Virus record (IMG/VR): IMGVR_UViG_3300043788_000114
Coordinates: 64,001 to 128,000 of that record
Direction: 5' to 3' (one strand)
DNA from: a virus
DNA length: 64,000 nucleotides
Shown: piece by piece, positions 1 to 64,000 of the stretch
How the letters are laid out: each line of letters begins with the position of its first letter
Position numbering within the stretch: the first letter of the stretch is position 1
Position numbers and translations under genes: made by a program
Notes under the pieces: model-generated
Told to the model about the DNA's origin: nothing
What the model saw: the letters and a program-made list of their open reading frames with translations, nothing else
Databases searched by the model: none

Positions 1-1
1 C

Positions 2-178
2 GCTGCGGTAGGTTATGTGTTCGACGGCCAAATAAAGTGCGACTCGGGTTGCATGATTGGCGGTACGCAAACTCGCGATCTGGTCTTCCGATTTGAGGAT
101 GGCGAGCAAGCCGCCAAGGCCGCAAGGAAACTGCGGGAACTGTCGGATGTGAGAGTCAACACGGCGATGGTGGCATAG
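2..178 (+). CDS. 3' end of hypothetical protein (partial)
   Basis: Open frame from window edge to TAG at 176-178. Confidence 0.5.
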   Translation, partial: AAVGYVFDGQIKCDSGCMIGGTQTRDLVFRFEDGEQAAKAARKLRELSDVRVNTAMVA

Positions 179-180
179 AG

Positions 181-274
181 TTGCGCGGGCCGAGGGATGC
201 TGCATACTGAGGAGCGAAGGTATGCAGCCCGAGAGGTTTGCAGACTCCCTGCTCTTTTTGACGGCCCGCTGCAA
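181..274 (+). ncRNA. candidate structured RNA
   Basis: Nested stems TTGCGCGGGCCG/CGGCCCGCTGCAA, AGGGA/TCCCT, GCTGCATAC/GTATGCAGC and CC-GAGA-GG. Confidence 0.35.
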
Positions 275-279
275 AACGT

Positions 280-309
280 AAGGCCCACAGATGTTCTTGT
301 GGGCCTTTT
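280..309. terminator. intrinsic terminator between convergent units
   Basis: AAGGCCCACA...TGTGGGCCTTTT hairpin. Confidence 0.7.
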
Positions 310-346
310 CGTTGAGCAACCTCTCGCAAGGTGAGTTGATTTTACC

Positions 347-1141
347 TTACTTCCAGCGCCTACCGCTGGATGGCTTCTTCGGAGAGTGTGGCCGTGCTGG
401 TACCGGAGGCACAGGAACACTTGGAATCGCCCTCACTGTGGCTGGACCGGTGAACACCCCGACGCCAACAGGATCATCATCCGTCTCAGTCTTCATTCCA
501 ACCGAACAACGCATCATCGGTGTGGTGTTGTCGTGCAGGAACGATTCGGACTGTGATGCGGAAGATCGTGCCATGTTTGCCGACGCAAACGCCATCGTCG
601 CATAGGTCGCACGGGCGTTCTGGGCGTTGTAATTCGCCGACGCTCCGACTCCTACTCCCAACGAACTGGCCTCGTTCCACGTTTCCGGTTGCGTGCCAAG
701 ATAGGTAAACGTCCAGTTGCCACGCTTGATCCGGTCGTCGATTGCCGCGTGAAGCGCCGTCTTTGAATATTCCTTGCTGGAGTTTTCCTCCCCATCCGTC
801 ACGATCACGACGATAGCCTTGTCGAATGTGATGCTCTTGTCGTCATCGAGTGCTTGGAGAGTTTTTCCAACCGCATCATAGAGCGCGGTTGCTCCGCGCG
901 GGCCGTATTTGGCAAGTTCGTCGCCGTCTATCTTGGCGATTGGAACCCCGAGGTACGGCGCATCTATTTGCGTGTCAAACGTGGTGAGCGAGAACAGATA
1001 CTCAACCTCGTTGTCCTTCTGTTGATCGGCCTGCATGTCCTTGACATAGGTCTTGAATCCGCTCAAGGTTTCCTGCCAAACGTTGGCCATGCTGCCGCTA
1101 CGATCCTGAATGAAACTGATTAGGACCTTCTTCATCTCCAT
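347..1141 (-). CDS. vWA domain protein
   Basis: MIDAS motif DRSGSM, GATALYDA, VTDGEENSS. Confidence 0.9.
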   Translation of the reverse strand: MEMKKVLISFIQDRSGSMANVWQETLSGFKTYVKDMQADQQKDNEVEYLFSLTTFDTQIDAPYLGVPIAKIDGDELAKYGPRGATALYDAVGKTLQALDDDKSITFDKAIVVIVTDGEENSSKEYSKTALHAAIDDRIKRGNWTFTYLGTQPETWNEASSLGVGVGASANYNAQNARATYATMAFASANMARSSASQSESFLHDNTTPMMRCSVGMKTETDDDPVGVGVFTGPATVRAIPSVPVPPVPARPHSPKKPSSGRRWK

Positions 1142-1362
1142 CTCCTTTTTCTGACGTAGATTGTGTGGGGCTTGAGATCGAGATGCGCAACCAAGTCCTT
1201 AGATGGAGGCCGCACGCCGTTGTATACCTGAGAAAGGTAGGAAGCAGAGACGCCAAGCGAACTCGCGTACTCTCGAAGACTGCGTTCGCCTTGGTCCTGC
1301 TTCAATTCACCAACGACCTGATCGGTTTCCAGTGTTTCGTCCATCTCTTCCTTGCGCCACAT
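1132..1362 (-). CDS. XRE-family HTH protein
   Basis: SLREYASSLGVSASYLSQVYNG. Confidence 0.8.
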   Translation of the reverse strand: MWRKEEMDETLETDQVVGELKQDQGERSLREYASSLGVSASYLSQVYNGVRPPSKDLVAHLDLKPHTIYVRKRRWR

Positions 1363-1410
1363 GAGAGCTAGTTAAGCATTGTGCTTAACGATTGTCAAGA
1401 GAGAAAATCA

Positions 1411-1439
1411 TTGACACCCTCCCTACGCGGCGCTACTCT
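1411..1439 (+). promoter_or_regulatory. sigma70-type promoter
   Basis: TTGACA-17bp-TACTCT; ATG 7 nt downstream (leaderless). Confidence 0.6.
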
Positions 1440-1445
1440 TCTGGC

Positions 1446-1667
1446 ATGGCAGACTCCGCCGCGCAGCCGATTATCGATCTTGCCAACTCTTGGATGAACA
1501 AGGCCAAGAACATTGAGGACAAAATTGTCGGCACCCCCGGCAGGATCAAAACCAGCACATCGCCCAAGCCTCCCGCAACCACGTGGCACGATGACCGGTA
1601 CAAAACGACCGATCAAAAGGCGGCACCCCGCAAGGCCGCTCCCCGGAAGAGAACGTCGAGCAAGTAG
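1446..1667 (+). CDS. small basic hypothetical protein
   Basis: ORF after promoter; KAAPR repeats. Confidence 0.6.
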   Translation: MADSAAQPIIDLANSWMNKAKNIEDKIVGTPGRIKTSTSPKPPATTWHDDRYKTTDQKAAPRKAAPRKRTSSK

Positions 1668-1669
1668 GC

Positions 1670-1897
1670 ATGGCGCTTGAGACGGAACTCGCCTTCTTCG
1701 ACTCCCACCGCACCGAGTGGACAGAGCATCACAACGCCAAGTTTGCCGTCATTCAGGGCAAAAAGCTGCTCGGGTTCTTCGACGAGTGGGAAGATGGATT
1801 CAAGGCTGGGATCAAAGCCTTCGGCGGCAGACGCGAATTCCTCGTGAAGCAAGTGTGGATCGTCGAGCCGGTTTATGTTATCGGGGCGGTTGCCTGA
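1670..1897 (+). CDS. DUF5678-like protein
   Basis: ELAFF...KFAVIQGKKLLGFFD...AG pattern. Confidence 0.6.
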   Translation: MALETELAFFDSHRTEWTEHHNAKFAVIQGKKLLGFFDEWEDGFKAGIKAFGGRREFLVKQVWIVEPVYVIGAVA

Positions 1898-1974
1898 AAA
1901 AATAGGCAACAATTACCTTGACTTACCCAATACCTGTGCTATTCTTGGGTTAGCTTAAGTAAAGGATTGCCGAT

Positions 1975-2931
1975 ATGTTTGAGCCTAAAACACTTGCCGA
2001 AGCTATTCGCTACTACAGCGATGAGCAGACGTGTATCGACGTGGTTGCAGGTCTCCGCTGGCCAGATGGCAAGCCGGTATGCCCGAAGTGCTGGACGGCT
2101 GAGGGCGAGCGCAAGCACTACTGGCTCAAGACCCAAAAGCGGTGGAAGTGCTATGCCTGCCGCAAGCAATTCTCGGTCAAGGTGAACTCGATTTTCGAGG
2201 ATTCGGCCCTCAAACTGTCGGATTGGCTTATTGGCCTCTGGATGCTTGTGAACTGCAAGAACGGCGTGAGTAGCTATGAGCTATCGCGGGCCACGGGGAT
2301 CGCTCAGAAGTCAGCGTGGTTCGTTCTACAGCGCCTTCGTTACATCCTCAAGGCAGTTGACCATCGGCCCTTGGGAACGCCGGGGCCGGTCGAGGTAGAC
2401 GAATGCTATCTCGGCCCCGACGCACGCACGATGCACGCGGACAGGCGAGCCAAGTTGCAACTGGCGACAAACGGCTACGCGAAGAAAACGGCTGTGATCG
2501 GTCTGCTCGATCGCAACACGCGGCAGGTCCGAGCTGAGGTCTTACCGGAAGTCACACGCGATGTGCTGCAAGCGCGGATTCTCAAGCATTGCGGCAAGGG
2601 AACGACCGTGTACACCGATAGCCACGCCGGATACGACAACATGGATTCGCAGCGTTTCGTCCACGAAACCGTGAATCACATGATGGAGCATGTACGCGGC
2701 GATGTTTCGACGCAAGCGATTGAGAATTTCTGGTCGTGCCTCAAGAGAACACTGACCGGGACGTACATCGCGGTCGAGCCTTATCACTTGGACCTGTACC
2801 TGAATGAGCAGGTCTACCGCTTCAACAATCGCGTGAATAAAGACGATGGTCAGCGTTTCAGAAAGGCACTGAGCATGATCGGGGATCGCAGACTGACTTG
2901 GAACCGGCTTACCGGGAAGGAGGGGGCCTGA
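1975..2931 (+). CDS. IS1595 (ISXO2-like) transposase
   Basis: Zn ribbon CPKC/CYAC, VEVDECY, VYTD, IENFWSCLKR, YRFNNR. Confidence 0.95.
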   Translation: MFEPKTLAEAIRYYSDEQTCIDVVAGLRWPDGKPVCPKCWTAEGERKHYWLKTQKRWKCYACRKQFSVKVNSIFEDSALKLSDWLIGLWMLVNCKNGVSSYELSRATGIAQKSAWFVLQRLRYILKAVDHRPLGTPGPVEVDECYLGPDARTMHADRRAKLQLATNGYAKKTAVIGLLDRNTRQVRAEVLPEVTRDVLQARILKHCGKGTTVYTDSHAGYDNMDSQRFVHETVNHMMEHVRGDVSTQAIENFWSCLKRTLTGTYIAVEPYHLDLYLNEQVYRFNNRVNKDDGQRFRKALSMIGDRRLTWNRLTGKEGA

Positions 2932-2933
2932 TT

Positions 2934-3116
2934 TCAGGAGGGCTTTGCGGGGACGTAACGGAATCTCTTACGAGATGAAAATTTCTCGGCCTTGGCTCTC
3001 TCGCGTGTCTCCTGAATATCCTTCGGCGAAGCTGAGAGGACGCCAGTCAAAACCTTAGTGAAGGTGCCGCTCGGCGGCCTGTCTAATTTATCGGGATTGT
3101 TCGGAGGAGTTTTCAT
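2934..3116 (-). CDS. small IS1595-associated protein
   Basis: Short ORF convergent with the transposase stop. Confidence 0.5.
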   Translation of the reverse strand: MKTPPNNPDKLDRPPSGTFTKVLTGVLSASPKDIQETRERAKAEKFSSRKRFRYVPAKPS

Positions 3117-3397
3117 TTCGCTGCCGGTCTCGCGATCACGGCATGGAGCGTCACTTCGTCATCGGTAAAAGAATAGAGCACGGTCAAATCCGGCTTATGC
3201 CACGCATGATCCCCGCTTTGCGAATACACCCAAAACCGTCCCTTGAAGTGAGTGCCTTTCTCTGGCTTATGCGCTAGCGTCCATTCCAGCGAACGGTAGG
3301 CCATCTCCCCGCGCGCAAATTCTCTTGTCGCACGGTCCATATCGACAGAAAATTCTCTGTCTTGGACCACCTGTCGCAATTTAGGATTCGTTTCCAA
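3113..3397 (-). CDS. putative RelE/ParE-fold toxin
   Basis: 94 aa, coupled to Panacea gene; C-terminal LTVLYSFTDDEVTL strands. Confidence 0.55.
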   Translation of the reverse strand: METNPKLRQVVQDREFSVDMDRATREFARGEMAYRSLEWTLAHKPEKGTHFKGRFWVYSQSGDHAWHKPDLTVLYSFTDDEVTLHAVIARPAAK

Positions 3398-3917
3398 AGC
3401 GCGAACTTATCACAGAATCGGCCCACGCGCGATCTTCATCTGTGATAGCTCGTGGTGTTGCCATGATAGCAAAGAGAGGAATTGTTTCACCCATTTCAGC
3501 TAGTTTCCACCACTCAGCGTGGGTCGCATCGCTGATAGATGCGGCTGTGTGAGAGCATACCGTGTCAGTCATTTTGTTAATAAACTCCAGATCGTCAGAA
3601 GTGAACAGACTTAGATCTGGCTCTGTTTTAGTTATGTATTCCGTCCGGAAGTAATTGACCACCCTTACGGTTCGAATTTCCAGCGCCCCCTCTTCCACTA
3701 ATTCCTCTAGGAGTGGGAGCATCGCGGCCACAACAGGACCATTCTTTTCCTTAATAAAGCGCGCGCCTGTCAACGCGTGCCCGTTCGTCTTCACGTAGTG
3801 ATTTGTCTCGACGTACCAAATCACCTTGTTAAGTTTCACTGCCCCCAGACGCGCAGGATTCTCCCGGCAACGTGAACACACGTAGTGCACGAGTCTTTTC
3901 AGTTTTGTCCTGTTCAT
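3381..3917 (-). CDS. Panacea (DUF4065/SocA-like) antitoxin
   Basis: KLNKVIWY, TGARFIKEKNGPV, ISDATH..W motifs. Confidence 0.85.
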   Translation of the reverse strand: MNRTKLKRLVHYVCSRCRENPARLGAVKLNKVIWYVETNHYVKTNGHALTGARFIKEKNGPVVAAMLPLLEELVEEGALEIRTVRVVNYFRTEYITKTEPDLSLFTSDDLEFINKMTDTVCSHTAASISDATHAEWWKLAEMGETIPLFAIMATPRAITDEDRAWADSVISSRFGNES

Positions 3918-4220
3918 CTCTTTGCCGCCCTTCCGCGTCCTAGCGAACGTGGCTCCATAAAGGGGGTTTCCCAAGTTGTGCCACGTTTGCTGGACGTGAC
4001 TACAACACGTTTTGCTTGCAGGTCAATTTAGCAGCAGATTTCCACACTTGCACGCAAAAATCAGCTAGCTGCTAATTTGACGCGTCGAGTGGGGAAATAG
4101 CTTCGCCGTTCGTTCGCCCACATGGTTCGCTTTTGGGCCGGGGAAACCTGTCCTCAATTCGACTCCTCTTTTATAATACCCTTTTAAGGGGGATTTCAAG
4201 GGTTATTTCAAGGGGGGTTT

Positions 4221-4493
4221 ATGGGGGATGAACCAGAGAATAAAGGAGGGCGACCGGGAGCCGGGCCTCGTTACCCGGTAGAGATTAGAACCATGGACGC
4301 TGTCACGTCCCGAATGCTAGACACACTTGTTACGTACGGTCGGTTCGGTGACTCAAGATCACAGGTGGCTCTTTTCATCATTCGAAAGTGGCTGTTTGAG
4401 AACGAGGACCGTTTACAGAAAGCAATCGCGGCTAGGAAATTTCCCCTCGGAGACATCGATTCCGACTTTGAACCGCCGACAAATCAGAGTTAG
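4221..4493 (+). CDS. putative ribbon-helix-helix regulator
   Basis: MLDTLVTYGRFGDSRSQVALFIIRKW. Confidence 0.55.
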   Translation: MGDEPENKGGRPGAGPRYPVEIRTMDAVTSRMLDTLVTYGRFGDSRSQVALFIIRKWLFENEDRLQKAIAARKFPLGDIDSDFEPPTNQS

Positions 4494-4557
4494 GAGACGG
4501 CCCATGAGCACCGGAGGCTCTGGGTTAGTCACAGTATTTATTGCCAAAAAATACGGC

Positions 4558-4586
4558 TTGACATTCTGCGCCGCCCGATGTACCGT
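4558..4586 (+). promoter_or_regulatory. promoter of tRNA array 1
   Basis: TTGACA-17bp-TACCGT. Confidence 0.7.
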
Positions 4587-4596
4587 CAAAAACGTG

Positions 4597-4680
4597 ATGA
4601 CTCGATTCCATAGCGACTTCCCAGCAACAGCGGCCACGCAGCCGCAAGGTAATCGCTCGCCTGAAATGGGGTCTCAATAG
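4597..4680 (+). CDS. leader peptide of tRNA array 1 (MTRFHSDFPATAATQPQGNRSPEMGSQ)
   Basis: GTG/ATG at predicted TSS; has codons for all 12 array-1 tRNAs; its 3' end is complementary to the terminator arm. Confidence 0.75.
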   Translation: MTRFHSDFPATAATQPQGNRSPEMGSQ

Positions 4681-4713
4681 GATTTTTCATCGCAATGGAG
4701 CGAAGAAAACTAC

Positions 4714-4753
4714 GAGGCCCCGGACACCGAAAGGTTTTCGGGGCTTCTGCTTT
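4714..4753 (+). terminator. attenuator terminator of array 1
   Basis: GAGGCCCCGGA...TTCGGGGCTTC-TGCTTT with inner ACC-GAAA-GGT hairpin; weak U-tract. Confidence 0.65.
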
Positions 4754-4808
4754 GTGCGGATGAATAAAGGCGATAGCTTGAGTGGTATTTTGATGTTAAA
4801 CTCTGTGC

Positions 4809-5420
4809 ATGGCTGCAATCGATATGGCTGTGTATATGGCAGAGCGCCGGAAGAATCGGCGCGATAAACTGATTGCGATGTCGGGCGGGAGATGCATCAA
4901 GTGTAATTCAACCGACGATCTCAATTTTGACCACAAAGACCCGAAGGATCGCTCATTCCGATTGACTGGTAAGGCGCTGGATGGTTCGTGGGAAAAGATT
5001 CTTAAAGAGTGGCGAAAATGCCAGTTGCTTTGTAGGGTTTGTCACCTTCGGAAGACAAAAGAAAATGACGAGTACGGCGAACCGCCGAACAAGGGCGTTT
5101 CGAAATGGGGAGAAGTTCTTCCTGAGCACGGATGTGAAGCGGCTTACGCGCATGGTTGCAGATGCGATGAATGCTGTAAAGCGAGATACGAAGCGCGAGT
5201 TCGTCGCGGCGAATTGAAAGGTATCCGTGGACCACGAGGAGCAAATAATCCGAAGGGCGTCATCAAACACGGAACGCGCTCCGGATACCAAGCGGAGTTG
5301 AGACAAGGTTTAACTGCTTGCGATGAATGCAGAAAAGCGAACGCGGAAGAGACGCGGCGGCGCAAGCAAAATGAAAAGTTTGTTCCGAGGGAACCAGACG
5401 GTACGGTAGCGCACTGTTAA
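4809..5420 (+). CDS. HNH endonuclease with Zn-binding C-terminal repeats
   Basis: CIKC..LNFDHKDP...CQLLCRVCH; HG...GCRCDEC. Confidence 0.85.
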   Translation: MAAIDMAVYMAERRKNRRDKLIAMSGGRCIKCNSTDDLNFDHKDPKDRSFRLTGKALDGSWEKILKEWRKCQLLCRVCHLRKTKENDEYGEPPNKGVSKWGEVLPEHGCEAAYAHGCRCDECCKARYEARVRRGELKGIRGPRGANNPKGVIKHGTRSGYQAELRQGLTACDECRKANAEETRRRKQNEKFVPREPDGTVAHC

Positions 5421-5458
5421 TGCGACAATAACAGGTTCGACTCCTGTCCTCGGAGCCA
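5384..5458 (+). tRNA. tRNA-Asn(GTT)
   Basis: Cloverleaf, loop CTGTTAA, GGTTCGA, CCA. Confidence 0.9.
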
Positions 5459-5467
5459 GTTTGAAGT

Positions 5468-5543
5468 TGGGGAGAAGTTCAACGGGTGGAACGCTCGGCT
5501 CTGACCCGAGAGGCAGCAAGTTCGAGACTTGCCTCCCCAGCCA
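5468..5543 (+). tRNA. tRNA-Gln(CTG)
   Basis: Loop CTCTGAC, CCA. Confidence 0.9.
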
Positions 5544-5558
5544 AGTTTGGAGGACCAC

Positions 5559-5730
5559 ATGAAGGATTATCGCGAAACGAAAAGGAACTACGCACGACGG
5601 ATGCGACCTCTCTGAAAGCAAGTTGGCCGGTGCATCTGTTGCGGCGCACGACCGGCTGAGCAAGATCGAGCGAAGTGTACGGTGTGTCTTTGAGCGCCAG
5701 AGACTTTATGCGAAGACACGAAAGAAATAG
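5559..5730 (+). pseudogene. decayed small Zn-finger ORF
   Basis: SD+ATG, in-frame TGA at 5613, CICC...CTVC, apparent frameshift at about 5691. Confidence 0.4.
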
Positions 5731-5801
5731 GGGAATGGCCGAGCGGCTTAGGCGAGTGTCTTTGAAGCACTTTCAGGTGGGTTCAACTCCTACTTCCCCT
5801 G
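5729..5801 (+). tRNA. tRNA-Gln(TTG)
   Basis: Loop CTTTGAA; no encoded CCA. Confidence 0.85.
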
Positions 5802-5802
5802 C

Positions 5803-5878
5803 GCGGGCGTAGTTCAATTGGCAGAACGTCGGAGTGCCACTCCGAAGGTTGCCGGATCGTTGCCGGTCGCCCGCTCCA
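5803..5878 (+). tRNA. tRNA-Gly(GCC)
   Basis: GCGGGCG acceptor, loop GTGCCAC, TCCA. Confidence 0.85.
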
Positions 5879-5969
5879 ATTTGAAAGGGTAGTTGCAATG
5901 GAACACAGGATGATTTTGATGAGCCCGGACTTGAAGGAAGTCCACAGAGTTGTAGTTGTAAGACGCAAG

Positions 5970-6044
5970 GCACCATTAGCTCAACAGGCAGAGCACGGGA
6001 TTCGTACCCCCGAGACTGGCGTTCAAGTCGTCAATGGTGCTCCA
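5970..6044 (+). tRNA. tRNA-Thr(CGT)
   Basis: Loop TTCGTAC, CCA. Confidence 0.85.
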
Positions 6045-6094
6045 CAAGATAGCGAGCCGTCAGAATAGCGACGATTCGTTATGTAAGGCCGCGA

Positions 6095-6171
6095 GGTATG
6101 GTACGGCCCGGTGATGTGAGCCGCGGCGGGGCATGGCAAGGCTTGGTATGGTCAGGTAGGGTGTGGCATGG
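6095..6171 (+). repeat. period-5 GGNNN degenerate tandem repeat
   Basis: 13 of 15 consecutive pentamers start with GG. Confidence 0.75.
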
Positions 6172-6716
6172 GCAGTTTAATGCGTAGATCGGTGCTTCAG
6201 TTGAACGCTTCACTAGAAGCGATTCGCATTATTTCTGCAAAGAGGGCTTTGACTTTGTTGACTAAGGGCAAGGCCCTCACTGAGGTTTCGACGGGGATTG
6301 AGATTTATCCCGGCGTGTTCTTGCCTAGCGTGATTAGGCTTCGGCACTACGCGAGGGTTCCGCATAAGAGGCCGATTCCTTCGAGGAAGAATATCTTTGT
6401 CCGCGATGGGAACCGTTGTCTTTACTGTGGGGCCAAGGGACCGAAGGTTACTCTTGAACTTGAGCATGTTATCCCGAGGTCAAGAGGAGGACAAGGGTCG
6501 TGGGACAACTTGGTTTCGGCGTGCCACGAGTGTAACCAGAAGAAGGGTGATCGTACACCACAGGAAGCTGGAATGACTCTGATTCATCGTCCTTTGCCAG
6601 CGACGGTACACACAAACCGTTTCGTGCTTAAGCAACTTGGGGAAGAAATTTCTGAGTGGAGTCCATTTTTGTGGCAGGACAACAAGGGCGACACTCGCTT
6701 TCAGTTTGTGCATTAG
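6168..6716 (+). CDS. HNH endonuclease (McrA-like)
   Basis: VLQLNAS, PSVIRL, RDGNRCLYCG, EHVIPRSRGG, WDNLVSACHECNQKKG. Confidence 0.92.
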   Translation: MGSLMRRSVLQLNASLEAIRIISAKRALTLLTKGKALTEVSTGIEIYPGVFLPSVIRLRHYARVPHKRPIPSRKNIFVRDGNRCLYCGAKGPKVTLELEHVIPRSRGGQGSWDNLVSACHECNQKKGDRTPQEAGMTLIHRPLPATVHTNRFVLKQLGEEISEWSPFLWQDNKGDTRFQFVH

Positions 6717-6737
6717 GATGGTGATCCTAAGTTTTGA

Positions 6738-6812
6738 GCCTCGCAAGCATTGCCGTCGATGCGCCGGTCCTGTAAATCGGTGAAGCCAGTTAGACTCTGG
6801 CGCGGGGCTCCA
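6738..6812 (+). tRNA. tRNA-Thr(TGT)
   Basis: Loop CCTGTAA (C33), CCA. Confidence 0.8.
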
Positions 6813-6822
6813 TAACTTTCAT

Positions 6823-6898
6823 GGAGCGATTGGCCGAGAGGTAAGGCACCAGATTGTGGCTCTGGTATACGTGGTTTCGAGTACCACATCGCTCCCCA
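6823..6898 (+). tRNA. tRNA-His(GTG)
   Basis: G-1:C73 pair, loop TTGTGGC, CCA. Confidence 0.9.
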
Positions 6899-6906
6899 AT
6901 TTTTAC

Positions 6907-6987
6907 GGGCCGTGGAACTGCATGGGGTGGTTGCCTCTCTTGCAAAGAGGAAATGTCAGGCGAGTTCGATTCTCGCACGGTCCACCA
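6907..6987 (+). tRNA. tRNA-Ala(TGC)
   Basis: G3:U70, loop CTTGCAA, ACCA. Confidence 0.9.
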
Positions 6988-6993
6988 ATTATT

Positions 6994-7239
6994 ATGAAGC
7001 GACCGAAGTGTACGAAAGTCGATTTCATTGTCTGCGGTCGCATCGACGATCCGAGGACGAACAATGCTCCCGGATCGGAACTCAGGAAGTGCTCTGAGTG
7101 TGAAAGTGAAGTGAGGATTCATCCGACAACTATCGACGCGAAGATCAATGTACCGATCCTGTGTTTGCAGTGCGCACTGGCCAAGATGGAGTGTTCGGAA
7201 GAGGAGATGGAAGAGCAGGGAACAAGATTGCAGGTTTGA
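6994..7239 (+). CDS. small Cys-rich hypothetical protein
   Basis: CSEC...CLQC; fills the gap between tRNAs. Confidence 0.6.
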   Translation: MKRPKCTKVDFIVCGRIDDPRTNNAPGSELRKCSECESEVRIHPTTIDAKINVPILCLQCALAKMECSEEEMEEQGTRLQV

Positions 7240-7246
7240 AGATTTC

Positions 7247-7321
7247 GGACTCGTAGCTCCAATGTAGAGCGGCACGTTGAAGCCGTGCGCGTTGCTGGTT
7301 CAAGTCCAGTCGAGTCCACCA
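7247..7321 (+). tRNA. tRNA-Phe(GAA)
   Basis: Loop TTGAAGC, ACCA. Confidence 0.9.
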
Positions 7322-7329
7322 AGTTTTAA

Positions 7330-7403
7330 CAGGGCGGAGCGCGGTCTGGCAGCGCACCAGTTTCGGGAACTGGCGGTCGGAGGTTCAAATCCTCTCGCCC
7401 TGA
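7330..7403 (+). tRNA. tRNA-Pro(CGG)
   Basis: Loop TTCGGGA; abuts next tRNA, no CCA. Confidence 0.88.
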
Positions 7404-7478
7404 CGGGGATTAGCTCAGAGGCAGAGCATTCGCTTTGGGAGCGAAGGGCCGGGATTTCGAAATTCCCATCCCCGACCA
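7404..7478 (+). tRNA. tRNA-Pro(TGG)
   Basis: Loop TTTGGGA, ACCA. Confidence 0.9.
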
Positions 7479-7490
7479 TTTTGAAGATGT

Positions 7491-7566
7491 GGGCTGTTAG
7501 TTCAACTGAAGAGAATATCGGTCTACGAAACCGAAGATGGAGGTTTGAGCCCTCCACGGCCTACCA
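7491..7566 (+). tRNA. tRNA-Arg(ACG)
   Basis: Loop CTACGAA, ACCA. Confidence 0.88.
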
Positions 7567-7587
7567 AAAATAAACTGCGCTTTTCTA

Positions 7588-7616
7588 TTGACGCGGTTTG
7601 GGAATAGCGATAACGT
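7588..7616 (+). promoter_or_regulatory. promoter of Y RNA/Ro60 unit
   Basis: TTGACG-17bp-TAACGT; predicted TSS at the first Y-like RNA. Confidence 0.6.
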
Positions 7617-7620
7617 TGAT

Positions 7621-7692
7621 TTTGTCGATGGTGAAGTTTACGGATACTTCTCTTCCAAAGAAAACCTCTGTGAGCGTTTGTTCCTCGACAAA
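7621..7692 (+). ncRNA. Y-RNA-like 1 (short)
   Basis: Terminal stem TTTGTCGA/TCGACAAA, GGTGAAG...TTGTTC, GATACTTC; upstream of Ro60. Confidence 0.7.
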
Positions 7693-7695
7693 GAT

Positions 7696-7833
7696 TTGCG
7701 GTTGGTGTAGTTTCAGTTACTTCTTAATCAGCAGGTCACGGGTTCGAGTCCCGTCAAGCAGCAATGCTTGTAGCTCAGTTGGTAGAGCAGCCGAGGCGAA
7801 AGCCAGTACCCTGAAGCGCCTGTTCCGCCGCAA
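7696..7833 (+). ncRNA. Y-RNA-like 2 (YrlA-type, permuted tRNA domain)
   Basis: GGTGTAG...CTGTTC stem; T arm, closed acceptor, then D arm TAGCTCAGTTGGTAGAGC. Confidence 0.85.
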
Positions 7834-7839
7834 TAAAGT

Positions 7840-7910
7840 TCTCCGGTAGTGAAGAGGACGGTTACTTCACTCGAAATGAAAAACAACCGTTTTCGCTTGT
7901 TCTCCGGGGA
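7840..7910 (+). ncRNA. Y-RNA-like 3 (short)
   Basis: TCTCCGG/CCGGGGA stem, AGTGAAG...TTGTTC, GTTACTTC. Confidence 0.7.
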
Positions 7911-7918
7911 TTAAGTAT

Positions 7919-8021
7919 GAGCCGTAGTGGTCGTAAGGGTTACTTCTTGGTTCGATTCCAAGGTTGGAAGCAATTCCTACCTGCCGATTGGTCGGCTACC
8001 CCTTGCAAATGTTCTCGGCTC
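7919..8021 (+). ncRNA. Y-RNA-like 4 (YrlA-type)
   Basis: GAGCCG/CGGCTC stem, GTTACTTC, T arm TTGGTTCGATTCCAA, D-like arm, TGTTC. Confidence 0.75.
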
Positions 8022-8028
8022 TCTAAGT

Positions 8029-8158
8029 TCGGGTTGGTGTAGGAAACAGTTACTTCGCCTGTGGAGCGAGTAGTTCGGGTTCGAATCCCGGCGTCTTCTT
8101 CGGAAGATGTAGTGTAATGGCAGCACGCTTACGTCACTGTTCCGTCTGTTCCGCCCGA
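8029..8158 (+). ncRNA. Y-RNA-like 5 (YrlA-type with anticodon arm)
   Basis: GGTGTAG...CTGTTC; anticodon-like arm, T arm, UUCG-capped acceptor, D arm. Confidence 0.85.
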
Positions 8159-8167
8159 TACTACTCA

Positions 8168-8203
8168 GAGAGCCTCTGCTTCGGCAGGGGCTTTTCTATT
8201 TTT
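8168..8203 (+). terminator. intrinsic terminator after Y RNAs
   Basis: AGCCTCTGC-TTCG-GCAGGGGCT-TTTCTATTTTT. Confidence 0.75.
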
Positions 8204-8220
8204 CACCGGGAGGGTGAACG

Positions 8221-9645
8221 ATGCGTACAAACGTAGCAGAAAAGAAGGCGCTCATCTACACGCACGAGGGCGCAGTGGCGGTGTTCATCAACCCCGTCGA
8301 TCAGCTTCGCCGCTCTGTCATGGCGAACATGTTATGGGAGGACGAGTTCTACGAGGATGGCCAGTCCATTGCAAAGCGGATTCAGGAAACGACCGCCGAA
8401 ATCCTCAAGCAGAAGAACGGCGCGCAGACCGTGGCGGACATTGCGTTTGAGGCCCGCACGAAGATGAAGCTGCGTCACGTCCCGTTGCTTCTATTGGTTT
8501 CGCTCATCCGTGCGAAGACCGATCAGACACGGAAGGTTGTGGCGGAAGCCATCGCGCGTGTGGTCCAGCGGCCAGACGAGATGGGTGAATTGATCTCGCT
8601 CTACTGGAAGCTGAATGACAAGCGTGCCATGTTGCCGCACCAGATGAAGATCGGCCTCGCGGCGGCGTTCCAGAAGTTCGATGCCTACTCGCTCGGAAAG
8701 TGGAACTCGGATGCGGCGGCGGTGAAGCTGCGCGACGTCCTGTTCTTGACGCACGCGAAGCCGAAGGATCAGGCACAGGCAGAACTCTGGAAGAAGTTAG
8801 CGGAGAAGACGCTGGAGTCGCCGGATACGTGGGAGGTGGCTCTCAGCGGCGGTGCTGACAAGAAGGAGGCGTTCACTCGTCTGCTCGCCGAGGAAAAGCT
8901 GGGTGCGCTGGCGCTGCTCCGAAATCTGCGGAATATGCAGCAGGCCGGTGTCGACGTTGAGGCGATCCGCAAGGGTCTCGGAACGATGAAGACAGAGCGT
9001 GTTCTTCCCTTCCGCTTCATCACGGCGGCAAAGTACGCTCCGCAGTTGGAGCCTCAGCTTGAGCAGGCCATGTTCCGGTGCCTCGCAAGTCAGGAGAAGT
9101 TGACGGGCAAGACAGTCTTGATCGTCGATTGCTCGGGATCGATGCATGGCGGAATCTCTGCCAAATCCGAACTGGACCGTCTCAGCGCGGCTGCTGCATT
9201 GGCTATGCTGGTGCGTGAGGTCTGCGAGGATGTTGCCGTGTACGCGACGGCGGGTGACGATGGTCGGCGCATCCACGCGACGATGCTGGTTCCTCCGCGT
9301 CGTGGTTTCGGTTTGCGTGATCTGCTTTCCTACGAGAGCACGAGCCGCAAGATCGGCGGAGGTGGAATCTTCTTGAAGCAGGTGATTGAGTACGTCCGCA
9401 AGGAAGAGAAGGACACGGCGGACAGGATCATCGTCATCACCGACGAACAGGACTGCGATCTGGTAAACAAGCCAGCAAGCGCCAAGCCATTCGGGAAGAA
9501 CAACTACCTTATCAACGTGGCTAGCTTCAAGAACGGCATCGGCTACGGAGAGTGGGTCCACATCGACGGCTGGAGTGAGGCGATCTTGGATTACATCCAG
9601 CAGTACGAGCGGTTGCAGGAAACCGGCAATGAGATTTCTGCCTAA
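8221..9645 (+). CDS. rsr: Ro60/TROVE RNA-binding protein
   Basis: THEGA, RPDEMGE, ALLRNLRNM, VLPFRF, vWA DCSGSM, ITDEQ; adjacent Y RNAs. Confidence 0.95.
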   Translation: MRTNVAEKKALIYTHEGAVAVFINPVDQLRRSVMANMLWEDEFYEDGQSIAKRIQETTAEILKQKNGAQTVADIAFEARTKMKLRHVPLLLLVSLIRAKTDQTRKVVAEAIARVVQRPDEMGELISLYWKLNDKRAMLPHQMKIGLAAAFQKFDAYSLGKWNSDAAAVKLRDVLFLTHAKPKDQAQAELWKKLAEKTLESPDTWEVALSGGADKKEAFTRLLAEEKLGALALLRNLRNMQQAGVDVEAIRKGLGTMKTERVLPFRFITAAKYAPQLEPQLEQAMFRCLASQEKLTGKTVLIVDCSGSMHGGISAKSELDRLSAAAALAMLVREVCEDVAVYATAGDDGRRIHATMLVPPRRGFGLRDLLSYESTSRKIGGGGIFLKQVIEYVRKEEKDTADRIIVITDEQDCDLVNKPASAKPFGKNNYLINVASFKNGIGYGEWVHIDGWSEAILDYIQQYERLQETGNEISA

Positions 9646-9665
9646 TTTCCCTTGGTACCATTTGC

Positions 9666-9917
9666 CTAAAGGGCACGGCTCAACACCGTGCCCTTTCTTT
9701 TTGCCTTCTCCAGTCGCTTGCGCGCCGCGTCGTTGCGGATCGCCAAGTTGAGCCCGCTGGTGTAGCTGAGCACGAAGGAGCCACGAGTTCCTTTGAGCCG
9801 GAAGATCATGTATCCCGGCTTGAGTTCCACGATGATCTGCCGCTGGCGTCGCCGGTCGTAGACGGTGTTCTCCGTCTCGACGATGAGTTTGGATTTACGC
9901 TGCGATAGCTTGCTCAT
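9666..9917 (-). CDS. hypothetical protein
   Basis: ORF coupled to upstream gene. Confidence 0.65.
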   Translation of the reverse strand: MSKLSQRKSKLIVETENTVYDRRRQRQIIVELKPGYMIFRLKGTRGSFVLSYTSGLNLAIRNDAARKRLEKAKRKGTVLSRAL

Positions 9918-10461
9918 CTGACACCTCCACTATTGCGATCTTCTTTGCGTAGTACCTGACCTTCGTTTCCCACTTCTTCCGGAGCGTGGTGGCACGCTTC
10001 TCGCGCGTGAGCGCCGCCTTGAGCATCCGCTGGCAGTGAGCCAGCTTGGCGTCCGGTGCAGGGCGAGTGGTCGTTACCTTCGGCCTTACCTCCAGCGGTA
10101 GCTCATTGGCCCACGCGTAGATTTGCCGGTAGCTGCCGAAGCGTCCGTACCTTGCCGAGTGACGCATCATGTACTCATCGCGCGCTCCACGCGTGTGAGC
10201 AAGTTCGTGCGCGATCACCATTGCGAAGTCCACCTTATCTGGCGTGCGCTTGGAGAGCCGCACCTTCATCCAGTTCCCTCTAATGCTGGCTTCGCCACTA
10301 GAGTACGTGCTGCCGTTTCTCCGGGTGTATACAACCTTCACATGTAGGGATGGCGCTCCGCGCTTGCATAGATCAGGACGTTCCTCCGGCATCTGCCGAG
10401 AGATGAATGCCCGGATATGATCATCGCGCCAGTGAGTTTTGTTGCTGAGTTTGATTCGCAT
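9895..10461 (-). CDS. zincin-type (HExxH) protein
   Basis: VIAHELAHTRG. Confidence 0.7.
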   Translation of the reverse strand: MRIKLSNKTHWRDDHIRAFISRQMPEERPDLCKRGAPSLHVKVVYTRRNGSTYSSGEASIRGNWMKVRLSKRTPDKVDFAMVIAHELAHTRGARDEYMMRHSARYGRFGSYRQIYAWANELPLEVRPKVTTTRPAPDAKLAHCQRMLKAALTREKRATTLRKKWETKVRYYAKKIAIVEVSDEQAIAA

Positions 10462-10611
10462 AGCCGTGTTTCCCCCTGCATCTATTTTCTCATCGACGAT
10501 TTTTGTAAACTGCGAAATCGCCTGTATTCATGCGGTCTCCGACGTGTAAGTAATTGACAGTACAGTGTCGAAATAAATCTCTTGACAAGAATTTCCCATT
10601 TTGCGGTTAGA

Positions 10612-10971
10612 ATGTTCTGGGGGAGAAAATTGCTCATCATTCTGGCGCTTGTATGGATTCACTTTGTGTCGGATTTTCTGTTGCAGTCCGACAAGATGGC
10701 GATCAATAAATCGAAGAGTTGGAAGTGGCTCGGCATCCATTGCGTAACGTACTCGACGCCGTTCCTGATCTTCGGCTGGCGCTTCGCGCTGGTCACCCTT
10801 GCTTTCCATTTCGTGACGGATGCGATCACGTCGCGTGGCACAGCGTACCTGTGGAAGCGGGAGATGCGACACTGGTTCTTCTCGCTCATCGGCTTCGATC
10901 AGGCGATCCACCTGAGCACGCTGATTTTGACCTACCATTTTTTGCTTGCAAAGAATCTGGAATGGGTGTAG
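10612..10971 (+). CDS. DUF3307 membrane protein
   Basis: HFVSDFLLQ, HFVTD, FDQAIH. Confidence 0.85.
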   Translation: MFWGRKLLIILALVWIHFVSDFLLQSDKMAINKSKSWKWLGIHCVTYSTPFLIFGWRFALVTLAFHFVTDAITSRGTAYLWKREMRHWFFSLIGFDQAIHLSTLILTYHFLLAKNLEWV

Positions 10972-10974
10972 GCT
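10946..10974 (+). promoter_or_regulatory. promoter of tRNA array 2
   Basis: TTGCAA-17bp-TAGGCT; GTG 8 nt downstream. Confidence 0.6.
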
Positions 10975-10981
10975 GATTTTC

Positions 10982-11068
10982 GTGCAGATAAGGACCAAAT
11001 CCGTGAACACGAGAATGACCGGGAAGCGGGTCATTTGGGGAATCGTGTCCGGGGGTTTGGGAACCTAA
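10982..11068 (+). CDS. leader peptide of tRNA array 2 (MQIRTKSVNTRMTGKRVIWGIVSGGLGT)
   Basis: Leaderless GTG; has codons for all 12 array-2 tRNAs; CCGGGG complementary to terminator arm. Confidence 0.75.
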   Translation: MQIRTKSVNTRMTGKRVIWGIVSGGLGT

Positions 11069-11096
11069 TCTGCAACAAGATTCGGAACTCAAAGCA

Positions 11097-11122
11097 CCCC
11101 GGCTCAGGCCGGGGATTTTTTT
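11097..11122 (+). terminator. attenuator terminator of array 2
   Basis: CCCCGGC-TCAG-GCCGGGG-ATTTTTTT. Confidence 0.85.
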
Positions 11123-11135
11123 GGTCTTTGAAAAA

Positions 11136-11210
11136 GCGGGTTTAAGCTAGTTGGCAAACTGCCTGCCTCCAAATCAGGACTCAGGGGTTCGATTCCTCTA
11201 ACCCGCGCCA
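11136..11210 (+). tRNA. tRNA-Trp(CCA)
   Basis: Loop CTCCAAA, G73, CCA. Confidence 0.82.
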
Positions 11211-11211
11211 T

Positions 11212-11287
11212 CGCGACGTAGCTCAGGTGGTGGAGCGCCGATCTCATAAGTCGGAGGGCGAGGCTTCGAGTGCCTCCGTCGCGACCA
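11212..11287 (+). tRNA. tRNA-Met(CAT), elongator type (Ile2 not excluded)
   Basis: Loop CTCATAA, paired 1:72, ACCA. Confidence 0.85.
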
Positions 11288-11293
11288 AGTTTT

Positions 11294-11388
11294 GCCGGAA
11301 TCCTCGGGCGAGGCGCTGGGATTTATAACCCCGGTTGTTGTCGGTAGATTGCCGATGTGCGAGGGATCATACCCCTCTTCCGGCCCCA
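11294..11388 (+). tRNA. tRNA with TAT anticodon (Ile) and long variable arm
   Basis: Loop TTTATAA; V-arm GTCGGTA/TGCCGAT; short D arm; CCA. Confidence 0.7.
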
Positions 11389-11390
11389 GT

Positions 11391-11467
11391 GAGCGCGTCG
11401 TATAGCGGCTGATTATACCTGCCTCTTAAGCAGGCTGACGCTGGTTCAAATCCAGCCGCGCTCACCA
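11391..11467 (+). tRNA. tRNA-Lys(CTT)
   Basis: Loop CTCTTAA, ACCA. Confidence 0.9.
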
Positions 11468-11474
11468 AAGTTTT

Positions 11475-11560
11475 GGGATCGTACTCGAATTGGATGCAGA
11501 GACCTGACTTTTAATCAGCGGGGAAACCCAATGGGGGTTCGAGTCCCCCCGGTCCCACCA
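11475..11560 (+). tRNA. tRNA-Lys(TTT) with variable arm
   Basis: Loop CTTTTAA; extra GGG-GAAA-CCC arm; ACCA. Confidence 0.85.
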
Positions 11561-11564
11561 AGTT

Positions 11565-11641
11565 GCTCCCGTATCGGCGCTGTCTTCTAAACAGCAGGCC
11601 GTAGACGGATGACGCGGGTTCGACTCCTGCCGGGAGCGCCA
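11565..11641 (+). tRNA. non-canonical tRNA-Arg(TCT), no D arm
   Basis: Intact acceptor, anticodon and T arms; CCA. Confidence 0.75.
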
Positions 11642-11647
11642 TGTTTT

Positions 11648-11725
11648 GCCGCTGTACCTCACCCGCCTCCTAAGCGGGATTCGAGTAACTGGATGATGCC
11701 GGTTCAACTCCGGCCAGCGGCACCA
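11648..11725 (+). tRNA. non-canonical tRNA-Arg(CCT), no D arm
   Basis: Same architecture; loop CTCCTAA. Confidence 0.75.
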
Positions 11726-11730
11726 GTTTT

Positions 11731-11807
11731 GCTGCCGTACCGGGTCGCCCTCCGAAGGCGAATACCGTAGATGGAGAAGGCAGGTTCGAGTCCTGTCGGC
11801 AGCGCCA
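11731..11807 (+). tRNA. non-canonical tRNA-Arg(CCG), no D arm
   Basis: Same architecture; loop CTCCGAA. Confidence 0.75.
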
Positions 11808-11811
11808 GTTT

Positions 11812-11889
11812 GCAGGGTTAACTCAGTCCGCTCAGAGTGCCTCTCCTACAAAGAGGAAGCCGCAGGTTGAAATCCTGCACCCTGCACCA
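11812..11889 (+). tRNA. tRNA-Val(TAC)
   Basis: Loop CCTACAA (C33), ACCA. Confidence 0.85.
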
Positions 11890-11894
11890 AGTTT

Positions 11895-11969
11895 GCCGGT
11901 CAAGCACATGCGGATGTGTACTCCCTTGGTAAGGGAGAGGCAGAGAGTTCGATCCTCTCGACCGGCCCA
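11895..11969 (+). tRNA. tRNA-Thr(GGT)
   Basis: Loop TTGGTAA. Confidence 0.85.
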
Positions 11970-11973
11970 GTTT

Positions 11974-12048
11974 GCCGATGTAGCTCAATGGGAGAGCATT
12001 CCCTTGATAAGGGAAAGGTCAGTGGATCGGTACCACTCATCGGCACCA
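11974..12048 (+). tRNA. tRNA-Ile(GAT)
   Basis: Loop TTGATAA, ACCA. Confidence 0.88.
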
Positions 12049-12065
12049 AGTGTAGAATTGCAGGC

Positions 12066-12392
12066 ATGGCTCAATGGGAAGTGACTATACGCGCAAACAT
12101 TCTCATCACAGACGATGATGATGACGAAAACCAGTTTGCTGAGCAGTACACTTTCATCTGGTCCGCGCCCGACTTCATTTCGGCAGTGATGTCAGTCCAG
12201 CAGAAGCTCGACACTTTGAACGAGCGCACGAAGAAGAAGTGGGAAGAGACTGCTCGCAAAGCACGATTCATGGAAGAATACAACATCGTCGGGTTGATCG
12301 AAACCGATCACGTGCTATTCGGCGACAAGTGGATAGATGAGTTCGTAGAACGAGGCGTAATAGATCGCAATTATGCCGAAGATGAAAGTTGA
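12066..12392 (+). CDS. acidic hypothetical protein
   Basis: ORF filling the gap between tRNAs. Confidence 0.65.
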   Translation: MAQWEVTIRANILITDDDDDENQFAEQYTFIWSAPDFISAVMSVQQKLDTLNERTKKKWEETARKARFMEEYNIVGLIETDHVLFGDKWIDEFVERGVIDRNYAEDES

Positions 12393-12467
12393 GCGGGTGT
12401 CGTCCAACGGTAGGGCCACAGCCTTCCAAGCTGTTGACGAGGAGTTCGAATCTCCCCACCCGCTCCA
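12393..12467 (+). tRNA. tRNA-Gly(TCC)
   Basis: Loop CTTCCAA, TCCA. Confidence 0.9.
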
Positions 12468-12538
12468 TCACTCTCCGGAATAAAATCTGGAATAATTTGT
12501 GCTCGGAATTTCGATTTCTCCCGTGCTAAACTGCGCTC

Positions 12539-13177
12539 ATGTCTCTGAGCCTTGTCCCAATGCCGCTTCCGCCGCAGCCGTCTTTCCTGAATCCCAAGCG
12601 CAAACGACTCTGGGAAAAGTACAACGGCAAATGCCACTGGTGCGGATGCGAAACGCGGTTGGTGAATGACACAGCGCCGGATAAGGCAACCATCGATCAC
12701 ATCATCCCGCGCTACAAAGGCGGCACAAACGATCCCGCAAATCTGGTAAATTCCTGCAATCTTTGCAACAACCGGCGAAACTACGAAGATCATTTCGGAC
12801 TTGCCGAAGGCACCTTGTTAGGGAAGTACAAGGGAGGCCAGAGCAACACGGAACGCAGGGCGGCGCGGCGCGCGCAACTGAAGCACATCGCTCTAACCGG
12901 TGACGAAAAACGGGCGATCCTCGAAAGACTCGACGCTGGGAAGACACAACCACAACCACAGCCGCAAGCACCGATTCAGACGCGTCCGCCAGCGGCCCGC
13001 TACAGCACGGAGGAGGTCCTTCGCGAGCAGCGCGATCAGGCGCAGAAACGCATCGTCGAATTGCAGAAGGAATTGGATCGAGTGCAGGCCATCGCGGCGA
13101 CGCAGGAAAAAGAATTGAAGTCGATCACTGTGGTGGGGCTTATCCGGAAGCGGATCGCCGAGTGGCTTTTGTCTTGA
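12539..13177 (+). CDS. HNH endonuclease with coiled-coil tail
   Basis: CHWCG, TIDHIIPRYKGG, NLVNSCNLCNNRR. Confidence 0.9.
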   Translation: MSLSLVPMPLPPQPSFLNPKRKRLWEKYNGKCHWCGCETRLVNDTAPDKATIDHIIPRYKGGTNDPANLVNSCNLCNNRRNYEDHFGLAEGTLLGKYKGGQSNTERRAARRAQLKHIALTGDEKRAILERLDAGKTQPQPQPQAPIQTRPPAARYSTEEVLREQRDQAQKRIVELQKELDRVQAIAATQEKELKSITVVGLIRKRIAEWLLS

Positions 13178-13919
13178 CACGCTGCTAGAAATGCCATACA
13201 ACCATGAGAGCGCGGTTTCCGCCGATCCCGCGCGGGGTGCGAGCACTCCCAAAAGGCTCAGCCCTCCCCCTTGCAGCGGCCTGTCGTTTTCTTCCGGTTG
13301 AGACGGGCCGTTGCTTCCTCACTTCTCCTTGTAAATAATGGATTCCTTCATCACGCTGCCGCCGTGAAACGACGGTACGATTTCAGAGAGGCGCACCGAA
13401 AGCGGCGATCTCATCGCCAGTTCAATCTGCGCTTGGCGGATCGTCGCGAGCATTCTTCTTCGCGTCCTGCGCGCGGCAGGGAATTGCGCGTGCGTACACA
13501 CCCACTCGCACCGAAAGTTGCACCAGTCGCCTCTGCTTTTCATCGAGCGTCACGGCATCGAACAGGACCCACTTTAGCTTATCGACGGCGGTCATGAATT
13601 CTCCTTCAGCAACTCTTGGTTCCTCCGCTTCGCCGCCCGCTTGAGCCTGTAGCGCGCGTTGGCGCACTTGCGGCACTCCTTGATGATCAGGCCCCCGCGA
13701 CGATGCTCGATCACGTTGGTCCCCATCTTCAGGTGGCCTTGGCGGCAGCGGTCGGATGGTTTGGGCGGCATGGAATTACGCTACCCCGAGTATGGAATTA
13801 CGTCAAGACGCGGCGATTCCTCGCCGCCGCTCGCCAGCGATGATCGAGTGGTGCTGAGTCGTGCTGAGAGTTTCCAGAGGCGGTACGTGGAGTGGTGCAG
13901 GTGGCGGGACTGGCGTAGC

Positions 13920-14108
13920 TTAGGCCGCTGCGGTCTCGTAGTCAAACTTCGAGCGGGCCATGAATCCTTCATCGAGAATCAGGGTGTTCAGGCGGTGCTT
14001 TGTATTGCGCGCGAGTTCCGGAAGATCGGGCCAGTGAACCTCGGCCTTTTCGCCACTGATCCCGACCACAACTCCCGGCTCCCCGGCGACAGCATTTGCC
14101 AGATACAC
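13920..14108 (-). CDS. hypothetical protein
   Basis: Protein-like ORF ending ETAAA. Confidence 0.5.
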   Translation of the reverse strand: MYLANAVAGEPGVVVGISGEKAEVHWPDLPELARNTKHRLNTLILDEGFMARSKFDYETAAA

Positions 14109-14199
14109 CCTGTCCCCGACTTAGATGCTTGCACTCATTGCTTGCAGTATGCGGCCAATTCCTGCGCCTGTCAAGCAAGGATGCTCCGTATTGCTTGCG

Positions 14200-14400
14200 C
14201 TAGATCGGCAGATTCATCGTCTCGGCCACTGGGGTGCCGGTGGGCATTTTGCAATCCCTATGCCTCAATCGGCCATCCACGCCAATAAACCAGCGTTCAC
14301 GCTTCCTGATTCGCTTGCCACAATCGGCGCAGATTCTTCTTCCCGCCTGCTGTAATACTGGCGGGTTGAGTTCGCTGCCGCATTTGTCGCAGATGGTCAT
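14200..14400 (-). CDS. small Zn-finger protein
   Basis: CDKC, CADC, HRDC. Confidence 0.6.
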   Translation of the reverse strand: MTICDKCGSELNPPVLQQAGRRICADCGKRIRKRERWFIGVDGRLRHRDCKMPTGTPVAETMNLPI

Positions 14401-15083
14401 TGCAGCCTCGCAAATTCGCCATGATAAACCGTTGCCGCTGCGCAATAAGCTGCATAAGCAGACTCCCTGTCGACGAAAACACCAAGATTTATTTGCCGAT
14501 TATCGCTGTCAATCCGTGCCCTCCACTTCTTGAGATGCTTTTCCCACGTTACGCCTTTATAGCCAGATTGATTGGACCTGTACCTCCGCTGATTCCGCTT
14601 TTGCTCAAAATCGTTCGCAATCCTGAGATTGATCCTGCCTTCAATAAGCCGTCGATTATCGAGTGTATCGCCGAAGGCGTGGTCGCCCTCCCGCTTGTCG
14701 CCGTAAGGAAGTCCGAGAATTTCGCGGTGCATGAAAATCGAATATGATTTCCCATTTACCCGTGGGCTACAGCGTGCGGCATAATAACTGCGTGTATGCG
14801 GGTTCCAGTGCGCTTGCCACCTAAAAAGAGACAGCCACTTATAGTCTGACTGCCAGACCAACGCGTATTGTCCCTTCGTGAGCGGAATGAGGCGGCACGG
14901 AACGCCGTCAATCTTGAACCCTCCAAGCTCTGTTCGCGGAACTATGCGACCATGGCCAGTCAGGTACCTTCTCGGCTCGCCTTTGCGAACGGCCTCTTTT
15001 GTCCGTGTTTTGTTAGAGATCGTAGTTTTTTCGCCGCAGCCGCATTGGCAATATCCGTAAGGAATGTTGGCTATTGAACTCAT
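14397..15083 (-). CDS. HNH-AP2 homing endonuclease
   Basis: CQCGCG, MHREIL, DH..DTLDNRR..NLR, SGYKGV..WRARI..LG.F. Confidence 0.9.
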   Translation of the reverse strand: MSSIANIPYGYCQCGCGEKTTISNKTRTKEAVRKGEPRRYLTGHGRIVPRTELGGFKIDGVPCRLIPLTKGQYALVWQSDYKWLSLFRWQAHWNPHTRSYYAARCSPRVNGKSYSIFMHREILGLPYGDKREGDHAFGDTLDNRRLIEGRINLRIANDFEQKRNQRRYRSNQSGYKGVTWEKHLKKWRARIDSDNRQINLGVFVDRESAYAAYCAAATVYHGEFARLQ

Positions 15084-15433
15084 TGTTTATCCTTCGGTGG
15101 ACATGGCTTTCCGCCTGCATTATGGCTTGCCGCGTGGCACCAGAAGCAGCCGCCGACTAAATTATCTAGTCCCCATCCGAATCGTCGTCTAGTGTGAATG
15201 TGGACAAGATGCCAACGTTCAAATAGTTCTCCATCAAATGGCAAAACTCCTGAAAGATGCCTAGCGTCGAGAGGTTTGCCGTATTCATCCCGTAGCTCAC
15301 AGCGCCCTCCAGATCGCTCGTAGACGGCTTTCCTGATCGCGGCCTTCTCTTCCCTCGTCGGCTCGCCACGGCGCGGCGTAGCGCGCTTCCGGCGCACCGG
15401 AGTGTAGCGTCGGATCGGCCCGCTGCGTTTCAA
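15080..15433 (-). CDS. HNH-like nuclease
   Basis: RSGGRCE...H...NLVGGCFWCH. Confidence 0.65.
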   Translation of the reverse strand: MKRSGPIRRYTPVRRKRATPRRGEPTREEKAAIRKAVYERSGGRCELRDEYGKPLDARHLSGVLPFDGELFERWHLVHIHTRRRFGWGLDNLVGGCFWCHAASHNAGGKPCPPKDKQ

Positions 15434-16455
15434 AGGAAATCCTCATCGATGCCTGCCGCTGAGAGAACTTTTTCCGGAACGAACAGGTGCCGGTGATTCT
15501 CCCGGACCCACATCCGGACAGTTGCGTTTCCTGCCGCGTCCTTCTCGCTGATTCTCAGTTCCGCCAGCAAAAGATCGAATTTCGATGGCTCCGGAGGCGG
15601 CTCGTGCGCGCCGCGCATCATCCCCAGTTGCCAGCCGGTCAACTTGCTTCGTTTCATGGAAAATAGGCCCTCTGTTCTGCCGGTGTACCGGTCACGTCCT
15701 CGTACATCGCACGTCTGACGCGCTCTCGCATCTCCGGATCGAGCGTCGCCACGAACTCAAGAATGTTCTCTTCCCAATTCAAATCCCGGTGGTAAAGCGT
15801 CTCCGCCTCTTTGCCTTCAAACGGCGTCAGCGACAGATGACAGCCAAGATCGCTCGTGACCGGTACCCAGCGCGCCTGCTTCAGACGGTCGAACTTTATA
15901 AGCATCCACCACTGGCCCTGAATGCGCTCGGGTGGTTTGGTGCGGACCACTCCCCGGTCATTGCGGTAGCACCAGTAGCAGTAGAAGACGACGGTCCCGG
16001 CAGGAAACATGGACGGATCGAACGGGCGAGGATTCCAGAACTTTGCGCCCAGCTTTTCGAGCAGCCTACGCGCAACTTCTCCTTCATTTGGTGAGCCCGG
16101 TCGCTCCGCGAGACGACGGAGGGATTCAATCGTTTTGCTTTTGTTCCTCACAAACCGTCTCCTCGCTGTAATTCACGGTGCGCGTGGCCCAAACGTCGCG
16201 AGAGCGACCAAAGGACAACGTGATTTGGGTTCCACTTTTTCTCGCAGTGAGTCCGCCGCACGACAATGACAGATGATTGTCCCTGAGCGTTTGATGGAAA
16301 AGCCTTATAGCCTCAGCCTTCAGTTCTTCCTTCGAGGGCACGTGAGATTCTCTTCTGTCGCCCCATTTCCAGCGCGGAACTTGGTTCATTCGTTGCTGGA
16401 TTTCCGCAAATGGAAATTCTTCCATCAACGTCTCGAAAGCGTCTGCGAGTGTCAT
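15430..16455 (-). other. three coupled hypothetical genes (15430-15657, 15654-16151, 16126-16455)
   Basis: Overlapping stop/start codons in a minus-strand operon. Confidence 0.65.
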
Positions 16456-18161
16456 ACCGTCACCTCAAACAAAGGCTGGCTCTTCCCGTGCTTCTCCAAA
16501 TAGCGACGCGCCAGATTCTTGATGCGATCAGGATCGAGTTGCAACTTTTCTACCAATTCGGCGTTGGGATCACGGATACCTTTGATCTGCTGCTCCTTCA
16601 CGCCGTTTACTTCGACCATGAACGGATCGGAGCCTTCGTCGCTGACCATGAAGTAGACGTTGACCGGATTCTCCTGCCCGTCCCGCCAGACGCGGCCAAT
16701 GTTCTGCTCGTGGACCCCCGGCGACCAGTCTAATTCACCAAACACAACCATGTTGCAACTGCCTTGCAGGCCGTCGAGCCCAGCCCCGGCGCGCAGCGAC
16801 ATGATCAGAACCTTCGCTTCGCCGGAGATGAACCTCTTTTTTGCTTCTTCTTTCTGGGGGATGGATTCCTGCCCAGTGTACATCGCAAACGGAATGTCTT
16901 TGAATTTGTCCCTCCAGATCGCGTACACCGCGTGGTGCCAGCCGTAGAGAACGACCTTTTCCCCAGACTCGACGAGCAACTTGACGAACTCAGCCACGTA
17001 AGGAGCTTTGGCAACGCCTGTCGCTTGGCGGAGCCGCCAGTCAAACTCCTCGGCTGCGCGCATCTTGTCGAGCCCCGTGCCGCCAGCCTTCAAGAGCATT
17101 TCCGCCAACTCCGCACACGTCTTGCTGACTTGTTCGAGCGCGTAAAGATCGGCGTCCACGTGCTGCACATCGGAATAGCATGGCGGCAGTTCCCGGCCAA
17201 CTTCCTTGCGGGTTCTCCGCAACATCAGACCGGCCTCACGCATATAGGAACCGAATTCTGCCGGAGAGTGGATAGTGGCTTTGTCGCTCGATCCTCCGGA
17301 AGAGCACCATTCGGTAAAGAACTCATCAGCGGAGCCGAGAGCGCCGGGAGAGATCGTCTCCATCACGTTGTATATCTCACCGCCATAGTTGTAAATTGGC
17401 GTTGCGCTCATGCCCATGCGGAACTGAACGCTGTCGGCAATATGCTTGGCCGCTTCATAGCGATTACTTCCCCCATGCCTGAGTTCCTGCACCTCATCCC
17501 AGATCACAGATCGCGACGTCCTTGCGAGGGTGTCGGCCCATCCGGACAACTTGCTGTAGCTCAGGATCGCAACATCAGGATAAGGAATAGTGTGACCTCG
17601 TTTCCTCGTCAGATCGTATGGCTGACCTTTGTTGATCACCTGAACCGCAAGCCACGGAGCAAACTTCTCCAGCATGTTCTTCACTTGGATCGGAAGATGC
17701 GTAAGCGTCACATAGATCGCCGGACGAGTTCTTGGATCGCTCAGCGCCATAAAGGCCACGATGGTCTTTCCCAGCCCCACGTCATCGGCCAAGAGCAGAG
17801 AGCCGGTGGTCAGAAAGAGTGACGCCGCGACCGTTTGGTACTCGCGTTTTTCGCAGTTAATCTCGAACGCCAGAGGAGCCTGTTGCGCGCTCAGGAATTT
17901 GTCAACCAGAGCCATCTTCTCGCGATACTGCTTTGCCATCGTACTGATTTTATCGAGGCTTTTGCTCTCCAGCGGGTAGCGCTCCAAAAACCATTCCACA
18001 TCGCGGCAGTTTTCCGGTGTCATCGAAATGGTGAGCAGCCCGACTCGACTCTTGTTGACTTTTGGGAAGACACGCTTGAATCGCAAAGCGACATGCGGAA
18101 GCAGTTTGACACCGATCATTCTGCCATCCGTCGACACTTCAATTCTCCCGTAAGTCTTCAA
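16452..18161 (-). CDS. SNF2-family helicase
   Basis: LADDVGLGKT, DEVQ, SATP, LRRT, GLDG, QNIGRVWRDGQ. Confidence 0.93.
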   Translation of the reverse strand: MKTYGRIEVSTDGRMIGVKLLPHVALRFKRVFPKVNKSRVGLLTISMTPENCRDVEWFLERYPLESKSLDKISTMAKQYREKMALVDKFLSAQQAPLAFEINCEKREYQTVAASLFLTTGSLLLADDVGLGKTIVAFMALSDPRTRPAIYVTLTHLPIQVKNMLEKFAPWLAVQVINKGQPYDLTRKRGHTIPYPDVAILSYSKLSGWADTLARTSRSVIWDEVQELRHGGSNRYEAAKHIADSVQFRMGMSATPIYNYGGEIYNVMETISPGALGSADEFFTEWCSSGGSSDKATIHSPAEFGSYMREAGLMLRRTRKEVGRELPPCYSDVQHVDADLYALEQVSKTCAELAEMLLKAGGTGLDKMRAAEEFDWRLRQATGVAKAPYVAEFVKLLVESGEKVVLYGWHHAVYAIWRDKFKDIPFAMYTGQESIPQKEEAKKRFISGEAKVLIMSLRAGAGLDGLQGSCNMVVFGELDWSPGVHEQNIGRVWRDGQENPVNVYFMVSDEGSDPFMVEVNGVKEQQIKGIRDPNAELVEKLQLDPDRIKNLARRYLEKHGKSQPLFEVTV

Positions 18162-18514
18162 CCAAGCATCCCCCAGCCAAGGAATAGCACTTCCACTTTC
18201 TTACCGTTTATGATTCCGGGAACAATCGAATGGCGGCAGCGGTTAGTAATAATCAGCAAGTCTCCAACTTTTTCAGATTGCATGTAACGATGGACCTGCC
18301 TCATGACCGACGCGAGTGGATGACCAACTTTCACTTCGACCCCCGTGGTGCCTACCATGAAATCTATGCGGTCATGTTTCGTAAGCCTGACTTCGGCCAA
18401 AAACTCGATCTTCTCCTTTTCAAGCGCAACGCGAATGCCATCTTGTAATTCAGCCTCGCGTGTGTAATTGAAGCGATATGTGCCGAGAAGGTTGGAAAGA
18501 TCGCTCGCTGTCAC
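18158..18514 (-). CDS. PD-(D/E)xK nuclease-like protein
   Basis: EAELQ..RIDF..GVEVK..QVHRY. Confidence 0.75.
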   Translation of the reverse strand: MTASDLSNLLGTYRFNYTREAELQDGIRVALEKEKIEFLAEVRLTKHDRIDFMVGTTGVEVKVGHPLASVMRQVHRYMQSEKVGDLLIITNRCRHSIVPGIINGKKVEVLFLGWGMLG

Positions 18515-18939
18515 GCCGTCACCAACTGATTCACCTGATGCTTCGATCCCTTTCTTGGCCCTCTCTTACGCGCTGACATTATCCTGATATGCTCCATAAG
18601 TTGCGCCGTAGCGCAGCGCTTCCACACAAGCAGCGCGTCGGATGTACGAACTGGTTCACATGCCTCAGCGCGGTTGACTAAAACCATAATCGGAACATAT
18701 GGAGTGATCCTTTTTATCTTTACAACTAACTGTTGGGAAGTTACCTGACCTTCCAGATACGGTGACTCGTCTACGATCACTACCAGATCGATTACTCGCT
18801 CAGTGCGGACAATGTTCATACATTCCTGAGTGCTGCTCGCCGCGAGTGGTTTGTAGCCCTTGATGTCGAGCATATACTTCACCACTGAAAGCTCGCTCTC
18901 GTTGCTGTTGACGTAGATAATAATTTTGCGCGGCCTCAC
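18511..18939 (-). CDS. degenerate response-regulator receiver protein
   Basis: Receiver-like pattern with VNSNE in place of VDD; C-terminal ARKRGPRK. Confidence 0.75.
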   Translation of the reverse strand: MRPRKIIIYVNSNESELSVVKYMLDIKGYKPLAASSTQECMNIVRTERVIDLVVIVDESPYLEGQVTSQQLVVKIKRITPYVPIMVLVNRAEACEPVRTSDALLVWKRCATAQLMEHIRIMSARKRGPRKGSKHQVNQLVTA

Positions 18940-19883
18940 GCGGCACCTCCGGGGAATTGGTGATATACCTTTCCGTAAAGCGTATCTGCGGAACTCCTAC
19001 GGCCTATGCGAACCAGCGTGTGTACGTCGGAGTCCTCGTTTTCCAACGCTGGATCACCTAGCGGCCATTCGGTGCCGTCAGAGCGAAGGAACTTATGTGA
19101 GACGGAAGGATGCCTGCCAAATTCTTCATGGCCAGAATCGACCCATTCACCGTTCTGTTTGAAGAAAAACGGAACCTTCGCGTTCTCACATTGCTCGCGG
19201 ATGTCATCGGCCCAGTGACTCAACATCGGCCTTGCGTTGGCTCCAGACTCTCCACCAACAATCACCCATTCAAGTTTTTCGTGACCCTCACTACTACCGC
19301 CCATGTGACCATGAGACCCTGTAAGGACATCCCAAACAGAAACGAAGTTTCTTTCTGGATGTAGAATGCAACGCAAGTTAATTTCACTCAACAATGGCTC
19401 AGCGCTGATCCCATGGACGACTGCTGGAATGGATAGCAGGATAGGAATACGATGGTTTGCCGCTTCTTGATTCTCCGTCGAAGTGAGTAACCATACATTC
19501 GGATACCCAGCACCCCAGTCTGGCGGCAAACTATCTGCTATTCTCTCAGGCCGCTTCGTGCAAAGCTGGTAGATGAACTGTGGAGTGCGGCGCATGATTT
19601 CCCAAGCATCCGCGCGCCAAGGGTCGGCCTCTTCGATAAAAAAGTCAGACCACGAATCAACAAAGATACGCTTGATGTGTCCGTATTTCGCTGGATTAGC
19701 CGCCCATTTCAGCGGCGCGTTGAAGGTCGTGTCAGAAGATCGCACTACTACGCTTGGATTCTGCCCATAGCGTGATTTCTCTGCAAACATATAACAATTT
19801 TTGCAGCCTTGGCTGACTTTGTGGCAACCCTGCCAGCAGTTCCACGTCGCGTCGGTCCAGCTTATACCTGTTTTTTCGCCCAT
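18936..19883 (-). CDS. DUF5131 (phage Gp37/Gp68) radical-SAM-like protein
   Basis: TGISWTDATWN, C..VSQGCKNCY, TKRPER, WVIVGGESG, PFFFKQ. Confidence 0.93.
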   Translation of the reverse strand: MGEKTGISWTDATWNCWQGCHKVSQGCKNCYMFAEKSRYGQNPSVVVRSSDTTFNAPLKWAANPAKYGHIKRIFVDSWSDFFIEEADPWRADAWEIMRRTPQFIYQLCTKRPERIADSLPPDWGAGYPNVWLLTSTENQEAANHRIPILLSIPAVVHGISAEPLLSEINLRCILHPERNFVSVWDVLTGSHGHMGGSSEGHEKLEWVIVGGESGANARPMLSHWADDIREQCENAKVPFFFKQNGEWVDSGHEEFGRHPSVSHKFLRSDGTEWPLGDPALENEDSDVHTLVRIGRRSSADTLYGKVYHQFPGGAA

Positions 19884-19893
19884 TCGCTCCCCC

Positions 19894-21396
19894 TTAGAAA
19901 GGCGCTTCTTCGTCCGGCTCTTTCGTCTGACTGTAATTCATCTTTGCCTGCTCAGGTCCTTCCTTCTTCTTTTTCTTTCCGTGCCCATATTGCGGTTGCT
20001 GGATCGGAGCATTGTCCACCTGCTGGAGCGACAAGTCATCCTCGCCGCCAACGATCCGATAGTAAATGGGAGGGCAAGCTACCGAACTTTTTGTATGGAA
20101 TTGTACCTTCCTGATCAGGTTCTTCGGCTCAACTTCAGGATTCTCGACCGTCAGGCCCATGCCCCACTCTTTCCACCCGTTGATACCTCCGCCGCGCGCC
20201 CGGTCGAAGATGGTGCCTTTTTCGCTTTTCGAAAGGTGGTGAACGATGCACACCTGACACTTGCCTTCACGCTCGATTCTTTTCGCTGCTGCAAGGACTC
20301 TGGATGTTTCCTGATTGTCGTTCTCGTTGCCTTCCCAAAGACTTCGGAAGACGTCGAAGAACACAAACTCAATCTGCCGTTCTTTGATGTTCTCAATGAT
20401 GTCAACCAGATCGGGATTGCTTTGCAGTGTCCAGCTTTCACGCTGAGAGCGGGTGTTGACGTAGAGATATTCTTCAAGGTCGATCATGCCGATGAACTCT
20501 TTAACGCCGATGTCGGCACCGTTGAGCATTCTCTTCAATCTGCTTTGGGAGAGACCCGGAGCGTCTTCTCTGGCGACTAACCCGACTTTCACGCGCTTGG
20601 GAATGCGATGCTGAAACCACGCTACCCCGGAGACCAAGTGCAAAGCCAGATCGAAAATGAGAACGGACTTTGAAGTGCCTGAGTCGCCAAGGATGAGGCC
20701 GTTGCCTTCTTTCTGAATAATCCCGTCGACCGTCCATTCGATCTGCTCTGGCGCGGAGGCGATGAATGTGCGGGCTCCGATGAAGAACGGCTCTGGATTG
20801 CGAATGAGAGCGCGGCTCGACTCGCGCAGAGACTCAGTTTCTCGCTCAAGAGACTCAAGTGTGCTGATAGCATCTTCACTCTGGTCCGCCGCTCGGGCGA
20901 TGGTGGCCGAGCAGATGCCCATAAGACGGCGTGCAATGCTTTTATCCTTGCAAATCCGGATGTAGGCGTCGATGACTGGGCGGCGGGGAAGACCCTCGGT
21001 GAGTGAAGCCAGATAGGCAACACCGCCGATAGACTCCACTTCCTTGAATTTCGACAACCGCGCGCACAGCGTCACGATGTCGATGGTTTGACCATCTTCT
21101 TCAAGTTCGGCCATGCGCAGGTAAATGCGGCGATGAGAGTCGAGGCTGAAGTCATCCGGCGTGAGAGTCAGAGCGGTTTCTTTAATTGCGCGCTGATCGA
21201 GCAGGATGGCCCCGAGGATCGTCTTCTCCGCGTCGATGTTTGCGGGGAGACCAGCTTCGAGAGTTAAATCAGGAACCGGCTTGCGCGCCTCTCGCTGACG
21301 CTCAGGCGGAGCATTGTAGCTGGGCGCGGGCGCTTCTTCCTGCGGCGGCTCAGGAGTTTTATCGTCTGCGAAGAAATCTGTTGCGTCGACCGTCAT
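19894..21396 (-). CDS. replicative helicase: DnaB N-domain plus AAA_25/RepA-type ATPase
   Basis: LPANIDAEKTILGAILLD, GGVAYLASL; GDSGTSKS; VHHLSK; RARG. Confidence 0.85.
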   Translation of the reverse strand: MTVDATDFFADDKTPEPPQEEAPAPSYNAPPERQREARKPVPDLTLEAGLPANIDAEKTILGAILLDQRAIKETALTLTPDDFSLDSHRRIYLRMAELEEDGQTIDIVTLCARLSKFKEVESIGGVAYLASLTEGLPRRPVIDAYIRICKDKSIARRLMGICSATIARAADQSEDAISTLESLERETESLRESSRALIRNPEPFFIGARTFIASAPEQIEWTVDGIIQKEGNGLILGDSGTSKSVLIFDLALHLVSGVAWFQHRIPKRVKVGLVAREDAPGLSQSRLKRMLNGADIGVKEFIGMIDLEEYLYVNTRSQRESWTLQSNPDLVDIIENIKERQIEFVFFDVFRSLWEGNENDNQETSRVLAAAKRIEREGKCQVCIVHHLSKSEKGTIFDRARGGGINGWKEWGMGLTVENPEVEPKNLIRKVQFHTKSSVACPPIYYRIVGGEDDLSLQQVDNAPIQQPQYGHGKKKKKEGPEQAKMNYSQTKEPDEEAPF

Positions 21397-21773
21397 GCCT
21401 TCAATCTCCGTACCTGCGTCTCCGCAACCACCGGATCGGTAAGAATCTTCTCGCGTCCAGCCGCAAAATTAGGCCACACTTCGCGCGCTTCATCCATCGC
21501 TGCGAGGATGTCACCAAGGGATGGGAGCGCCGTCTCCCCCTCCTCCCTTTGGCTTTCCGCTAGCACCGCCATCGCCACCTGAAACGCCCTTAGGTCTAGC
21601 TGGCTCAAAATCTCCGTGTATAGTTCGAGGCTCACCTTGTCGAACTTCGCCTGACGGCAGATCGCCATCTTGGTCAGGAGGACTTTGATATTCTGCTCCT
21701 CCGAGAGATTCGGCAAGAACTGCCAAGTTGCTTTCTGCCTTGCTTGTAGGTACACGGGCATTATTTCCTCCAA
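21393..21773 (-). CDS. putative helicase loader/inhibitor-type small protein
   Basis: Lies between initiator and helicase; LY...LS.LD...LPSLGDI pattern. Confidence 0.5.
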   Translation of the reverse strand: MEEIMPVYLQARQKATWQFLPNLSEEQNIKVLLTKMAICRQAKFDKVSLELYTEILSQLDLRAFQVAMAVLAESQREEGETALPSLGDILAAMDEAREVWPNFAAGREKILTDPVVAETQVRRLKA

Positions 21774-22539
21774 GTGTGAGCGGCTTACCGAAACGATCTA
21801 TCGGGCCTCGTGCGTAATCGGTCAGGTTCCTAATCCACTTTGCAGGCCGTTCGCCATGGTTGACGTCGGATCGGGCGCGGTGCCCAAGTAGGTTCTTCAT
21901 CTCGACCCCAGTGATCCTCGGATTTGCCCGAAGAAACATCGCAAGGATTTTCCCCTCGGAGCCATCCCACGGAACTGTCATTCCGGGGTTCTGCGATTCC
22001 CAATAGAAACGGATTACTTCTTTGCAGACTCGGTACCGCTCGTCCGTGCTCTCGGTACGAGAGAGTTTTTGCTTTTGAGGTTTTACTGTCTCTGTCTGTG
22101 TCTTTGTTAGAGGGGGTTCTAGGGGGGGGGCGACACTACTACGCTCTGCGTGCGCTGTCCGTGCGCTGTCCACATCTTCCATACACGCTGAGCGTGCGCT
22201 GTTCGTTCGCTCTGCGCCAATCTTATGCTTTTCATAGACTGCTTTCGCTTCCAGCCAGCGGGCGTACTGCGGTAGGTTTCGAAGCCTGTTTGAGCCGTCT
22301 ATCTGCTCAAATTTACGCAGTATGCGTGGCCCATGGATCGCCCAGAGTTCATCCCCCAAGCCGCTTTTGTCGGCGAGGTCTATTGGGTCCATAGGTATGG
22401 TGCAGTCATCTGTTTGCCATGAATCGAGGAGGAGCCAGACATAGCCAGCGCGGGCGGCGGGGTGCATAGCTTGAACAGCGGGACTCGCTTTGAGCGCGTC
22501 AACCTCCATCGGCATCCACCTTTGCCATTTAGCTGGCAC
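21511..22539 (-). CDS. phage replication initiator (DUF1376/YdaU-like)
   Basis: WMPM...AGYVWLL..SW...IP.D...LA N-domain; operon position. Confidence 0.7.
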   Translation of the reverse strand: MPAKWQRWMPMEVDALKASPAVQAMHPAARAGYVWLLLDSWQTDDCTIPMDPIDLADKSGLGDELWAIHGPRILRKFEQIDGSNRLRNLPQYARWLEAKAVYEKHKIGAERTNSARSACMEDVDSARTAHAERSSVAPPLEPPLTKTQTETVKPQKQKLSRTESTDERYRVCKEVIRFYWESQNPGMTVPWDGSEGKILAMFLRANPRITGVEMKNLLGHRARSDVNHGERPAKWIRNLTDYARGPIDRFGKPLTLGGNNARVPTSKAESNLAVLAESLGGAEYQSPPDQDGDLPSGEVRQGEPRTIHGDFEPARPKGVSGGDGGASGKPKGGGGDGAPIPW

Positions 22540-22933
22540 TGTTGTAAATCCTGTTCGCGCTGAGGTAGTGATTGGGCTTCTTATCTGTGATCCGAGAGTT
22601 TTTGCCCGCGATCAGAGAGTTAAATCTAGGCCGGTACTTGGCAATAAACCAGCCTTCCATCGCGTCTCTGAAGTTCTTGGAAGCGCACGGTTGTATAGAA
22701 AACCTGAGATTACTTGCGGTTTCCGACGATACGATGAAATTGCCGACAAGATGTTGCGTTAAACAGATCGAGAGGTGGTTCTGGAGCCTCGCGCGAAGGT
22801 ATTTTGTCTGGCCGATGTAGACAGGACGATCTGAAAGAAACAGACAATAAATGCCGGGTCCGCGTGGGACCATGGACCATTTTCTGTCAGCTAAGCGCCA
22901 CAGCGAGACAGCCATAACCCCTCTTCGGGGCAC
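22529..22933 (-). CDS. GIY-YIG nuclease
   Basis: PGIYC...VYIGQT..LRARL..H, E..FI..YRPRFN. Confidence 0.85.
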   Translation of the reverse strand: MPRRGVMAVSLWRLADRKWSMVPRGPGIYCLFLSDRPVYIGQTKYLRARLQNHLSICLTQHLVGNFIVSSETASNLRFSIQPCASKNFRDAMEGWFIAKYRPRFNSLIAGKNSRITDKKPNHYLSANRIYNSAS

Positions 22934-23087
22934 ACTTTACCCGTAAGCTAAACCAAATGATTTGCTTGGAGAAAAGGATGCCAGCGAATTTGCCACGCCT
23001 AAAGAGTCACGCGGGGCCGGTTTTGAAGACCGACCCCGGAACTTTTCGCTGGCGGGGCATCCCGGTCATGACTCCGGGACATCCGCA

Positions 23088-23116
23088 ACCCTAAACGTTC
23101 GTTTCCCACATGTCAA
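23088..23116 (-). promoter_or_regulatory. leftward promoter (replication operon)
   Basis: TTGACA-17bp-TAGGGT on minus strand. Confidence 0.6.
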
Positions 23117-23270
23117 CTGTGAATATTGCGGAAAAAGCAACCTCTGCGCTTTTATATGCAACAAACCATTACTACTTTGGTTCAATAATCAGATGACATG
23201 TGGTGGAACAAATCGAGTAAGTATCTGAATATAAAGGACAACAAAAATCATAATTCCATACAGATACCGC

Positions 23271-23299
23271 TTGACATCCTCTGCGCTCGGGTGTACGGT
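23271..23299 (+). promoter_or_regulatory. rightward promoter
   Basis: TTGACA-17bp-TACGGT. Confidence 0.65.
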
Positions 23300-23363
23300 T
23301 TCATCAATAAACGGGCAATTACCGCAGCGAACCGGCAAAATCAGGCACACCGGGAGTGAGAAC

Positions 23364-23783
23364 GTGAAAGAGCGTACTTTGCAGGATGTGAAAGCGGGCG
23401 ATCTGATCGGCCCGGTGCGAATTCCACTTCGTGGGCAGGAAGAGGAGTGGACCGGAGTTCTCCATCCAGTGACCAGAGTCGCTACCAAGCGATTCATGAT
23501 GGGTGGGCGCTGGTACGACAAAGCAACCGGGCGAGAAATTGGGGCGCGTTTGTCGAGCTACCGATACATCCTAGCAACGCCGGAGATGATCGCCAAACAC
23601 CGCGCCAAGCAGACCGCCGCCCAAGAGGCAGAGGACACGTTGAAGGCTTTCCATGCTAGGCCCGACTACCGCGACGCCTCCGCGATCCACTTCCTGCTCG
23701 ACCAGATGAGCCCCGGCGAGCATCCTCTCGACAAGTTGACGCCAGCGGAGTGGGCTGAGTTCCGCAGAAAGTTGGAAGCGTGA
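23364..23783 (+). CDS. hypothetical protein
   Basis: SD and GTG after promoter. Confidence 0.65.
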   Translation: MKERTLQDVKAGDLIGPVRIPLRGQEEEWTGVLHPVTRVATKRFMMGGRWYDKATGREIGARLSSYRYILATPEMIAKHRAKQTAAQEAEDTLKAFHARPDYRDASAIHFLLDQMSPGEHPLDKLTPAEWAEFRRKLEA

Positions 23784-24064
23784 GCGAGCCTAACTTCACA
23801 CCGGGGCCGTGGACGCTCACTAAGTTCGACCAAGGCTTTATGATCCACGATGCTGACGGCAACCTTGTGGAGACTGTATACACGGGCGAAGCCAACGCTC
23901 GCCTGATAGCCGCCGCGCCGGACCTGTACGCCGCTCTAAAAAGGTCACGCGCATTGCTGAGTTCACTTGCGGGCGCGAGGTTTAGCAACGAAATTGTGCC
24001 TGCGTTAATTAACGAACAGGTTGCGTTGATCGACGCTGCACTCGCAAAGGCATCTAAGCCATGA
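23780..24064 (+). CDS. phage TPGPW...ANARLIAAAP family protein
   Basis: Signature motifs. Confidence 0.8.
   Translation: MSEPNFTPGPWTLTKFDQGFMIHDADGNLVETVYTGEANARLIAAAPDLYAALKRSRALLSSLAGARFSNEIVPALINEQVALIDAALAKASKP
23799..23931 (+). repeat. 133-bp perfect inverted repeat, copy 1
   Basis: Identical to reverse complement of 43064-43196. Confidence 0.95.
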
Positions 24065-25727
24065 AATCACCAACGTTTCACGCGGAACCTTTTATGGCCG
24101 ACCACTACGAAGTGGAAGGAATTGACGCGTACAATCCTGCGGCGACTCAGCCTGTCCATTTGGGCACCGCGATTTTGTACGGAATCGTGGTCGTAGCGGT
24201 CGTGGGCGTGATAGCCGTTGCCGCGACTATCGCCGCCCTTGTTTGTGGAGTTACGCTCCTTTTCGGATGGATATTTGAGGCGCTGGGAGCAACTGCTGGG
24301 TAAGTGCCACATGAGCGAGATCGATCTTATTCCAATCCCGGAGGGTGCGGAGTGCCAAGAGGCGAGCACTTTATCTACCAAGCGTTACATCCCTTGCTGC
24401 CGTCCAGCCGTGGCGATTATCTACCACGAGCGTGACAAGCGCGGGTACCTGATGTGCGTCGGATGCGCCCAGCACAATGTCATGAACCGTGGTGGCAAGT
24501 GGGTAACCGGGACTAAGGAAACAGAGTATCTGCGTAAGTGAAAGGAACCGGGGGATCGATGGAGCAGATAAAAGAGAAATTAGCGAAGTTTGAGGACGTT
24601 GAGGTAACTGATTGCCATCCTGAGAGCTTAGACAGGATAGTGCAACAACTTGGACCAGCAGCAGTTATCGAAGGATCGGCGCACGGAAACACCTGCACTG
24701 TGCGGTGCTTTGCCAACTCGGCAGGATTCATCAAGTTCGCAATTAACCATCAAGGTTACGGAAAGGTGGCAGCGGCGTGACAGAATACTCAGAACGTTTC
24801 AGCCAACCAGAACCTCCGTCTCAATCAGAAAAGATTGATAAGTTGCGTTCGGCGCTAAGGCTGATCTTGGATCAAACCGACTACGAGGTTGGGAACTGCC
24901 GCGTGAATGAAATGGTCGGCGCGGTCCTTCCAAAAGAAGTGTTACGCATCGCGAAGGAAGCCATAAATCTATGAACTACGGCCTCTATGTCGCGCGCTCG
25001 CAGGACCCGATCTTTACCGGGACGGCGGGAGAGTGCCGCGCGCAGGTGGACAAGCTGACAGACGAGCAGAAAACCAGCGGGTGGACAATCGGGCCGATTC
25101 AGGATGTTCCTCCGCCGCTGCCCAGCGATCCGAATTTTGCGTTACGTCTCACCTTGACATCCGCTGTCATTATTGGCGTCCCGGCCTTGTTGGCGCTTGG
25201 TCTGTATCTTAGGGGGTGCAGGTAAATGGCCGGGGATATTGTCTATAGCTGCGATCTTCCGGGTTGCGACCGCACCTACAGCGCGACGAATAACTGGTTC
25301 GCGGTGCAAGCTGATGGCTTAGGACGAGTCTGCATTTACCGGTGGGAGTATGCGAAGGAAACCAGAATTCTTGAATCGTCGAAGCATTTCTGCGGTGTAG
25401 GTCATACGATCCAGCATGTCAGCAATCTTTTGACGCCAAACACGACCGACCCCAACCGCGAGTCAACACTGGAACTCAAACCGCCGCTAACGCGAGACGG
25501 CGGAGAATTAGGCAGCAATGGAGAGACTCCAGATTCTTGAAACAACCGACAATGTAAAGATCGTGCGCCTCTATCTCGAAAAGTATGAACTGCTGACGGA
25601 GGAGGACAAGCGGCTTATCCGCTTGGCACTGCACTCACTGATGAACCCGCCGATGATTTTCCGGACACAACCCGACGAAAGCACAACCGACCCGGCGCAC
25701 CGGGCAGAGGACGGCAATGGCAACTGA
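24061..25727 (+). other. run of small hypothetical genes (24061-24303, 24311-24541, 24538-24780, 24777-24974, 24971-25225, 25226-25540, 25518-25727)
   Basis: Tightly coupled plus-strand ORFs. Confidence 0.7.
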
Positions 25728-26847
25728 AGGCGAATATCTTAGCCCTGAGAGCGAGAACGATCCACCCGATTCAATCGAAGCGGCCCCGTCCACGCTGGCC
25801 GTCATCACTCAGTCCGAGTACGCGGCAATGGTGGCGACGGCGAACCTGAAAGGCAACAAGCGGAGTGTCGACGAGTTCTCGAAAAAGCTGATGCTCTACG
25901 CTACGCATTCGCAGCCGGTCGCGCTGGGAATGTTTTACAGCCTGCCGCGCGCCGGGAAGCAGATTGTCGGCCCCTCGGTGCGGTTTGCGGAAGTGGTGGC
26001 TCCGTGCTGGAAGAACAACTCGACAGGCTCGCGGATCATCGGCGAGACGGAGCAGACGGTTACCGCACAGGGCGTGTTCCTCGACTACGAAGCCAACATG
26101 AGGAACGTGAAGGAGATTCCTCGCCGAATCACCAGCGGCGACGGGCGGAAATTCAACGCGGATATGATTTTGACGACTTCCAAGGCCGCGCTGAGCATCG
26201 CCTACCGCGAAGCGATTTTGAAGGGCGGTGTACCGCAGGCGCTCTGGACCCCGGCATTCGAGGAATCCAAACTGACCGCCGTGGGCAAGGCGATGAGCCA
26301 CAGCGCCCGCGTGGACGCCGCCATGGAGTACCTGACCAAACTGGGCGTGACCGAGTGGCAAATCCTCAATGCGGTGGGACTCGCATCGCCAAAAGAGATG
26401 GAGACCGAGCACCTTGTCACCCTGAAAGTGATGTGCGAAGAGATCAAGCGCGGCGACAGGACCATCGAGGCTGTCTTTGGCTCGCCGCACGACAAGGAAA
26501 TCGATGCCCTGTTCACGCAACTCAAGAAAGGCGAAGCGGAAAAGACTCTGCTGCGCCGCTCGTACATGGGCCGCGCCAAGGACCTGCTGGACTACCTGAA
26601 GGGCCAACTCGCTCCTTCCGGACAAAGCAGATCAGTCGAGACAAAGCCGGAGGCGCAAGCATCGCAAGCAGACACCGGAAGCACGCAAGCATCCAGTAAA
26701 GGAAAGGGCAAGAAGGGCAAGGATGCGGCTCAAGCCGAGCCTACCGGAGCGGCGACCGAGGAAAAGAAGCCGGAGGCCGCGCCAGAGGAGAAGGCGGAGA
26801 CCAAACCGGAAACCAAGAGCGGCGAGAGCCAGTCATTTAACTTTTAA
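25717..26847 (+). CDS. conserved phage protein, possible ssDNA-annealing/recombination protein
   Basis: YSLPRAGKQIVGPSVRFAE..W.N motif; low-complexity C-tail; nuclease in same operon. Confidence 0.5.
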   Translation: MATEGEYLSPESENDPPDSIEAAPSTLAVITQSEYAAMVATANLKGNKRSVDEFSKKLMLYATHSQPVALGMFYSLPRAGKQIVGPSVRFAEVVAPCWKNNSTGSRIIGETEQTVTAQGVFLDYEANMRNVKEIPRRITSGDGRKFNADMILTTSKAALSIAYREAILKGGVPQALWTPAFEESKLTAVGKAMSHSARVDAAMEYLTKLGVTEWQILNAVGLASPKEMETEHLVTLKVMCEEIKRGDRTIEAVFGSPHDKEIDALFTQLKKGEAEKTLLRRSYMGRAKDLLDYLKGQLAPSGQSRSVETKPEAQASQADTGSTQASSKGKGKKGKDAAQAEPTGAATEEKKPEAAPEEKAETKPETKSGESQSFNF

Positions 26848-26871
26848 GTAAGTGCAACCGGGAGGAAAGAC

Positions 26872-27204
26872 ATGAAAACATTTGGAGTTGTAGTGGGGGG
26901 CGTCGTCTTGGCGCTCGCTCTAATCGTCGGGATCGACCAGTTTGGTTTCGCTCTCGGCTTGTGGGATACGACGTTCTGGGGTGTAAAGCAGCAGGACGCC
27001 CAACGGAAAGTCTTCGAACAAACACAGAGCTACGTGCAAGGCAAGATTCAGAACATCGAACAGGAATGCTTTGCATACCAAAAGGCCGATGGCGCTCAGA
27101 AGAAGGCGCTCGCTGGCGAAATCCGCAACGAAGCATCCACCATCGACATAAGCAAACTGCCATCTGATGAGCAGTCCTGCGTCGAAGAAGCGAGGGGACA
27201 ATGA
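26872..27204 (+). CDS. membrane-anchored protein
   Basis: N-terminal TM; VFEQTQSYVQG. Confidence 0.75.
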   Translation: MKTFGVVVGGVVLALALIVGIDQFGFALGLWDTTFWGVKQQDAQRKVFEQTQSYVQGKIQNIEQECFAYQKADGAQKKALAGEIRNEASTIDISKLPSDEQSCVEEARGQ

Positions 27205-27782
27205 AAATCACTCTGATGGGATTTTTGGCTTTGGTGGTTCTCGGGTGCTGCGCTTTCGATGACAACGGGTGCGGCACTGCGCCCACGTCGGACACCACTC
27301 AGCAGGTACAACAAGAAAAGATGTCTCAAGAATCAAACGCGCAGGTCGGGATGCCGGGGATAACCAACTTCACCGAGAAGAAGGTGATGAAGCGGCTCTA
27401 CGAGATGCGCGACAAGAATGTGGCGACCTACACCTATCTAGTGGACTTACAGGGGCAGTTACACCATGTCTGCGATTCGATGGGTTACGGACTTCCCTAT
27501 GGTGTCCAGTTCAGCAATCCAGAGAAGGTGATGAGTTCCAGCACTTACGCGCTGATGCCGCAGTCAGAGCCGAACGGCTTGTTTATGCCGCCAAGCGCGG
27601 AGGGAACTTGGGTAATCTGCGCATCGACCAGCGGAGAATTCACGCCGATGTATCTGGAGCCGCGTGTCATTGTCAGCCCGTTTCGTCTACGAGCGGTGGA
27701 CGACTACGCGCTCTCTGGCAACACGAACGATGCGCTCACGAAGCAGGAACTCCACTCGAAGTACATACCGGCTGTGAAGTGA
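27201..27782 (+). CDS. conserved phage lipoprotein
   Basis: Lipobox VLGC; GLPYGVQFSNP, EPNGLF. Confidence 0.75.
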   Translation: MKITLMGFLALVVLGCCAFDDNGCGTAPTSDTTQQVQQEKMSQESNAQVGMPGITNFTEKKVMKRLYEMRDKNVATYTYLVDLQGQLHHVCDSMGYGLPYGVQFSNPEKVMSSSTYALMPQSEPNGLFMPPSAEGTWVICASTSGEFTPMYLEPRVIVSPFRLRAVDDYALSGNTNDALTKQELHSKYIPAVK

Positions 27783-28057
27783 GCTACGTCATCCATCTCG
27801 AATGGCTGGAAGGAACCAGCGTTAACGGTAGGAACGTCGATGGTCAGTACCTCCGCTCGTATGATCCTGATGCCTTTGACGGACAAGGCGACATGACGGC
27901 GACACATGACCTGAAAGAGGCGAAGCACTTTTCGGACATCAAGGCCGCGATGGAATTCTACCGCCAAGTCAGCACCGTCCGGCCTGTTCGCGGAGACGGG
28001 AAACCAAACCGACCACTCACAGCATTCACGGTGAGTTTTAAGAGTGTAGCGGATTAG
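27779..28057 (+). CDS. conserved phage hypothetical protein
   Basis: RGDGKPNRPLTAF motif. Confidence 0.7.
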   Translation: MSYVIHLEWLEGTSVNGRNVDGQYLRSYDPDAFDGQGDMTATHDLKEAKHFSDIKAAMEFYRQVSTVRPVRGDGKPNRPLTAFTVSFKSVAD

Positions 28058-28072
28058 CAACCGGGAGGAATC

Positions 28073-28708
28073 ATGTTCACAAGTGAATTTCGTAAAGTAG
28101 GAGAGTTGACACTCCCGTCATTTTCCGGGACGCGGGTGATGATGCTGCCCATCGTGATCGGTGAGCGCGGGAGTCTCCCTGACTTCGTATCGCACTACAA
28201 ACACACAGCATGGCGATTAGCACAGATGTGCGACGCGGACCACCTTGGCAAGGTTGGCTATCTAACTATCGACGAGAAACTTGTTCCGTCTGGGCGCACA
28301 CATCGCCGCGCCGGGATGCACGTGGACGGCGGAGAAGGCCGTGGATGGGGCGGCGGACGCCCGTGGGCCAGCAAGGCGGGAATGCTCACAGTTTCTTCGC
28401 ACCCCGGATGCCGCGCGTGGGCTCAGGAGTTCGACGGCGAAGTTGGAGACGAGGGAAGCTGCGATCATCTGGCCGATCAACTCAAATCGGATGGGACCGT
28501 GCTCGGAGCCGGGGAAGTGTACTGGCTCGGCGGTCTGTGCGTCCACGAATCTCTTCCACAACCGGAGAACGTGAAGCGTCAATTCATCAGGCTTTCCTTC
28601 CCTTCGACGGCCCCATGGTACGAGGGCTACACCGAAAACCCGTTGGGGATAAAACCGACAGGACCAATCCTGCCGCGACGCAAGTTTATGGATGAGGTAG
28701 CCGCATGA
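28073..28708 (+). CDS. 2OG-Fe(II) oxygenase-like protein
   Basis: HVD, distal HES, RQFIRL. Confidence 0.7.
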   Translation: MFTSEFRKVGELTLPSFSGTRVMMLPIVIGERGSLPDFVSHYKHTAWRLAQMCDADHLGKVGYLTIDEKLVPSGRTHRRAGMHVDGGEGRGWGGGRPWASKAGMLTVSSHPGCRAWAQEFDGEVGDEGSCDHLADQLKSDGTVLGAGEVYWLGGLCVHESLPQPENVKRQFIRLSFPSTAPWYEGYTENPLGIKPTGPILPRRKFMDEVAA

Positions 28709-29439
28709 AGCCGGAGGAATCAATGACGGATGTACTCGAACTGGAAGATGCGCTCGCAGGAACTCACATCAAGAGTGCTTGCGAGAAAGCCGCCGCGATG
28801 GCACAGACAGCGAACAAGCCTGTGCATTTTGAATTCAACGGCACTCATGTAACTGCGCAACCGGGGGAGACAGCGGAGACGCTGGTAAACCGCTGGCAGG
28901 ATGATTTTGATGCGGCGGCGAGAGCGTGGCGCGAATCTCCAGAACGGAAGATCGAAGAGGAGAAGCGAGCAGCGGAGGAGAAAGCTGCACGCGAAGCGCA
29001 CATAACGGAAGCGGCTTCCACCGAAGCTGAGATGCGTGAAGCGAAAGTGCCGTGGCCGAAAACCAAGGAACAACTTACGGAGTACATCGAATCGCTCGTG
29101 AGCAAACAGCACGACTATGGAACCTGCGTTTACGCGATGAGCATGGCCGCAGAGGCCGCGTTTAACTACGTCTCTAATTGTCTCGGCGTGACAGGATTCC
29201 AAGCATCCTGCGCCGATCTTGACTTCATCAAGAGGACGCGCGGCATAGATGGTCCATTCATGCTCATCAAAGGCGAGGACATGCTATACCCGCAATACAA
29301 CCTAGTGGACAATCTACTCGAAGCGATGAAAGAGTGGAAGCCTTGGGCAAAAGAGGAAGCGGAGAAAAAGCTGAGCGAGAATACCTCCGCACATCCCGAT
29401 GTAATCGCGCATTGGAAAGCGCTGGCTTCGCAAAAGTAA
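28705..29439 (+). CDS. hypothetical protein
   Basis: Coupled ORF; HDYGT, TGFQA motifs. Confidence 0.75.
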   Translation: MKPEESMTDVLELEDALAGTHIKSACEKAAAMAQTANKPVHFEFNGTHVTAQPGETAETLVNRWQDDFDAAARAWRESPERKIEEEKRAAEEKAAREAHITEAASTEAEMREAKVPWPKTKEQLTEYIESLVSKQHDYGTCVYAMSMAAEAAFNYVSNCLGVTGFQASCADLDFIKRTRGIDGPFMLIKGEDMLYPQYNLVDNLLEAMKEWKPWAKEEAEKKLSENTSAHPDVIAHWKALASQK

Positions 29440-29440
29440 C

Positions 29441-30021
29441 ATGGCAATCACTCTCAACTTCGCCTGCAATAACCCAGACAATGGGAACTTTATTGGTCAC
29501 TTCGACCGCATGGATGTGGATGCTGGCGATCTGCACATGGAGTTCGAAGGATCAGAGGAAACGATCACTTTTGATTTCCCGGCACGCGGCGGATACGGAA
29601 GCGTCACGATTAACGAGGAACATTTTCCTTCGCTTGCCTACAACGAGTGGTACGGAAATTGGTGCTGGAATGCAGCGTCGTTCACGTGGGTAGAAGCGCT
29701 GACCATCATCAATTATTTGGGAGCGAAAGGTTGGAGCATGACTGAGGGACCCTGTGAACTCTTTGACGCCTACAAAGATAGGCATCAGATCACGCCGCTC
29801 GAATGGAAAGCGGAGAACGAAAGAAAGATCGCATGAGACGCCAGCGCGACATCTTAGTTCTCACCATCCGCAGCCTTCACGTAGGCGAGGAGTTCTGCTG
29901 CACGTCTCGCTCCTATGAAGGGATCGAGGAGAGGCTAGAAGCCTACCGCATATCGAATCCCGGAAGGCGTTTTGCAATTCAAAAAACCAACCGTATCTAT
30001 ACGGTGAGGAGAGTCCGTTGA
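29441..30021 (+). other. two hypothetical genes (29441-29836, 29833-30021)
   Basis: Coupled ORFs. Confidence 0.65.
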
Positions 30022-31325
30022 CGGCCAAACTAGTCAAAATAGACCCAGCGAAAGTCCCCCCTACCCACCAGAGCACAGAGCTTTTGATGGGGTGCAAGAA
30101 AAACTACGTCACGCAAATCATCGAAGGCCGCAGGAATCCGGGTGGTGTGGAATCGGCTCGCGGCAGGGAGATTCACCACACTATGTCCCTGTACCTTTCC
30201 CACTGTGCGCGCAAAGGCGTTGCAATGGACCTGAGTGCCTTTGATGAATTCGCAAAGGGTGCAGGAGCCGTAGCGTCGAAGATTCTCGTTGGCGTCCGCG
30301 ACAGCTACGAGGTAGACTTCGCCGCCCTTTTTGCCACCGAGCTACGGATGTGCCTAGATGAAAACTTTCGACCGACAGAGCTATCGCCGGAAGTCGAAGG
30401 AATCTGCGAAGACAGCGGCGAGGAAGCGGCCTACGTCGGCACGCTTGATGGGCTGAATCTTTATCGCGAAGAAGGCAGGATCGTCGTGGATGACTTTAAG
30501 AGCCATCCAAGGCCGTACAATCCATTCGACCCAGACAAGAGTATGCAGGGGAAAGAGTATAGCCTTTTCTGCTTTCTGCATTTTCCGTGGGCGAACGAGG
30601 TGAAATTCCGATTGGTATTCGTTCGCTTTCGCAAGTTGGTACGCGAAGTGACTTACGTGCGTGATGATGTTCCAGAACTAGTCGAAGCCGTGAGGTCCAT
30701 GCGGTCGCGCCAGAAGGGGATTCACGAGGAGTACATCGCCGGAAAGGAAATCGAGGCGACAGGTAATGATGGGTGCGTGTACTGTCCGCTCCTCTCAAAT
30801 CGCGAATGCCCGATTCTGCAAGACAATCCAAACGCGCAGGGTGAACCTTCCGAGTGGTTGAGTAGCTCACTCGTCTATAGCGCATACGCCAAAGTGAACA
30901 ACGCTAGGATGCGGGCACATGTGCAGGGAACAGGCAGACCAATCGTTCTGCGCGACTATAACCAGAAGGCTTACAGTTTTGGCCCCGTAGAAAGTGAGAG
31001 TAATATCTACCCTCTTTTCAAAAAGACAGCCGATGGGATCGCCTTGGATGTGCATGGCAATCCAGATATGCCAATCGTGAGCCTTCTGCTCGATTACGCT
31101 CATGCGACTCCAGATGATACGAAATGGATGGGTAATCTTCTCATTTCATCAACAAAACTTAATAGTTACTTGGGTACTAAAGGCCGCGCGATGCTCGATC
31201 AGGCTGTTTCCGACACCGCAGACAAAGTAACTAAAGCCACTTTGAAGGTGAGCAAACCATTGGATTCTATCGACGAAGAGCCCGACGAGGGCGGCGAGGG
31301 TTGGGACGAGGACGAAGACTTTTAA
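30018..31325 (+). CDS. PD-(D/E)xK RecB/Cas4-like exonuclease
   Basis: RGREIH, GTLD, VDDFKS, CVYCP..C. Confidence 0.8.
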   Translation: MTAKLVKIDPAKVPPTHQSTELLMGCKKNYVTQIIEGRRNPGGVESARGREIHHTMSLYLSHCARKGVAMDLSAFDEFAKGAGAVASKILVGVRDSYEVDFAALFATELRMCLDENFRPTELSPEVEGICEDSGEEAAYVGTLDGLNLYREEGRIVVDDFKSHPRPYNPFDPDKSMQGKEYSLFCFLHFPWANEVKFRLVFVRFRKLVREVTYVRDDVPELVEAVRSMRSRQKGIHEEYIAGKEIEATGNDGCVYCPLLSNRECPILQDNPNAQGEPSEWLSSSLVYSAYAKVNNARMRAHVQGTGRPIVLRDYNQKAYSFGPVESESNIYPLFKKTADGIALDVHGNPDMPIVSLLLDYAHATPDDTKWMGNLLISSTKLNSYLGTKGRAMLDQAVSDTADKVTKATLKVSKPLDSIDEEPDEGGEGWDEDEDF

Positions 31326-31340
31326 GAAAGGTGTGAGGAA

Positions 31341-31955
31341 ATGGCAAAGCTCATAGTGAACGAGGAAACAACGATGAAATGGCCGGATGGTGTAGACAGA
31401 ACATTCATCCAGCTACGCAAAGAAAACAAAGCGTGGAAGAAACCGTGGAAAGCATTGGTAACTTCGCTGACCAAGGAACTGGAGGGCCTTGGGGCAACTG
31501 GCTCCGTGCTGATTTGCCGGTCGGAAGATGAACGTCAGGACCCCGGTGTTGCCGTGTGGTTCTCGATGAAGAAAGTGGACTTTGGCTGGCAGCAGGGGCT
31601 CGGGCTCCCGACTCCATCTCCGACACTCGATCAGATCGACGCGGCCTTCAAGGTCAAGGCCAAGCGGTTCCATCCTGACAACCGCGAGACTGGCGACCCG
31701 GAGCAGTTCAAGAAACTCTCCGCGTGGAAAGACGCAGCAATCGCGTGGATCACCGGAACCCACGATCACAGCCGCGAATCGGTGATGGCGATTGACCAGT
31801 ACACGGAAGCCAGATTGAACCTGTGCGCCATCCGGCTCGCCTTCGGACACATTCGTGGCCTCGCACGGGTGGGCGCTCCGGGCATCCTGTCGCAGACCCT
31901 CGGAGCATTCAGGGCCAAGCTGGCTGCGACCAGCAGTGAAGGGAAAGTGCTGTGA
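31341..31955 (+). CDS. J-domain-containing protein
   Basis: AKRFHPD...GDPEQFKKL; DPGVAVWF. Confidence 0.8.
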   Translation: MAKLIVNEETTMKWPDGVDRTFIQLRKENKAWKKPWKALVTSLTKELEGLGATGSVLICRSEDERQDPGVAVWFSMKKVDFGWQQGLGLPTPSPTLDQIDAAFKVKAKRFHPDNRETGDPEQFKKLSAWKDAAIAWITGTHDHSRESVMAIDQYTEARLNLCAIRLAFGHIRGLARVGAPGILSQTLGAFRAKLAATSSEGKVL

Positions 31956-32652
31956 CGAGAAAGATCAAAGTCCGCACCCGCGATGACATCAAGCCGGGAT
32001 TTATCCAGATCAGGACGGTGAGCACGGCAAAGATTTGCGTGGACATCATCCTCACCGAGGATCAAATCTACGGGATTGTCGAAGCATTGAAGAACGGTAC
32101 CGTGCCGCGTTACGAAGAGGCTCCGGAACAGAAGTGGAGAGAACTATGAGCAGCATGTCGATTCTTAGCCCGTTGCCCGATCCGTCAGTGAAGCTCCGCG
32201 AGTTGACGGAAGAGAATGCGCGCCTCGCCGACCGCGTGGATGAACTCGAAACGGAACTACGCAAGGAGCGCCGGAAGAATGAAGGAATCGAGAAAGGTGT
32301 GGCGGAGTTGAGGAAAACGCTCACACCACTTTATCAGGGCCTCCAGATGATGTTCGGCCACATGGAGGCGATGGGAGTGAGTGGGAGCAACCAAGCCACA
32401 GCATCGGCACCGGGCACCGACCCACGCAAAGCGGCTGTCTGGGAGGACTGGGTTGGGAAACTCGGCGGGAGAGAATCGTTTGCTGGCAAGATGATCATCG
32501 CGCTTCTACAGCACGGCGCACTTACATCGAAGCAGATCGCTATTCACATCGGAACCAAGCGTATGCAGACGGTCTACGAGACAACGCTCAAGGTCAATAA
32601 GGCTGGAATTCTGGATAAGAACGGCGACAAATTCTCGCTGAAGGAACTCTGA
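31952..32652 (+). other. two genes (31952-32149; 32146-32652 coiled coil plus wHTH-like)
   Basis: Coupled ORFs. Confidence 0.65.
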
Positions 32653-32653
32653 C

Positions 32654-33022
32654 ATGCAAATCTCGATCCTGAACAGCTTCCACGGTGACAAAGAAAAGGA
32701 CATCGATACCGCGACCGACGATGGCCGCGCGCAGGCGGCGAAGCTCGTCGATGAGTTGCTTCGCTCAGGATCAGCCGTCTTTCTCGAACGGGAAGTGAAT
32801 GGGGAAACCTACACCTACCGTGTGACCGGATACGACCAGAAGACGAACAAGCTGATGATTCGTCTTGACGCTGAACAGGTTAAGGATGTGGCTGTGGAGA
32901 TGCCGAGAAAGAAGAACGCCGGACGAAAAGGACGCCCTCTTGGCCCGTATCGCAAGCGTCACGCGACGATAGATGCCAACAGCGGAAGAACAGTAGCGGT
33001 AGCTCCCCGGAGCGGCGGATAA
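32654..33022 (+). CDS. hypothetical protein with C-terminal Gly-Gly
   Basis: Ends TVAVAPRSGG-stop. Confidence 0.75.
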   Translation: MQISILNSFHGDKEKDIDTATDDGRAQAAKLVDELLRSGSAVFLEREVNGETYTYRVTGYDQKTNKLMIRLDAEQVKDVAVEMPRKKNAGRKGRPLGPYRKRHATIDANSGRTVAVAPRSGG

Positions 33023-33023
33023 G

Positions 33024-33779
33024 ATGGCGACGACAGAATTAAGCTGGAATGACGTTCGGCACGGCGTAGCCAAACTCTGCGAGGAGCGTGGCTGGCACCA
33101 CGGCGTAGCGATGATGAGCAGCACCGATCCTACGCGCAGAGTGATTATGGCAAAGGGGAGTCCTTTGTCAGAAAAGCACGGTCACGACGTGCCTGTGGCC
33201 ATCGGAGGCGCACCGGAAGTTCGCGTGTGCTCGGCAAGCGATGTGAACGAATGCCAAGATGAGGATTATGTCGTAAACACGTGGCACACAACGCGCAAGA
33301 TGATTGCAGTGTGCAATAACCGGAAAGGTGCATCAGTCCACAAGTTCGAGGCAACCACAGAGCGTTTCGAGATGTACCTTCGGACTCTCCTGTGCCAAGC
33401 GGGAGCCGTCGATTCCGATGCGGAATTCAAGGCAATGATCGCGCTCAGGAAAAGAATCAACGATAACCAATGGGACTGCTACGTGCTTGGAAATGCTTTT
33501 ACGGAGACGAGCGAGCGATCAAATGTCACGTACATCTTCCGCAAGGGACTTCCGACGATTGCGATGCGATGCAGGCCGCGACCCGAAGGCGGCGAGACGA
33601 GGCATTTTCTAGCAGCGTTATGCTCGCACCCGCTGGCGTGGTTCGAAGGAACGCATGTTGGAGCCTATCCGCCAACAGATGAAGTGTTGGCAAATCTTCT
33701 GGCTGTCCGGGCAGACGAACACATGTACTGGCGGAAAAGCATTCAGCACACGCTCGATGATCCACTGGCGGCAATCTGA
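33024..33779 (+). CDS. conserved phage protein (LCxHP...PTD...DE motif)
   Basis: ORF starting 1 nt after the GG-ending gene. Confidence 0.75.
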   Translation: MATTELSWNDVRHGVAKLCEERGWHHGVAMMSSTDPTRRVIMAKGSPLSEKHGHDVPVAIGGAPEVRVCSASDVNECQDEDYVVNTWHTTRKMIAVCNNRKGASVHKFEATTERFEMYLRTLLCQAGAVDSDAEFKAMIALRKRINDNQWDCYVLGNAFTETSERSNVTYIFRKGLPTIAMRCRPRPEGGETRHFLAALCSHPLAWFEGTHVGAYPPTDEVLANLLAVRADEHMYWRKSIQHTLDDPLAAI

Positions 33780-33997
33780 TGAAAGCAATTCTCAAGGAAG
33801 CCGAAGAGTTCCCGGAGGTGATGGACGTGCGGATGTGCGCGCGATACATGCGTATCTCCGCCGACACGCTCTACAAGTATGTTTCGGATGGCTTCATACC
33901 CGCTTTCAAGATGGGAAACCGCTGGCGTTTCAGAAAGACCATGATCGATGAATGGATGGATGAACAGATCAAGAAAAACGGAAAGGGAAAAGAATGA
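33779..33997 (+). CDS. HTH_17 excisionase-like DNA-binding protein
   Basis: EVMD...TLYKY..G.IPAFKMGNRWRF. Confidence 0.9.
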   Translation: MKAILKEAEEFPEVMDVRMCARYMRISADTLYKYVSDGFIPAFKMGNRWRFRKTMIDEWMDEQIKKNGKGKE

Positions 33998-35886
33998 GGC
34001 TGAGCAAGATCGAACTGGAGAGCTACAGAAACCACGCACACTCCGTCATCGAGATAGGTGGCGCATCGTTCATTGTTTTTCGGGGTCCGAATCACGCCGG
34101 GAAGAGCAGCATCCGGGAAGCAATTTCGATGGGGCTCGCACTGACGACATCGAGTCTCGATCCACAAGGCCGAAACTTCACGCGCAAAATCAAGCGCGGC
34201 TCGGATAAGGGAGTGGTCAAGCTGGACATTCAGGGAAACCACCTGATCCAGCAGGTAGTGACGCTCAACACGAATACCACCGGTCGCACGGTTCGCTCGA
34301 CATGTATTGACGATCCAGATTGGAGGCCGCTACCATTCGATAACTTTCTTGAGCGATTCAAAGACGCTCTTTTGGTTGCGGCGAACACTGACTACTTCCT
34401 GCTGCGGATGGATGAGAACCGGCAGAAGAGTCTGCTAGCCAAACTGGCTCTGCCGGAGCGCTACGATTTCCCGGAAGAGATTGTGCAGGGCGTTGTAAAA
34501 GCTCTCGGAGAAGGCGCGATCAAATTCGATGGCGAGCCATTCGCCGTGATAGCTCAGGCCTACAAGAAACTCTACGAGGAGCGGGCCGTAGTCAATCGGC
34601 AGGTGAAGGACTTTGTGATCCCGGAGAAACTTCCCATTGTAACGGGAGTGGATTCCGATTCACTGCAAAAGAAACTGGGAGAAGCACGCGCCGAGCGCCA
34701 GAATATCGAAAGCGAGAAAGATGCTGCGGTGAAGGCGGCGGGCGACGTGGAAGTGAAGCGCGCCAAGATGACGACGAAGATGGACGGCCTCAAAGAGAGG
34801 TGCATCCAGCTTTCTACGCGCATAAAGGAGATTGAAAACGCTCTTCTGCCCGACGAGCAGATCGACTCGCTCAAGATTGTGGCGAAACGGAAAGAGGAGC
34901 ACGACAAGATCGTTACACGACTCTCCGAACTCGACACCAAAATCACGGATGCGAGAAAAGAGTGGGAGGCGTGGAAGAGTCTGGGAACTGATTTACTGCG
35001 CTGCCCAAAGTGCGAGCAGCCGATCACCAAGGAATACGTGGAAAGCAATGTGAGCGGATCGCTTGCTGTATTGGAAAACGCGAAAAGTTCACACGCTGAA
35101 TTGTTGACGGAACTCAAAGCACTGGGCGATGTGGACGGTGCGGTTGCCAGCATTGCAAAGCAGGAAACCGATCTGAGGGAGAAGGCCACTCTCCAAAAGA
35201 CGCTGGATGACACGATCAAGGAAGGCAGAGAGTTACGCAAGGATGTAGACGCGCTGGGTCCAGCGGTGAACGCAGCGGCGCAGTATGGCGATCCACTTGA
35301 AGCGGTGGATAAGAAGATCAACTGGATCGTTGAAGAACTGCGCCCGGTGATTGCCGCCGAGGAGAGAGTGAAGGAGATCAAGACCAAGACGGAGGCATTG
35401 GAGGTTCTGCAAAAGCAGGCGTCTCGGCTGGACGAACTTGTCAAGTATTTCGACAAGGATGGGATCAAAGCCAAACTTCTCGCGGAGCACATTGGCGGAT
35501 TCGAGAACAAGCTGAATGAGACGCTAGGCGCGTTCGGATACAAGTGCGCCCTATCCATCGAGCCCTACGAGATGCAAGTCACGAATACGGCTGGCGACAC
35601 GATCCTGACCACGGAACTATCCGACTCGGAGCAGTTGATGTTTTCCGTGGCTCTGCAATGCGCCGTGAGCCGGGTTGCTGGCATCGGCTTCATCGTGGCG
35701 GACCGGATGGATACCTTTCTTCCAGAAGAGCGCAAGAAGGCGAACAGGTGTCTATACATGATGGCCACTGACAAGATTCTGGAGCAGGTGATCATGGTCC
35801 TCTCCGATGAGAGCACGGAAGTGCCGAATCTACCGGGCTCCGCATTCTTCTTTGTGAACAAGGGCACGGTAAAGCGACTGGAGTAA
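33994..35886 (+). CDS. Rad50/SbcC-like ABC ATPase
   Basis: GPNHAGKSS, coiled coils, Zn hook CPKC, LSDSE signature. Confidence 0.88.
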   Translation: MRLSKIELESYRNHAHSVIEIGGASFIVFRGPNHAGKSSIREAISMGLALTTSSLDPQGRNFTRKIKRGSDKGVVKLDIQGNHLIQQVVTLNTNTTGRTVRSTCIDDPDWRPLPFDNFLERFKDALLVAANTDYFLLRMDENRQKSLLAKLALPERYDFPEEIVQGVVKALGEGAIKFDGEPFAVIAQAYKKLYEERAVVNRQVKDFVIPEKLPIVTGVDSDSLQKKLGEARAERQNIESEKDAAVKAAGDVEVKRAKMTTKMDGLKERCIQLSTRIKEIENALLPDEQIDSLKIVAKRKEEHDKIVTRLSELDTKITDARKEWEAWKSLGTDLLRCPKCEQPITKEYVESNVSGSLAVLENAKSSHAELLTELKALGDVDGAVASIAKQETDLREKATLQKTLDDTIKEGRELRKDVDALGPAVNAAAQYGDPLEAVDKKINWIVEELRPVIAAEERVKEIKTKTEALEVLQKQASRLDELVKYFDKDGIKAKLLAEHIGGFENKLNETLGAFGYKCALSIEPYEMQVTNTAGDTILTTELSDSEQLMFSVALQCAVSRVAGIGFIVADRMDTFLPEERKKANRCLYMMATDKILEQVIMVLSDESTEVPNLPGSAFFFVNKGTVKRLE

Positions 35887-35888
35887 GC

Positions 35889-36086
35889 ATGAAGACACCG
35901 TTCGGCGAGTTCATTGAAGACGAGAATATCCCAGAAGGTACGTTCTACATCATCAACCAGCGATACAAAACCGTGCAGGTGAATCAGGGAGAGCCGCCGA
36001 TTCTCAAAGAAGTGTTAGACATTGAAGCGACGGCCAACGCTTCTTTGGTCATCAAGAATATCGGAACAGGAAAGGAAAACAAATGA
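35889..36086 (+). CDS. hypothetical protein
   Basis: Coupled ORF. Confidence 0.6.
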
Positions 36087-36283
36087 AGGGCACAGTGAAA
36101 TGGTTTAGCAAAGCGAAGGGATTTGGCTTCATCGGGCGCGAAGGCGGCGAGGACGTCTTCGTGCATTTCACAGGCATTGTCGCAGATGGCTACAAGGAAC
36201 TCAAGGAAGGCCAAAAAGTGGAGTTCGACATCGTGCAGGGCCAAAAAGGAAAACAGGCCGAGAATGTAGTTGTGGTGGGATGA
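36083..36283 (+). CDS. cspA: cold-shock protein
   Basis: GTVKWF..KGFGFI...DVFVHF. Confidence 0.97.
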
Positions 36284-36849
36284 TGCCCAAGCCAATCGGT
36301 ACCGGCGTGCTATTTCAGAAAGATGTGCACGGAGACTTTATGAGGTTGACCGGCTCGCGCTACAACGCGATGATGGACAGGCTCGCCAAGAAAAAACTGA
36401 TCGACAAGGAACATCCCCCGTTTACGTGCGACCAGTACCGTGCGCAACTATTGACGGCCATGAATGGTAAAGAGGATGGAGCAGCAAAGTGCCGCTACTG
36501 TAATCTTTATTTCGGAATTTCTGATCTAGCGTCTGACCACGCAATACCGCTGCACAGGAAGGGATCGTTCGGCCTCGACAATATCGAATTCCCGTGCCGC
36601 GATTGCAATAATCAGAAAGGGAAGATGACGCCGGATGAGTTCCTAAAACTTCTGGCATTCCTTGAAACGCTTCCCTTTGCGCGGGTGGATATTCTTCATC
36701 GCCTGCAAATGAGCGTGCAGTTGGCGGCGGGGATGCGCAACCAAGCTCCAGTTGTGAAGGAACTCAAGGACAGCGGAGCGTGGGAGCAAGCACAGCGGAT
36801 TCGTAAGCAGCGCAAACGGGACAAGGAAGCGGGTCTGGGAGCGTTCTGA
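36280..36849 (+). CDS. HNH endonuclease
   Basis: CRYC..DHAIP..N...CRDCNNQKG. Confidence 0.88.
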
Positions 36850-37208
36850 TGCCGAAGAGAATACAGCGTAAGCGCACCAAAGGCTGGAAGATGCCAGCGA
36901 CGGCTGTTTATGTTGGAAGACCTTCTCTATACGGTAACCCATATCCAGTTTCGGTCTACGGTGTGGACCTGAGCCTCAAGCTATTCAGGAATACCGCAAA
37001 CGGAGTTTGGAATGCGGCGATGTTGCCGGGAGGATATAAATACGAGATCGCCGAGAAGCAACATTGTGCGTGGCTGCGAAGGTTTGGTAATCATCACCCC
37101 CAAGAGTCCATCAGGACGTACCTACGTGGGGTGGACCTTGCCTGCTGGTGCCCGCTGTCGCAACCATGTCACGCAGATATTCTTTTGGAGATCGCAAATG
37201 AAGGCTGA
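36849..37208 (+). CDS. DUF4326 protein
   Basis: YVGRPSLYGNPY, LRGVDLACWCP, CHADIL. Confidence 0.92.
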   Translation: MPKRIQRKRTKGWKMPATAVYVGRPSLYGNPYPVSVYGVDLSLKLFRNTANGVWNAAMLPGGYKYEIAEKQHCAWLRRFGNHHPQESIRTYLRGVDLACWCPLSQPCHADILLEIANEG

Positions 37209-37457
37209 GACGGTTTTGAAGAGCATCAACGAAGCTATTTCATTGGTGGAGTCAGCGTGTTATTTCAGCCAGCACGATATGCCGGAATCAACACAGGAGA
37301 AGTGCTGCGAGGCTATCGGACATCTGAAAGCTACGAAACTCCACCTTGAAGCTGACGGAGAGGTGCCGCATGAAGGCTCTTAGCATCCGCGCCCCGTGGT
37401 GGTGGGCGATCCTGCATGGGAATTGACCGTAGTGTTTATTTGTGTCACAATCTCATC

Positions 37458-37598
37458 ATGAATAAGAAACGCAAACCGGGAGGCGGACGTAAGAAGATTT
37501 TCACTCTCTGTCCATACTGTAAAAAGTCCTTTAGTGCAAGAGAGTTCCGAGCACATCTGCCTAAGTGTAATCATAGGCCAGATCAAAGGGTGCGATAA
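37458..37598 (+). CDS. small Zn-finger protein
   Basis: CPYC...HLPKC. Confidence 0.6.
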   Translation: MNKKRKPGGGRKKIFTLCPYCKKSFSAREFRAHLPKCNHRPDQRVR

Positions 37599-38243
37599 AT
37601 GGGGAGAGGATTGGGTGTTAGAGGGCACAAACGAATAGTTGCTCCAGCCGGAGAGAAAATTCGTAAGAATCGTGTATGCCCATTTACATGCGGTTGGAAT
37701 CTTTCCTGTGCGTGCGGATGGTACGGGGGCCATTTTCCTAACAACACTGCGGCTGATATTGCCTATTCCGCTCACATAAAGGCGATCCTTGCCGAACTTT
37801 TCACGTGTGAGACATGTGGTGGTCAGTACGATATTTCTAAGATGAGAAAAGACTATCGCTACATGTGCAAGCGATGCGGCAATAAAAAAGGAAACGCTTG
37901 GCAGAAACAGAACACGGAAGCTAGCCAGCACCACAAGAGGCGGCACTACTACCGAAACACTTATGGGATAACCATTGAGGAATTTGACGCGTTACTAGCT
38001 TCACAGGAGGGAACCTGCGCGATTTGCAGGAGGAAGATCATGGACCCGCGCGGCTACCATCCCCACGTAGACCACGATCACATAACTGGCAAGGTGCGCG
38101 GCGTCCTATGTTTTAGCTGCAACATAGGACTCGGCGGGTTCAAAGACAACGCTGAATTTCTACGCGCTGCGATTGACTATCTGGAACACCACGCCAAGCC
38201 GATCCCCTTTCAAGGGCGCACTAGGATTTTTCAATGTACCTGA
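37599..38243 (+). CDS. endonuclease VII domain protein
   Basis: YGIT, QEGTCAIC, VDHDHITGKVRGVLCFSCN. Confidence 0.92.
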   Translation: MGRGLGVRGHKRIVAPAGEKIRKNRVCPFTCGWNLSCACGWYGGHFPNNTAADIAYSAHIKAILAELFTCETCGGQYDISKMRKDYRYMCKRCGNKKGNAWQKQNTEASQHHKRRHYYRNTYGITIEEFDALLASQEGTCAICRRKIMDPRGYHPHVDHDHITGKVRGVLCFSCNIGLGGFKDNAEFLRAAIDYLEHHAKPIPFQGRTRIFQCT

Positions 38244-38272
38244 CGCAATAAGTCTTTATTGAGAGGAGCACC

Positions 38273-40011
38273 ATGCCAAAACGGCTCGACAAAGAAACCT
38301 TGTATCTGAGACACGATTTTTCAGATGCGGAACGGCTCGAAATGGGCACCAACCTCGCGCAAGCGCACAACCGCCTCGCCCAGATAGACGAGGAAGAGCA
38401 AGTCATCAAGGCACAGATCAAGGACAAGAAAGCGACGGTGGAGCAGACCATTGGGAGCCTCGCCAGAAATCTGAGCACCGGATGGGAAATGCAGAATGTG
38501 ATTTGTTCGGCCAAGTGGGATGATCCTCACGTTGGGGAAGTGACGTACTACGACCCTGACGGGAAGGCAGTCAAGACACGCGCCATGAGCGAGCAGGAGC
38601 GCCAGTTGGACCTACCGCTGGAGGAGCCAGCCACGGAAGCAGCAGTTGAGGCGTCGGTAGCCAAGTCCGCCGAGGCTGTAGACGACTTCTTTGGCAAGCC
38701 AGATGGCGAGGAGCCGGACGGTGAAGCCGATGAGCGACCTCAAGCCGCCCAGCCGAAATCTGGCCCCGCCGAGCTACAGGCCTTTCACGATACTGAAGTG
38801 GCAAAAGAAGAGAAACGTGGACGGGGAAGGCCCAAGAAGACGGCTGATTTTTAGGTAGCAAATCCTGACGGGCCGGGGCTACAGTCGAAGAGGACAAGCT
38901 CCGGTACCGCGCGGGATGCGGAGGAGAGAAGAATGGGTCACAGATGGGATTGTCCGACTGACTACGAAGCTGAGCGCGAAGGAGGAAGAGCAGCCGAGCG
39001 TGGGCGCTCCATCTATTCAAACCCCTATTCCGATCACGGATTCCAGCCATGTCACGAAGCGGAAGAAAATTGGGAGCGTGGATTTCGACGTGAGCAGCGT
39101 GCGATAGAAGATCGCCAAGAAGAGGAGCGCATGGAGGCACGTCGCGCGGAGCAACGGCGGGAGGAAGCGCGGTGGGAAGAATATTGGTCTCAGCAACAGT
39201 ATGAAGAGCAGGAATATCCTGAACCTCCAACCGAAGAAGCACCTAGCGCCTGACCCGGCGCAGCGAGGGGAGTATGGACGACGAGGACGGAATTGTGATC
39301 ACTAAAATCGAAGTTAGCTTTGCGCGTCCTGTTGAGTTGACGCAGCGGGAAATGCAGGCGATCCATGAGATCGTTGGAAATGCGGCGAGACGTACAGAAA
39401 CTCCCGAGTTCGTCCATTGGGCCGCTGGGACTGGATCAAAACCAAATTGGTCGAAAACCGATTGCAAGATATTCAGCTATGAACCAACCGCCGACTCGCC
39501 TGAAAGCGGAGAGCCTACTTGGGATGATTCGGTGTACTTCATAGAAACTGCGACGCGGGAACGTTACGACAGTGAGCCGTTCAAGCCCTACCAGAAGCCC
39601 AAGACTCAGGCTGATCGTTTCTGCGAGTTATTGGAAGCCATTGATCAGCGGTGCGCTGCGGCTGATGGACCTGTGACGCCAACACTACTAGAAGCGACTG
39701 CGGATGAGTTGAGGAAGTTGTATGTATTCGCTGACAGGATACGCAAATCGGCAATCTGACAACGAGCGCGGACTGAGAGGACTGAAGGCATGATCGACAT
39801 GAAGGCGAATCAGTCGATGCCAAGGGGTTTAGCGATTTGTACATTAGCCGTAGGGGCGTTTGCTGTTTGGTGCGTGTGGGAATCTTTTCACAATGAGGCC
39901 ATCGCTATACGCGTATTGGCCATACTTTTCGGAGTCACTGCGTTGGCTGCGCTTTTAGGATTCTTGCTTATTATGATAAACGCCGTTTTATCACTGTTTG
40001 GGAAAGGTTGA
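38273..40011 (+). other. hypothetical genes (38273-38854, 38933-39253, 39274-39759, 39790-40011)
   Basis: Plus-strand ORFs with SD sequences. Confidence 0.7.
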
Positions 40012-40014
40012 GGC

Positions 40015-40683
40015 ATGATCGACAGCGAGAGAGTAGAGGCAGAGTTGAAACCATGTCCGTTCTGCGGGAGCGCAGATGTGGGGGTAACTCAAGGTGGTTG
40101 GTTCTTTTGGACGCGGTGTCGTCAGTGCAAAGCGCAAGGAGCCTCGGAGGGCACGTTTGAAAAAGCGATGACAACATGGAACACCCGCGCCGCCCTCACC
40201 GCCGACGAGCAGCCGGTCGCACCGAAGAACTGGGCTAGCAGCGATCCAGAGGCGCATCGGCAGGCTTATGCTGACGCGCGCGATCAATCTCCCGCCCCCG
40301 AGCCGTTCGTGTACAAGGACGCGGATGCAGCCCAGCAATACGCAAGTGGAAACGGAGAACATGGAGAACCAACTCCCGCGCAGGGACGGTGGATTACACT
40401 GGACGCCCATCAAGCAGAGATTGAGTCCATCGACCGTGAGTGGGAGAAGGCAATCTTGGCGGACGCATTGGTGCTGCACGCGAGCGAGAGTCATCCTATG
40501 CGGAAGGAAAGGTTGGCGTACATTAACCGGCTCCGCGCCCGTCTCACAGCGCGCGAGAGAGTGACAGGCCAGCATACCTATAGCTACGAGACAGTGCGCG
40601 GCTTGGTAAAGTGGCGCGATGAGAGGATTGTCGCATTAGAATTGGAACTCGCCCAGCATAAGGCAGTGAAGGAGGGACAGTGA
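40015..40683 (+). CDS. Lar-family (restriction alleviation) Zn-domain protein
   Basis: ELKPCPFCGS...CRQC..WNTR. Confidence 0.8.
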   Translation: MIDSERVEAELKPCPFCGSADVGVTQGGWFFWTRCRQCKAQGASEGTFEKAMTTWNTRAALTADEQPVAPKNWASSDPEAHRQAYADARDQSPAPEPFVYKDADAAQQYASGNGEHGEPTPAQGRWITLDAHQAEIESIDREWEKAILADALVLHASESHPMRKERLAYINRLRARLTARERVTGQHTYSYETVRGLVKWRDERIVALELELAQHKAVKEGQ

Positions 40684-41877
40684 GCGACGGAATCAATGAC
40701 GGCCACGCATACACGCAGGGAGCACCGATAAGCGTTACGGGCAAGAGTCCGCGCCGCGAGTTGGCTGAAATGAACGAACAAACGAACATGCTCCGTAAGC
40801 AGGAGCAAATGTTTCGGAGCAAACCAGTGACCGATAACCCGAAGGTGCCCATCGCGGAAGATTTGCGCGGGTTGCACACGCAGGCCGTGACAGACAAGTC
40901 GGGTCCATCTACCGTGCGGGGATTTTTGTACGCGAATATCCAGCAACTCATCCTGCGCACCTCCCGCGCCGAGGCCGCGCTGGAAGCCTTGCAGTGGACC
41001 CCGATAAGCGCGAAGGAATTGCCCGAGATAGGGGATGAGGTGCTTTGCTGGAACAACGGTCAGCCCATGGTTGGCAATGTTCTGGAACCGCTGCCCGTCA
41101 AACGTTTCCGGCTCCGAGCAGCAAAGAGAAATGGCTGGACCCACCGCCGCCCGCTCACCCCACCCCGCAGAGAGGAGAAGCAACCATGAAAATGAGAATG
41201 AAAATCCTGATCGTTGTGCTCCTGTCACTAGCAGCGAGCAACGTGACTGTACATTCACAATCATGGCAGTCGTCACAATTCCACCCACCAAAGACAACGG
41301 TGTGGGTCATCATCGGCTATTCGTTGGACCTGAACTGCGATAAGAGCGGCTGTCTCGGGGTCAACGCCTACTGGACCGGCTTAGATAAGCCGTTTCGAGA
41401 TCATTGGCCGAATGGCTGGTCGCCCAACTGGAAAGACGCCAAAAGATATGGCAAAGATGATCCAGACCCTTACTACGACGTTCCTAACGGGATGCACTGT
41501 TGCTACTCGGAATACCCAACGCCCATCAACTCAAAGACAGGCAGAGAAGACTACAAGGGAATTCCTTAGCGAGGAGAAGCCGAATGGCGAACGGAGTTAA
41601 AGCAACCACCTACGGTCATGAATTCACCGGAGCGGATAAGGACATCGATCCTGATGACATCTACGTGAGACGATGTGACTACGCCGCCCTTGGGCAGGAG
41701 AACGCGCAACTGCGGGAGGAGAATACGAAGTTGAAGCAGCCGGTGAGCGATGCGGAGAAGATTCGCAGTATTGCGCTTGCGGCGGCGAGAGAGATTGCTG
41801 AGAGCTTCAATATCTCGACGCCGCGCGGGATGAGCTACAGCAATGGGATTCTGCACACGATCAGGGATCATCATTGA
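40680..41877 (+). other. hypothetical genes (40680-41189; secreted 41186-41569; 41584-41877)
   Basis: Coupled ORFs; signal peptide in 41186-41569. Confidence 0.6.
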
Positions 41878-42060
41878 AACGCATCTGCGCGGCGAATCGC
41901 GTGAATCCCTCCTCGCCGCCCGCTCCCAGACTGAGGGTGGCAAGTAGTTTCTGATAGTTAAGCTAGTTTTGTATCAAATAAGACATTTTCATACACACCA
42001 CGTTATTCCATGCAGGTTAGCGCAGAGCAGGCGCAGGAATGAGAAAACTTTTGGTTCCTG

Positions 42061-42771
42061 TCAGGCCGCTTTCTGACGTTCTCTGGCCAGAATCTTGGCA
42101 ACGACCGACGCGCGCCATGACTTGCCTCTGCGGGATGGAATGCCAGCCGAATTGAGGTTTGCCGCGATGGAGCCGCAGGCGACATTGGCCCGGTGCCACG
42201 CGAGGATCATGCGCAATGGCTCGGCCTCTCCGGGTTTCTGACCATACGGTTTTCTTCCCTCAGCGTTCTTATTTAAGGCCGGGTCCGGCGAGTAGTTCTT
42301 CGCCCCCGGCGCGCGGCCTTGCTCCTTTATCCGCTCTCGCGCGGCCTTTAATTTGCTCGTGATCATGGCGCGCTCGTACTGGAAGAAGGCTCCGAGAATC
42401 TGCCGGATCACTGTGCGGGTGGGATCGGCGGAGAACAGATCGGGCTCTGAGACGGAGATGAGGGTAATCCCCTTGCGTTGTAGGTCTTGGACGATGGATT
42501 CCTGAATCATCAGGTCTCTCGCCAGCCGATCTAACTTCTCGATCAGCAGGATGCGTGTCCCATTCGCCAGCAGGGCATCGATGCAGGCCCGGAGCGCGGG
42601 CCGGTTGTCGAGTTCAGACTTTCCCGTGACGCCCCTCTCCGGGTAGGAGACGACGATTTTAAGGTCGTTCTTGGCCGCAAAGTGCTCGCAGGCAGCGAAC
42701 TGGCGCGGGAAACCATCCCCATCGGCCTGAGAGAGACCAGAGACGCGCAGGTAGGCGAAGGCGCTATCCAC
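42061..42771 (-). CDS. serine recombinase (resolvase/invertase family)
   Basis: AYLRVS, ERGVTG, RPAL, KLDRLAR, ER..I. Confidence 0.93.
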   Translation of the reverse strand: MDSAFAYLRVSGLSQADGDGFPRQFAACEHFAAKNDLKIVVSYPERGVTGKSELDNRPALRACIDALLANGTRILLIEKLDRLARDLMIQESIVQDLQRKGITLISVSEPDLFSADPTRTVIRQILGAFFQYERAMITSKLKAARERIKEQGRAPGAKNYSPDPALNKNAEGRKPYGQKPGEAEPLRMILAWHRANVACGSIAANLNSAGIPSRRGKSWRASVVAKILARERQKAA

Positions 42772-42954
42772 GTGTCCTCAGCCTCCTGTAAATGAAGAAT
42801 CCAAGGCACACAGCGAGGCAAATCTGGCTCGTTATCCAGAACGGATCGTCCCATAAACTGCGATACCTAGAGCCAAACAGGTGAATCCCAGCAATCACGT
42901 AGCACACGGTGCTCACTACGAGAAACCCTGCGTTGACGGTCAATGCGATCTTTC

Positions 42955-43230
42955 TCACGGCTTCACCGCCTTGGCGAGCGCCGTATTTGCTTTCAGGACT
43001 GCGTACATCAGAGGTGACCCAAACTTCACATCGCCGATTTCGTCACGTAGCTTTTCCAGCGCCGCGTACAGGTCCGGCGCGGCGGCTATCAGGCGAGCGT
43101 TGGCTTCGCCCGTGTATACAGTCTCCACAAGGTTGCCGTCAGCATCGTGGATCATAAAGCCTTGGTCGAACTTAGTGAGCGTCCACGGCCCCGGTGCAAA
43201 CCTGAGCACCTCAGAAGAATTCTGTGTCAT
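42955..43230 (-). CDS. second PGPW...ANARLIAAAP family protein
   Basis: Shares 133 bp with 23780-24064. Confidence 0.8.
   Translation of the reverse strand: MTQNSSEVLRFAPGPWTLTKFDQGFMIHDADGNLVETVYTGEANARLIAAAPDLYAALEKLRDEIGDVKFGSPLMYAVLKANTALAKAVKP
43064..43196 (-). repeat. 133-bp perfect inverted repeat, copy 2
   Basis: See 23799-23931. Confidence 0.95.
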
Positions 43231-44480
43231 CGCTATTCCTCACTTTCAAAGGTTTCGGTAGTTCGATCTTCGGTCGCTTGGCAGGCTTGCGTTTCTTCTT
43301 CACACCGTCCCACTCGCGGCTACGGCAGAATTTGCAGTGCGACGGCGGGCGCTTGGACAGGGTGAGCCATGCTTTCCCACATCCTTGCACTTCACACTGG
43401 CACTCAAGAGCGGATACCTGAACGATCCTCTTCATGCTTGCAACATCCCAGAGCGGAGTTCATCCAACGCCGCCTGCTCGCGGGCCATGACGCGCGACCA
43501 TGTGGCTACCTTTGCTTTAACCCACGGCACTTTCCAATCGAGAGTGCGCGTGGCCTTCAATTCGGTTTCTACCGCGTATATTTCCTGCTCGACATTCGCG
43601 ATCTGCTTCAGGCGCTCACGCGTAAACTTCGCAGCTTCATCCCACAATTCCTTTTGACTGACGCGCGCCAAGATTTTCACGTAGAGATCGTTTGTCGTGA
43701 AGAATGCCCACACAGGTTCATTATTGAGCGTGCTGCCACGGCGGTGAATCTCCACATTCCCCCAGTGCTTCCTCACAAACTCCTCGTTCGCATCCATCAC
43801 ACACCTGCTTTCGGATGGTTGTGGTCCCAGAAGATCGACTTCTCAATCTGGTTACGGGAGACTTCAACGTGTTCCCCATCAAAATCCAGAATGATCGAGT
43901 CCGGGTCAGTGCTGGGGCCGACGACGCGACCGAACTCCTCGCGGCGCTTGTGCCAGACGGTCACGCCCGCAGGCGGATCAGGATATGCTTCGTACATGGG
44001 TATCTCCTTCAATGCGTGGTAGCCAGTGCCGCCGCAGGTTAGAGAACGGCACATCGATCTTCTCTTCCGGTAGTCCCAAGAGGATCGCCTTCTCGGCCAT
44101 CCCGTAGGCTGTTTCCAGATAGCGCCGGTTGATGTCCGCATCGCGGTAAGGAGCAAGACGGAGTGCCCGGTAATACTCGACGATGGCCATCTTGCGGTAC
44201 CAATCCGCCACATAGGGATCAGGCACGACAGCTTGATCGAGCGCGCGCAGGATCGACCGTATCTCCTCCCGGACAGACGGCATCACCGGCCTCGCTTCTT
44301 TGGTTGGCTATCATCATCCTTGCGTCGTTTGTCAACACCGTTCCACGTGTACCGGTGGCACCAGTTACAACGCGTGGGAATGCGTTCGTCCTTCGAGAGC
44401 CACGGCTTACCTTTGCCGATGCAGTCATCTAACTCGCACCGGCATTCATTCACTTTTTTCGTTATGACTTTGACGCTCAT
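43211..44480 (-). other. small genes, incl. two paralogous Zn-ribbon proteins (43211-43435, 44283-44480) and 43432-43800, 43797-43997, 43978-44286
   Basis: CxCE..C..W....P..C..C...W[DN]G in both paralogs. Confidence 0.65.
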
Positions 44481-45313
44481 TGCTTCGCCTTTCCGCGCTC
44501 TGCTTCTAGCGCCTCCAGATAGAGTTTCTGTGCCTTGGCCACGTGCTCCTCGGTCTGCGGTACCCCGCCAGTGTTTATCGATAGGAACAGCCATAGGATG
44601 TCAGCCTTCGACACTTTCTCAGAATGCATAGTGGCTATCTGGACCGTCAGGTCCTCGAACACATTCTTGTCATCACGGCTGAACTGGAACCACGTCTTAC
44701 CTTCATAAGGGAAACGTCCCTGAGTGAAGTCTAGGATCGCATTGAGGCGTTGCTTTCCGTCGACTACTTCGTAACGATTCTCCGGATAAGGACGCTCAAG
44801 AAAGACAAACTTCCCTATGTCCATCCTGTTCATAATGCTCTTGACGAGACGCTGTTTGTCTTCGAGCGTCCACACGTAGTCACGCTGGTAGTCTGGCGAG
44901 TCGAGCAACCCTCTCCAATAGGCGTAGTGCAACAGGGCACCCATCGAAGTCTGGGTGTATTGAATGTTGATTCGCGGGCGACCGAAAGCGGTGTCTTCTT
45001 CGAGCGCGATAGGATCAACCGACGTCCACCACACTAACACTGGAATACGGCGGTGGTTGTCCCAGTCCTTCCCGTAAGTAGTTCCACGGTCATGGACGCT
45101 GAGATGGAGCAGGCGACCATCCTTGAGAACTTCTTCCACCCTCGGCTCGTGACGGGCACCGTAGCGAACCGACTCTCCAACCTTGAATGGATAGTTGGAC
45201 GGCGGCACGTTGGCGTCGTAGTCCCCAGAATGAACATGGAAACTTTTCCACTCTCTGGCGAGAAACTCTTCGTAGGTCTGCGGCTCTTTGATTTTCGGTT
45301 CACGCTTTGCCAT
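44477..45313 (-). CDS. DUF262 (ParB-like) domain protein
   Basis: PDYQRDYVW, VVDGKQRL, F.SINTGG. Confidence 0.9.
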   Translation of the reverse strand: MAKREPKIKEPQTYEEFLAREWKSFHVHSGDYDANVPPSNYPFKVGESVRYGARHEPRVEEVLKDGRLLHLSVHDRGTTYGKDWDNHRRIPVLVWWTSVDPIALEEDTAFGRPRINIQYTQTSMGALLHYAYWRGLLDSPDYQRDYVWTLEDKQRLVKSIMNRMDIGKFVFLERPYPENRYEVVDGKQRLNAILDFTQGRFPYEGKTWFQFSRDDKNVFEDLTVQIATMHSEKVSKADILWLFLSINTGGVPQTEEHVAKAQKLYLEALEAERGKAKQ

Positions 45314-45714
45314 CACTGCTCTCCTTCTTTCTTCCACATCGTCATCAATCCACGGCCCAGTACGCGGGCCTCGTCCACGGACATGTCAATCGTCAAGCGC
45401 CGGTCGTCATCGCTGTCAAAGTTGATATGGACGCGCTCCGGTCCATCATTACGCTGCGATCCGCTAACATGCGCCTCGCAGAGGACAGGTTTCTTGGATC
45501 GCCGCTTTCCGAATCGTGGCCACGCCATCATCGCTCATTCTCCGCTTGTGCTGCTCGTTCTCTGCCGGTGACGGGCAGAGGTTTGACAGTTCCTTTTCCG
45601 AGGCACCATGGACACACGCGACTTACCCGCACTGTCATGGGCCTGCCATAGATACCGCTCACATCCTTCTGGCCGAAGAGCCAGCGTTCGCCCCCGCATA
45701 CCGTGCAAACCCGT

Positions 45715-45966
45715 TCAACAGTCACGCCTGTTCTCCTTGATCGTCACGACGCGAAGATTCGCAGGACGATTGTCGTGAATATCCCCATTGATGTGATCGA
45801 TTGCGAGGCCTTTGTAAATGTGTCCTCCGACAAGTGCGAGCACGGCATCAGCGATGATCTCGCGTGCGTCGTCATCGTACAGGTCGGGATTCTGCAAGTA
45901 ATGCAGGCAGACGCGATTCAAGATCGCCAATCCTCGCTCGACTCGTGTGTTCATGGCGACTTCCAC
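45715..45966 (-). CDS. small HNH_3-motif protein
   Basis: IDHINGDIHDNRPANLR..EN. Confidence 0.7.
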   Translation of the reverse strand: MEVAMNTRVERGLAILNRVCLHYLQNPDLYDDDAREIIADAVLALVGGHIYKGLAIDHINGDIHDNRPANLRVVTIKENRRDC

Positions 45967-46412
45967 GCTACCATCCCCCCCGTATCACAGCGGCAGGATG
46001 CACGCTGGCGTTCGTGATGAACCCGTAGGGATTGCCTACTGTCTTCTCCGTGTGGTCCATCTCCACCGTGACCCGCTGTACCTTGAGCGGCTTAGGATTG
46101 GGCATGGGTTCGATGTTCAATTTGGTAAAGTCGATCTTCACTTCTCTTCTCCTTTTCGATTGGGTGCGTAGGGAATCGGAGCTTCTTGATGCACAATCTG
46201 ATGTATGGTGGCTGAACGCCCAGCAAGTGCGGCAGAGAACTGAGCTTCCAGACTCTCTAGGCTTACCTCCGCATGACAAGCCAAGAGCAATGTCTTCTCT
46301 TTACCCATCACGTAAAAGTGCTCACTCTCCCATTGCCGCAGAAGGTCACGCACGCGAGCGTCTACGTGCGCTTGGTCACCCTCGACTTTGAATATCACAA
46401 ATGCAGTCGTAC

Positions 46413-47633
46413 TCATTTGGTTGTCCCTTCAAGAGTCGCTTCTGCTTCGTCAAGAGCCTTGCGTAGCTCTTTCTTCGAGACGCGGCCCTCCCACACCTTG
46501 ATATGTTTGCCGCGCGACCACGATTCGCCTTGGCGAATAAGAGTGTGATCCGAGCGGCCATACTGGCTCAACTGCCCGTTCATAAAACGGTGACCGGGAA
46601 TCCGGAAGATGGCGAACTTCTCGCCACGCATCACCAGCTTGGTTATGCGGTGACAGCTAAGGCCGCTCGCGTATGCGTCGATCAATTCTTGGTCGGTAAG
46701 GTTACTCATCGTCTTCGTCCTTTCCCAAGAAGTCACGGCATCCCAGTGATCACTGACTGTTTCCAGTTGCTTCTTCTGGTTATCCTCTTCGTCCTTCCGC
46801 TCCTCATACGCTTCATCGTCGCGGATTTCGGCAACTTTGCCCCGTATCAGGTCGGACAGGACTCGCGGCTCCAGCGCATCAAGCTCCCAGCTATCATCCC
46901 CGTGTTGATCTTGGTACCCCTGAAAGCGGCTGTCTGTGGACTTGGCCGGGTTCGGCGGAGGATTGTACTGCTGAATCTGATCCATGTTGAGAGCGATGCG
47001 GGAGACTTCAAAGTGGGAATCCCCGAAACCCTCATAGTCCATGAACATGCGGATGCGATCCTCAATGTCGCGGCTCATGTCGATGCCTGAAGGATCGTGA
47101 TCCCCAAGGTGGATGATGTGCGTCTTCTGGCCTTTCTGGGCACGCTGAATGAAGCGCTGCGCCGCTTCCCACATTTCAGACTGGGAAACGTAACCGCGAC
47201 AGGAGAAGTATTCGACATCTAACTCATCACAGATACGCTTCACTACTCCGACAAGGGCATCTTTTTCGATCCACACTTCAGGCCGCACATCCTGCGTGTC
47301 CCACTTGTCGATGGCGTACTGATTGGCCACGGCCCGGATGATCTGCTCTGGAGAATCCCAGTGCGAGATAGATTTGACGTTGCGTGTCCGGTCTTCCAAC
47401 ATGCTCCAGTCGATCAACCCGGCAAGACGTCCATCGTTCACGATGGAGCCAAGCCGCTTATACTCGCTTTGCTTGTTGGGAATGATATCCCTAGATACAC
47501 ACTGATAATACAATTGGCGTAGTGTCAGCACGTACCCGGCAGCGGTGTACTCGCGGATGATCTGGTTGCACACGGCAATCAGGTCCAACGACTTCTGTCC
47601 CAGCTTGATGTCTTGATACTTGATCTTCGGCAT
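46413..47633 (-). CDS. TOPRIM (Topo VI-A/JetD-like) domain protein
   Basis: TLRQLYY, EVWIEKDAL, HLGDHDPSG, ELDAL. Confidence 0.85.
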   Translation of the reverse strand: MPKIKYQDIKLGQKSLDLIAVCNQIIREYTAAGYVLTLRQLYYQCVSRDIIPNKQSEYKRLGSIVNDGRLAGLIDWSMLEDRTRNVKSISHWDSPEQIIRAVANQYAIDKWDTQDVRPEVWIEKDALVGVVKRICDELDVEYFSCRGYVSQSEMWEAAQRFIQRAQKGQKTHIIHLGDHDPSGIDMSRDIEDRIRMFMDYEGFGDSHFEVSRIALNMDQIQQYNPPPNPAKSTDSRFQGYQDQHGDDSWELDALEPRVLSDLIRGKVAEIRDDEAYEERKDEEDNQKKQLETVSDHWDAVTSWERTKTMSNLTDQELIDAYASGLSCHRITKLVMRGEKFAIFRIPGHRFMNGQLSQYGRSDHTLIRQGESWSRGKHIKVWEGRVSKKELRKALDEAEATLEGTTK

Positions 47634-47644
47634 TGCTTTCTCCC

Positions 47645-49744
47645 TCAGTAATCCCTATCAGCGCACTCATCGTAGTTCTTGCACTTGCAGCGTTCGTCTG
47701 GTGTTGACCAAGTAGCGGTTTTCGCGCACCACCAAACGTGGTCACAGAGAACATTGTTATCCTGAGTCGGGAATCTCTCGCGGCAAACGGAACAATACTC
47801 CGTGTCGCTTTCGATGGCGTTCTGTTGGAGCCATTCGAGGAGATTCGATACGCCTTCCATGTCGAACGCTTTCGGCAGCTTCAGGAGCCGTCGCGTGCGG
47901 TTCCGCTCACGGATCGCTTTGGTACGCTTCCCACGCCACGGTGGCTTATCACGCGCATCAACCAGAGTGCATGGCGTTTCCTTCACCTTCATGTCGCCCC
48001 AGAGGAAATAGATACCACTCACTGTCGGCGTGTGGAATCCACTGCTCGAATTGTGGAAGATGTAGCCGTAGGTGTCGGACCAGTCCACGTCGTATCCATC
48101 GGCCCCGTAGTAAGTCTTCCCATCATGGCGAGAGATAGCCTCGGTGCGCGTGTAGAGCGAGAACAGTTTGAGCCGTCCGCCTGAGTCTTTGTGAAACTCA
48201 GCCGCAATTCCGATTACCTTTTCATCGCTCGACATTTGCTTTCTCCCGGTTGGTGCGTTATCAATCCTCAATCCCCATCAGTTGCAGGATAGTGACCTGA
48301 ATCTTGTGGTGCTTCGTGAACTCGCCTATATGCGAGAAAACTGTAACGCGATCCGGCGACAGAGAAAGTACAGAATCGTCCCTCGCTACCTTACATTGAT
48401 TCGCCCACATGATCGATCTCCCGGCACATTGCGCCTCTTTCTTCCCACTGGTCATGTGGCAGGGGATTTGAACATCGTTATTCGCAATTATCGCGAACTG
48501 CTTCGGGTCGTTCTTGCCAAGCCAACCGGGAAAACTGCGGCGGCGGAAAGGACACTCTTTGCACGGCTTGGTGTGTTGACGCATTGCATTCCCTCCCGGT
48601 TGTTCTGTCATCAGAGCAGGATCAACTTCCGCAGTCTCCACGTCACAAAAGCGGCGAGGAGACTAAAGCCGGAAGCGAACCCCACGATGAAACCCTGTAA
48701 CGTTGTCATGTCGTTGGCTCCTCACGCTGCGATAGGTAACTCGTCTTCATCCTCATCAGGCGGCGGAGTGAGCGCCCGGATATTGGCGCGCGCTTCCCGG
48801 AGCCGCTCTGCCAGTTTCCGCAGGGTGTCAACGTCTTCCGAACGCTCCCACTGCCACGGCACCCTATACGTCTTTCCCTTGGGACGCTTGGCGATGAACG
48901 AGTCAACCCAGTAGCCGCCGTCTTCGAGCGATGCCCACTCATGCCAGCGGGGAGGATAGAGAGCCTTGAATTCAGATTCCAGCTTCCCGATCTGGTAGAC
49001 AGCCGCCGCGTACTGCATGGCGTCTTTCTTGCGCCTGAGCACCGTCGTCTTCCCGATACAAGTCCGGCGACGGCGAGAGTAGATGCTGATACGCGGTTTC
49101 TCTTCATACTCCCGCTTCTCGGTTGTCATCGCTTTGACTTGCTCCCGCAACTTCGCCAGTTTCCAACGGATGACGGATGCCCGCTTGCGATTGAAGCGAT
49201 GGGAACGGAACTCGCTGTACTCCGCAATGACCCGCGCACGCGACTCCTCATCATCCGGAGTAATATCGGGGAAGACGCGAGACCTTGCCTGCGCAAGGAT
49301 TTGAGCTTCTTCCCGCTGGGCCGCTATCAGTTCCGCATTGCGCCGTCTCTCTTCTTTCTCCATTGCCTCTTTTAGCTTGAGAGCTTTGCGCTCGGCAGGA
49401 TTGAGGATGCCCTGAGAGATAACCTTGACGCGTTTTTCCCGTTCCTTATCGGCCCACTTGCTCAATTCCAGCCACACAAGATGGTTCCGCGTGTTAGTCA
49501 CAACGATCTTGCAGGATGTACGCACGCCGCCCTCAGCGATGCCCTTGATCTGAAGCCAGCGCCCGGAGTCACTGGTAGTGGAAGGGTTTGCGGTGATGAT
49601 CTTGACAGAGTGAACTTTCACGCCTTTGAGAGCGCCCTTCAGTAGCGAAGAGCGCACACAGGCCGGAGCGTGACCTTCGACTGGGATAGCGACAAACGGC
49701 GCGGTTCCCCGGAGAGCCGCTTCAACTGACTTGACGTATTGCAT
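47645..49744 (-). other. hypothetical genes (47645-48271; 48261-48641 with PCKECPFRR; 48722-49744)
   Basis: Minus-strand ORFs with SD sequences. Confidence 0.65.
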
Positions 49745-49753
49745 GGCTCTCCC

Positions 49754-50668
49754 TTATGCCGCTTGCGCGACAGGTGTTTCGTTGACAGCGAAGGACGCGA
49801 GTTTAAGAAGCAAGAGGCGGTTGACCGTCACACGATCCTTGCTCCCATCACTCAGGTCAGTCACAGCCACATCCTCAAGCAACTCCTGTACGACTGCAAG
49901 AATGGCCGGTGACGGCGGAGCCGGTTGCGCTTTGATGACTGGACGCCCAGCCGGACCGCGCTTGCCGCGCGCTTTGCGCTCGCTGGCAATAGCCTGAAGG
50001 GACTGCACGGCGGCAGAGCCGTTGACGCGCAAGTGCTCCAAAGCGAGCGATGGAGTCACGGCCTGCGAAGAGAGCATCTGCTTGACTTCGACCGGCGCAT
50101 CGGCAAGCGCCATTGCATCGACAATGAAGGTTGCCCGGTACCCAGTCTTTGTGGCGATTTGCTCATCGCTCCATCCGAAGTTGCGGAGCCGCTGAAAGGC
50201 AGTTCCCAGTTCCCACTTGGAGAGCGGTTTGCCAGTGTTTGCGGTGATTGATTTGAGGAGCCTGTCCGCTTCATTGCCGCCCGACACTTGCACAGTCGGG
50301 ACCGCCAAGATTTCAACACCTTCCGCAATCAACTCAAGGTTAGCTCTCAGGCGGCACTCGCCGTCTACGAGAATCGCGGACTTCGCCGCCACGTCGTAGC
50401 GTACAAGCAACGGCATCAGTGTGCCGTTCTCGCGGATGGAACGTTTCAGTTCATCCAAGTGCGCCCGGTTTTCTGGAAGGCTGTAATCGCGCGGATTATG
50501 ACCGTCTTCCACAACGATGATCCGGGGATCGATCATCGGCATATCGCGGGCTGATTCTTTCAGGTCTCGCAGCCGGTTGACTACGAGAGGTTTCTGCTCC
50601 GCTGATTCGGTAGACCCATTCTGCGCTCTCAGCTTTGCCAGTAAGTCAGCACTGGACTCGTATCGCAT
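49754..50668 (-). CDS. ParB/Srx-like protein
   Basis: NPR..LKRSI..G...PLLV..LVDGECRLRA; HTH. Confidence 0.88.
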   Translation of the reverse strand: MRYESSADLLAKLRAQNGSTESAEQKPLVVNRLRDLKESARDMPMIDPRIIVVEDGHNPRDYSLPENRAHLDELKRSIRENGTLMPLLVRYDVAAKSAILVDGECRLRANLELIAEGVEILAVPTVQVSGGNEADRLLKSITANTGKPLSKWELGTAFQRLRNFGWSDEQIATKTGYRATFIVDAMALADAPVEVKQMLSSQAVTPSLALEHLRVNGSAAVQSLQAIASERKARGKRGPAGRPVIKAQPAPPSPAILAVVQELLEDVAVTDLSDGSKDRVTVNRLLLLKLASFAVNETPVAQAA

Positions 50669-50705
50669 TGTCTTCACTCCCGCCGATAGATTCGGCATAT
50701 CCGAT

Positions 50706-50734
50706 ACTCTGCGCTTCTCACAGTATAATGTCAA
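50706..50734 (-). promoter_or_regulatory. promoter
   Basis: TTGACA-17bp-CAGAGT; near-copy of 56623-56651. Confidence 0.55.
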
Positions 50735-51054
50735 GTGTTATTTAACACCATACTGTTAATTACTAGGAAATCTTATCCCAGTTGATGTAGTGGGACTTGT
50801 GATCGAGGGAGCTTGCGGCAAAGATGCCAAACTCCAGAGGAGCCTCGCCGCGCCTCTCGACGGCGATAGGATTCAAACATGCGTAAGCTACTCTCCGGTG
50901 GAAGTTCCTTCCGATCCGCACGATGGGATAGGTTCTCACTTTGCCGGTCAGCTTCACGCGACTGCCAACCTGAAGCGATTCAAACGTGTCGTATGTCATC
51001 GGTCACCTATCAAGGAAAAGATTGAGGCAGGCGGGGAGCCTGCCCCGGTGTGTG

Positions 51055-51276
51055 CTACTTCTTTGCGGCCTTCGCCTTCTTGATTGCCGCCCAGCGTTTG
51101 CGTTGCGCCGCTACGATCCGCTTCTTGCCTGCGGCGCTCAGGTGCCGCTTCTTGGCCTTTGGCTTGGCCTTCGGTTTGGCGTGGTGGGTTGCGAAGATGG
51201 ATTCTACGTCCGCGCGCAGCTTCTTCAGTTTGGCAATCTCCGCGTCGATGAACTGCAAAAGGATATTGACCTTCAT
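51055..51276 (-). CDS. small basic protein
   Basis: IDAEIAKL...LSAAGKKRIVAAQRKRWA; family recalled from Acidobacteria. Confidence 0.75.
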   Translation of the reverse strand: MKVNILLQFIDAEIAKLKKLRADVESIFATHHAKPKAKPKAKKRHLSAAGKKRIVAAQRKRWAAIKKAKAAKK

Positions 51277-51322
51277 TCATTGCCCCCTCCCGGTGGGCTG
51301 GTTATGCTGCGTTGGTTGCGTA

Positions 51323-53164
51323 TCAACGGTCCAGTGCGACCATTGCGGTGGAAACGCTCGCGCCAGATTCGGCGGTGAGCGCAGGGGAAAACTCTTCGTG
51401 GATCGGGCAATGCTTGACGCCTGTGTGCTCGAAGATCGCGCGGCACAGTTCGCATTCAACCGCTTCCACTTCGTCAATCTCAGGGTCATTGCAATACTGG
51501 CAAACGCCGTTCACAAACCTGTGCCCGCTCCGGCATCGGTAGTCATCGGCTTGCATCCCGTCTGCGCGCTTCTTTGGGCGGTACTGCTGGGTGTCTTCGC
51601 CCAGCCACTTCTTACCGGCTGCGGCGGTCTTGTTGAATGCTTCCCACAAATCATCGCGCTTCCACTTCAGATGAACGGTGCCTTTCTTGAAGAAACGGCC
51701 TTCGAAGTATTCACTCTCAAACGTGAACCCTCCCCCGGAGCGCCCCTTTGCCTGTCTTGCCGCAACTGCCAGCGCGTCGCCAACCCTATAGCACTTATCG
51801 AACGGTTGACCGTCCAGCACGCAAAGGATGCGGTCAAGGTCCGAGTAGAGCCTCATCGCCTCCCAGCTTGAGTAAGTATCAAAGTCGCCCCACTTCGAAT
51901 CGTAGCGAACGCCGTAAGGAAAGATGAGTTTCTGATTGACCTTGTAATTGTCGTTCGTCTTCCATCCCTCGCCGTGGTTCCAGCGATTATTCTTGATGCT
52001 GTCAGGCATGGCAGGCCCGCACCCGTTCTCTACGGCATGGCCGCATAGCTCATCAAACACATTCGCCACGGACTCATCAAAGAGTTTTTTGCGAGACAGG
52101 AACACGTTTTCGAGTGTGGCTTTGATATTCTGCGCCGTAAACGGTATGGTGCTATCCCGTTCCACGTCGCGCATGAATCTCTCTTGCTGTTTCGAGTCCA
52201 GCCAACGGTTGAATTCCATTTGCTGAAAGACGCTCGTCCACGCCAGTCTCCGGTGACGGCGAAGGAATTCCGCACGGCAGGTTTGCACGTTAGACAATGC
52301 GAGCGAAAGGATTGTCTTAAAGTCATCGTCGCGGTTGCCGCCGTAGTCTTTGACTTTGTTTTGATCCATGTACAGCTTGGCTTTCCGGATATGTTCGATC
52401 CCAGCCGCCCAGTGCTGATTCGCCATATTGAACCAGTGCTCCATGTTTCCAAGGTTGTCACGGATGGCGAGCATGTTTGGGTCACCATCATACTCGACAC
52501 CGTAATGCTTCTCTTGGGTTGTTTCTTTCGCCCAGAGGTCCGGCGCATCATCGGCGGCAACTTTCTTGAGATACACCATTGCCACGTTGACAGAGGTCTT
52601 ATGCTCGGCGGATGAGAAACAATCGCCCAGATATTCAACACTGCCAAACTGCGCAATGATCTGAGTGAGCCGGAGCCGGTCCGCCGTGCAAGGATTCTTT
52701 ATCGTCTCCTCATTGAGCAGGCAGACAATCTCCCCGTTATGGAGAAAGTCCCACGCCTTCAGGAGATGCTTTGCGCCTTCACTGAAAGGTGGATTCATCA
52801 GTATGGCATCGTAGTACGACACGCCCTCATAGGTCAGCCAGTCGTAGCCTACAACGTCGTATTCCTTGCCGTGGAGTACCTGTATCAGCGCCGGATAGTT
52901 CTCTATCACGTCGATGTTGACGCGCCGGTCCTCATCAGACCATCGCCATGAGCTACGGTACTCGTGGCGGTCCTCCTTATCCTCTCGCGGGCATTCTTTT
53001 TCGTACTCCTCAAATGTGCATGGACGGCGTATCACATCCGCAATGTCACCCTTGCCCGCGCTCGGCTCAAGAAAATACTTCGCGTCTTTGTTCGTGATCT
53101 TCGCGTACATCTTGCGCGCCACGTGACGTGGAGTAGGATAAAAGTCTGGATTGTCGGCAAACAT
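51323..53164 (-). CDS. DUF4942 class I SAM-dependent methyltransferase
   Basis: DFYPTP, LEPSAGKG, MNPPF, FFKKGTVH. Confidence 0.9.
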   Translation of the reverse strand: MFADNPDFYPTPRHVARKMYAKITNKDAKYFLEPSAGKGDIADVIRRPCTFEEYEKECPREDKEDRHEYRSSWRWSDEDRRVNIDVIENYPALIQVLHGKEYDVVGYDWLTYEGVSYYDAILMNPPFSEGAKHLLKAWDFLHNGEIVCLLNEETIKNPCTADRLRLTQIIAQFGSVEYLGDCFSSAEHKTSVNVAMVYLKKVAADDAPDLWAKETTQEKHYGVEYDGDPNMLAIRDNLGNMEHWFNMANQHWAAGIEHIRKAKLYMDQNKVKDYGGNRDDDFKTILSLALSNVQTCRAEFLRRHRRLAWTSVFQQMEFNRWLDSKQQERFMRDVERDSTIPFTAQNIKATLENVFLSRKKLFDESVANVFDELCGHAVENGCGPAMPDSIKNNRWNHGEGWKTNDNYKVNQKLIFPYGVRYDSKWGDFDTYSSWEAMRLYSDLDRILCVLDGQPFDKCYRVGDALAVAARQAKGRSGGGFTFESEYFEGRFFKKGTVHLKWKRDDLWEAFNKTAAAGKKWLGEDTQQYRPKKRADGMQADDYRCRSGHRFVNGVCQYCNDPEIDEVEAVECELCRAIFEHTGVKHCPIHEEFSPALTAESGASVSTAMVALDR

Positions 53165-53193
53165 TTAGTCTCCTATCAGGCACTTTGAACGGT

Positions 53194-56100
53194 TTACCTC
53201 GCCGCCACAGGCATCGTCTTGCAGTAGACGGTAATCACATCCCCGTCACGTTCCGGCATGTGGACGCCCAGTTCGCCCTTGTCGCATGGCTGTGTCTGGA
53301 TGGAGATAGACCACTCCCCGGCCATGACTTGACGGTCCTGAATCTGAAAGTGGCTGTTTGGTGGAAAGACCCATCCAATGACCCCACCGATAATGAAACT
53401 GGCTACTGCTCCGATAGTGCCTATATATGTTTTCACGTGCTTTCCTCCCGGTTTGAATTTTTGTTCCGTATCACTGATTAGGTGTGTTGCCTATCCTTGT
53501 GCGCTCCTCGGCCTCGCGTAGAGTAGCGGCGCTGTATTGCCGTGTCTCCTCGGCGTCTGTCATATCGCGGTAGGAGTGAAACTTTCCTCGCGCATCGAAC
53601 CATGCCCGGTAGACGTGAAGCTTGCCATCGGCGCGGGTACGGTGTTTGTTGTGCCGCGCTGCGCAGGTGAGAGCCGCGCGCCACGTCTTATGCTTGTGCC
53701 CGCATCCCTCATGGCGCGTTGCCGCAAAGAAGTGGAGCCGGTAGGAAACAGACGGCGGCACAGTGCGCCGGACTTTCCCCGGAGTGAAGGTCTCTATCAC
53801 CCTCCCGTCCGCCTTGGAGTTCCTATAGTCGCCGTATGCGACGGCGCGGTAGGACTTCCCGTGCTTGGTTACGTACCACTCGCCGCCTTTGTAGAGAGCC
53901 GCGATACGCGCCTCCCGGATTGCTTCATTCTTGGTCATGGTGCCCTCCCGTTTTCAGATACCCATTGTCGCCAAGGAATCTTAGTTCCACTCCCGGCTTA
54001 CGATTAGCGTGCATCCAATCGACCATCTCCTGCACAGTCTTTTTCTCAGACCGTGCAACAAACTCCCCATGCTCGCCGTTCACCGTGGCCTGTACTGTGA
54101 CTCGTGCGGTCATCACTTGCCAGCCACAGCACGCAAGAATGCCTCTTGTGTCCTTTCCCTGATAGTGATTTCATGCTTAAGGTCGGATAAAGCGGTTGCG
54201 AATTGTCCTCTGGTCTCTCGATCTATTGCGCCTTTGCCCGGTTTGAAATACCAGTCCCATTCCTTGATAAAAGCTGTTGCCATGTTCGCGACGGATGCGC
54301 TTGCGCTGTCAAATTCCCGCAGCGCCTTGGCGACACGGTTAGCCCCTTCCGGCGATGTCATGCCTACCGGGGTTATGTCCACTGTGCCGGTGACAACTTC
54401 TCCGATGTGCTGCTCGTGCGCCGCTGCAACGATAATCGCGTCCATCTTGCGCTCTGTGCGGTCGATGAGTTTCTGAGTAAGATCGATATAGCCGCTGTAC
54501 TTCGCGTCTTCGTCCTCGCCATCCCAACGCGGGTTGATCCTGCGCACTCCGCTCTCAAAAGCATCGAAGCCGAATGTTTTTTTGAATTCCTCGCCACGGT
54601 TGCATAACCCATTGTTGTACAGGTCGTAGTAGCAATTGGACGCCACACGGTACTTCTCCAATGCTGGGTTGCTATCAGCGTTTTCGACTTCGCCGCTGGA
54701 CGGAACGAGTTTCCGGAGTTCCTTATCAAGCGCCTCATGCTTGCCCTTTTGACACCAATAGGTGTTGGCGTAGTCAGGCTTGCCGTCCGGAGGGACTTCA
54801 GTAATAGTGAGATTGGATTGTTCCACGGTGTTACCCCCTATCCGCGTATCAGGCCCACGGACGGGCAAGATTGTAAAAGCAACGTGCCGGTGTTTAGTGC
54901 GTGTCCCAGTGCTCCGGACGCGGATAGGTTGGCTTGCCCAGCGCTTCGCGGGCCGCATTCAATGCGTACCACAGAGCATCAGCGCGCATCCGTCCATCGT
55001 TCGGCCCAACAAACTTGGGAACCAATTCCCCGCAACAATCCGGGTCCGGCCACAGTGAAGCTATCTGCTCTAGCGCCGCGTGCATCACTTCTGCCTTGTC
55101 TCTCTTCGCCTTCAAAGCGATGGCCGCTTTGTTCTCTTCCGCCTCGCGGTCTTTCTCCCGTTGCGTTTCCTGTTTGGCTTTCTCCCACAGACCCTCGCGG
55201 TCCGCGATCTTGCGCGCTTCGGCAATCATGCGAGCGTTAGCTTTGGCGGACTGGCTGAGTTTGCGGGTTTGGAAGTACCCCGGACCCTTGTATTTCACAC
55301 TCTCAGGTGGGTTGCAAAACAATACCCGGTCCGGGCTGTTCGTCCAGATGTGGTAGCGCTTCCCTTTGTGCTCCCATGAAAGCGCCATAATCGATCCGTA
55401 CTCTCTGACTGTTACGTTTTCCATCTTTCCTCCCGGTGTCATTCGATCCCGGCCCATGGACGGGCAAGGATGGTTTCAAACTATCCGTACTCCCACGTAG
55501 CCGCCAGCGTCGTACTCCCGGCAGGCCTGCCAGAATTCAGCCATCGCGCTCTCGTAGAAGGGAACGAATTTATTCCCATCGGAGAACACTGCAAAGTAGG
55601 TTTCAGGGTCGATGCCGTCAAACTCACAGGCTTTCACCCAAAGCTGATGCGCAGTCGTGGCAATGCACGCGATGAACTTGCGGCCCTCTTTACGATCTTC
55701 CCTCGCTTTGTAGGGTGCCGTCCTCATTCGATCCCCGCCCGTCTCTTGGCATCCGCCAATGACGTTCCGTAGATGGTTCGCTTCTCTTCGTGCATCGTTG
55801 CCAGTCCCAGCGCGATTTCATGGTTTGGCGGAACGACTAGGACGTTGACGGTGTACGCTTTCATCCGCTCACTCAATGGTTTACATGGCGGATCGCTCTT
55901 GCATGACTCACGTTCGTAATGAACGTGGCCGTGCAGTTCGCCCACAGCGTTGGGTTCCATAAGACGTGCCGCTCCTCTTTGCCGTGCAGGAGCGACCACT
56001 CCCACACAGGTGTGTCCGGCGTTCATGTGATAATCGTGGTTCGCTTCGTCGGCAGTCGCGTAGGTTTCTTCTGATACGCGCTGATGGGTCAGGCAATCAA

Positions 56101-56622
56101 AGATACTGAATTGCCCTGCGCTGGGTTTGGCGTGCCGTGCCCGGTTGCGTGCGATTGCATCCTGTAGGCTCATGCTCCCGCCTCCAAGTGAATCGGGCAA
56201 TGATGCCGCCCGGTGACTCCCGCGATGGTACGGCAGTATTCACAAGACGGTGATTCATCGACACGGTAAAAGCGAGAATAGAGCGGTGATCCACCTTGCC
56301 GGATAACGTCTCTGGCAAAGTCGGCTTGCTCGGAGTGTTTCATCCCGTCGATCCCCAGCGCCTTTGCGGTGTAGTCGCCAAGGCCAAACATATAGCGCGT
56401 TCTGCCATCCTCTTGTTTTCCAGCCGTCACAAAGAACGTGCTCCCATTCGTCGGGTCCATTGCCGCAAAAGCAAACGGGATTCGCTCCCTATCAAGGAAC
56501 AGAATCCCGTTCGTCTTCACACGGTAGAATCCGGCGAAAGATTCTTGCTTCGCTTCGCCCTGATTCTTTGCGTATACCTTGCCTGCCAAGGTGAGCATTG
56601 GTTTTCCTCCCGGTTGATTCAT
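53194..56622 (-). other. run of small early-type hypothetical genes (53194-53436, 53471-53938, 53925-54116, 54113-54826, 54894-55424, 55476-55727, 55724-56200, 56170-56622)
   Basis: Coupled ORFs, several with CCGGGAGG SD. Confidence 0.65.
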
Positions 56623-56651
56623 ACTCTGCGCTTTTCACACTGTACTGTCAA
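56623..56651 (-). promoter_or_regulatory. promoter
   Basis: TTGACA-17bp-CAGAGT upstream of SD. Confidence 0.6.
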
Positions 56652-56681
56652 GTATAAAATCACAGTAAAGTGCGAAAAAGT

Positions 56682-57155
56682 TTATTTGGCTATCAGGGAC
56701 AGGATTCGTATAGCCTCTCCTGCCTGTTCCTTGGTTAGCCCGTAATCGGCTTGGGTCCGTATCAGGTGAGGTGACAGCGTGGCGTCGTGGGTCGGCTCCG
56801 GGGCAAGGATGACAAAGGATTCCACCTTGCCGAGTCCGGCCTCATAACTCCCCGGCGAGTCTGCCAATCCAAACCACCTAATAATAGAATTGGCAACGGA
56901 GATAGACGGGGATGGAGTAACGTCGACAACTTTCGCGGTGACTTCCCACTCTTTGAATTGGGCAACTAACCATCCAAGGCCCATGGACCGGAGCCCATCC
57001 GTTACGACTAGGCTCGCATTGGTTTGGGCCGCTATCAGGTTCAACGCGTGGACACACGGCGCAAAGGCTACGTGTTGCTTCTGTAGCAGCCGCGCCGTGT
57101 TCCGCGATACGCGGTTGATGAGCACGCCTTCGATGTCAAGGAATATGACTTTCAC
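56682..57155 (-). CDS. HAD-like (Swiss Army Knife RNA-repair type) protein, degenerate
   Basis: VIFLDIEGVL, DVTP, SFVIL, GLT. Confidence 0.75.
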   Translation of the reverse strand: MKVIFLDIEGVLINRVSRNTARLLQKQHVAFAPCVHALNLIAAQTNASLVVTDGLRSMGLGWLVAQFKEWEVTAKVVDVTPSPSISVANSIIRWFGLADSPGSYEAGLGKVESFVILAPEPTHDATLSPHLIRTQADYGLTKEQAGEAIRILSLIAK

Positions 57156-58549
57156 GTTGGCTCGCTATCAGGCGCACGAAATTCTTTCCAGAATTCCCGT
57201 TCCATAAACGATTGAACGGCGATAGGGTTCATACGGTCCAGCGTTTCCAATATAACCGCTGCGCGTTTCAGTTGAGGCGTGTATCCCGTTCGGAGCACGG
57301 CATCGCGCCATTCCTTCCAATGTGTGTTTTGTTCCACAGGTCACCTAACTATCATCGACTCGCTATCAGGAGCGCTCTGCTATCTGCGCATCGATTGACC
57401 ATTCCGCCGCTGCATCTGCATCCTGCGGACTCGAGGCCGGGAATTGCGCACGGTCGATCTGCCGGAGTTCTATGCGCTCCACGTCACATGCAAGATTCTC
57501 GTGGGCAACCGCCGCGTGCTCGTGCTCCGCAATCGTACTTTTCTTTGTGCGTCCGATCCGTGCGGATGCGCGCTCCTGCCATGCACGGTGACGGAGTTCC
57601 GTAACGATCTCCGCGCGGAATTCCTCTAACGTAATTGCAGCATAGGCCATTTTCATAAGTCACCTCCCGGTGTGTGCTGTGAATCCGTCACGGCGCGGGT
57701 TGGTTGGTTCGCTATCAATCGGCTGGGTGCGCAGCTTCGAGTTCCGCCACGTGTATCAGGTGCCGTGCGTATGCTTCGCGCACCTTATCCTGTGCGGGTG
57801 CCGGTAGACGTTGCAGCATGTTTACCGCGCCGTAGGTATAGCAGCCGGGGATTCCTGCGACCATATCCCGGCGCTCTTTCTCGCTAATCATGATCCACCA
57901 TTGATGTATGGCGCGCTCCGCGTCTTGCATCGCTTTCATCTGCTCATAGGTGGGCTCCGGCTCCCTCTCCGGCTCCTCAAGCGACGCCTTGCACGCTGCG
58001 AGCGTGGGGAATGCTTCGCCAGCTTGTGCGACACGCATCGCCCCTTGCGGCCAGTATCGCCAATCTCCGGTATGGGAGCCTTGACGCCGAATCTTGCCGG
58101 TGTATTTTCCGTCTACACGCACAATCACATCTTCCCGTGATGCGCCCGGTATAACTTCATAAGTAATCGCCATGTGTCAGCCCCTCCCATGGGCCGGTTG
58201 ATTGTTTTGGTTCGCTATCAGTTGGGCCGGTATCAGTCAGGCACTACGACCTGTCTACATGCGCTTGGAGTTCGTCAATCCTGCGCTGGGTTTCCGCTTG
58301 TTTCTCATCGGCCAATTGTGCAATGCGGTACTGGGCAAAATCCCGCAGTGCCACAGTTGAGTTCCACACGTCAAGGTCGAGTTTGCGGCCAATCTCTGCG
58401 ATAGCATCGAAGCACGCATTTCTCGATTCCGGTTGGTTCTGGACGTCAAGCGCCAGAACATATTGCTCAGACGCCACCTCCGCCTGTGTCTTCGTTTTTC
58501 TCGCCACGTTTCCCCCTTGCCGGTGTACGCTCCGGGAACGGTTTACCAC
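57152..58549 (-). other. small hypothetical genes (57152-57337, 57366-57656, 57715-58173, 58244-58549)
   Basis: Minus-strand ORFs. Confidence 0.6.
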
Positions 58550-58748
58550 TCGCGGTTTTTCCGCTCTTGACGGTTAGGCAATACAAAGCAAGCGATGATT
58601 GCCAAACCCGCTAGACTCCCCCAGAAAATGACCCATAGGGTTGCATATAGGTCTGTAAGGTTCATAACTCCCCGTTTCCCGCGCCTTAGAATGCCTCTAG
58701 GCCGCGCTGCAAGATGCCGGGGGATGCCGTAGCATCCCCCGGTTTGAA

Positions 58749-59906
58749 TCATCGATCTACAAAAACCGTCTCCCCAAAGGGAGCCGTCTTTCCTTCAGTA
58801 GTGGACAGCCACAGCGTAGGAATCGCCGGGGGATGCGGCGGGAAGGTTGCATATAGGTCCGTAATGCAAACCACGCATACCGGCTCATACTCGCCCCGTT
58901 CCACACGTTCAAAGAACGTTGTAAAATCCGTGCCCCCTCCCCCTTTTGGTTCCCACGTCAACGGCTCCCCGCGCTCAAGTCGCCGCTCGCCGCATACTTT
59001 CGCGTCGACAAAGTAGAGAGTGACCCCAGTCGGGTTGCATTCATCCAAAACTTGCTCAAGAATGCCGCGCGCGTAGCCTAAGCTAGTTTCGTCAACGGAG
59101 CCGGACGTATCGACCATAACGGCAACCTCCCCCAGCGCTTTAGACTCCAACGCGGGAAGATACAGGCCTTGACTGAGGTACCGTGTGTTAGGACGGCTCC
59201 AAGAATAATCGCCCGTTGACCGCTCGGAGAAAAACCGTAAGAGTAGGGAGCGAACGTCAACGCGCGGGCGCAAAGACTGTTGCACCAATCGATCCAACCC
59301 AGCCGGTAACATGCCCTGTAACTTTGCCTGTTGGGATGCGCTTGCGGCCCGTTGCTTCCATTCCTGTTCCGTTGGTTCCGGGGTTCCGTCCGCATCCGTG
59401 CCCGTGGGAGCGTCCCGGACTTCCCCTAACGGGTCCGGCTTGCTCTGTCCCTCCCCGTCCCCTTGCCCGTCTCCCGGTCCGGCTCCTCCGGGGTTATCGC
59501 CGTCCGAGTCATCCCCCAGCCGCGCCGCAATCCACTCTGCGGACTTGCCCACCTCATCACCCTCCGCAACGTGCGCATCCGGGGGAAGAGTAAACCCGGC
59601 TCCCTGTAACTCAGTGTTGATAGCTTTGTCGCAAGCCACGTTCCAACGCTTCATTGACCTAGCTTCGCGCCGCCACGGGTGCCCTAGTGCGCAATGCATG
59701 ACTTCATGCGCGATTAGCGCGGTCCGTTGCTCATGCGTCAAGGATTCAATGAACGCGGGCTCATAGCCCAGTGTGCGCCCGTCCACCCATGCCGTACCGG
59801 ATCCGGGGTCCGGCTCCATCTTGAGGGACAGAGCCAGACTCCCGAAAAACGGTTGCTCGATCACAAGAGACGTGCGCGCCGCCGTCATCTTACTTTGTGC
59901 GCTCAT
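58749..59906 (-). CDS. DUF2201 metallopeptidase-vWA protein
   Basis: PFFG, TAWVDG, HEVMH, DTSGS, GGGGTDF, ITD. Confidence 0.92.
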   Translation of the reverse strand: MSAQSKMTAARTSLVIEQPFFGSLALSLKMEPDPGSGTAWVDGRTLGYEPAFIESLTHEQRTALIAHEVMHCALGHPWRREARSMKRWNVACDKAINTELQGAGFTLPPDAHVAEGDEVGKSAEWIAARLGDDSDGDNPGGAGPGDGQGDGEGQSKPDPLGEVRDAPTGTDADGTPEPTEQEWKQRAASASQQAKLQGMLPAGLDRLVQQSLRPRVDVRSLLLRFFSERSTGDYSWSRPNTRYLSQGLYLPALESKALGEVAVMVDTSGSVDETSLGYARGILEQVLDECNPTGVTLYFVDAKVCGERRLERGEPLTWEPKGGGGTDFTTFFERVERGEYEPVCVVCITDLYATFPPHPPAIPTLWLSTTEGKTAPFGETVFVDR

Positions 59907-60880
59907 CCTACCAGTACCCCCTTGCCGTAGGTTGCGACCATGGCGTCAAGGATGGATTGCGCGCGGTCCGCCGTTTGCTCCCGGACGTGTGAGAGTTCCC
60001 GCAAGGTATCGGGCGCAACGGTTGCGAGTTTCGCCGCTTGCTCCCGGAAGTCTTCTAACCGGGGGTCATCGGCCACGTTTAACCGCGTCAACACGTCGCA
60101 AACTTCGCGCGCGTTATCGATCAAGGAATCACGGAAAGTCGCATCCGTCTTGCCCGCGCCGTCACATAGCCAACATGGGACCGTCGCGCCTTTGTTGACC
60201 ATGTTCCGCGTTTCCGTTGCTTGCCCGGTCCCGTTGCAGTTGGAGCAAACGTTCTGAGTTGTGAGCCGTTCCCTGATACGGGAGAGAACTTCAAAGAGAC
60301 GGTTAACCGCGTCAAGCTGGGCGGACTCGAAAGCGGCCTTGACTCTCTCTTCACTCCGGGCCGCTATGATGCCTATCTCTTCATCCGTCAAAGTGACGCG
60401 AAAGTCAGAGGCAACGGGCACGGGCGCATAAGCAATTTCAATCGTGTACTTGCCCTCTAAATCGCTTGGGTAGTCATCCTCCCGAAACATGCCGTTTAAC
60501 CGTTGCTTCGCGGTTTCTTTGAGCGCCGGATAGTCGGCAAGGAATTCCGCCCGGAGACGGTTAAACGTGTGTTGACCGGCCCGGAGTAAGTCCGTATAGG
60601 CCTGATAGTTCTTGACGGGGAGCAGTCTCCATCCCTCATCGGACCATGGCAGGGTTTGACCGTAATGCGTGAGCCTCAAAGCGCTGATGTGCGAGTGCAG
60701 CGCTTTGTAGGTTGCGGCATCGGACGGCATCAGGTGTTTGGTGTACCGGCCCGCATCGGACGTTGCACCATGGGTGCGGTTAGTCTCTTCTGTGATCTTG
60801 CGGTCATACTTGCGAGCGCTCCAAGCGTTCATTGTTAGCTTGGCGAGTAACCCGCGCGTACTCAAGTCTTGAGAGTTCAT
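59903..60880 (-). CDS. DUF3150-like protein
   Basis: WSARKYD, TLPW..G.RLLP, DYP, LNV.DDP; position in the AAA-vWA triad. Confidence 0.7.
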   Translation of the reverse strand: MNSQDLSTRGLLAKLTMNAWSARKYDRKITEETNRTHGATSDAGRYTKHLMPSDAATYKALHSHISALRLTHYGQTLPWSDEGWRLLPVKNYQAYTDLLRAGQHTFNRLRAEFLADYPALKETAKQRLNGMFREDDYPSDLEGKYTIEIAYAPVPVASDFRVTLTDEEIGIIAARSEERVKAAFESAQLDAVNRLFEVLSRIRERLTTQNVCSNCNGTGQATETRNMVNKGATVPCWLCDGAGKTDATFRDSLIDNAREVCDVLTRLNVADDPRLEDFREQAAKLATVAPDTLRELSHVREQTADRAQSILDAMVATYGKGVLVG

Positions 60881-60937
60881 TTTCGTATTCCCCTTTCAAG
60901 AGAATGCCCGGTTACGGTCCGGGAACGGCGAAAGGAA

Positions 60938-61984
60938 TTAGTCGACGCTTCCCGATATGAGTTGACCCAACGGGCCGCAATTGAGCCGGATATAAGCGTC
61001 CGTGTGTTGAATGCGCCCGTCTTTATCGCGGCGGATGGTATCGCGGACCATTAGGACGGCAAACTCGCCTTTATCGGCTTCAGTAAACATGCGGCCCGCG
61101 TAGGTTGCAATCCGGCTGAAATTCTGGTCATTCGCCTTTGCCGCGAGTCCCACGCAAGTTGCATAAAGTTGGCTGGGATCGTTGGGGATTTTCGCGTTAG
61201 CAGGGTCCATCAGAATCGCGTCAAGGTTGACCATGGAATTTATCATGGAACGGAAAGAGGTGTATTCCGTTGCGGCCCCGGCTCCAACGGCTCCGGAAAA
61301 TGCCTCAAGTTCCAATGCCGGGGAGAGTCCCAACGTTTCAAGCCGGAACAGATTCGACCATGTACGCGGGCTAGGGGAGTTGGTTAGGTCCGCCGTGGCT
61401 TCAAAGGCTGAGAGCAACCCTTCCCGCCATCTAAGAAAGGCGAGACCATGGGCGGGAATGAAAGGCTGATTCATGGCCCAGTTGCACCAGTCGTTTATGG
61501 TGGGTTCCAATTCGACAATGGTCCCAAACCGTGACTTGACCGGCTCCAATATGCCGGATACTCCGGCCCGGTCCGTCCGCCGGTTGGTTGCGGCCACAAA
61601 GGTTACATGGTCCGGCAGAGCGTGCCCGTTGACACGGCGCGCAAGGATCAACTGCATAAAGGATGCTTGCACGGCGGGAGTGGCTTGCCCCAAGTCATCA
61701 AGCAACCAAACGGTAGGAACGGTGGAATTGATAGCGCGGGCAAGTTCCCCGAACGGTAGGAAAGTGGCCTCATTCCCGCCCGGTTTGGGCCATGGCAACC
61801 CTTTGGCGTCCGTTGGGTCCGCCACGGCGGGATGGCTGATAATCAAGTCGCAATGCGCCGCCGTTGCCGCTTGCCCGATAATGTCGGACTTCCCGACACC
61901 GGGCGCGCCGGTAATCAAGAGCGGTTGACGCGCTGCAATCATCTTGGCGAGTAATTCTGCGAGTTGTTTCGGTGTGACGCTCAT
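60938..61984 (-). CDS. MoxR-type AAA+ ATPase
   Basis: GAPGVGKS, LLDD, AATNR..D, SRF, PSPRTW. Confidence 0.92.
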   Translation of the reverse strand: MSVTPKQLAELLAKMIAARQPLLITGAPGVGKSDIIGQAATAAHCDLIISHPAVADPTDAKGLPWPKPGGNEATFLPFGELARAINSTVPTVWLLDDLGQATPAVQASFMQLILARRVNGHALPDHVTFVAATNRRTDRAGVSGILEPVKSRFGTIVELEPTINDWCNWAMNQPFIPAHGLAFLRWREGLLSAFEATADLTNSPSPRTWSNLFRLETLGLSPALELEAFSGAVGAGAATEYTSFRSMINSMVNLDAILMDPANAKIPNDPSQLYATCVGLAAKANDQNFSRIATYAGRMFTEADKGEFAVLMVRDTIRRDKDGRIQHTDAYIRLNCGPLGQLISGSVD

Positions 61985-62145
61985 TCTGGTATTCCCTCCG
62001 GGTTGGATTGATTCAACACACTAATAACGCTATAGGAGAACATAACTAACACTGTACTGTCAAGTAGTATGGAATAACTTTAGTGGGAATGTGCGCGCAA
62101 TGCGGCGCGCGCGGTCATCTATATATGAGTGGGGGACACGTGGAA

Positions 62146-63020
62146 CCATGGCGGGAAGGATGAGACACCAAGCCGGTAGACTCCGGGGGTATCCCCCGGA
62201 TGCCGGGGGAGCCCGGACGCGCGGCCCGCTCGCACCTCCCCGGCTCCGGCTCCCGGACCGGCCCGGATGCCTCAAAAAGTCGATACCCCGATTTTGTCTG
62301 TAATCGACAGTTGAGTGTCGAAAGGTACTGACCCCCGATAATCCGGACCCGTGAGCAGGAAGGGGCATTACAGCGCGATTGACGGCCTGTGCATAAACCT
62401 GTGGAAAAGTGCCGTTTTTGGCTTGGAAGTTTATTAGAATCTATGAGTCAACACATTAGCCAATAAAGACGCGGTGATTTGTAAATCCCCTTTATTCATG
62501 CGCCTTTCAGCGATGGGGTACAAAGGTAATACCCCCTCCCGGTTCTCACAGTCTAATGTTAGATAGGTACCGGATAGCAGCGCGCAAGGTGGCAAGGTTG
62601 TCACCCGCGAAGCCTAGCATCGTATTGCAGGATGGGCAGAGCATCCCCCGGAGTTTACCTGTAGCGTGGCAGTGATCCAGTACAAGGCCGCCCGTGCATT
62701 CGTCGCCATGCTTGCCACATATCGCGCATCGATTCTCTTGTGCGAGGAGAAACGCGCGCCGTTCCCTTGCGCACTTGGGAATCGCTTTCCGACACTCCCA
62801 ACACAACCCCTTGCGCCGTCCCTTATCGTTTGGGTGATACAGGTACGGCAGGAAACACCGTCGACACTTCGCTTCGATTAGGTTCCATTCAAGATACGTT
62901 TCAGCGTGCGCCATAGGCATAAAGGTTAGCACGCGTTCCCATGGGCGGGAGGATGAGACACGCTCTCACAGTAGAACGGGGGCTCCCCGGTCTCCGGGGA
63001 TTCCCGGACCGGCTCCCGCC
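62146..63020 (+). repeat. imperfect direct repeats flanking the EndoVII gene
   Basis: CCATGG(G)CGGGA(A)GGATGAGACAC at 62146 and 62939; CTCCCCGG..TCCCGGACCGGC at 62236 and 62983. Confidence 0.65.
62546..62932 (-). CDS. endonuclease VII domain protein
   Basis: QENRCAICG, LDHCHATGKLRGMLCPSCN. Confidence 0.9.
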   Translation of the reverse strand: MLTFMPMAHAETYLEWNLIEAKCRRCFLPYLYHPNDKGRRKGLCWECRKAIPKCARERRAFLLAQENRCAICGKHGDECTGGLVLDHCHATGKLRGMLCPSCNTMLGFAGDNLATLRAAIRYLSNIRL

Positions 63021-63668
63021 AAAGTCATCGGGCAAAGGGTCACCCTACGGCGGGAGGATAGAACAGGTGTCACGTAGTGTCGGGATAGGACGGGGGTACC
63101 CCGTCACCGCTCACCGTCCCCCGGCCCGCGTACCGCTTCGGTCCCTTGCGCCCAGCGTCCCCGCTACGCGCCATCCGCGCACGCCTGCAAGCCGTCTCCT
63201 GACTACCTGCCCACCCGTTGACGTTCCCGCACAGATAGACAGACAAGCAAACGGGCAAGCAAAAACCCCTTTTGCGGTCCGGGGCGAAACGTCAAGCGCT
63301 ATCAGGGAAAACGGGCGCAGAGTATCGGCGCGCGGGGCTCCGGGTTGTCATGCGCGCATTGCACGCTTGGGGATGGGTCAAACCGGCTGAAAATAGGGAC
63401 TTGGGGATGGTAAACGCTATTCCTGTAGGATTGGAGACACTTTGACGGCTGGGGGCGGGGGATTGTCCCGGATCGTTGGAACCGGGCCGGTACGAGGTGC
63501 GCGAGTTGTCCGGGCTAAGGCCATGCGCCGAACCCTTCGACGCGTTTGAGCCCTTTCAAATGTGGTGGTGTAAAAAACAGAAGCGCAGAGTTTCACAACA
63601 AAAAATAGCTAAGAAAAAAATTGCGCGGAGATACGGCGCAGAATTTAAGGCGCAGAGTTTCGCGAAGA

Positions 63669-64000
63669 TTATTCCATACTAAATAACGATAGCTGGTTGA
63701 TTTTATTAGATTTATCGCGATGTTTTTTCATGGACATAAGGGCGACGATACGGGCACGCTCTTGGGGATTACTGCCGTTTGATTTCCAAGTATTTGCGGC
63801 CATAGAGATGACCCAGACGTTTCCTGAGACGTAGCCGAGTTCGGGAACTTTACGGTCAACGCTGGCCCAGCAACGCATATCACGGCCCTTGTTGTAATCA
63901 AGCTTGATATGAGGGAAGATCGGGCAGAAAACCGGAAGCGCCCCTGTTGCCACGTTGTAAAGATCGGAAGGCTTGAAATTGCGCGGGATATGTTTCTCGC
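63669..64000 (-). CDS. HNH-type endonuclease, 5' partial
   Basis: CPIF...SVDR..PELGYVSGNVWVIS..ANTWKS. Confidence 0.75.
   Translation of the reverse strand, partial: EKHIPRNFKPSDLYNVATGALPVFCPIFPHIKLDYNKGRDMRCWASVDRKVPELGYVSGNVWVISMAANTWKSNGSNPQERARIVALMSMKKHRDKSNKINQLSLFSME

Follow-up and report, generated by a model that had tools for sequence, protein, structure and literature searches.

The window analysed here, a stretch of 64,000 nucleotides, is part of the 138.5-kb IMG/VR genome of a soil phage (record G000). At leader 1, a promoter-like site, a short ORF, a terminator and a tRNA array follow one another (Table 1), and this layout is real. The 12 tRNAs of array 1 are Asn-GTT, Gln-CTG, Gln-TTG, Gly-GCC, Thr-CGT, Thr-TGT, His-GTG, Ala-TGC, Phe-GAA, Pro-CGG, Pro-TGG and Arg-ACG. 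Default ARAGORN detects ten of them; Asn-GTT (5384-5455) was found by the Rfam tRNA model only (46.3 bits), and Thr-TGT (6738-6812) by relaxed ARAGORN only. The HNH endonuclease gene that precedes the array was assigned by its PHROG match, its Pfam HNH match staying under the cut-off.

Table 1. Features of the leader 1 and leader 2 units, in window coordinates
Feature	Position	Strand	Description
Promoter-like site, leader 1	4558-4586	+	TTGACA 4558-4563, 17-nt spacer, TACCGT 4581-4586
Leader ORF 1	4594-4680	+	28 codons from probable start GTG 4594; stop TAG 4678-4680
Putative sensing zone, leader 1	4603-4656	+	Codons 4-21; at least one codon for each of 12 tRNAs
Predicted antiterminator 5' strand	4668-4675	+	G-run at end of leader 1
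Intrinsic terminator, leader 1	4714-4753	+	Hairpin 4716-4745, GAAA loop, interrupted U tail; folds
HNH endonuclease gene	4809-5420	+	Between terminator 1 and first tRNA; PHROG 4234, E 7.9e-30
tRNA array 1	5384-7566	+	12 tRNAs; ARAGORN, Rfam
Second HNH gene, inside array 1	6168-6716	+	Pfam HNH_5, 5.8e-17
Small ORF, inside array 1	6994-7239	+	
Promoter-like site, leader 2	10946-10974	+	TTGCAA, 17 nt, TAGGCT; 7 nt to GTG
Leader ORF 2	10982-11068	+	28 codons, stop TAA
Terminator, leader 2	11097-11122	+	7-bp GC hairpin, T7 run; listed by scan, also folded
tRNA array 2	11136-12467	+	12 tRNAs, four of them non-canonical, read by hand

An earlier sequence-only reading of this DNA had placed a promoter ahead of the leader, and its elements were located as proposed, though the -10 of leader 1 agrees with TATAAT at only three of six positions, with those of TAnnnT kept, and our consensus scan listed neither the promoter nor the terminator of this unit. 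The arrangement TTGACA-N17/18-nAnnnT-N6/7-RTG occurs seven times in the genome as compared to 0.4 times in shuffled sequences, four of the seven preceding ORFs of 70-405 codons, and the same promoter-start geometry is also present at the homologous leaders. The ORF had been read as 27 codons from ATG 4597. Its frame and stop stood, but the start is probably GTG 4594, one codon ahead: this in-frame GTG lies exactly 7 nt past the -10, and in alignments the homologous leaders have their start codon at this position, which makes the 28-codon ORF the likely one.

Leader codons and their match to tRNA arrays

The claim that the codons of leader 1 cover all 12 downstream tRNAs, resolved to isoacceptor, was recounted with the same outcome (12/12); reading this stretch in the two shifted frames gives seven and six. 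The minimal covering span comprises 16 codons (4609-4656). With the codon classes of the sequence-only reading, 12/12 is attained by 14 of the 135,524 stop-free windows of 27 codons in the genome (null 1e-4), ten of these 14 being the leader 1 locus itself; under standard wobble, 331 of 132,437 windows do so (null 2.5e-3, for leader 1 alone). The weight of the codon-match case comes from replication across units, and not from leader 1 alone.

The other two arrays of the genome share the layout of leader 1, and each of the three leaders is preceded by a -35, 17 nt, a -10 and 7 nt, followed by GTG. Leader 2, which starts where the ATG of the relatives' leaders falls in the alignment, covers 8/8 default-ARAGORN tRNAs of array 2, and 12/12 when the four hand-read tRNAs are included (98 of 219,451 in its window null). 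Array 2 comprises Trp, Met, Ile-TAT, Lys-CTT, Lys-TTT, Arg-TCT, Arg-CCT, Arg-CCG, Val-TAC, Thr-GGT, Ile-GAT and Gly-TCC; Ile-TAT, Arg-TCT, Arg-CCT and Arg-CCG are the non-canonical ones, and each of them has a cognate codon in leader 2. Leader 0 lies beyond the window (genome 60492-60560) and covers 9/9 tRNAs, or 9/12 if the Asp and both Glu tRNAs located behind array 0, which are absent from this leader, are counted.

Relatives were located via the neighbouring Ro gene. The resulting set holds 16 leader/array pairs in six phage records: this genome, three syntenic relatives, which are homologous and hence not independent, and two distant relatives, in which the arrays are partitioned differently (compared records are labelled G002, G003, G004, G005 and L007). 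Leaders and units outside the window were chosen by eye before counting. Over the 16 pairs, leader codons cover 157/164 tRNAs with default ARAGORN, and 177/184 with relaxed calls and hand-read tRNAs; on the latter set, the +1 and +2 frames cover 83/184 and 82/184, and the best antisense frame 107/184. The window-null p ranges from 4.9e-5 to 1.1e-2 for 15 pairs and is 0.2 for one. Moreover, each leader scores higher on its own unit than on the other units of the same genome (off-diagonal values from 0/5 to 6/9). A crude blind scan of 50 sites placed three of these leaders at the top, but only eight sites had an adjusted p below 0.05, not all of these eight being leaders picked by eye.

Differences in array content between the records are mirrored in several leaders. 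In the distant relative G004, Trp belongs to a Ser/Leu/Tyr/Cys unit, and TGG is present in the leader of that unit. In G005, one leader of 42 codons covers 26/26 tRNAs, and Leu/Ser/Tyr form another unit, the leader of which covers 7/7. Leader 0 of G003 includes ATG, GAT and GAG, and the Met/Asp/Glu tRNAs adjoin array 0 in that record; in G000 these tRNAs stand behind their own strong promoter, and leader 0 is devoid of the three codons. Array 0 of G002 contains no Cys tRNA, and its leader no Cys codon. There are also mismatches: Arg-CCT lacks a leader codon in three relatives, unit B of G004 misses 3/23, and the G002 and G003 leaders contain some codons without a detected tRNA. In addition, the cultured Caulobacter phage CcrColossus has two such units (12/12 and 9/10), with an annotated terminator.

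In 14 of the 16 units, a U-run hairpin stands between leader and first tRNA; a U-run is missing from the homologous hairpin of L007, and no terminator is present in unit A of G004. The leader 3' segment and its own terminator arm form duplexes of -16.4 kcal/mol on average (-13.9 to -20.6), against -12.3 kcal/mol for non-cognate combinations, and the observed cognate mean was reached by none of 20,000 permutations. Altogether, each leader follows the array and the terminator arm of its own unit (0 of 20,000 permutations). The comparison of leader codon sets with the anticodons of homologous arrays, on which the sequence-only reading could have failed, came out in its favour, the match being better with the own array than with others.

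A predicted termination switch and its alternatives

At leader 1, the terminator hairpin folds where it had been placed, although with an interrupted U tail. The antiterminator proposed earlier, in which 4668-4675 pairs with 4714-4721, is in agreement with a predicted duplex of -18.0 kcal/mol between the leader 3' segment and the terminator 5' arm, which hold these two stretches; this value was reached by 3/200 shuffles. In the fold model, the terminator 5' arm pairs upstream when the A site is at codons 2-21. A ribosome within the matched-codon zone leaves the antiterminator free, and the terminator stays free once the ribosome has reached the last codons or the stop. In each of the three G000 leaders, every covered tRNA is represented by a codon inside the stall zone that frees the antiterminator. 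When no ribosome is modelled, the three G000 units take minimum-energy folds with leader self-pairing (1:2) plus the terminator, and the terminator is favoured whenever both structures are possible. As it is always thermodynamically preferred, the switch must be kinetic.

These results support the reading of leader 1 as a codon-sampling attenuator. We propose that the TTGACA-type promoter would start a leaderless transcript at GTG 4594. When all sampled codons are decoded promptly, the ribosome would reach the leader end and cover the G-run, allowing the terminator to form, and transcription would stop before RNA polymerase reaches the HNH gene and the tRNA array. Slow decoding of any one sampled codon, its tRNA being scarce, uncharged or damaged, would hold the ribosome upstream; the G-run would pair with the terminator arm, and RNA polymerase would read into the array. 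The circuit would represent negative feedback on each tRNA set, because the array products themselves decode the leader, and the same device would stand ahead of the other two arrays of the genome. Thus, the tRNAs of each array are probably made only in response to a shortage of one of them at the ribosome. A single codon or a few codons per tRNA, rather than a run, give an attenuator little leverage unless depletion is severe.

A different explanation starts from the frame of leader 1, which in G000 extends upstream without a stop as far as ATG 4504, preceded by a good Shine-Dalgarno sequence (AGGAGA, 4492-4497). The gene caller predicts this 58-aa ORF (4504-4680), and such a product may be made in this genome. 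The ORF could be an ordinary small protein gene, the polar C-terminal tail of which holds the codons by chance, with the match noticed post hoc; the single-locus null, just 2.5e-3 with standard wobble, is compatible with this. However, the N-terminal extension is absent from the three syntenic relatives, two of which have in-frame stops 4 codons upstream of the leader, and the third 14 codons upstream with no ATG or GTG between. Moreover, the homology search for the 58-aa ORF gave the ORF itself alone (1 hit of 1 candidate), no family matched it, and the frame-specific match recurs at 16 units, so that we regard this explanation as very improbable.

It may also be considered that the leader senses tRNAs without a ribosome, its RNA triplets pairing directly with anticodons in a T-box-like manner and setting the choice between terminator and antiterminator, as triplets complementary to every anticodon of the unit adjoin this pair of structures. 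This appears extremely improbable, since the matched triplets all lie in one frame bounded by start and stop (other frames cover 45%), the promoter geometry puts the start codon at the transcript 5' end, and neither T-box nor any other Rfam family matched at E up to 1 (for T-box, in window 3500-13500 and L004 3500-10000). A further alternative accepts the codon match as real and selected, with translation of the leader acting on the processing or stability of the precursor, on Rho-dependent termination or on HNH gene expression at the level of translation, instead of through intrinsic termination. The two of 16 units without a U-run hairpin, the poor U tail of terminator 1, the HNH protein genes between terminator and tRNAs, and the constant thermodynamic preference for the terminator are in line with such a route. 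Nevertheless, 14 of 16 units have the U-run hairpin in the right place, and the complementarity of the leader 3' end to its own terminator arm, beyond permutation, would have no role there; we therefore consider this route unlikely. Overall, window 4558-4753 most likely represents a leader-peptide attenuator of transcription, operated by the ribosome, which gates a phage tRNA operon. The sequences and folds show the layout, a codon match specific to the frame, the recurrence and co-variation of this match, and pairings that exclude one another, and we infer from these leader translation, termination and a response to stalling in these units; readthrough would be triggered by anticodon nucleases, uncharged tRNA or antibiotics.

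Relation to known attenuators and tRNA operons

Leader-peptide attenuators are known from trp, his, leu and phe, and multivalent leaders from thr and ilvGMEDA. Compared with such ribosome-mediated attenuation of amino-acid operons (see also PMC1183508), the modelled phage units would share the short leader with regulatory codons, the intrinsic terminator, the antiterminator overlapping the leader 3' end, a self-pairing of the untranslated leader, as predicted in the folds of the three G000 units, and readthrough after an upstream stall. The short upstream ORF is there, its start geometry conserved and its codon signal specific to the frame; its codons are cognate to what the operon supplies (12/12 at leader 1; 177/184 over 16 units); an intrinsic terminator separates leader and genes in 14/16 units, with the U tail interrupted at leader 1; and masking of the antiterminator by a ribosome at the stop codon is predicted. 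Classical systems repeat the codons of one to three amino acids in runs ahead of biosynthetic genes, whereas here one or a few codons stand for each of 7 to 26 isoacceptors and phage tRNA genes are regulated; therefore, we regard these units as a variant and not as classical leader-peptide attenuators. The mRNA would also be leaderless here, and the product would feed back directly on the sensor. With one or a few codons per isoacceptor, the sensed quantity would be the supply of each tRNA species. T-box riboswitches bind one tRNA directly, without a ribosome, and control synthetase or amino-acid genes; coupling of tRNA state to the choice between terminator and antiterminator would be common to both, but the match described here is frame-bound, and no T-box match was found.

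Leaderless short ORFs also act as ribosome-borne sensors ahead of operons, with one logic at several loci, in the polycysteine attenuators of mycobacteria, according to the accessible part of bioRxiv 10.1101/834739. There, a Cys tract senses one amino acid and a ribosome-binding site is unmasked, whereas here many codons and a terminator ahead of RNA genes would be involved. Another related system is the inducible long tRNA array (trn operon) of Anabaena PCC 7120, for which the available text of PMC8421152 describes a supernumerary array beside an HNH gene, silent by default and induced on impaired translation. The strings "attenuat", "leader" and "terminator" are absent from the main text available for that report, and the title of PMC10272220 names a transcriptional repressor, TrcR, for the Anabaena array; a codon-matched leader is not described for it in these portions. 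Our literature search found no description of codon-matched leader attenuators gating tRNA arrays. The purpose of phage tRNA genes has been under debate for decades, according to the accessible parts of PMC10264068 and PMC13015707. Their control has received little attention.

Judging from the sequences, the design appears to bring ribosome-mediated attenuation to tRNA genes, a single codon per isoacceptor taking the place of runs. If so, attenuation extends from amino-acid supply to tRNA supply, and the phage measures decoding speed per tRNA species and makes the set on demand, with many-input OR logic held in an ORF of 22-42 codons. We tentatively extend this to a proposal about which we remain divided: such leaders could provide phage-borne surveillance of the tRNA pool, as OR gates that respond to the loss of any isoacceptor, e.g., by a host anticodon nuclease, with transcription of a replacement set, and this could be general across unrelated phage lineages with large tRNA arrays. 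Under this proposal, phage tRNA arrays would be inducible modules of counter-defence or homeostasis, and not constitutive codon supplements. As CcrColossus, a phage of Caulobacter crescentus, shows the design, the idea is directly testable in a laboratory host. The leader may also be used as a readable list of the tRNAs in one transcription unit, including odd tRNAs missed by finders.

Leader 1 and its tRNA array

All the elements that the sequence-only reading had named at leader 1, the short ORF ahead of the second of three tRNA arrays (arrays 0, 1 and 2) of this phage, were found at the locus, and its match of leader codons to all 12 tRNAs of array 1 is correct. Ten of these tRNAs are called by default ARAGORN, while Asn-GTT is recognized by an Rfam model and Thr-TGT by relaxed ARAGORN. 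The promoter and the terminator of leader 1 were both missed by a consensus scan. The 27-codon ORF starting with ATG at 4597 is preceded in frame by a GTG at 4594, which lies 7 nt past a -10-like hexamer. Moreover, the frame is open up to an ATG at 4504 with a good Shine-Dalgarno sequence, and the resulting 58-aa ORF is called by a gene caller. A search of 5.8 billion proteins with the product of this longer ORF returned itself as the sole match. In the syntenic relatives G002 and G003 the frame is closed by a stop 4 codons ahead of the leader start; in a third, L007, the stop lies 14 codons ahead, with no ATG or GTG between. The longer reading is confined to the present genome, and it is the short leader that is conserved.

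Among 135,524 genome windows of 27 codons without a stop, 14 reach 12/12 when the codon/anticodon classes of the sequence-only reading are applied, and 10 of the 14 are the leader 1 locus itself, where a span of 16 codons is the shortest that covers all 12 tRNAs. With standard wobble, 331 of 132,437 windows reach 12/12. Taken alone, the leader 1 locus makes a case that is suggestive, short of compelling.

Codon-matched leaders at other arrays and in other phages

The window spans bases 64001-128000 of an IMG/VR virus record of 138,516 bases, which was rated complete by CheckV. The two other arrays are preceded by elements of the same kind. Array 0, outside the stretch available to the sequence-only reading, follows TTGACA, 17 nt, GAGGAT, 7 nt and a GTG that opens a 22-codon ORF, with a strong terminator after it, and its leader covers all nine tRNAs downstream (three Leu, Cys, four Ser and Tyr). 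Upstream of array 2 we found TTGCAA, 17 nt, TAGGCT, 7 nt and a GTG opening a 28-codon ORF, followed by a GC hairpin with T7; this leader covers 8/8 tRNAs called by default, and 12/12 once four hand-read non-canonical tRNAs are included. When leaders and arrays were compared crosswise, each leader covered its own array fully (9/9, 12/12 and 12/12), and off-diagonal values ranged from 1/12 to 6/12. The promoter and start geometry occurs seven times in the genome versus 0.4 times in shuffled sequences; since four of these seven sites open ordinary ORFs of 70-405 codons, leaderless starts seem to be normal for this phage. Leader 0 has no codon for the Asp tRNA and the two Glu tRNAs that come after array 0; these sit behind their own TTGACA-17-GATAAT promoter. 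In G003, Asp/Glu tRNAs adjoin array 0, and GAT and GAG are present in leader 0.

In the Viral_contigs set, the leader product returned two weak matches (37% identity), while neither the 90-aa ORF upstream of it nor the first of the HNH genes returned any, and in the phage collection (blastn, distant mode) the Ro gene alone matched. A helicase relative (50% identity) was discarded as a comparison, its 94.9-kb record having zero tRNAs. The Ro protein search gave 25 viral loci. Three of them (L006/G002, L007 and L008/G003) share the tRNA order of the present phage, with homologous leaders at all three arrays of each. In two distant relatives (L019/G004 and L014/G005; Ro identity 48-50%) the arrays are partitioned differently, and the leaders track the new partition: in G005 a 42-codon leader covers 26/26 tRNAs and a separate Leu/Ser/Tyr unit has its own leader (7/7), while in G004 a 28-codon leader covers 20/23 and the leader of the Ser/Leu/Tyr/Cys/Trp unit gained TGG. 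Overall, 157 of 164 tRNAs have a cognate codon with default ARAGORN calls; adding relaxed calls and hand-read tRNAs brings this to 177 of 184. The p values against genome windows range from 4.9e-5 to 1.1e-2 in 15 units, and reach 0.2 for array 0 of G002, where few tRNAs were detected. The misses comprise Arg-CCT, which has no codon in the leaders of three relatives, and three tRNAs of unit B of G004. When the same leader nucleotides are shifted to the +1 and +2 frames, they cover 83 and 82 of 184 tRNAs versus 177 in frame, which favours decoding by ribosomes. Among 50 candidate sites ranked in a crude scan made blind, three of the leaders came out on top.

A cultured case was also examined, the phiCbK-like Caulobacter phage CcrColossus (JX100810.1). 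Its first block (Trp, Gly, Gly, Glu, Asp) has a promoter and no leader. In block 2, a 39-codon unannotated ORF covers 12/12 distinct anticodons; block 3 shows TTGACA, 17 nt, then 7 nt to an ATG, a 31-codon ORF covering 9/10 and an annotated terminator. Cross-block coverage is 2/10 and 5/12. In L022 and L011, distant Ro-bearing records with arrays, no convincing leader was seen in the gaps inspected, and one L022 site had an adjusted p of 0.017 in the blind scan. Contigs of four soil DNA runs held scattered tRNA and Ro-gene pieces, with nothing usable on the leader. The observation is real, and the codon matching, its restriction to one frame, its recurrence and the complementarity between terminator and antiterminator described below are demonstrated.

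Terminator pairing and the attenuation reading

The sequence-only reading had proposed that a ribosome stalling at any sampled codon allows readthrough into the tRNA genes. In the predicted minimum-energy fold of the ribosome-free RNA, the leader pairs with itself and the terminator forms. With a modelled ribosome, assumed to mask the RNA through 11 nt beyond the A-site codon, the terminator 5' arm would pair upstream when the A site is in the matched-codon zone, and this pairing would be lost at the last 5-8 codons; for the three leaders of the present phage, every covered tRNA has a codon within that predicted zone. An automatic definition of this permissive zone failed in two of 15 units (L007 array 2 and G004 unit B), and with these set to zero, the zone contains a codon for 127 of 168 covered tRNAs. 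Enrichment of cognate codons in the zone versus the tail is weak (159/92 vs 67/63, Fisher p 0.03). Terminator sequences vary between genomes, and the 3' end of every leader fits the terminator of its own unit: the mean duplex is -16.4 kcal/mol for cognate pairs versus -12.3 for non-cognate ones, with 0 of 20,000 permutations reaching the cognate mean.

Several features weigh on the other side. The U tail of terminator 1 is interrupted, L007 array 1 has no U-run and unit A of G004 has no terminator at all; moreover, the terminator is predicted to be thermodynamically preferred in every case folded, so that the switch would be kinetic. In several units a conserved TCTTTGACAA-like motif lies between the terminator T-run and the first tRNA, too near the tRNA to serve as its -35 box. 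A role as a processing signal or as an internal promoter element is possible, and if it were a promoter, the attenuator would be bypassed. On balance, attenuation as in the sequence-only reading is the best-supported explanation, and we consider it likely: the leader would be translated, termination would presumably follow its completion, and a physiological trigger acting on decoding may release it.

What is proposed is ribosome-mediated attenuation in a new form, here gating tRNA genes. Full-text literature searches found no paper on a leader or attenuator ahead of tRNA genes, and the main texts of PMC10264068 and PMC8421152 contain neither "attenuat" nor "leader". The nearest published systems are attenuators of the classical kind, mycobacterial short ORFs that are leaderless and encode polycysteine, and the inducible tRNA array of Anabaena.

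Genomic surroundings, codon choice and unusual tRNAs

In the region as a whole, tRNA genes are interspersed with HNH endonuclease genes, which interrupt arrays 0 and 1 as well as arrays in the relatives. Y-RNA-like elements come next, together with a gene for a Ro/TROVE protein. Behind terminator 1, the HNH gene and the first tRNA overlap by 37 nt. The Y-RNA-like (YrlA) elements carry tRNA-like modules and lie directly upstream of the Ro gene, a pairing also seen in L006, L007 and L008. Homologues of the Ro protein number in the thousands, those of 80-89% identity lying in contigs of 100-134 kb; one of 62% identity, labelled as coming from a Terracidiphilus MAG, is a host hint at most. Between array 0 and the Asp/Glu tRNAs the phage encodes a permuted (two-piece) tmRNA, for which ARAGORN gives the tag AEPFALPMAA. 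A transposase gene and a SocA/Panacea-domain gene, still within the phage genome, are located a short distance before leader 1.

Positions of features in the phage and its relatives
Feature	Location	Remark
IS1595-family transposase gene; SocA/Panacea-domain gene	window 1975-2931 and 3381-3974	Pfam 2.7e-34 (transposase); minus strand (SocA/Panacea)
HNH gene behind terminator 1	window 4809-5420	
tRNA Asn-GTT	window 5384-5455	first of array 1
YrlA and Ro region	window 7570-9645	
YrlA-like match	window 7731-7791	46.5 bits, under gathering score
Ro/TROVE gene	window 8221-9645	
tRNA arrays	genome 60625-63917 (array 0)	just before window; the two others within window
Permuted tmRNA	L004 (region before window) 6787-7263; genome 62787-63263	Rfam tmRNA_permuted, 75.2 bits
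TCTTTGACAA-like motif	window 11121-11132; L006 11598-11607 and 3459-3468; L007 12806-12815; L014 4920-4930	
Odd tRNA genes	window 11564-11800, 11290-11390, 6738-6812; L007 13346-13425	

For G34 tRNAs, codons were counted in 16 leaders from G000 (the present phage), L006, L007, L008, L014, L019 and L031. U-ending (wobble) codons prevail for His (CAT, 6 vs 0), Gly (GGT, 6 vs 0), Tyr (TAT, 7 vs 0) and Asp (GAT, 3 vs 0), and G34 boxes overall give 44 T vs 34 C against a background of 39% T (p 0.002, with homologous leaders non-independent, for which reason the preference is kept as a side point). It may represent tuning for slow decoding.

In tRNA-Arg TCT, CCT and CCG, the acceptor, anticodon and T arms are normal, with about 6 nt in place of the D arm and an 18-19-nt variable region with a hairpin. 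Arg-TCT of L007 is built in the same way, and its homologues in G002 and G003 are canonical. In addition, an Ile-TAT gene with a long insert was missed by default ARAGORN. As their cognate codons AGA, AGG, CGG and ATA all occur in leader 2, these odd tRNAs are suggested to be functional.

What the first reader, a model, noticed from the sequence alone, without database searches (positions are those of the whole stretch)
4597..12467. The two arrays partition the genetic code, and each leader largely avoids the other's codons
Seen: 24 tRNAs with no anticodon duplicated between arrays. Leader 1 has no Lys, Ile, Trp or internal Val codons; leader 2 has no Pro, His, Phe or Ala codons. Leu, Ser, Tyr, Cys, Asp and Glu tRNAs are absent from the window. 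Inference: separately inducible tRNA rescue modules. This predicts a third array elsewhere in the genome with a leader rich in L/S/Y/C/D/E codons.
Basis: partly seen in the sequence, partly recalled or inferred. Interest (0 to 1): 0.8.

Follow-up and report, generated by a model that had tools for sequence, protein, structure and literature searches.

The report
Codon-matched leader attenuators gating phage tRNA arrays
In this uncultured 138-kb phage, each main block of tRNA genes sits behind a tiny gene written in the codons those tRNAs read, followed by a switchable transcription stop, so the phage probably makes a tRNA set only when ribosomes read its codons slowly.

Summary
The window carries 24 tRNA genes in two arrays (12 + 12) with 24 different anticodons. 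ARAGORN at default settings finds 18 of them; six needed Rfam, relaxed ARAGORN or folding. The predicted third array exists: Leu x3, Cys, Ser x4 and Tyr lie 2.5-3.4 kb before the window start, behind a Leu/Ser/Cys/Tyr-rich leader and a terminator.

Each leader has a cognate codon for every tRNA of its own array (9/9, 12/12, 12/12). Own-array codons make up 14/21, 18/26 and 19/27 of the leaders, against 2-4 for either other array. The match also holds among synonymous codons (15/18, 8.0 expected).

Homologous leaders occur in 10 of 17 related metagenomic loci examined, and they change when tRNAs move between arrays. In folds of the nascent RNA, a ribosome at the stop codon frees the terminator, while a ribosome stalled mid-leader leaves an antiterminator in place.

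This scan's earlier AI notes describe the same design in other phage genomes. I found no paper on it.

The parts
4558..4586 (+). Promoter-like site P1: a -35 TTGACA (4558-4563), a 17-nt spacer and a weak -10 (4581-4586). The leader start lies 7-10 nt downstream.
   Evidence: Read. The same -35, spacing and -10 hexamer stand before the L003 leader 1. The consensus scan did not call it, because only 3 of 6 bases match in the -10.
4597..4680 (+). Leader 1 ORF: 26 sense codons after the ATG, then a TAG stop.
   Evidence: 18/26 codons are read by array 1, against 3 and 3 for the other arrays. All 12 of 12 array-1 tRNAs have a cognate codon in it. Homologues occur in L002, L003, L004, L029, L031, L054 and L080.
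4668..4721 (+). Antiterminator hairpin A1. Its 5' arm (4668-4675) covers the last sense codons of the leader. Its 3' arm (4714-4721) overlaps the 5' arm of the downstream hairpin.
   Evidence: With a ribosome stalled mid-leader, 12/15 terminator-arm bases are paired upstream (dG -26.9). With a ribosome at the stop it is 4/15 (dG -4.3). In the shuffle control, a fraction of 0.01 of shuffles were as stable.
4714..4756 (+). Terminator-like hairpin T1 (4714-4747, dG -23.9 kcal/mol) with a U-poor tail.
   Evidence: The consensus scan did not call it, so termination efficiency is uncertain.
4809..5420 (+). HNH endonuclease gene inserted between attenuator 1 and the first tRNA. Its last 37 nt overlap tRNA-Asn.
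   Evidence: Pfam HNH, E = 0.0046, below the curated cut-off. It is absent at this place in L003, L004 and L029, where the leader lies 59-90 nt before tRNA-Asn.
5384..7566 (+). Array 1, 12 tRNAs: Asn GTT 5384-5455, Gln CTG 5468-5543, Gln TTG 5729-5802, Gly GCC 5803-5878, Thr CGT 5970-6044, Thr TGT 6738-6812, His GTG 6824-6898, Ala TGC 6907-6987, Phe GAA 7247-7321, Pro CGG 7330-7404, Pro TGG 7404-7478, Arg ACG 7491-7566. An HNH gene (6168-6716) interrupts it.
10946..10974 (+). Promoter-like site P2: a -35 TTGCAA (10946-10951), a 17-nt spacer and a -10 at 10969-10974. The GTG at 10982 lies 7 nt downstream.
   Evidence: Read. The same -10 hexamer stands before the L004 leader 2. The scan did not call it; it called a neighbouring weaker match at 10927-10956.
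10982..11068 (+). Leader 2 ORF: GTG start, 27 sense codons, TAA stop. In-frame alternative starts are a GTG at 11003 and an ATG at 11015.
   Evidence: 19/27 codons are read by array 2 once the ATA/Ile-TAT pair is counted, against 3 and 4 for the other arrays. All 12 of 12 array-2 tRNAs have a cognate codon. Homologues in L002, L003, L004 and L031 start at the position matching 10982.
11049..11103 (+). Antiterminator hairpin A2. It contains the leader's last six codons and the stop codon. Its 3' end (11097-11103) is the 5' arm of the terminator.
   Evidence: 7/7 arm bases are paired upstream when the ribosome stalls mid-leader (dG -25.4), and 4/7 (dG -2.1) with the ribosome at the stop. In the shuffle control, a fraction of 0.01 of shuffles were as stable. 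The helix covaries among five relatives: 81.8% of cells paired, and 5 pairs changed on both sides.
11097..11122 (+). Intrinsic terminator T2: a 7-bp all-G:C stem, a 4-nt loop and a run of seven T, ending 13 nt before tRNA-Trp.
11136..12467 (+). Array 2, 12 tRNAs: Trp CCA 11136-11210, Met CAT 11212-11287, Ile TAT about 11294-11388, Lys CTT 11391-11467, Lys TTT 11475-11560, Arg TCT 11565-11638, Arg CCT 11648-11722, Arg CCG 11730-11804, Val TAC 11812-11889, Thr GGT 11895-11968, Ile GAT 11974-12048, Gly TCC 12393-12467. An ORF of unknown function lies between Ile GAT and Gly TCC.

Best explanation
These are ribosome-mediated transcription attenuators of the leader-peptide type, and each one gates a block of phage tRNA genes.

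Each unit has a promoter-like site, a leader ORF of 21-27 codons, an antiterminator hairpin, an overlapping terminator hairpin, and then the tRNAs. The leader is a sampler. It holds at least one codon for every tRNA of its own array and few codons of the other arrays.

Proposed mechanism (inferred, not shown):
- If the cell can decode all these codons quickly, the ribosome follows RNA polymerase to the stop codon. The stop lies in or next to the 5' arm of the antiterminator, so the ribosome melts that arm. The terminator forms and the array stays off.
- If any sampled aminoacyl-tRNA is scarce, the ribosome stalls in the core of the leader. The antiterminator holds the terminator's 5' arm, and transcription runs into the array.
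- The new tRNAs then relieve the stall, which makes a negative feedback loop.

Three such modules divide most of the code in this genome: Leu/Ser/Cys/Tyr; Asn/Gln/Gly/Thr/His/Ala/Phe/Pro/Arg(CGN); and Trp/Met/Ile/Lys/Arg(AGR, CGG)/Val/Thr(ACC)/Gly(GGR).

The likeliest use is replacement of host tRNAs lost during infection, whether through tRNA-cleaving host defences, phage-driven host shut-off or a codon-usage mismatch. That purpose is a further inference.
For: Enrichment in this genome:
- Own-array codons are 14/21, 18/26 and 12/16. With leader 2 started at 10982 the last is 18/27, or 19/27 once ATA is counted. Either other array scores 1-4.
- The best upstream ORF compared with random 250-nt genome windows gives P = 4.5e-4, 5.5e-3 and 8e-4.

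Complete coverage:
- 9/9, 12/12 and 12/12 tRNAs have a cognate codon in their own leader.
- Stop-free windows of equal length reach this with P = 1.0e-3, 1.7e-3 and 1.2e-4.

Codon level, not only amino-acid level:
- For Arg, Thr and Gly, whose tRNAs are split between arrays 1 and 2, 15/18 leader codons here use the own array's codon, against 8.0 expected from phage synonymous usage (P = 6.5e-4).
- Across six genomes the figure is 49/62 against 29 expected, with 0 of 20,000 simulations reaching it.
- Both isoacceptor codons are kept: AAA + AAG in 5/6 class-2 leaders, CAA + CAG in 6/7 class-1 leaders, and ATA in 6/6 class-2 leaders.

Conservation and co-variation:
- Over 19 leader-array units from 9 loci, the own array is top in 18 and tied in 1.
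- 254/459 leader codons are read by the own array, against 129.7 +/- 20 under random pairing (0 of 20,000).
- Shuffling arrays only among homologous units gives 238.1 +/- 4.2 (0 of 20,000).
- Events seen: a Glu codon appears in leader 2 only in L031, where the Glu tRNAs sit inside that array. In L032, Trp moved to the other array, and the Trp codon left one leader and appears in the other. Asp codons are in leader 0 only where tRNA-Asp follows Tyr directly.

Geometry:
- Terminators follow leaders 0 and 2.
- The stop codon lies 23-35 nt before the terminator's 5' arm.
- In nascent-RNA folds, the arm is sequestered with a mid-leader ribosome (dG -19 to -31 kcal/mol) and freed with a ribosome at the stop (dG 0 to -5.6) in 17 units.
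- Antiterminators beat shuffled upstream sequence at <=5% in 9/17 units, and at 0.01 in all three units of this genome.
- Hairpin A2 covaries among relatives.
- Non-cognate codons cluster in the structural last six codons: cognate fraction 0.41 there against 0.60 in the core (P = 5e-4).
Against: - There are no expression or termination data, and no RNA run holds the stretch.
- Equilibrium folding of the whole leader RNA keeps the terminator in most states. The switch therefore rests on a kinetic, co-transcriptional assumption.
- Hairpin T1, and its L003 and L029 homologues, have U-poor tails.
- The promoter -10 elements are weak, and the consensus scan did not call them.
- Leaders 0 and 2 start with GTG. 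Leader 2 has three possible in-frame starts. Leader 1 has no Shine-Dalgarno sequence, so translation as a leaderless mRNA is assumed.
- 7-8 codons in each leader are non-cognate under my wobble rules, which are assumptions.
- The Asp/Glu/tmRNA block has no leader.
- Arrays in 7 of 17 examined related loci show none.
- L015's first leader has no terminator behind it.
- The relatives share ancestry, so counts across them are not independent. I picked their leaders by eye, from position and homology.
Confidence: 0.7

Rival explanations
1. The attenuator mechanism is the same, but the signal is amino-acid starvation or a general slowing of translation. The leaders would then act as a physiological or timing gauge for tRNA-array expression, not as sensors of tRNA loss.
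For: Leader-peptide attenuators sense charged tRNA and cannot distinguish missing tRNA from missing amino acid (textbook knowledge, recalled). All structural evidence for the best explanation applies equally here.
Against: Making more tRNA does not help when an amino acid is missing. The match goes down to isoacceptor codons, and the leaders keep one codon per tRNA. That fits sensing tRNA species better than sensing amino acids.
Confidence: 0.15
2. Leader translation acts by another route. It might protect the transcript from Rho or from nucleases, or direct its processing. The hairpins would then be ordinary terminators or processing sites, not a switch.
For: T1 and two of its homologues lack good U-tails. 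L015's first leader has no terminator at all. Equilibrium folds do not show a clean switch.
Against: The antiterminator and terminator overlap. The stop codon sits at the antiterminator's 5' arm with a near-constant spacing of 23-35 nt across 17 units. Hairpin A2 covaries. Non-cognate codons cluster in the structural tail.
Confidence: 0.08
3. The short ORFs are incidental or encode small peptides, and their composition matches the arrays by chance or by shared ancestry. The arrays would be made constitutively.
For: Short ORFs are plentiful, and I chose the relatives' leaders by eye. The relatives are not independent of each other.
Against: Within this genome alone, three separate tests give P between 1e-4 and 5e-3 per array. 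The choice among synonymous codons matches the own array, which a peptide function would not require. Leader content changes when tRNAs move between arrays.
Confidence: 0.05

Closest known systems
Multivalent leader-peptide attenuators of amino-acid operons (thr leader with Thr + Ile codons; ilvGMEDA leader with Ile/Leu/Val; also trpL, hisL, leuL, pheL). Recalled from textbook knowledge, not from a call.
   Same: A short translated leader rich in regulatory codons. An intrinsic terminator before the regulated genes. An overlapping antiterminator whose fate depends on where the ribosome sits.
   Different: The regulated genes here are tRNA genes, not biosynthetic enzymes. The leader samples 9-12 different tRNAs with about one codon each, instead of runs of one to three amino acids. 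The product tRNA feeds straight back on the sensor. There is no sequence match to any Rfam leader family.
T-box riboswitches
   Same: They sense tRNA status and control transcription through competing terminator and antiterminator structures.
   Different: A T-box binds uncharged tRNA directly through a specifier codon, needs no translation, and controls aminoacyl-tRNA synthetase and amino-acid genes. No T-box match was found at E <= 1. Here a translated ORF is the sensor.
Inducible long tRNA array (trn operon) of Anabaena sp. PCC 7120 (PMC8421152 and PMC10272220; passages read)
   Same: An extra, horizontally spread tRNA array that is silent in normal growth and induced when translation is impaired.
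   Different: Its control is by the repressor TrcR, which binds direct repeats over the -10 box and start site. The words 'attenuat' and 'leader peptide' occur 0 times in either paper. It is a bacterial megaplasmid array under one control, not codon-partitioned modules.
Phage tRNAs that counter tRNA-cleaving defences (PMC10264068 and PMC11555353, term searches; PMC11464382, search listing only)
   Same: Phage-borne tRNA sets are proposed or shown to replace host tRNAs destroyed by anticodon nucleases, retron effectors or PARIS.
   Different: Those papers deal with what the tRNAs do, not with how their expression is sensed and gated. 'Attenuat' and 'leader' occur 0 times in PMC10264068; 'attenuat' and 'leader peptide' occur 0 times in PMC11555353.

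Membership tests
Leader-peptide (ribosome-mediated) transcription attenuator | A short ORF directly upstream of the regulated genes, in the same transcription unit | tested here: met
   Leaders lie at L001 4492-4560, window 4597-4680 and window 10982-11068, each 65-130 nt before the array or the inserted HNH gene.
Leader-peptide (ribosome-mediated) transcription attenuator | The leader is enriched in codons whose decoding reports on the regulated product | tested here: met
   Own-array codons are 14/21, 18/26 and 19/27. tRNA coverage is 9/9, 12/12 and 12/12. The match holds among synonymous codons, 15/18 against 8.0 expected.
Leader-peptide (ribosome-mediated) transcription attenuator | An intrinsic terminator between the leader and the regulated genes | tested here: inconclusive
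   Met for leader 2 (11097-11114 plus a T7 run) and leader 0 (L001 4590-4611 plus a T-run). Leader 1 has a -23.9 kcal/mol hairpin but a U-poor tail.
Leader-peptide (ribosome-mediated) transcription attenuator | A mutually exclusive antiterminator whose formation depends on ribosome position | tested here: met
   In silico only. The arms overlap. The terminator arm is sequestered with a mid-leader ribosome and freed with a ribosome at the stop in 17 units. In the shuffle control, 9/17 units pass at <=5%. Hairpin A2 covaries.
Leader-peptide (ribosome-mediated) transcription attenuator | Read-through rises when the cognate charged tRNA is limiting | not testable with these tools
   This needs reporter assays or 3'-end mapping. 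No RNA run was listed.
Rfam leader families (His, Leu, Thr, Trp and similar leaders) | A match to the family covariance model | tested here: not met
   No leader family appears among matches at E <= 1 in window 3500-14000 or in L001. This works like such a leader but is not a sequence member of these families.
T-box riboswitch | A specifier loop and T-box motif (Rfam T-box model) | tested here: not met
   No T-box match at E <= 1.
Phage counter-defence tRNA sets | Phage tRNAs replace host tRNAs that a defence nuclease cleaves, often with changed anticodon loops | not testable with these tools
   A phage tRNA cluster is present (phage replication genes). The host and its nucleases are unknown.
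Repressor-controlled inducible tRNA array (Anabaena trn/TrcR type) | Direct-repeat operator over the -10 box and start site, bound by a repressor | not tested
   I did not search the three promoter-like sites for shared operator repeats.

The most novel reading that the evidence does not exclude
The phage carries a tRNA-damage sensing and replacement system. Three sampler leaders each hold one codon per tRNA. Each would detect the loss of any single host tRNA species, for example after cleavage by an anticodon-nuclease defence, through one stalled ribosome. It would then switch on only the matching replacement array. The arrays lie beside a phage tmRNA and a Ro60/Y-RNA-like module, which together would form a translation-repair island. 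If so, phages sense tRNA-targeting immunity in real time instead of expressing decoy tRNAs blindly.
Probability: 0.35. Interest if true: 0.92.

Novelty: new variant of a known kind. Interest (0 to 1): 0.85.

Why it matters
Phage tRNA genes have been discussed for decades as codon-usage supplements, and more recently as replacements for host tRNAs destroyed by immune nucleases. How a phage decides when to make them has hardly been addressed.

A leader that samples one codon per downstream tRNA would be a built-in gauge of the tRNA pool, with direct feedback from the product. That extends the classic attenuation logic from amino-acid supply to tRNA supply.

The idea is directly testable with small synthetic reporters, because each sensor is about 150 nt long. 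It predicts which tRNA losses switch on which array. It also offers a compact, programmable codon-specific sensor of translation for synthetic biology.

Six literature searches and term searches inside four papers found no account of it (60, 61, 73, 74).

Tried and rejected
Searches and tools that led nowhere:
- Near and distant DNA searches of the phage collection found no relative of the array region. They found only TROVE-gene and single-tRNA similarity.
- A look at Caulobacter phage CcrColossus around its TROVE gene showed no array there, so I dropped it.
- Sequencing runs: no RNA holder was listed. Six DNA rows hold small shares of 0.06-0.16, and I did not lay them.
- Equilibrium folding of whole leaders did not show a clean switch. 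I moved to nascent-RNA folds.
- My first automatic terminator finder missed the three U-poor class-1 hairpins, and a second attempt picked the wrong helices. One search fixed this.
- The 'strongest hairpin' rule mis-picked the helix in L002_L2 and L004_L0. Those two rows of the shuffle control are unreliable.

Ideas considered and rejected:
- A separate Asp/Glu leader in this genome. The short ORFs between the tmRNA, Asp and Glu genes (L001 7233-7388, 7409-7648, 7495-7602) either overlap tRNA-Asp or lack a terminator. A strong plain promoter sits at L001 6331-6359.
- A 58-codon version of leader 1 starting at 4504. The extension is not conserved in relatives and contains the promoter-like site.

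Rows dropped before counts:
- L033 (near-identical to L032) and L086 (near-identical to L080).
- The class-1 leaders of L054 and L080, because their arrays are cut by contig ends.
- L015's two units, which are reported apart.
- L018, L022 and L097 were not examined, because their arrays start at a contig end or lie on the other strand at a contig end.
- The 95-nt 'Val aac' call was dropped and later re-read as Ile TAT.

Full report
WHAT THE RECORD IS. The window is bases 64001-128000 of a single 138,516-base contig, which the genome tool treats as a virus record. Long ORFs in the window match phage helicase, primase/helicase, topoisomerase, methyltransferase and HNH families. A whole-genome ARAGORN run places every tRNA gene between genome positions 60625 and 76467, together with a permuted tmRNA (Rfam tmRNA_permuted 75.2 bits).

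THE OBSERVATION. ARAGORN at default settings finds 19 genes in the window. Eighteen lie in the two arrays. The other is a 70-nt tRNA-like 'His gtg' call at 8032-8101, next to a YrlA-like RNA and a TROVE/Ro60-like gene, and I do not count it. Six further tRNAs were recovered:
- Asn GTT (Rfam 46.3 bits).
- Thr TGT (relaxed ARAGORN).
- Arg TCT, Arg CCT and Arg CCG. The third is weak, at 24.6 bits to the tRNA-Sec model.
- Ile TAT with a long variable arm.

This gives 12 + 12 tRNAs with 24 distinct anticodons and none shared. The genome as a whole has 36 tRNAs with 36 distinct anticodons covering all 20 amino acids. With a non-redundant, near-complete set, a 'partition' follows automatically, so it is not the interesting part.

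THE PREDICTION. The missing tRNAs lie just before the window start. Leu TAA, Cys, Leu TAG, Leu CAA, Ser GCT/GGA/CGA/TGA and Tyr are at genome 60625-61506. After them come an HNH gene, an odd Met-like tRNA, the tmRNA, then Asp, Glu CTC and Glu TTC up to 63917.

Directly upstream of the first Leu tRNA is a 21-codon ORF (L001 4492-4560, GTG start). Sixteen of its 21 residues are Leu, Ser, Cys or Tyr (5, 9, 1 and 1). A 9-bp hairpin plus T-run follows it. It has no Asp or Glu codon. An 11/12-consensus promoter (L001 6331-6359) sits directly before the Met-like tRNA, so the tmRNA/Asp/Glu block appears to have a plain promoter and no leader.

IS THE MATCH MORE THAN CHANCE? I used standard wobble rules, which are an assumption:
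- G34 reads C/U.
- C34 reads G.
- A34 reads U/C/A.
- U34 reads A/G, plus U in family boxes.

Under these rules the leader-by-array matrix is diagonal: 14/21, 18/26 and 12/16 codons for the own array, against 1-3 for each other array. With leader 2 started at 10982 the own-array count is 18/27, or 19/27 with ATA, against 3 and 4.

Four tests address chance:
- I took the best ORF in the 250 nt upstream and asked how often a random 250-nt genome window does as well. The result is P = 4.5e-4, 5.5e-3 and 8e-4. The null includes the loci themselves, so these are upper bounds.
- Every tRNA of each array has a cognate codon in its own leader (9/9, 12/12, 12/12). Random stop-free windows of the same length reach this with P = 1.0e-3, 1.7e-3 and 1.2e-4.
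- The match holds among synonymous codons. For Arg, Thr and Gly, whose tRNAs are split between arrays 1 and 2, 15 of 18 leader codons use the own array's codon, against 8.0 expected from the phage's synonymous usage (P = 6.5e-4). A peptide function would not predict this.
- Non-cognate codons cluster in the last six codons, which form part of the RNA structure. The cognate fraction is 0.41 there and 0.60 in the core (P = 5e-4 over 19 units).

RELATIVES. I searched with the TROVE protein between the arrays. This returned 25 viral-contig loci and the best 80 of 379 metagenome loci. Twenty-one of them hold four or more tRNAs, and I examined 17.

Homologous leaders, in the same position and followed by hairpins, occur in 10 of the 17: L002, L003, L004, L029, L031, L054, L080, L086, L032 and L015. 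No leader was seen in the other 7: L010, L039, L069, L064, L035, L036 and L007.

Over 19 units from 9 loci:
- The own array scores highest in 18 and ties in 1.
- 254 of 459 leader codons are read by the own array, against 129.7 +/- 20 under random pairing (0 of 20,000).

CO-EVOLUTION. Shuffling arrays only among homologous units still falls short of the observed value: 238.1 +/- 4.2 against 254, with 0 of 20,000 shuffles reaching it. The events behind this are:
- L031 has the two Glu tRNAs inside array 2, and it alone has a Glu codon in leader 2.
- In L032, Trp, Cys, Asp and Glu tRNAs sit with the array-1 set, whose leader has Trp, Cys, Asp and Glu codons. The other array there has gained Asn and lost Trp, and its leader has an Asn codon and no Trp codon.
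- Leader 0 carries Asp codons only where tRNA-Asp follows Tyr directly (L004, L031, L054, L080). It carries a Glu codon only in L004, where the Glu tRNAs follow too.

There are exceptions. Thr codons in leader 2 do not track Thr GGT, and Asn codons occur in two leader-2 homologues that have no Asn tRNA behind them. The relatives share ancestry, and L031, L054 and L080 are close, so these P values overstate independence.

The leaders also keep one codon for each isoacceptor: AAA + AAG in 5/6, CAA + CAG in 6/7, ATA in 6/6, and AGA + CGG in 6/6.

MECHANISM. Leaders 0 and 2 are followed by consensus-type intrinsic terminators. Leader 1 is followed by a -23.9 kcal/mol hairpin with a U-poor tail.

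In each case an upstream hairpin starts within the last leader codons, next to or around the stop codon. Its 3' arm overlaps the terminator's 5' arm. The stop codon lies 23-35 nt before that arm in 17 units.

I folded the RNA as it would exist just before the terminator's 3' arm is made:
- With a ribosome stalled mid-leader, the terminator's 5' arm is largely paired upstream (dG -19 to -31 kcal/mol).
- With a ribosome at the stop codon, that structure is lost (dG 0 to -5.6).

Against shuffled upstream sequence the antiterminators are unusually stable in 9 of 17 units at <=5%. All three units of this genome score 0.01. Two rows of this control are unreliable. Hairpin A2 is supported by covariation in five relatives: 81.8% of cells paired against 31-49% when the partners are slid, and five pairs changed on both sides.

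Equilibrium folds of the complete RNA mostly keep the terminator. The switch is therefore kinetic, as in the classic attenuators.

Each leader is preceded by a TTGACA-like -35, a 17-nt spacer and a weak -10, ending 6-7 nt before the start codon. This arrangement is conserved in L003 and L004 and suggests leaderless or near-leaderless mRNAs. The consensus scan did not call these sites, so this remains an inference.

WHAT IS SHOWN AND WHAT IS INFERRED.
- Shown: the anatomy, the codon match, its conservation, and its co-variation with array content.
- Inferred: that the leaders are translated, that the hairpins terminate transcription, that stalling gives read-through, and that the physiological trigger is tRNA loss and not amino-acid starvation.

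COMPARISON WITH WHAT IS KNOWN. The units work like the multivalent leader-peptide attenuators of amino-acid operons (recalled knowledge). They are not members of any Rfam leader family or of the T-box family.

The nearest published case of an inducible extra tRNA array is the Anabaena trn operon. It is controlled by the repressor TrcR at promoter repeats, and neither paper contains 'attenuat' or 'leader peptide'.

Two papers on phage tRNAs as counter-defence contain no 'attenuat' or leader terms. Six literature searches found no description of leader-peptide attenuators before tRNA genes. The papers' supplements were closed.

EARLIER NOTES OF THIS SCAN. Follow-up agents reported the same architecture in at least eight other phage genomes. 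These are unchecked AI notes and I did not use them as evidence. One of them gave the lead to the Anabaena paper.

VERDICT.
- The Asp/Glu block lacks a leader.
- Leader 1's terminator is doubtful.
- 'Rescue' is untested.

I rate this as a new variant of a known kind of control, with high interest.

Noticed in passing
window 7731-7791, 8032-8101, 8221-9645: A TROVE/Ro60-like protein with a vWA domain (Pfam TROVE, E = 1.5e-11) lies between the arrays. It is preceded by a YrlA-like RNA match (46.5 bits, below the threshold of 69) and a 70-nt tRNA-like element that ARAGORN calls 'His gtg'. Together they look like a phage Ro/Y-RNA module next to the tRNA arrays.
   Followed up: partly
L001 6787-7263 (genome 62787-63263): A circularly permuted, two-piece tmRNA: Rfam tmRNA_permuted 75.2 bits, with a tag peptide called by ARAGORN. 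It sits between array 0 and the Asp/Glu tRNAs.
   Followed up: partly
window 11565-11804: The three Arg tRNAs (TCT, CCT, CCG) have only about 4 nt where the D arm should be, and a 15-nt D-loop-like insert after the anticodon arm. Their L002 counterparts have the normal order and score 60-65 bits, against 25-40 bits here.
   Followed up: partly
window 11294-11388: An Ile-TAT tRNA with a long, class-II-like variable arm. Relaxed ARAGORN miscalls it as a 95-nt Val aac. ATA codons occur in all six class-2 leaders, including in loci where no Ile-TAT gene was called.
   Followed up: partly
window 4809-5420, 6168-6716, 12539-13177; L001 5562-6404: Four HNH endonuclease genes are scattered through the tRNA region. 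One overlaps tRNA-Asp... rather tRNA-Asn by 37 nt. Another carries the near-consensus promoter (L001 6331-6359) that seems to drive the tmRNA/Asp/Glu block. Their positions differ between relatives.
   Followed up: partly
L001 6365-6442: An odd tRNA for which ARAGORN reports a two-base anticodon (Rfam tRNA 34.5 bits). It stands where relatives have a Met-CAT tRNA.
   Followed up: no
window 3381-3974 (- strand): A protein with a SocA/Panacea antitoxin domain (Pfam, E = 8.9e-13) lies just upstream of the attenuator-1 region.
   Followed up: no
L069 11400-11657 and L039 2400-2652: These more distant arrays show no leader. They carry repeated short motifs before the first tRNA, perhaps a different kind of promoter or control.
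   Followed up: no
window 9666-10971: Two minus-strand ORFs and a DUF3307 membrane protein (10582-10971) separate the TROVE gene from leader 2 in this genome only. In L002 and L004, leader 2 follows the TROVE gene directly.
   Followed up: no

What the first reader, a model, noticed from the sequence alone, without database searches (positions are those of the whole stretch)
7621..8158. Y-like RNAs display canonical anticodon stem-loops (possible nuclease decoys)
Seen: RNA1 insert TTCT-CTTCCAA-AGAA (Gly-TCC loop); RNA3 TTCA-CTCGAAA-TGAA (Ser-CGA loop); RNA5 TCGC-CTGTGGA-GCGA (His-GTG loop) followed by a T arm, a UUCG-closed acceptor and a D arm, making a complete circularly permuted, unchargeable tRNA. 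All three are 7-nt CU-NNN-RA loops. In YrlA as I recall it, the Ro-binding stem replaces the anticodon arm. Inference: baits or sensors for anticodon nucleases, or adaptors that recruit anticodon-binding enzymes to Ro60.
Basis: partly seen in the sequence, partly recalled or inferred. Interest (0 to 1): 0.75.

Follow-up and report, generated by a model that had tools for sequence, protein, structure and literature searches.

The report
Phage Y RNAs displaying anticodon loops
Five small RNA genes in front of a phage copy of the Ro60 protein gene are Y RNAs, and three of them carry a hairpin built like the decoding loop of a particular transfer RNA, a feature kept in many related phages and bacteria and so far described only as a "variable arm".

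Summary
Window 7621-8160 holds five tandem Y-RNA modules upstream of rsr/Ro60 (8221-9645) in a 138.5-kb phage. RNA1, RNA3 and RNA5 carry the stated hairpins with 7-nt CU-NNN-RA loops. RNA5 is a complete, circularly permuted tRNA closed by a UUCG loop.

Relatives keep the feature. In 155 Rsr-anchored loci that were not in the seed alignment, 58 of 78 modules with the 3-bp inner stem have exactly 7 loop bases. Of those 58, U33 occurs in 53 and R37 in 53, with 26 different anticodons. Covariation shows that two further pairs (27-43, 28-42) are made with the strand behind the D arm. The hairpin therefore sits where a 5-bp anticodon stem sits.

The hairpin is not new. Chen et al. 2014 drew it in actinobacterial and mycobacteriophage YrlA as a "V" (variable) arm. 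My searches found no paper that reads it as an anticodon arm. Later papers say YrlA lacks an anticodon loop.

Function is untested. The bait or competitor idea for anticodon nucleases was already proposed for Salmonella YrlA (Hughes et al. 2020).

This scan noted a similar arm earlier on a myxobacterial YrlA (e1-3747712).

Verdict: a new variant and a new reading of a known kind, of moderate to high interest.

The parts
7621..7693 (+). RNA1: short (YrlB-like) Y-RNA module. It has a closing stem, the 5' GGUGAAG / 3' UGUUCC motifs, AUACUUC, then a 4-bp hairpin with a 7-nt loop.
   Evidence: (MFE -21.7 kcal/mol, z -2.64).
7648..7662 (+). RNA1 anticodon-like hairpin UUCU-CUUCCAA-AGAA. The loop is identical to that of the phage's own tRNA-Gly(UCC) at 12393-12467.
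   Evidence: A relative shows 7656 C>T, at anticodon nt 36.
7696..7833 (+). RNA2: canonical YrlA-type module (T arm, closed acceptor, D arm) without an anticodon-like hairpin. It has an extra GNRA hairpin on its 3' side.
   Evidence: YrlA 46.5 bits; R1 65.4 bits.
7840..7910 (+). RNA3: short Y-RNA module with the hairpin UUCA-CUCGAAA-UGAA (7866-7880). The loop is identical to that of the phage tRNA-Ser(CGA), which lies outside the window at L317:1231-1318.
   Evidence: (R1 32.4 bits).
7919..8021 (+). RNA4: Y-RNA module in which a T arm follows UACUUC directly. The acceptor- and D-like hairpins are degenerate and there is no anticodon-like hairpin.
   Evidence: (z -3.23).
8028..8159 (+). RNA5: YrlA-type module holding a complete, circularly permuted, closed tRNA.
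   Evidence: R1 116.3 bits, by construction a seed member.
8054..8070 (+). RNA5 anticodon arm. Inner stem 8056-8058/8066-8068; loop CUGUGGA at 8059-8065 (U33 = 8060, anticodon GUG = 8061-8063, G37 = 8064). Nt 42-43 (8069-8070) pair with nt 28-27 (8129-8128).
   Evidence: Relatives show 8069 A>G together with 8129 T>C.
8075..8126 (+). RNA5 T arm (8075-8091), 7-bp acceptor stem capped by UUCG (8092-8109), U8 A9, and D arm (8112-8126).
   Evidence: D-stem compensatory change 8114 G>C with 8124 C>G.
8168..8205 (+). Terminator-like hairpin plus T run between the RNA array and rsr.
8221..9645 (+). rsr (Ro60 ortholog; TROVE and VWA domains).
   Evidence: TROVE 1.5e-11; VWA_2 1.9e-5.

Best explanation
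SHOWN. The stretch is an array of five Y RNAs of the YrlA/YrlB kind, encoded on the same strand directly upstream of a phage Ro60 (rsr) gene. Each module has a closing stem with the presumed Ro-binding motifs and the conserved word UACUU(C), which corresponds to the published YUAY.

In RNA5 the hairpin that follows this word is an anticodon-arm mimic. Three pairs are made within the hairpin. Two more (27-43 and 28-42) are made with the strand that leaves the D arm. Together they give a 5-bp stem and a 7-nt loop, followed by a variable loop, a T arm, a capped acceptor stem and a D arm. The Ro-binding stem is in effect inserted into the 5' strand of the anticodon stem between nt 28 and 29, making a three-way junction. 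RNA1 and RNA3 carry the same kind of hairpin on a module that has no tRNA body.

INFERRED. The loop copies the anticodon loop of one particular tRNA species and is offered to a protein that reads anticodon loops. The most likely role is as a bait for anticodon-directed nucleases of the host, either a competitive decoy or a sensor that is cut, held on the Ro60 particle. The anticodon is swapped as the target changes.
For: Anatomy.

Loop length, tested without bias. A pattern with a free gap of 7-11 nt gave 120 hits in viral contigs, 26 of them followed by a T arm. Of those 26, 24 have the gap that gives a 7-nt loop. The 94 hits without a T arm are spread 19/22/9/13/31 over the five gap sizes.

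Structure. On 34 modules, 89.1% of cells are paired against 64.7% in shuffles, and the covariation score is 0.651 against 0.193 (0 of 500 shuffles reach it; slid partners give at most 0.158).

The 42-28 pair.
- In the seed set: AU 18, GC 8, CG 3, other 2.
- In 143 distinct matches from loci not in the seed: GC 48, AU 21, CG 13, UA 7, GU 3, UG 2, other 9. The 43-27 pair there is GC 63, AU 10, UA 10, CG 8.
- Close relatives of the window show 8069 A>G together with 8129 T>C.

Anticodon-loop pattern in the loci not in the seed.
- 58 of 78 modules with the inner stem have 7-nt loops.
- Of the 58: C32 in 49, U33 in 53, R37 in 53, A38 in 49.
- G36 goes with G37 (7/5/5/41, Fisher p = 0.0013, not corrected for phylogeny).
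- 26 different anticodons are seen.

Spacing from the loop to G53 is 15 nt (19 modules) or 14 nt (7 modules) out of 44, as in tRNA.

The anticodon is the variable part. Caulobacter phages CcrColossus and CcrPW have identical first 88 nt except at nt 34-35 (CUG against UAG). In 5 close pairs, 4 of 15 anticodon sites differ against 29 of 689 other sites.

Leu- and Ser-type anticodons sit on bodies without a long variable arm. So the loops are exchanged on one scaffold rather than captured together with whole tRNAs.

The RNA1 and RNA3 loops equal those of the phage's own tRNA-Gly(UCC) and tRNA-Ser(CGA).

Most acceptor stems are capped: 40 tetraloops, including GCAA 14 and UUCG 8. Only 9 of 189 carry N73-CCA.

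Context. The array lies in a tRNA island. The closest relative has rtcB right after rsr. The competitor idea is in print for Salmonella YrlA.
Against: No function was tested.
- The phage has no RtcB, Rnl2-type ligase or CCA enzyme. RtcB lies beside rsr in only 1 of 17 viral loci examined.
- The hairpin is absent from RNA2 and RNA4, from the Rfam consensus and from Salmonella YrlA. It is therefore accessory.
- In the short class the 7-nt loop is enriched but not fixed. The nearest relatives of RNA1 and RNA3 have other loop sizes.
- Variation at nt 34-36 could simply mean that those three bases are unconstrained.
- Counts are not corrected for shared descent. Alignments A4 and A6 were fitted to the model's structure.
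- The invariant UU of UACUU can also pair with nt 42-43 (UA 23, UG 8, other 3), so the junction may switch between two forms.
- Salmonella YrlA was not cut by the nuclease studied there.
- Expression rests only on two contigs from one peat RNA library that cover 7909-8084.
Confidence: 0.35

Rival explanations
1. It is a structural arm only. The hairpin is the V stem-loop of YrlA as published. It stabilises the junction or the fold, no partner reads its loop, and the anticodon-like pattern comes from descent from a tRNA plus the general stability of a U-turn loop.
For: Chen et al. call it a less-conserved fourth stem-loop. It is missing from many YrlAs and from 2 of the 5 modules here. Loop sizes other than 7 occur: 20 of 78 in A4+A6. 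Nt 34-36 vary freely.
Against: Over wide divergence the length of 7, U33, R37 and A38 are kept while the anticodon changes. The G36-G37 and U36-A37 coupling follows tRNA rules. The stem is 3+2 bp and the spacing to the T arm is that of tRNA. The same loop type recurs on modules with no tRNA body to stabilise.
Confidence: 0.25
2. It is an adaptor. The loop recruits an anticodon-reading enzyme that is not a nuclease (an aminoacyl-tRNA synthetase or a tRNA-modifying enzyme) to Ro60, or it titrates that enzyme.
For: Y RNAs tether Ro60 to effectors, and YrlA is a substrate of DusA and TruB. A tRNA-like RNA that binds GlnRS through its anticodon loop is on record (mascRNA; passage in PMC10424219). 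The 36-37 coupling fits the substrates of the enzymes that modify position 37 (the names of those enzymes are recalled, not from a call).
Against: 18 of 88 loops carry Leu-, Ser- or Ala-type anticodons. By recalled textbook knowledge, those synthetases do not read the anticodon. No such enzyme gene is linked to rsr in 17 loci.
Confidence: 0.2
3. It is a guide. The pre-stacked anticodon pairs with a complementary loop or codon and steers the Ro60 (and PNPase) particle to a particular RNA.
For: Only the exposed, variable triplet on a constant scaffold.
Against: Three bases give little specificity. No complementary partner was sought or found here.
Confidence: 0.07
4. It is a split tRNA. [quoted passage not shown]
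For: M. smegmatis YrlA, which has this hairpin, is cut by RNase P and gains CCA in vivo. 9 of 189 modules encode N73-CCA. An unpermuted form with an encoded CCA end exists (L292:1186-1309).
Against: RNA5 and most relatives cap the acceptor with a tetraloop. Leu- and Ser-type anticodons sit on class I bodies. A long helix is inserted in the anticodon stem. RNA1 and RNA3 have no tRNA body.
Confidence: 0.05

Closest known systems
YrlA of Mycobacterium smegmatis, Gordonia, Streptosporangium and mycobacteriophage ET08 (Chen et al. 2014, PMC4201824; seed alignment in Supplementary text 1)
   Same: The order is the same: Ro stem, YUAY, a 3-bp hairpin with a 7-nt loop, two bases that pair with the two bases behind the D arm, a 5-nt variable loop, T arm, acceptor stem, D arm. 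The genes lie beside rsr on the same strand.
   Different: The paper names the hairpin V and equates it with the variable arm. Here it is read as the anticodon arm, on the evidence of covariation and loop statistics. The window has five modules, two of which carry the hairpin without any tRNA body. Its 5' motif is GGUGNAG rather than an exact GNCGAAN0-1G.
Salmonella Typhimurium YrlA (Rfam RF02553; structure 6CU1, bioRxiv 10.1101/312249)
   Same: A permuted T arm, closed acceptor stem and D arm on a Ro-binding stem. There is a conserved internal loop at the foot of the tRNA-like domain (CUA / UAUG in the Rfam consensus; UACUU / UACGU here).
   Different: It has no hairpin, and it is described as lacking the anticodon loop. 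The window's RNAs score below the family's gathering score, as did all 20 related loci tested.
Deinococcus radiodurans Yrn1
   Same: It was noted to have a possible 'anticodon arm' with a 5-bp stem.
   Different: Its loop has 6 nt, the topology is different, the D arm is incomplete, and it is thought to have evolved independently.
Viral tRNA-like structures with anticodon-domain mimics (TYMV TLS) and tmRNA
   Same: An L-shaped mimic with an anticodon-domain equivalent (passage).
   Different: Those have free CCA ends and are charged. RNA5 is capped and sits on a Ro60-binding stem.

Membership tests
YrlA-type bacterial/phage Y RNA (RF02553; Chen et al. 2014) | Encoded within a few kb of rsr and on the same strand | tested here: met
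   The array ends 62 nt before the rsr ATG, on the + strand. In 95 related loci all 176 model matches are on the rsr strand.
YrlA-type bacterial/phage Y RNA (RF02553; Chen et al. 2014) | Permuted tRNA-like domain: T arm, closed acceptor stem-loop and D arm enclosed by a stem | tested here: met
   Met for RNA2 and RNA5. RNA4 is degenerate. RNA1 and RNA3 lack the domain and are YrlB-like.
YrlA-type bacterial/phage Y RNA (RF02553; Chen et al. 2014) | Conserved YUAY ahead of the V region | tested here: met
   UUAC or AUAC in 5 of 5 modules. TACTTC occurs 338 times upstream of rsr against 39 on the other strand.
YrlA-type bacterial/phage Y RNA (RF02553; Chen et al. 2014) | 5' motif GNCGAAN0-1G | tested here: inconclusive
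   The window has (C/U)GGUNGGUGNAG, and GUCGAUGG in RNA1. An exact GNCGAAG occurs in some relatives (L117, L132).
YrlA-type bacterial/phage Y RNA (RF02553; Chen et al. 2014) | Reaches the Rfam gathering score (69 bits) | tested here: not met
   46.5 bits (RNA2) and 19.9 bits (RNA5). 0 of 20 related loci reach it. The Rfam model does not cover this clade.
YrlA-type bacterial/phage Y RNA (RF02553; Chen et al. 2014) | Bound by Rsr/Ro60 | not testable with these tools
   Needs immunoprecipitation.
tRNA (RF00005) | Contiguous cloverleaf with an open acceptor end | tested here: not met
   No tRNA match at the gathering score in 7621-8160. RNA5 is permuted and capped by UUCG. The ARAGORN call at 8032-8101 uses the Ro stem as an acceptor stem.
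tRNA (RF00005) | Anticodon arm of 5 bp with a 7-nt loop, U33 and R37, 4-5 nt ahead of the T arm | tested here: met
Short Y RNAs (YrlB, Yrn2) | [quoted passage not shown] | tested here: inconclusive
   RNA1 and RNA3 fold as long hairpins with loops CUUCCAA and CUCGAAA. There is no sequence model of YrlB to test against, and binding is untestable here.

The most novel reading that the evidence does not exclude
Ro60 particles of phages and bacteria carry exchangeable 'anticodon cartridges'. These are Y RNAs that each copy the decoding loop of one tRNA species. They act as isoacceptor-specific baits that absorb, or report, attack by anticodon nucleases. The triplet is retargeted in an arms race, as in the CUG against UAG difference between two otherwise near-identical Caulobacter phage RNAs.
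Probability: 0.25. Interest if true: 0.85.

Novelty: new variant of a known kind. Interest (0 to 1): 0.6.

Why it matters
The function of bacterial and phage Ro60/Y RNA particles is still largely open. In the papers I could search, the tRNA-like head of YrlA is described as having no anticodon loop.

If a large share of these RNAs present the anticodon loop of a specific tRNA, the search for their partner narrows to proteins that read anticodon loops: nucleases, modification enzymes and synthetases. It also ties Ro60 to the conflict over tRNA between phages and hosts.

The question can be tested directly. The feature occurs in cultured systems, namely Caulobacter phages CcrColossus and CcrPW and M. 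smegmatis.

It also explains why annotation tools call false tRNAs at these loci.

Tried and rejected
- **Rfam at gathering score.** No YrlA match in the window or in 20 related loci.
- **RNA5 as a recent copy of the phage tRNA-His.** Rejected: 45 of 71 bases identical, no better than against other tRNAs.
- **RNA repair or tailing genes in the phage.** No RtcB, Rnl2-type ligase or CCA-adding enzyme.
- **A conserved protein partner beside rsr.** 116 neighbouring ORFs of 17 viral loci gave only scattered families: HNH endonucleases, and RtcB once.
- **Sigma-70 promoter scan of 5200-9800.** 0 sites.
- **Public runs.** No run holds more than 0.22 of the sampled words. The runs laid were contigs only, so RNA ends and levels could not be read.
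- **Encoded CCA as a general feature.** 9 of 189 modules against 3 expected, a minority.
- **Other copies elsewhere in the phage.** None outside the window.
- **The review PMC10870794.** Not held.

Full report
**What is there**

The window is bases 64001-128000 of a 138.5-kb virus record rated complete. ORF 8221-9645 (+) encodes a Ro60 ortholog with TROVE and VWA domains. Its relatives occur in 72 phage records. Its closest cellular relatives are in Acidobacteriota MAGs, at 52-65% identity.

The 600 bases upstream hold five tandem modules:
- RNA1, about 7621-7693
- RNA2, 7696-7833
- RNA3, 7840-7910
- RNA4, 7919-8021
- RNA5, 8028-8159

Each module has a closing stem, a 5' GGUGNAG-type motif, a 3' UGUUCC motif and the invariant word G(A/U)UACUUC. 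The only five matches to that word in the window lie in this array.

The Rfam YrlA model matches the tRNA-like cores of RNA2 (46.5 bits) and RNA5 (19.9 bits). Both are below its gathering score of 69.

The array lies inside a tRNA island. There are 18 tRNAs in the window. Ten more, plus a permuted tmRNA, lie just upstream. A terminator-like hairpin at 8168-8195 separates the array from rsr.

**The observation**

RNA5 continues after its hairpin with:
- a 4-nt variable loop
- a T arm
- a 7-bp acceptor stem capped by UUCG
- U8 and A9
- a D arm with GG in its loop

This makes a complete, permuted, closed tRNA. ARAGORN miscalls part of it as tRNA-His.

**Is it kept in relatives?**

*A first look.* In 25 viral loci found through Rsr, TACTTC recurs one to five times within 600 nt upstream of rsr. 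It is often followed by such a hairpin.

*A scan that left loop length free.* I searched viral contigs with TACTTCG, a gap of 7-11 nt, then CGNGNGGTC.
- The scan gave 120 hits, and 26 of them are followed by a T arm.
- 24 of those 26 have the gap that gives a 7-nt loop.
- The 94 hits without a T arm are spread 19/22/9/13/31 over the five gap sizes.

*A survey that did not depend on the RNA.* I collected 160 more loci through an Rsr profile.
- TACTTC occurs 338 times in the 1000 nt upstream on the rsr strand.
- That compares with 39 on the other strand and 37 expected.
- 73 of 78 viral loci and 64 of 77 genome loci have at least one.

*Hairpins in the 373 distinct modules.*

| Module class | 7-nt-loop hairpins (≥4 bp) after UAC | Shuffles | U33 | R37 |
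|---|---|---|---|---|
| With a T arm | 44 | 10.6 | 35/44 | 39/44 |
| Without a T arm | 36 | 9.2 | 29/36 | 32/36 |

Five of the 44 are the T arm itself.

The distance from the loop to G53 is 15 nt in 19 modules and 14 nt in 7, as in tRNA.

**Structure**

*The seed set.* I aligned 34 RNA5-type modules (A2) and counted pairs for a structure projected from RNA5.
- 89.1% of cells are paired, against 64.7% in shuffles.
- The covariation score is 0.651 against 0.193. None of 500 shuffles reaches it, and slid partners give at most 0.158.
- The T stem is 99.4% paired.
- All 7 acceptor pairs covary, as do 3 of 4 D-stem pairs.
- The loop-closing pair 31-39 is CG 17, AU 12, UA 2, GC 1.

*The key pair.* The base after the inner 3-bp stem (nt 42) covaries with the second base behind the D arm (nt 28): AU 18, GC 8, CG 3, other 2.

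The rival partner is the invariant U of UACUU. It gives UA 23, UG 8, other 3, with no covariation.

*An independent check.* I built a covariance model from A2 and searched 95 loci that were not in the seed.
- It found 176 matches, all on the rsr strand.
- On their alignment, pair 42-28 is GC 48, AU 21, CG 13, UA 7, GU 3, UG 2, other 9.
- Pair 43-27 is GC 63, AU 10, UA 10, CG 8, other 8.
- This alignment is fitted to the model, which favours the structure.

Natural variants of the window itself show 8069 A>G together with 8129 T>C. They also show 8114 G>C together with 8124 C>G.

*What this means.* The anticodon stem is composite: 2 bp made with the 3' strand and 3 bp within the hairpin. There is no linker between nt 41 and nt 42. 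The Ro stem enters between nt 28 and 29.

I infer, but have not shown, that the hairpin stacks coaxially in the place of the anticodon arm. The alternative pairing of UU with nt 42-43 may compete with this.

**Loop pattern**

Pooling the model-aligned sets gives 108 distinct modules with the inner stem, and 88 of them have 7-nt loops.

In the sets that were not in the seed (A4+A6), 58 of 78 modules have 7-nt loops. Among those 58:
- C32 in 49, U33 in 53, R37 in 53, A38 in 49
- G36 goes with G37 and U36 with A37 (table 7/5/5/41, Fisher p = 0.0013, not corrected for descent)
- U36 in 33
- 26 different anticodons, with GUU the commonest (15)

Leu- and Ser-type anticodons sit on bodies with a short variable loop. 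So the loops change on one scaffold, and whole tRNAs were not captured.

*The anticodon is the variable part.*
- The CcrColossus and CcrPW modules are identical over their first 88 nt except at nt 34-35 (CUG against UAG).
- In the only 5 close pairs available, 4 of 15 anticodon sites differ against 29 of 689 other sites.
- The RNA5 orthologs of the nearest relatives carry GUG, UUG, CGU and ACU.

*Loops compared with the phage's own tRNAs.*
- The RNA1 and RNA3 loops are identical to those of the phage's tRNA-Gly(UCC) and tRNA-Ser(CGA).
- The RNA5 loop shares U33-G37 with its tRNA-His.
- With about 28 phage tRNAs this agreement is not significant on its own.

*Acceptor ends.*
- Most acceptor stems are capped. 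There are 40 tetraloops, including GCAA 14 and UUCG 8.
- Only 9 of 189 modules have N73-CCA.

**What is already known**

*Chen et al. 2014 (PMC4201824).* I read section 6, passages from other sections, and Supplementary text 1.
- They call that fourth stem-loop V and equate it with the variable arm. They note a conserved YUAY ahead of it.
- Their seed alignment shows the same build in M. smegmatis, Gordonia, Streptosporangium and mycobacteriophage ET08.
- That build is a 3-bp stem, a 7-nt loop with U33 and A37, and two bases complementary to the two bases behind the D arm.
- So the hairpin itself is published, and the CcrColossus RNAs are in their Table S2.

*Other papers.*
- The structure paper states that YrlA lacks the anticodon loop (bioRxiv 10.1101/312249, passages).
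- Two reviews list only D, T and acceptor mimicry.

*Searches.* Full-text searches did not turn up a paper that reads the hairpin as an anticodon arm:
- YrlA + Y RNA + tRNA-like
- Y RNA + Rsr + phage + anticodon
- Ro60 + Y RNA + bacteriophage + tRNA-like
- tRNA-like + anticodon nuclease + decoy + phage
- YrlA + anticodon, which listed 8 papers, 6 of which I opened for passages

The 2020 Annual Review is not held and may bear on this point.

*The functional idea.* Hughes et al. 2020 suggest that the YrlA tRNA-like domain could competitively inhibit an anticodon nuclease (passages).

**How it most likely works**

*Shown:* a Y-RNA array beside rsr, with a conserved anticodon-arm mimic.

*Inferred:*
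- The loop imitates one tRNA species for a protein that reads anticodon loops.
- I rank a bait for anticodon nucleases (decoy or sensor) first, at about 0.35.
- The reasons are the setting in a phage tRNA island, rtcB after rsr in the closest relative, the capped and unchargeable acceptor, and the fast-changing triplet.

*The rivals:* a purely structural arm, an adaptor for synthetases or modifying enzymes, a pairing guide, and a split chargeable tRNA.

None of these was tested. The phage itself lacks RtcB, an Rnl2-type ligase and a CCA enzyme.

**Verdict**

The feature is a new variant, and a new reading, of a known kind. It can be tested in cultured systems.

I did not re-examine that locus.

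Noticed in passing
L292:1186-1309 (Clostridia MAG contig, upstream of its rsr): An unpermuted form of the same RNA. The order is acceptor 5' strand, D arm, a Ro-type stem closed by a loop, UACUUC, a hairpin, T arm, acceptor 3' strand and an encoded CCA. Rfam scores it as a 124-nt tRNA (44.9 bits). It would have a free, possibly chargeable end.
   Followed up: partly
L312:928-995 (Caulobacter phage CcrColossus, JX100810 109217-109284); window 8032-8101: The GenBank record annotates a tRNA-Gln inside a published YrlA. ARAGORN likewise calls a tRNA-His inside RNA5. Anticodon-bearing Y RNAs produce false tRNA calls.
   Followed up: yes
L007:4464-5639: The closest relative (Rsr 81% identical) has an RtcB RNA ligase gene right after rsr, as in the Salmonella rsr-yrlBA-rtcBA operon. 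The window's own phage has none.
   Followed up: partly
L317:2838-3263 (same phage, about 1 kb upstream of the window): ARAGORN reports a permuted (two-piece) tmRNA with tag AEPFALPMAA, next to ten more tRNAs. One of these is an odd call with a two-base anticodon.
   Followed up: no
window 6907-6987: ARAGORN calls an 81-nt tRNA-Ala(tgc) that Rfam does not report at its gathering score. It overlaps ORF 6856-7239. It may be another tRNA-like oddity.
   Followed up: no
window 7909-8084: Two contigs of a peat metatranscriptome run (X20; 187 nt with 6 differences, and 151 nt with 4 differences) cover RNA4 and the 5' half of RNA5. This is a weak hint that a close relative's array is transcribed.
   Followed up: partly
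window 3381-3974 (-) and 6168-6716 (+): A SocA/Panacea-domain (antitoxin-like) protein and an HNH endonuclease flank the tRNA island. HNH genes recur near rsr in relatives L007, L008 and L009.
   Followed up: no
alignments A4 and A6 (Rsr-linked loci): The displayed anticodons are skewed. U36 occurs in 33 of 58, and GUU (Asn type) in 15 of 58. That is, they mostly match readers of A-starting codons. The cause is unknown and may partly reflect shared descent.
   Followed up: partly
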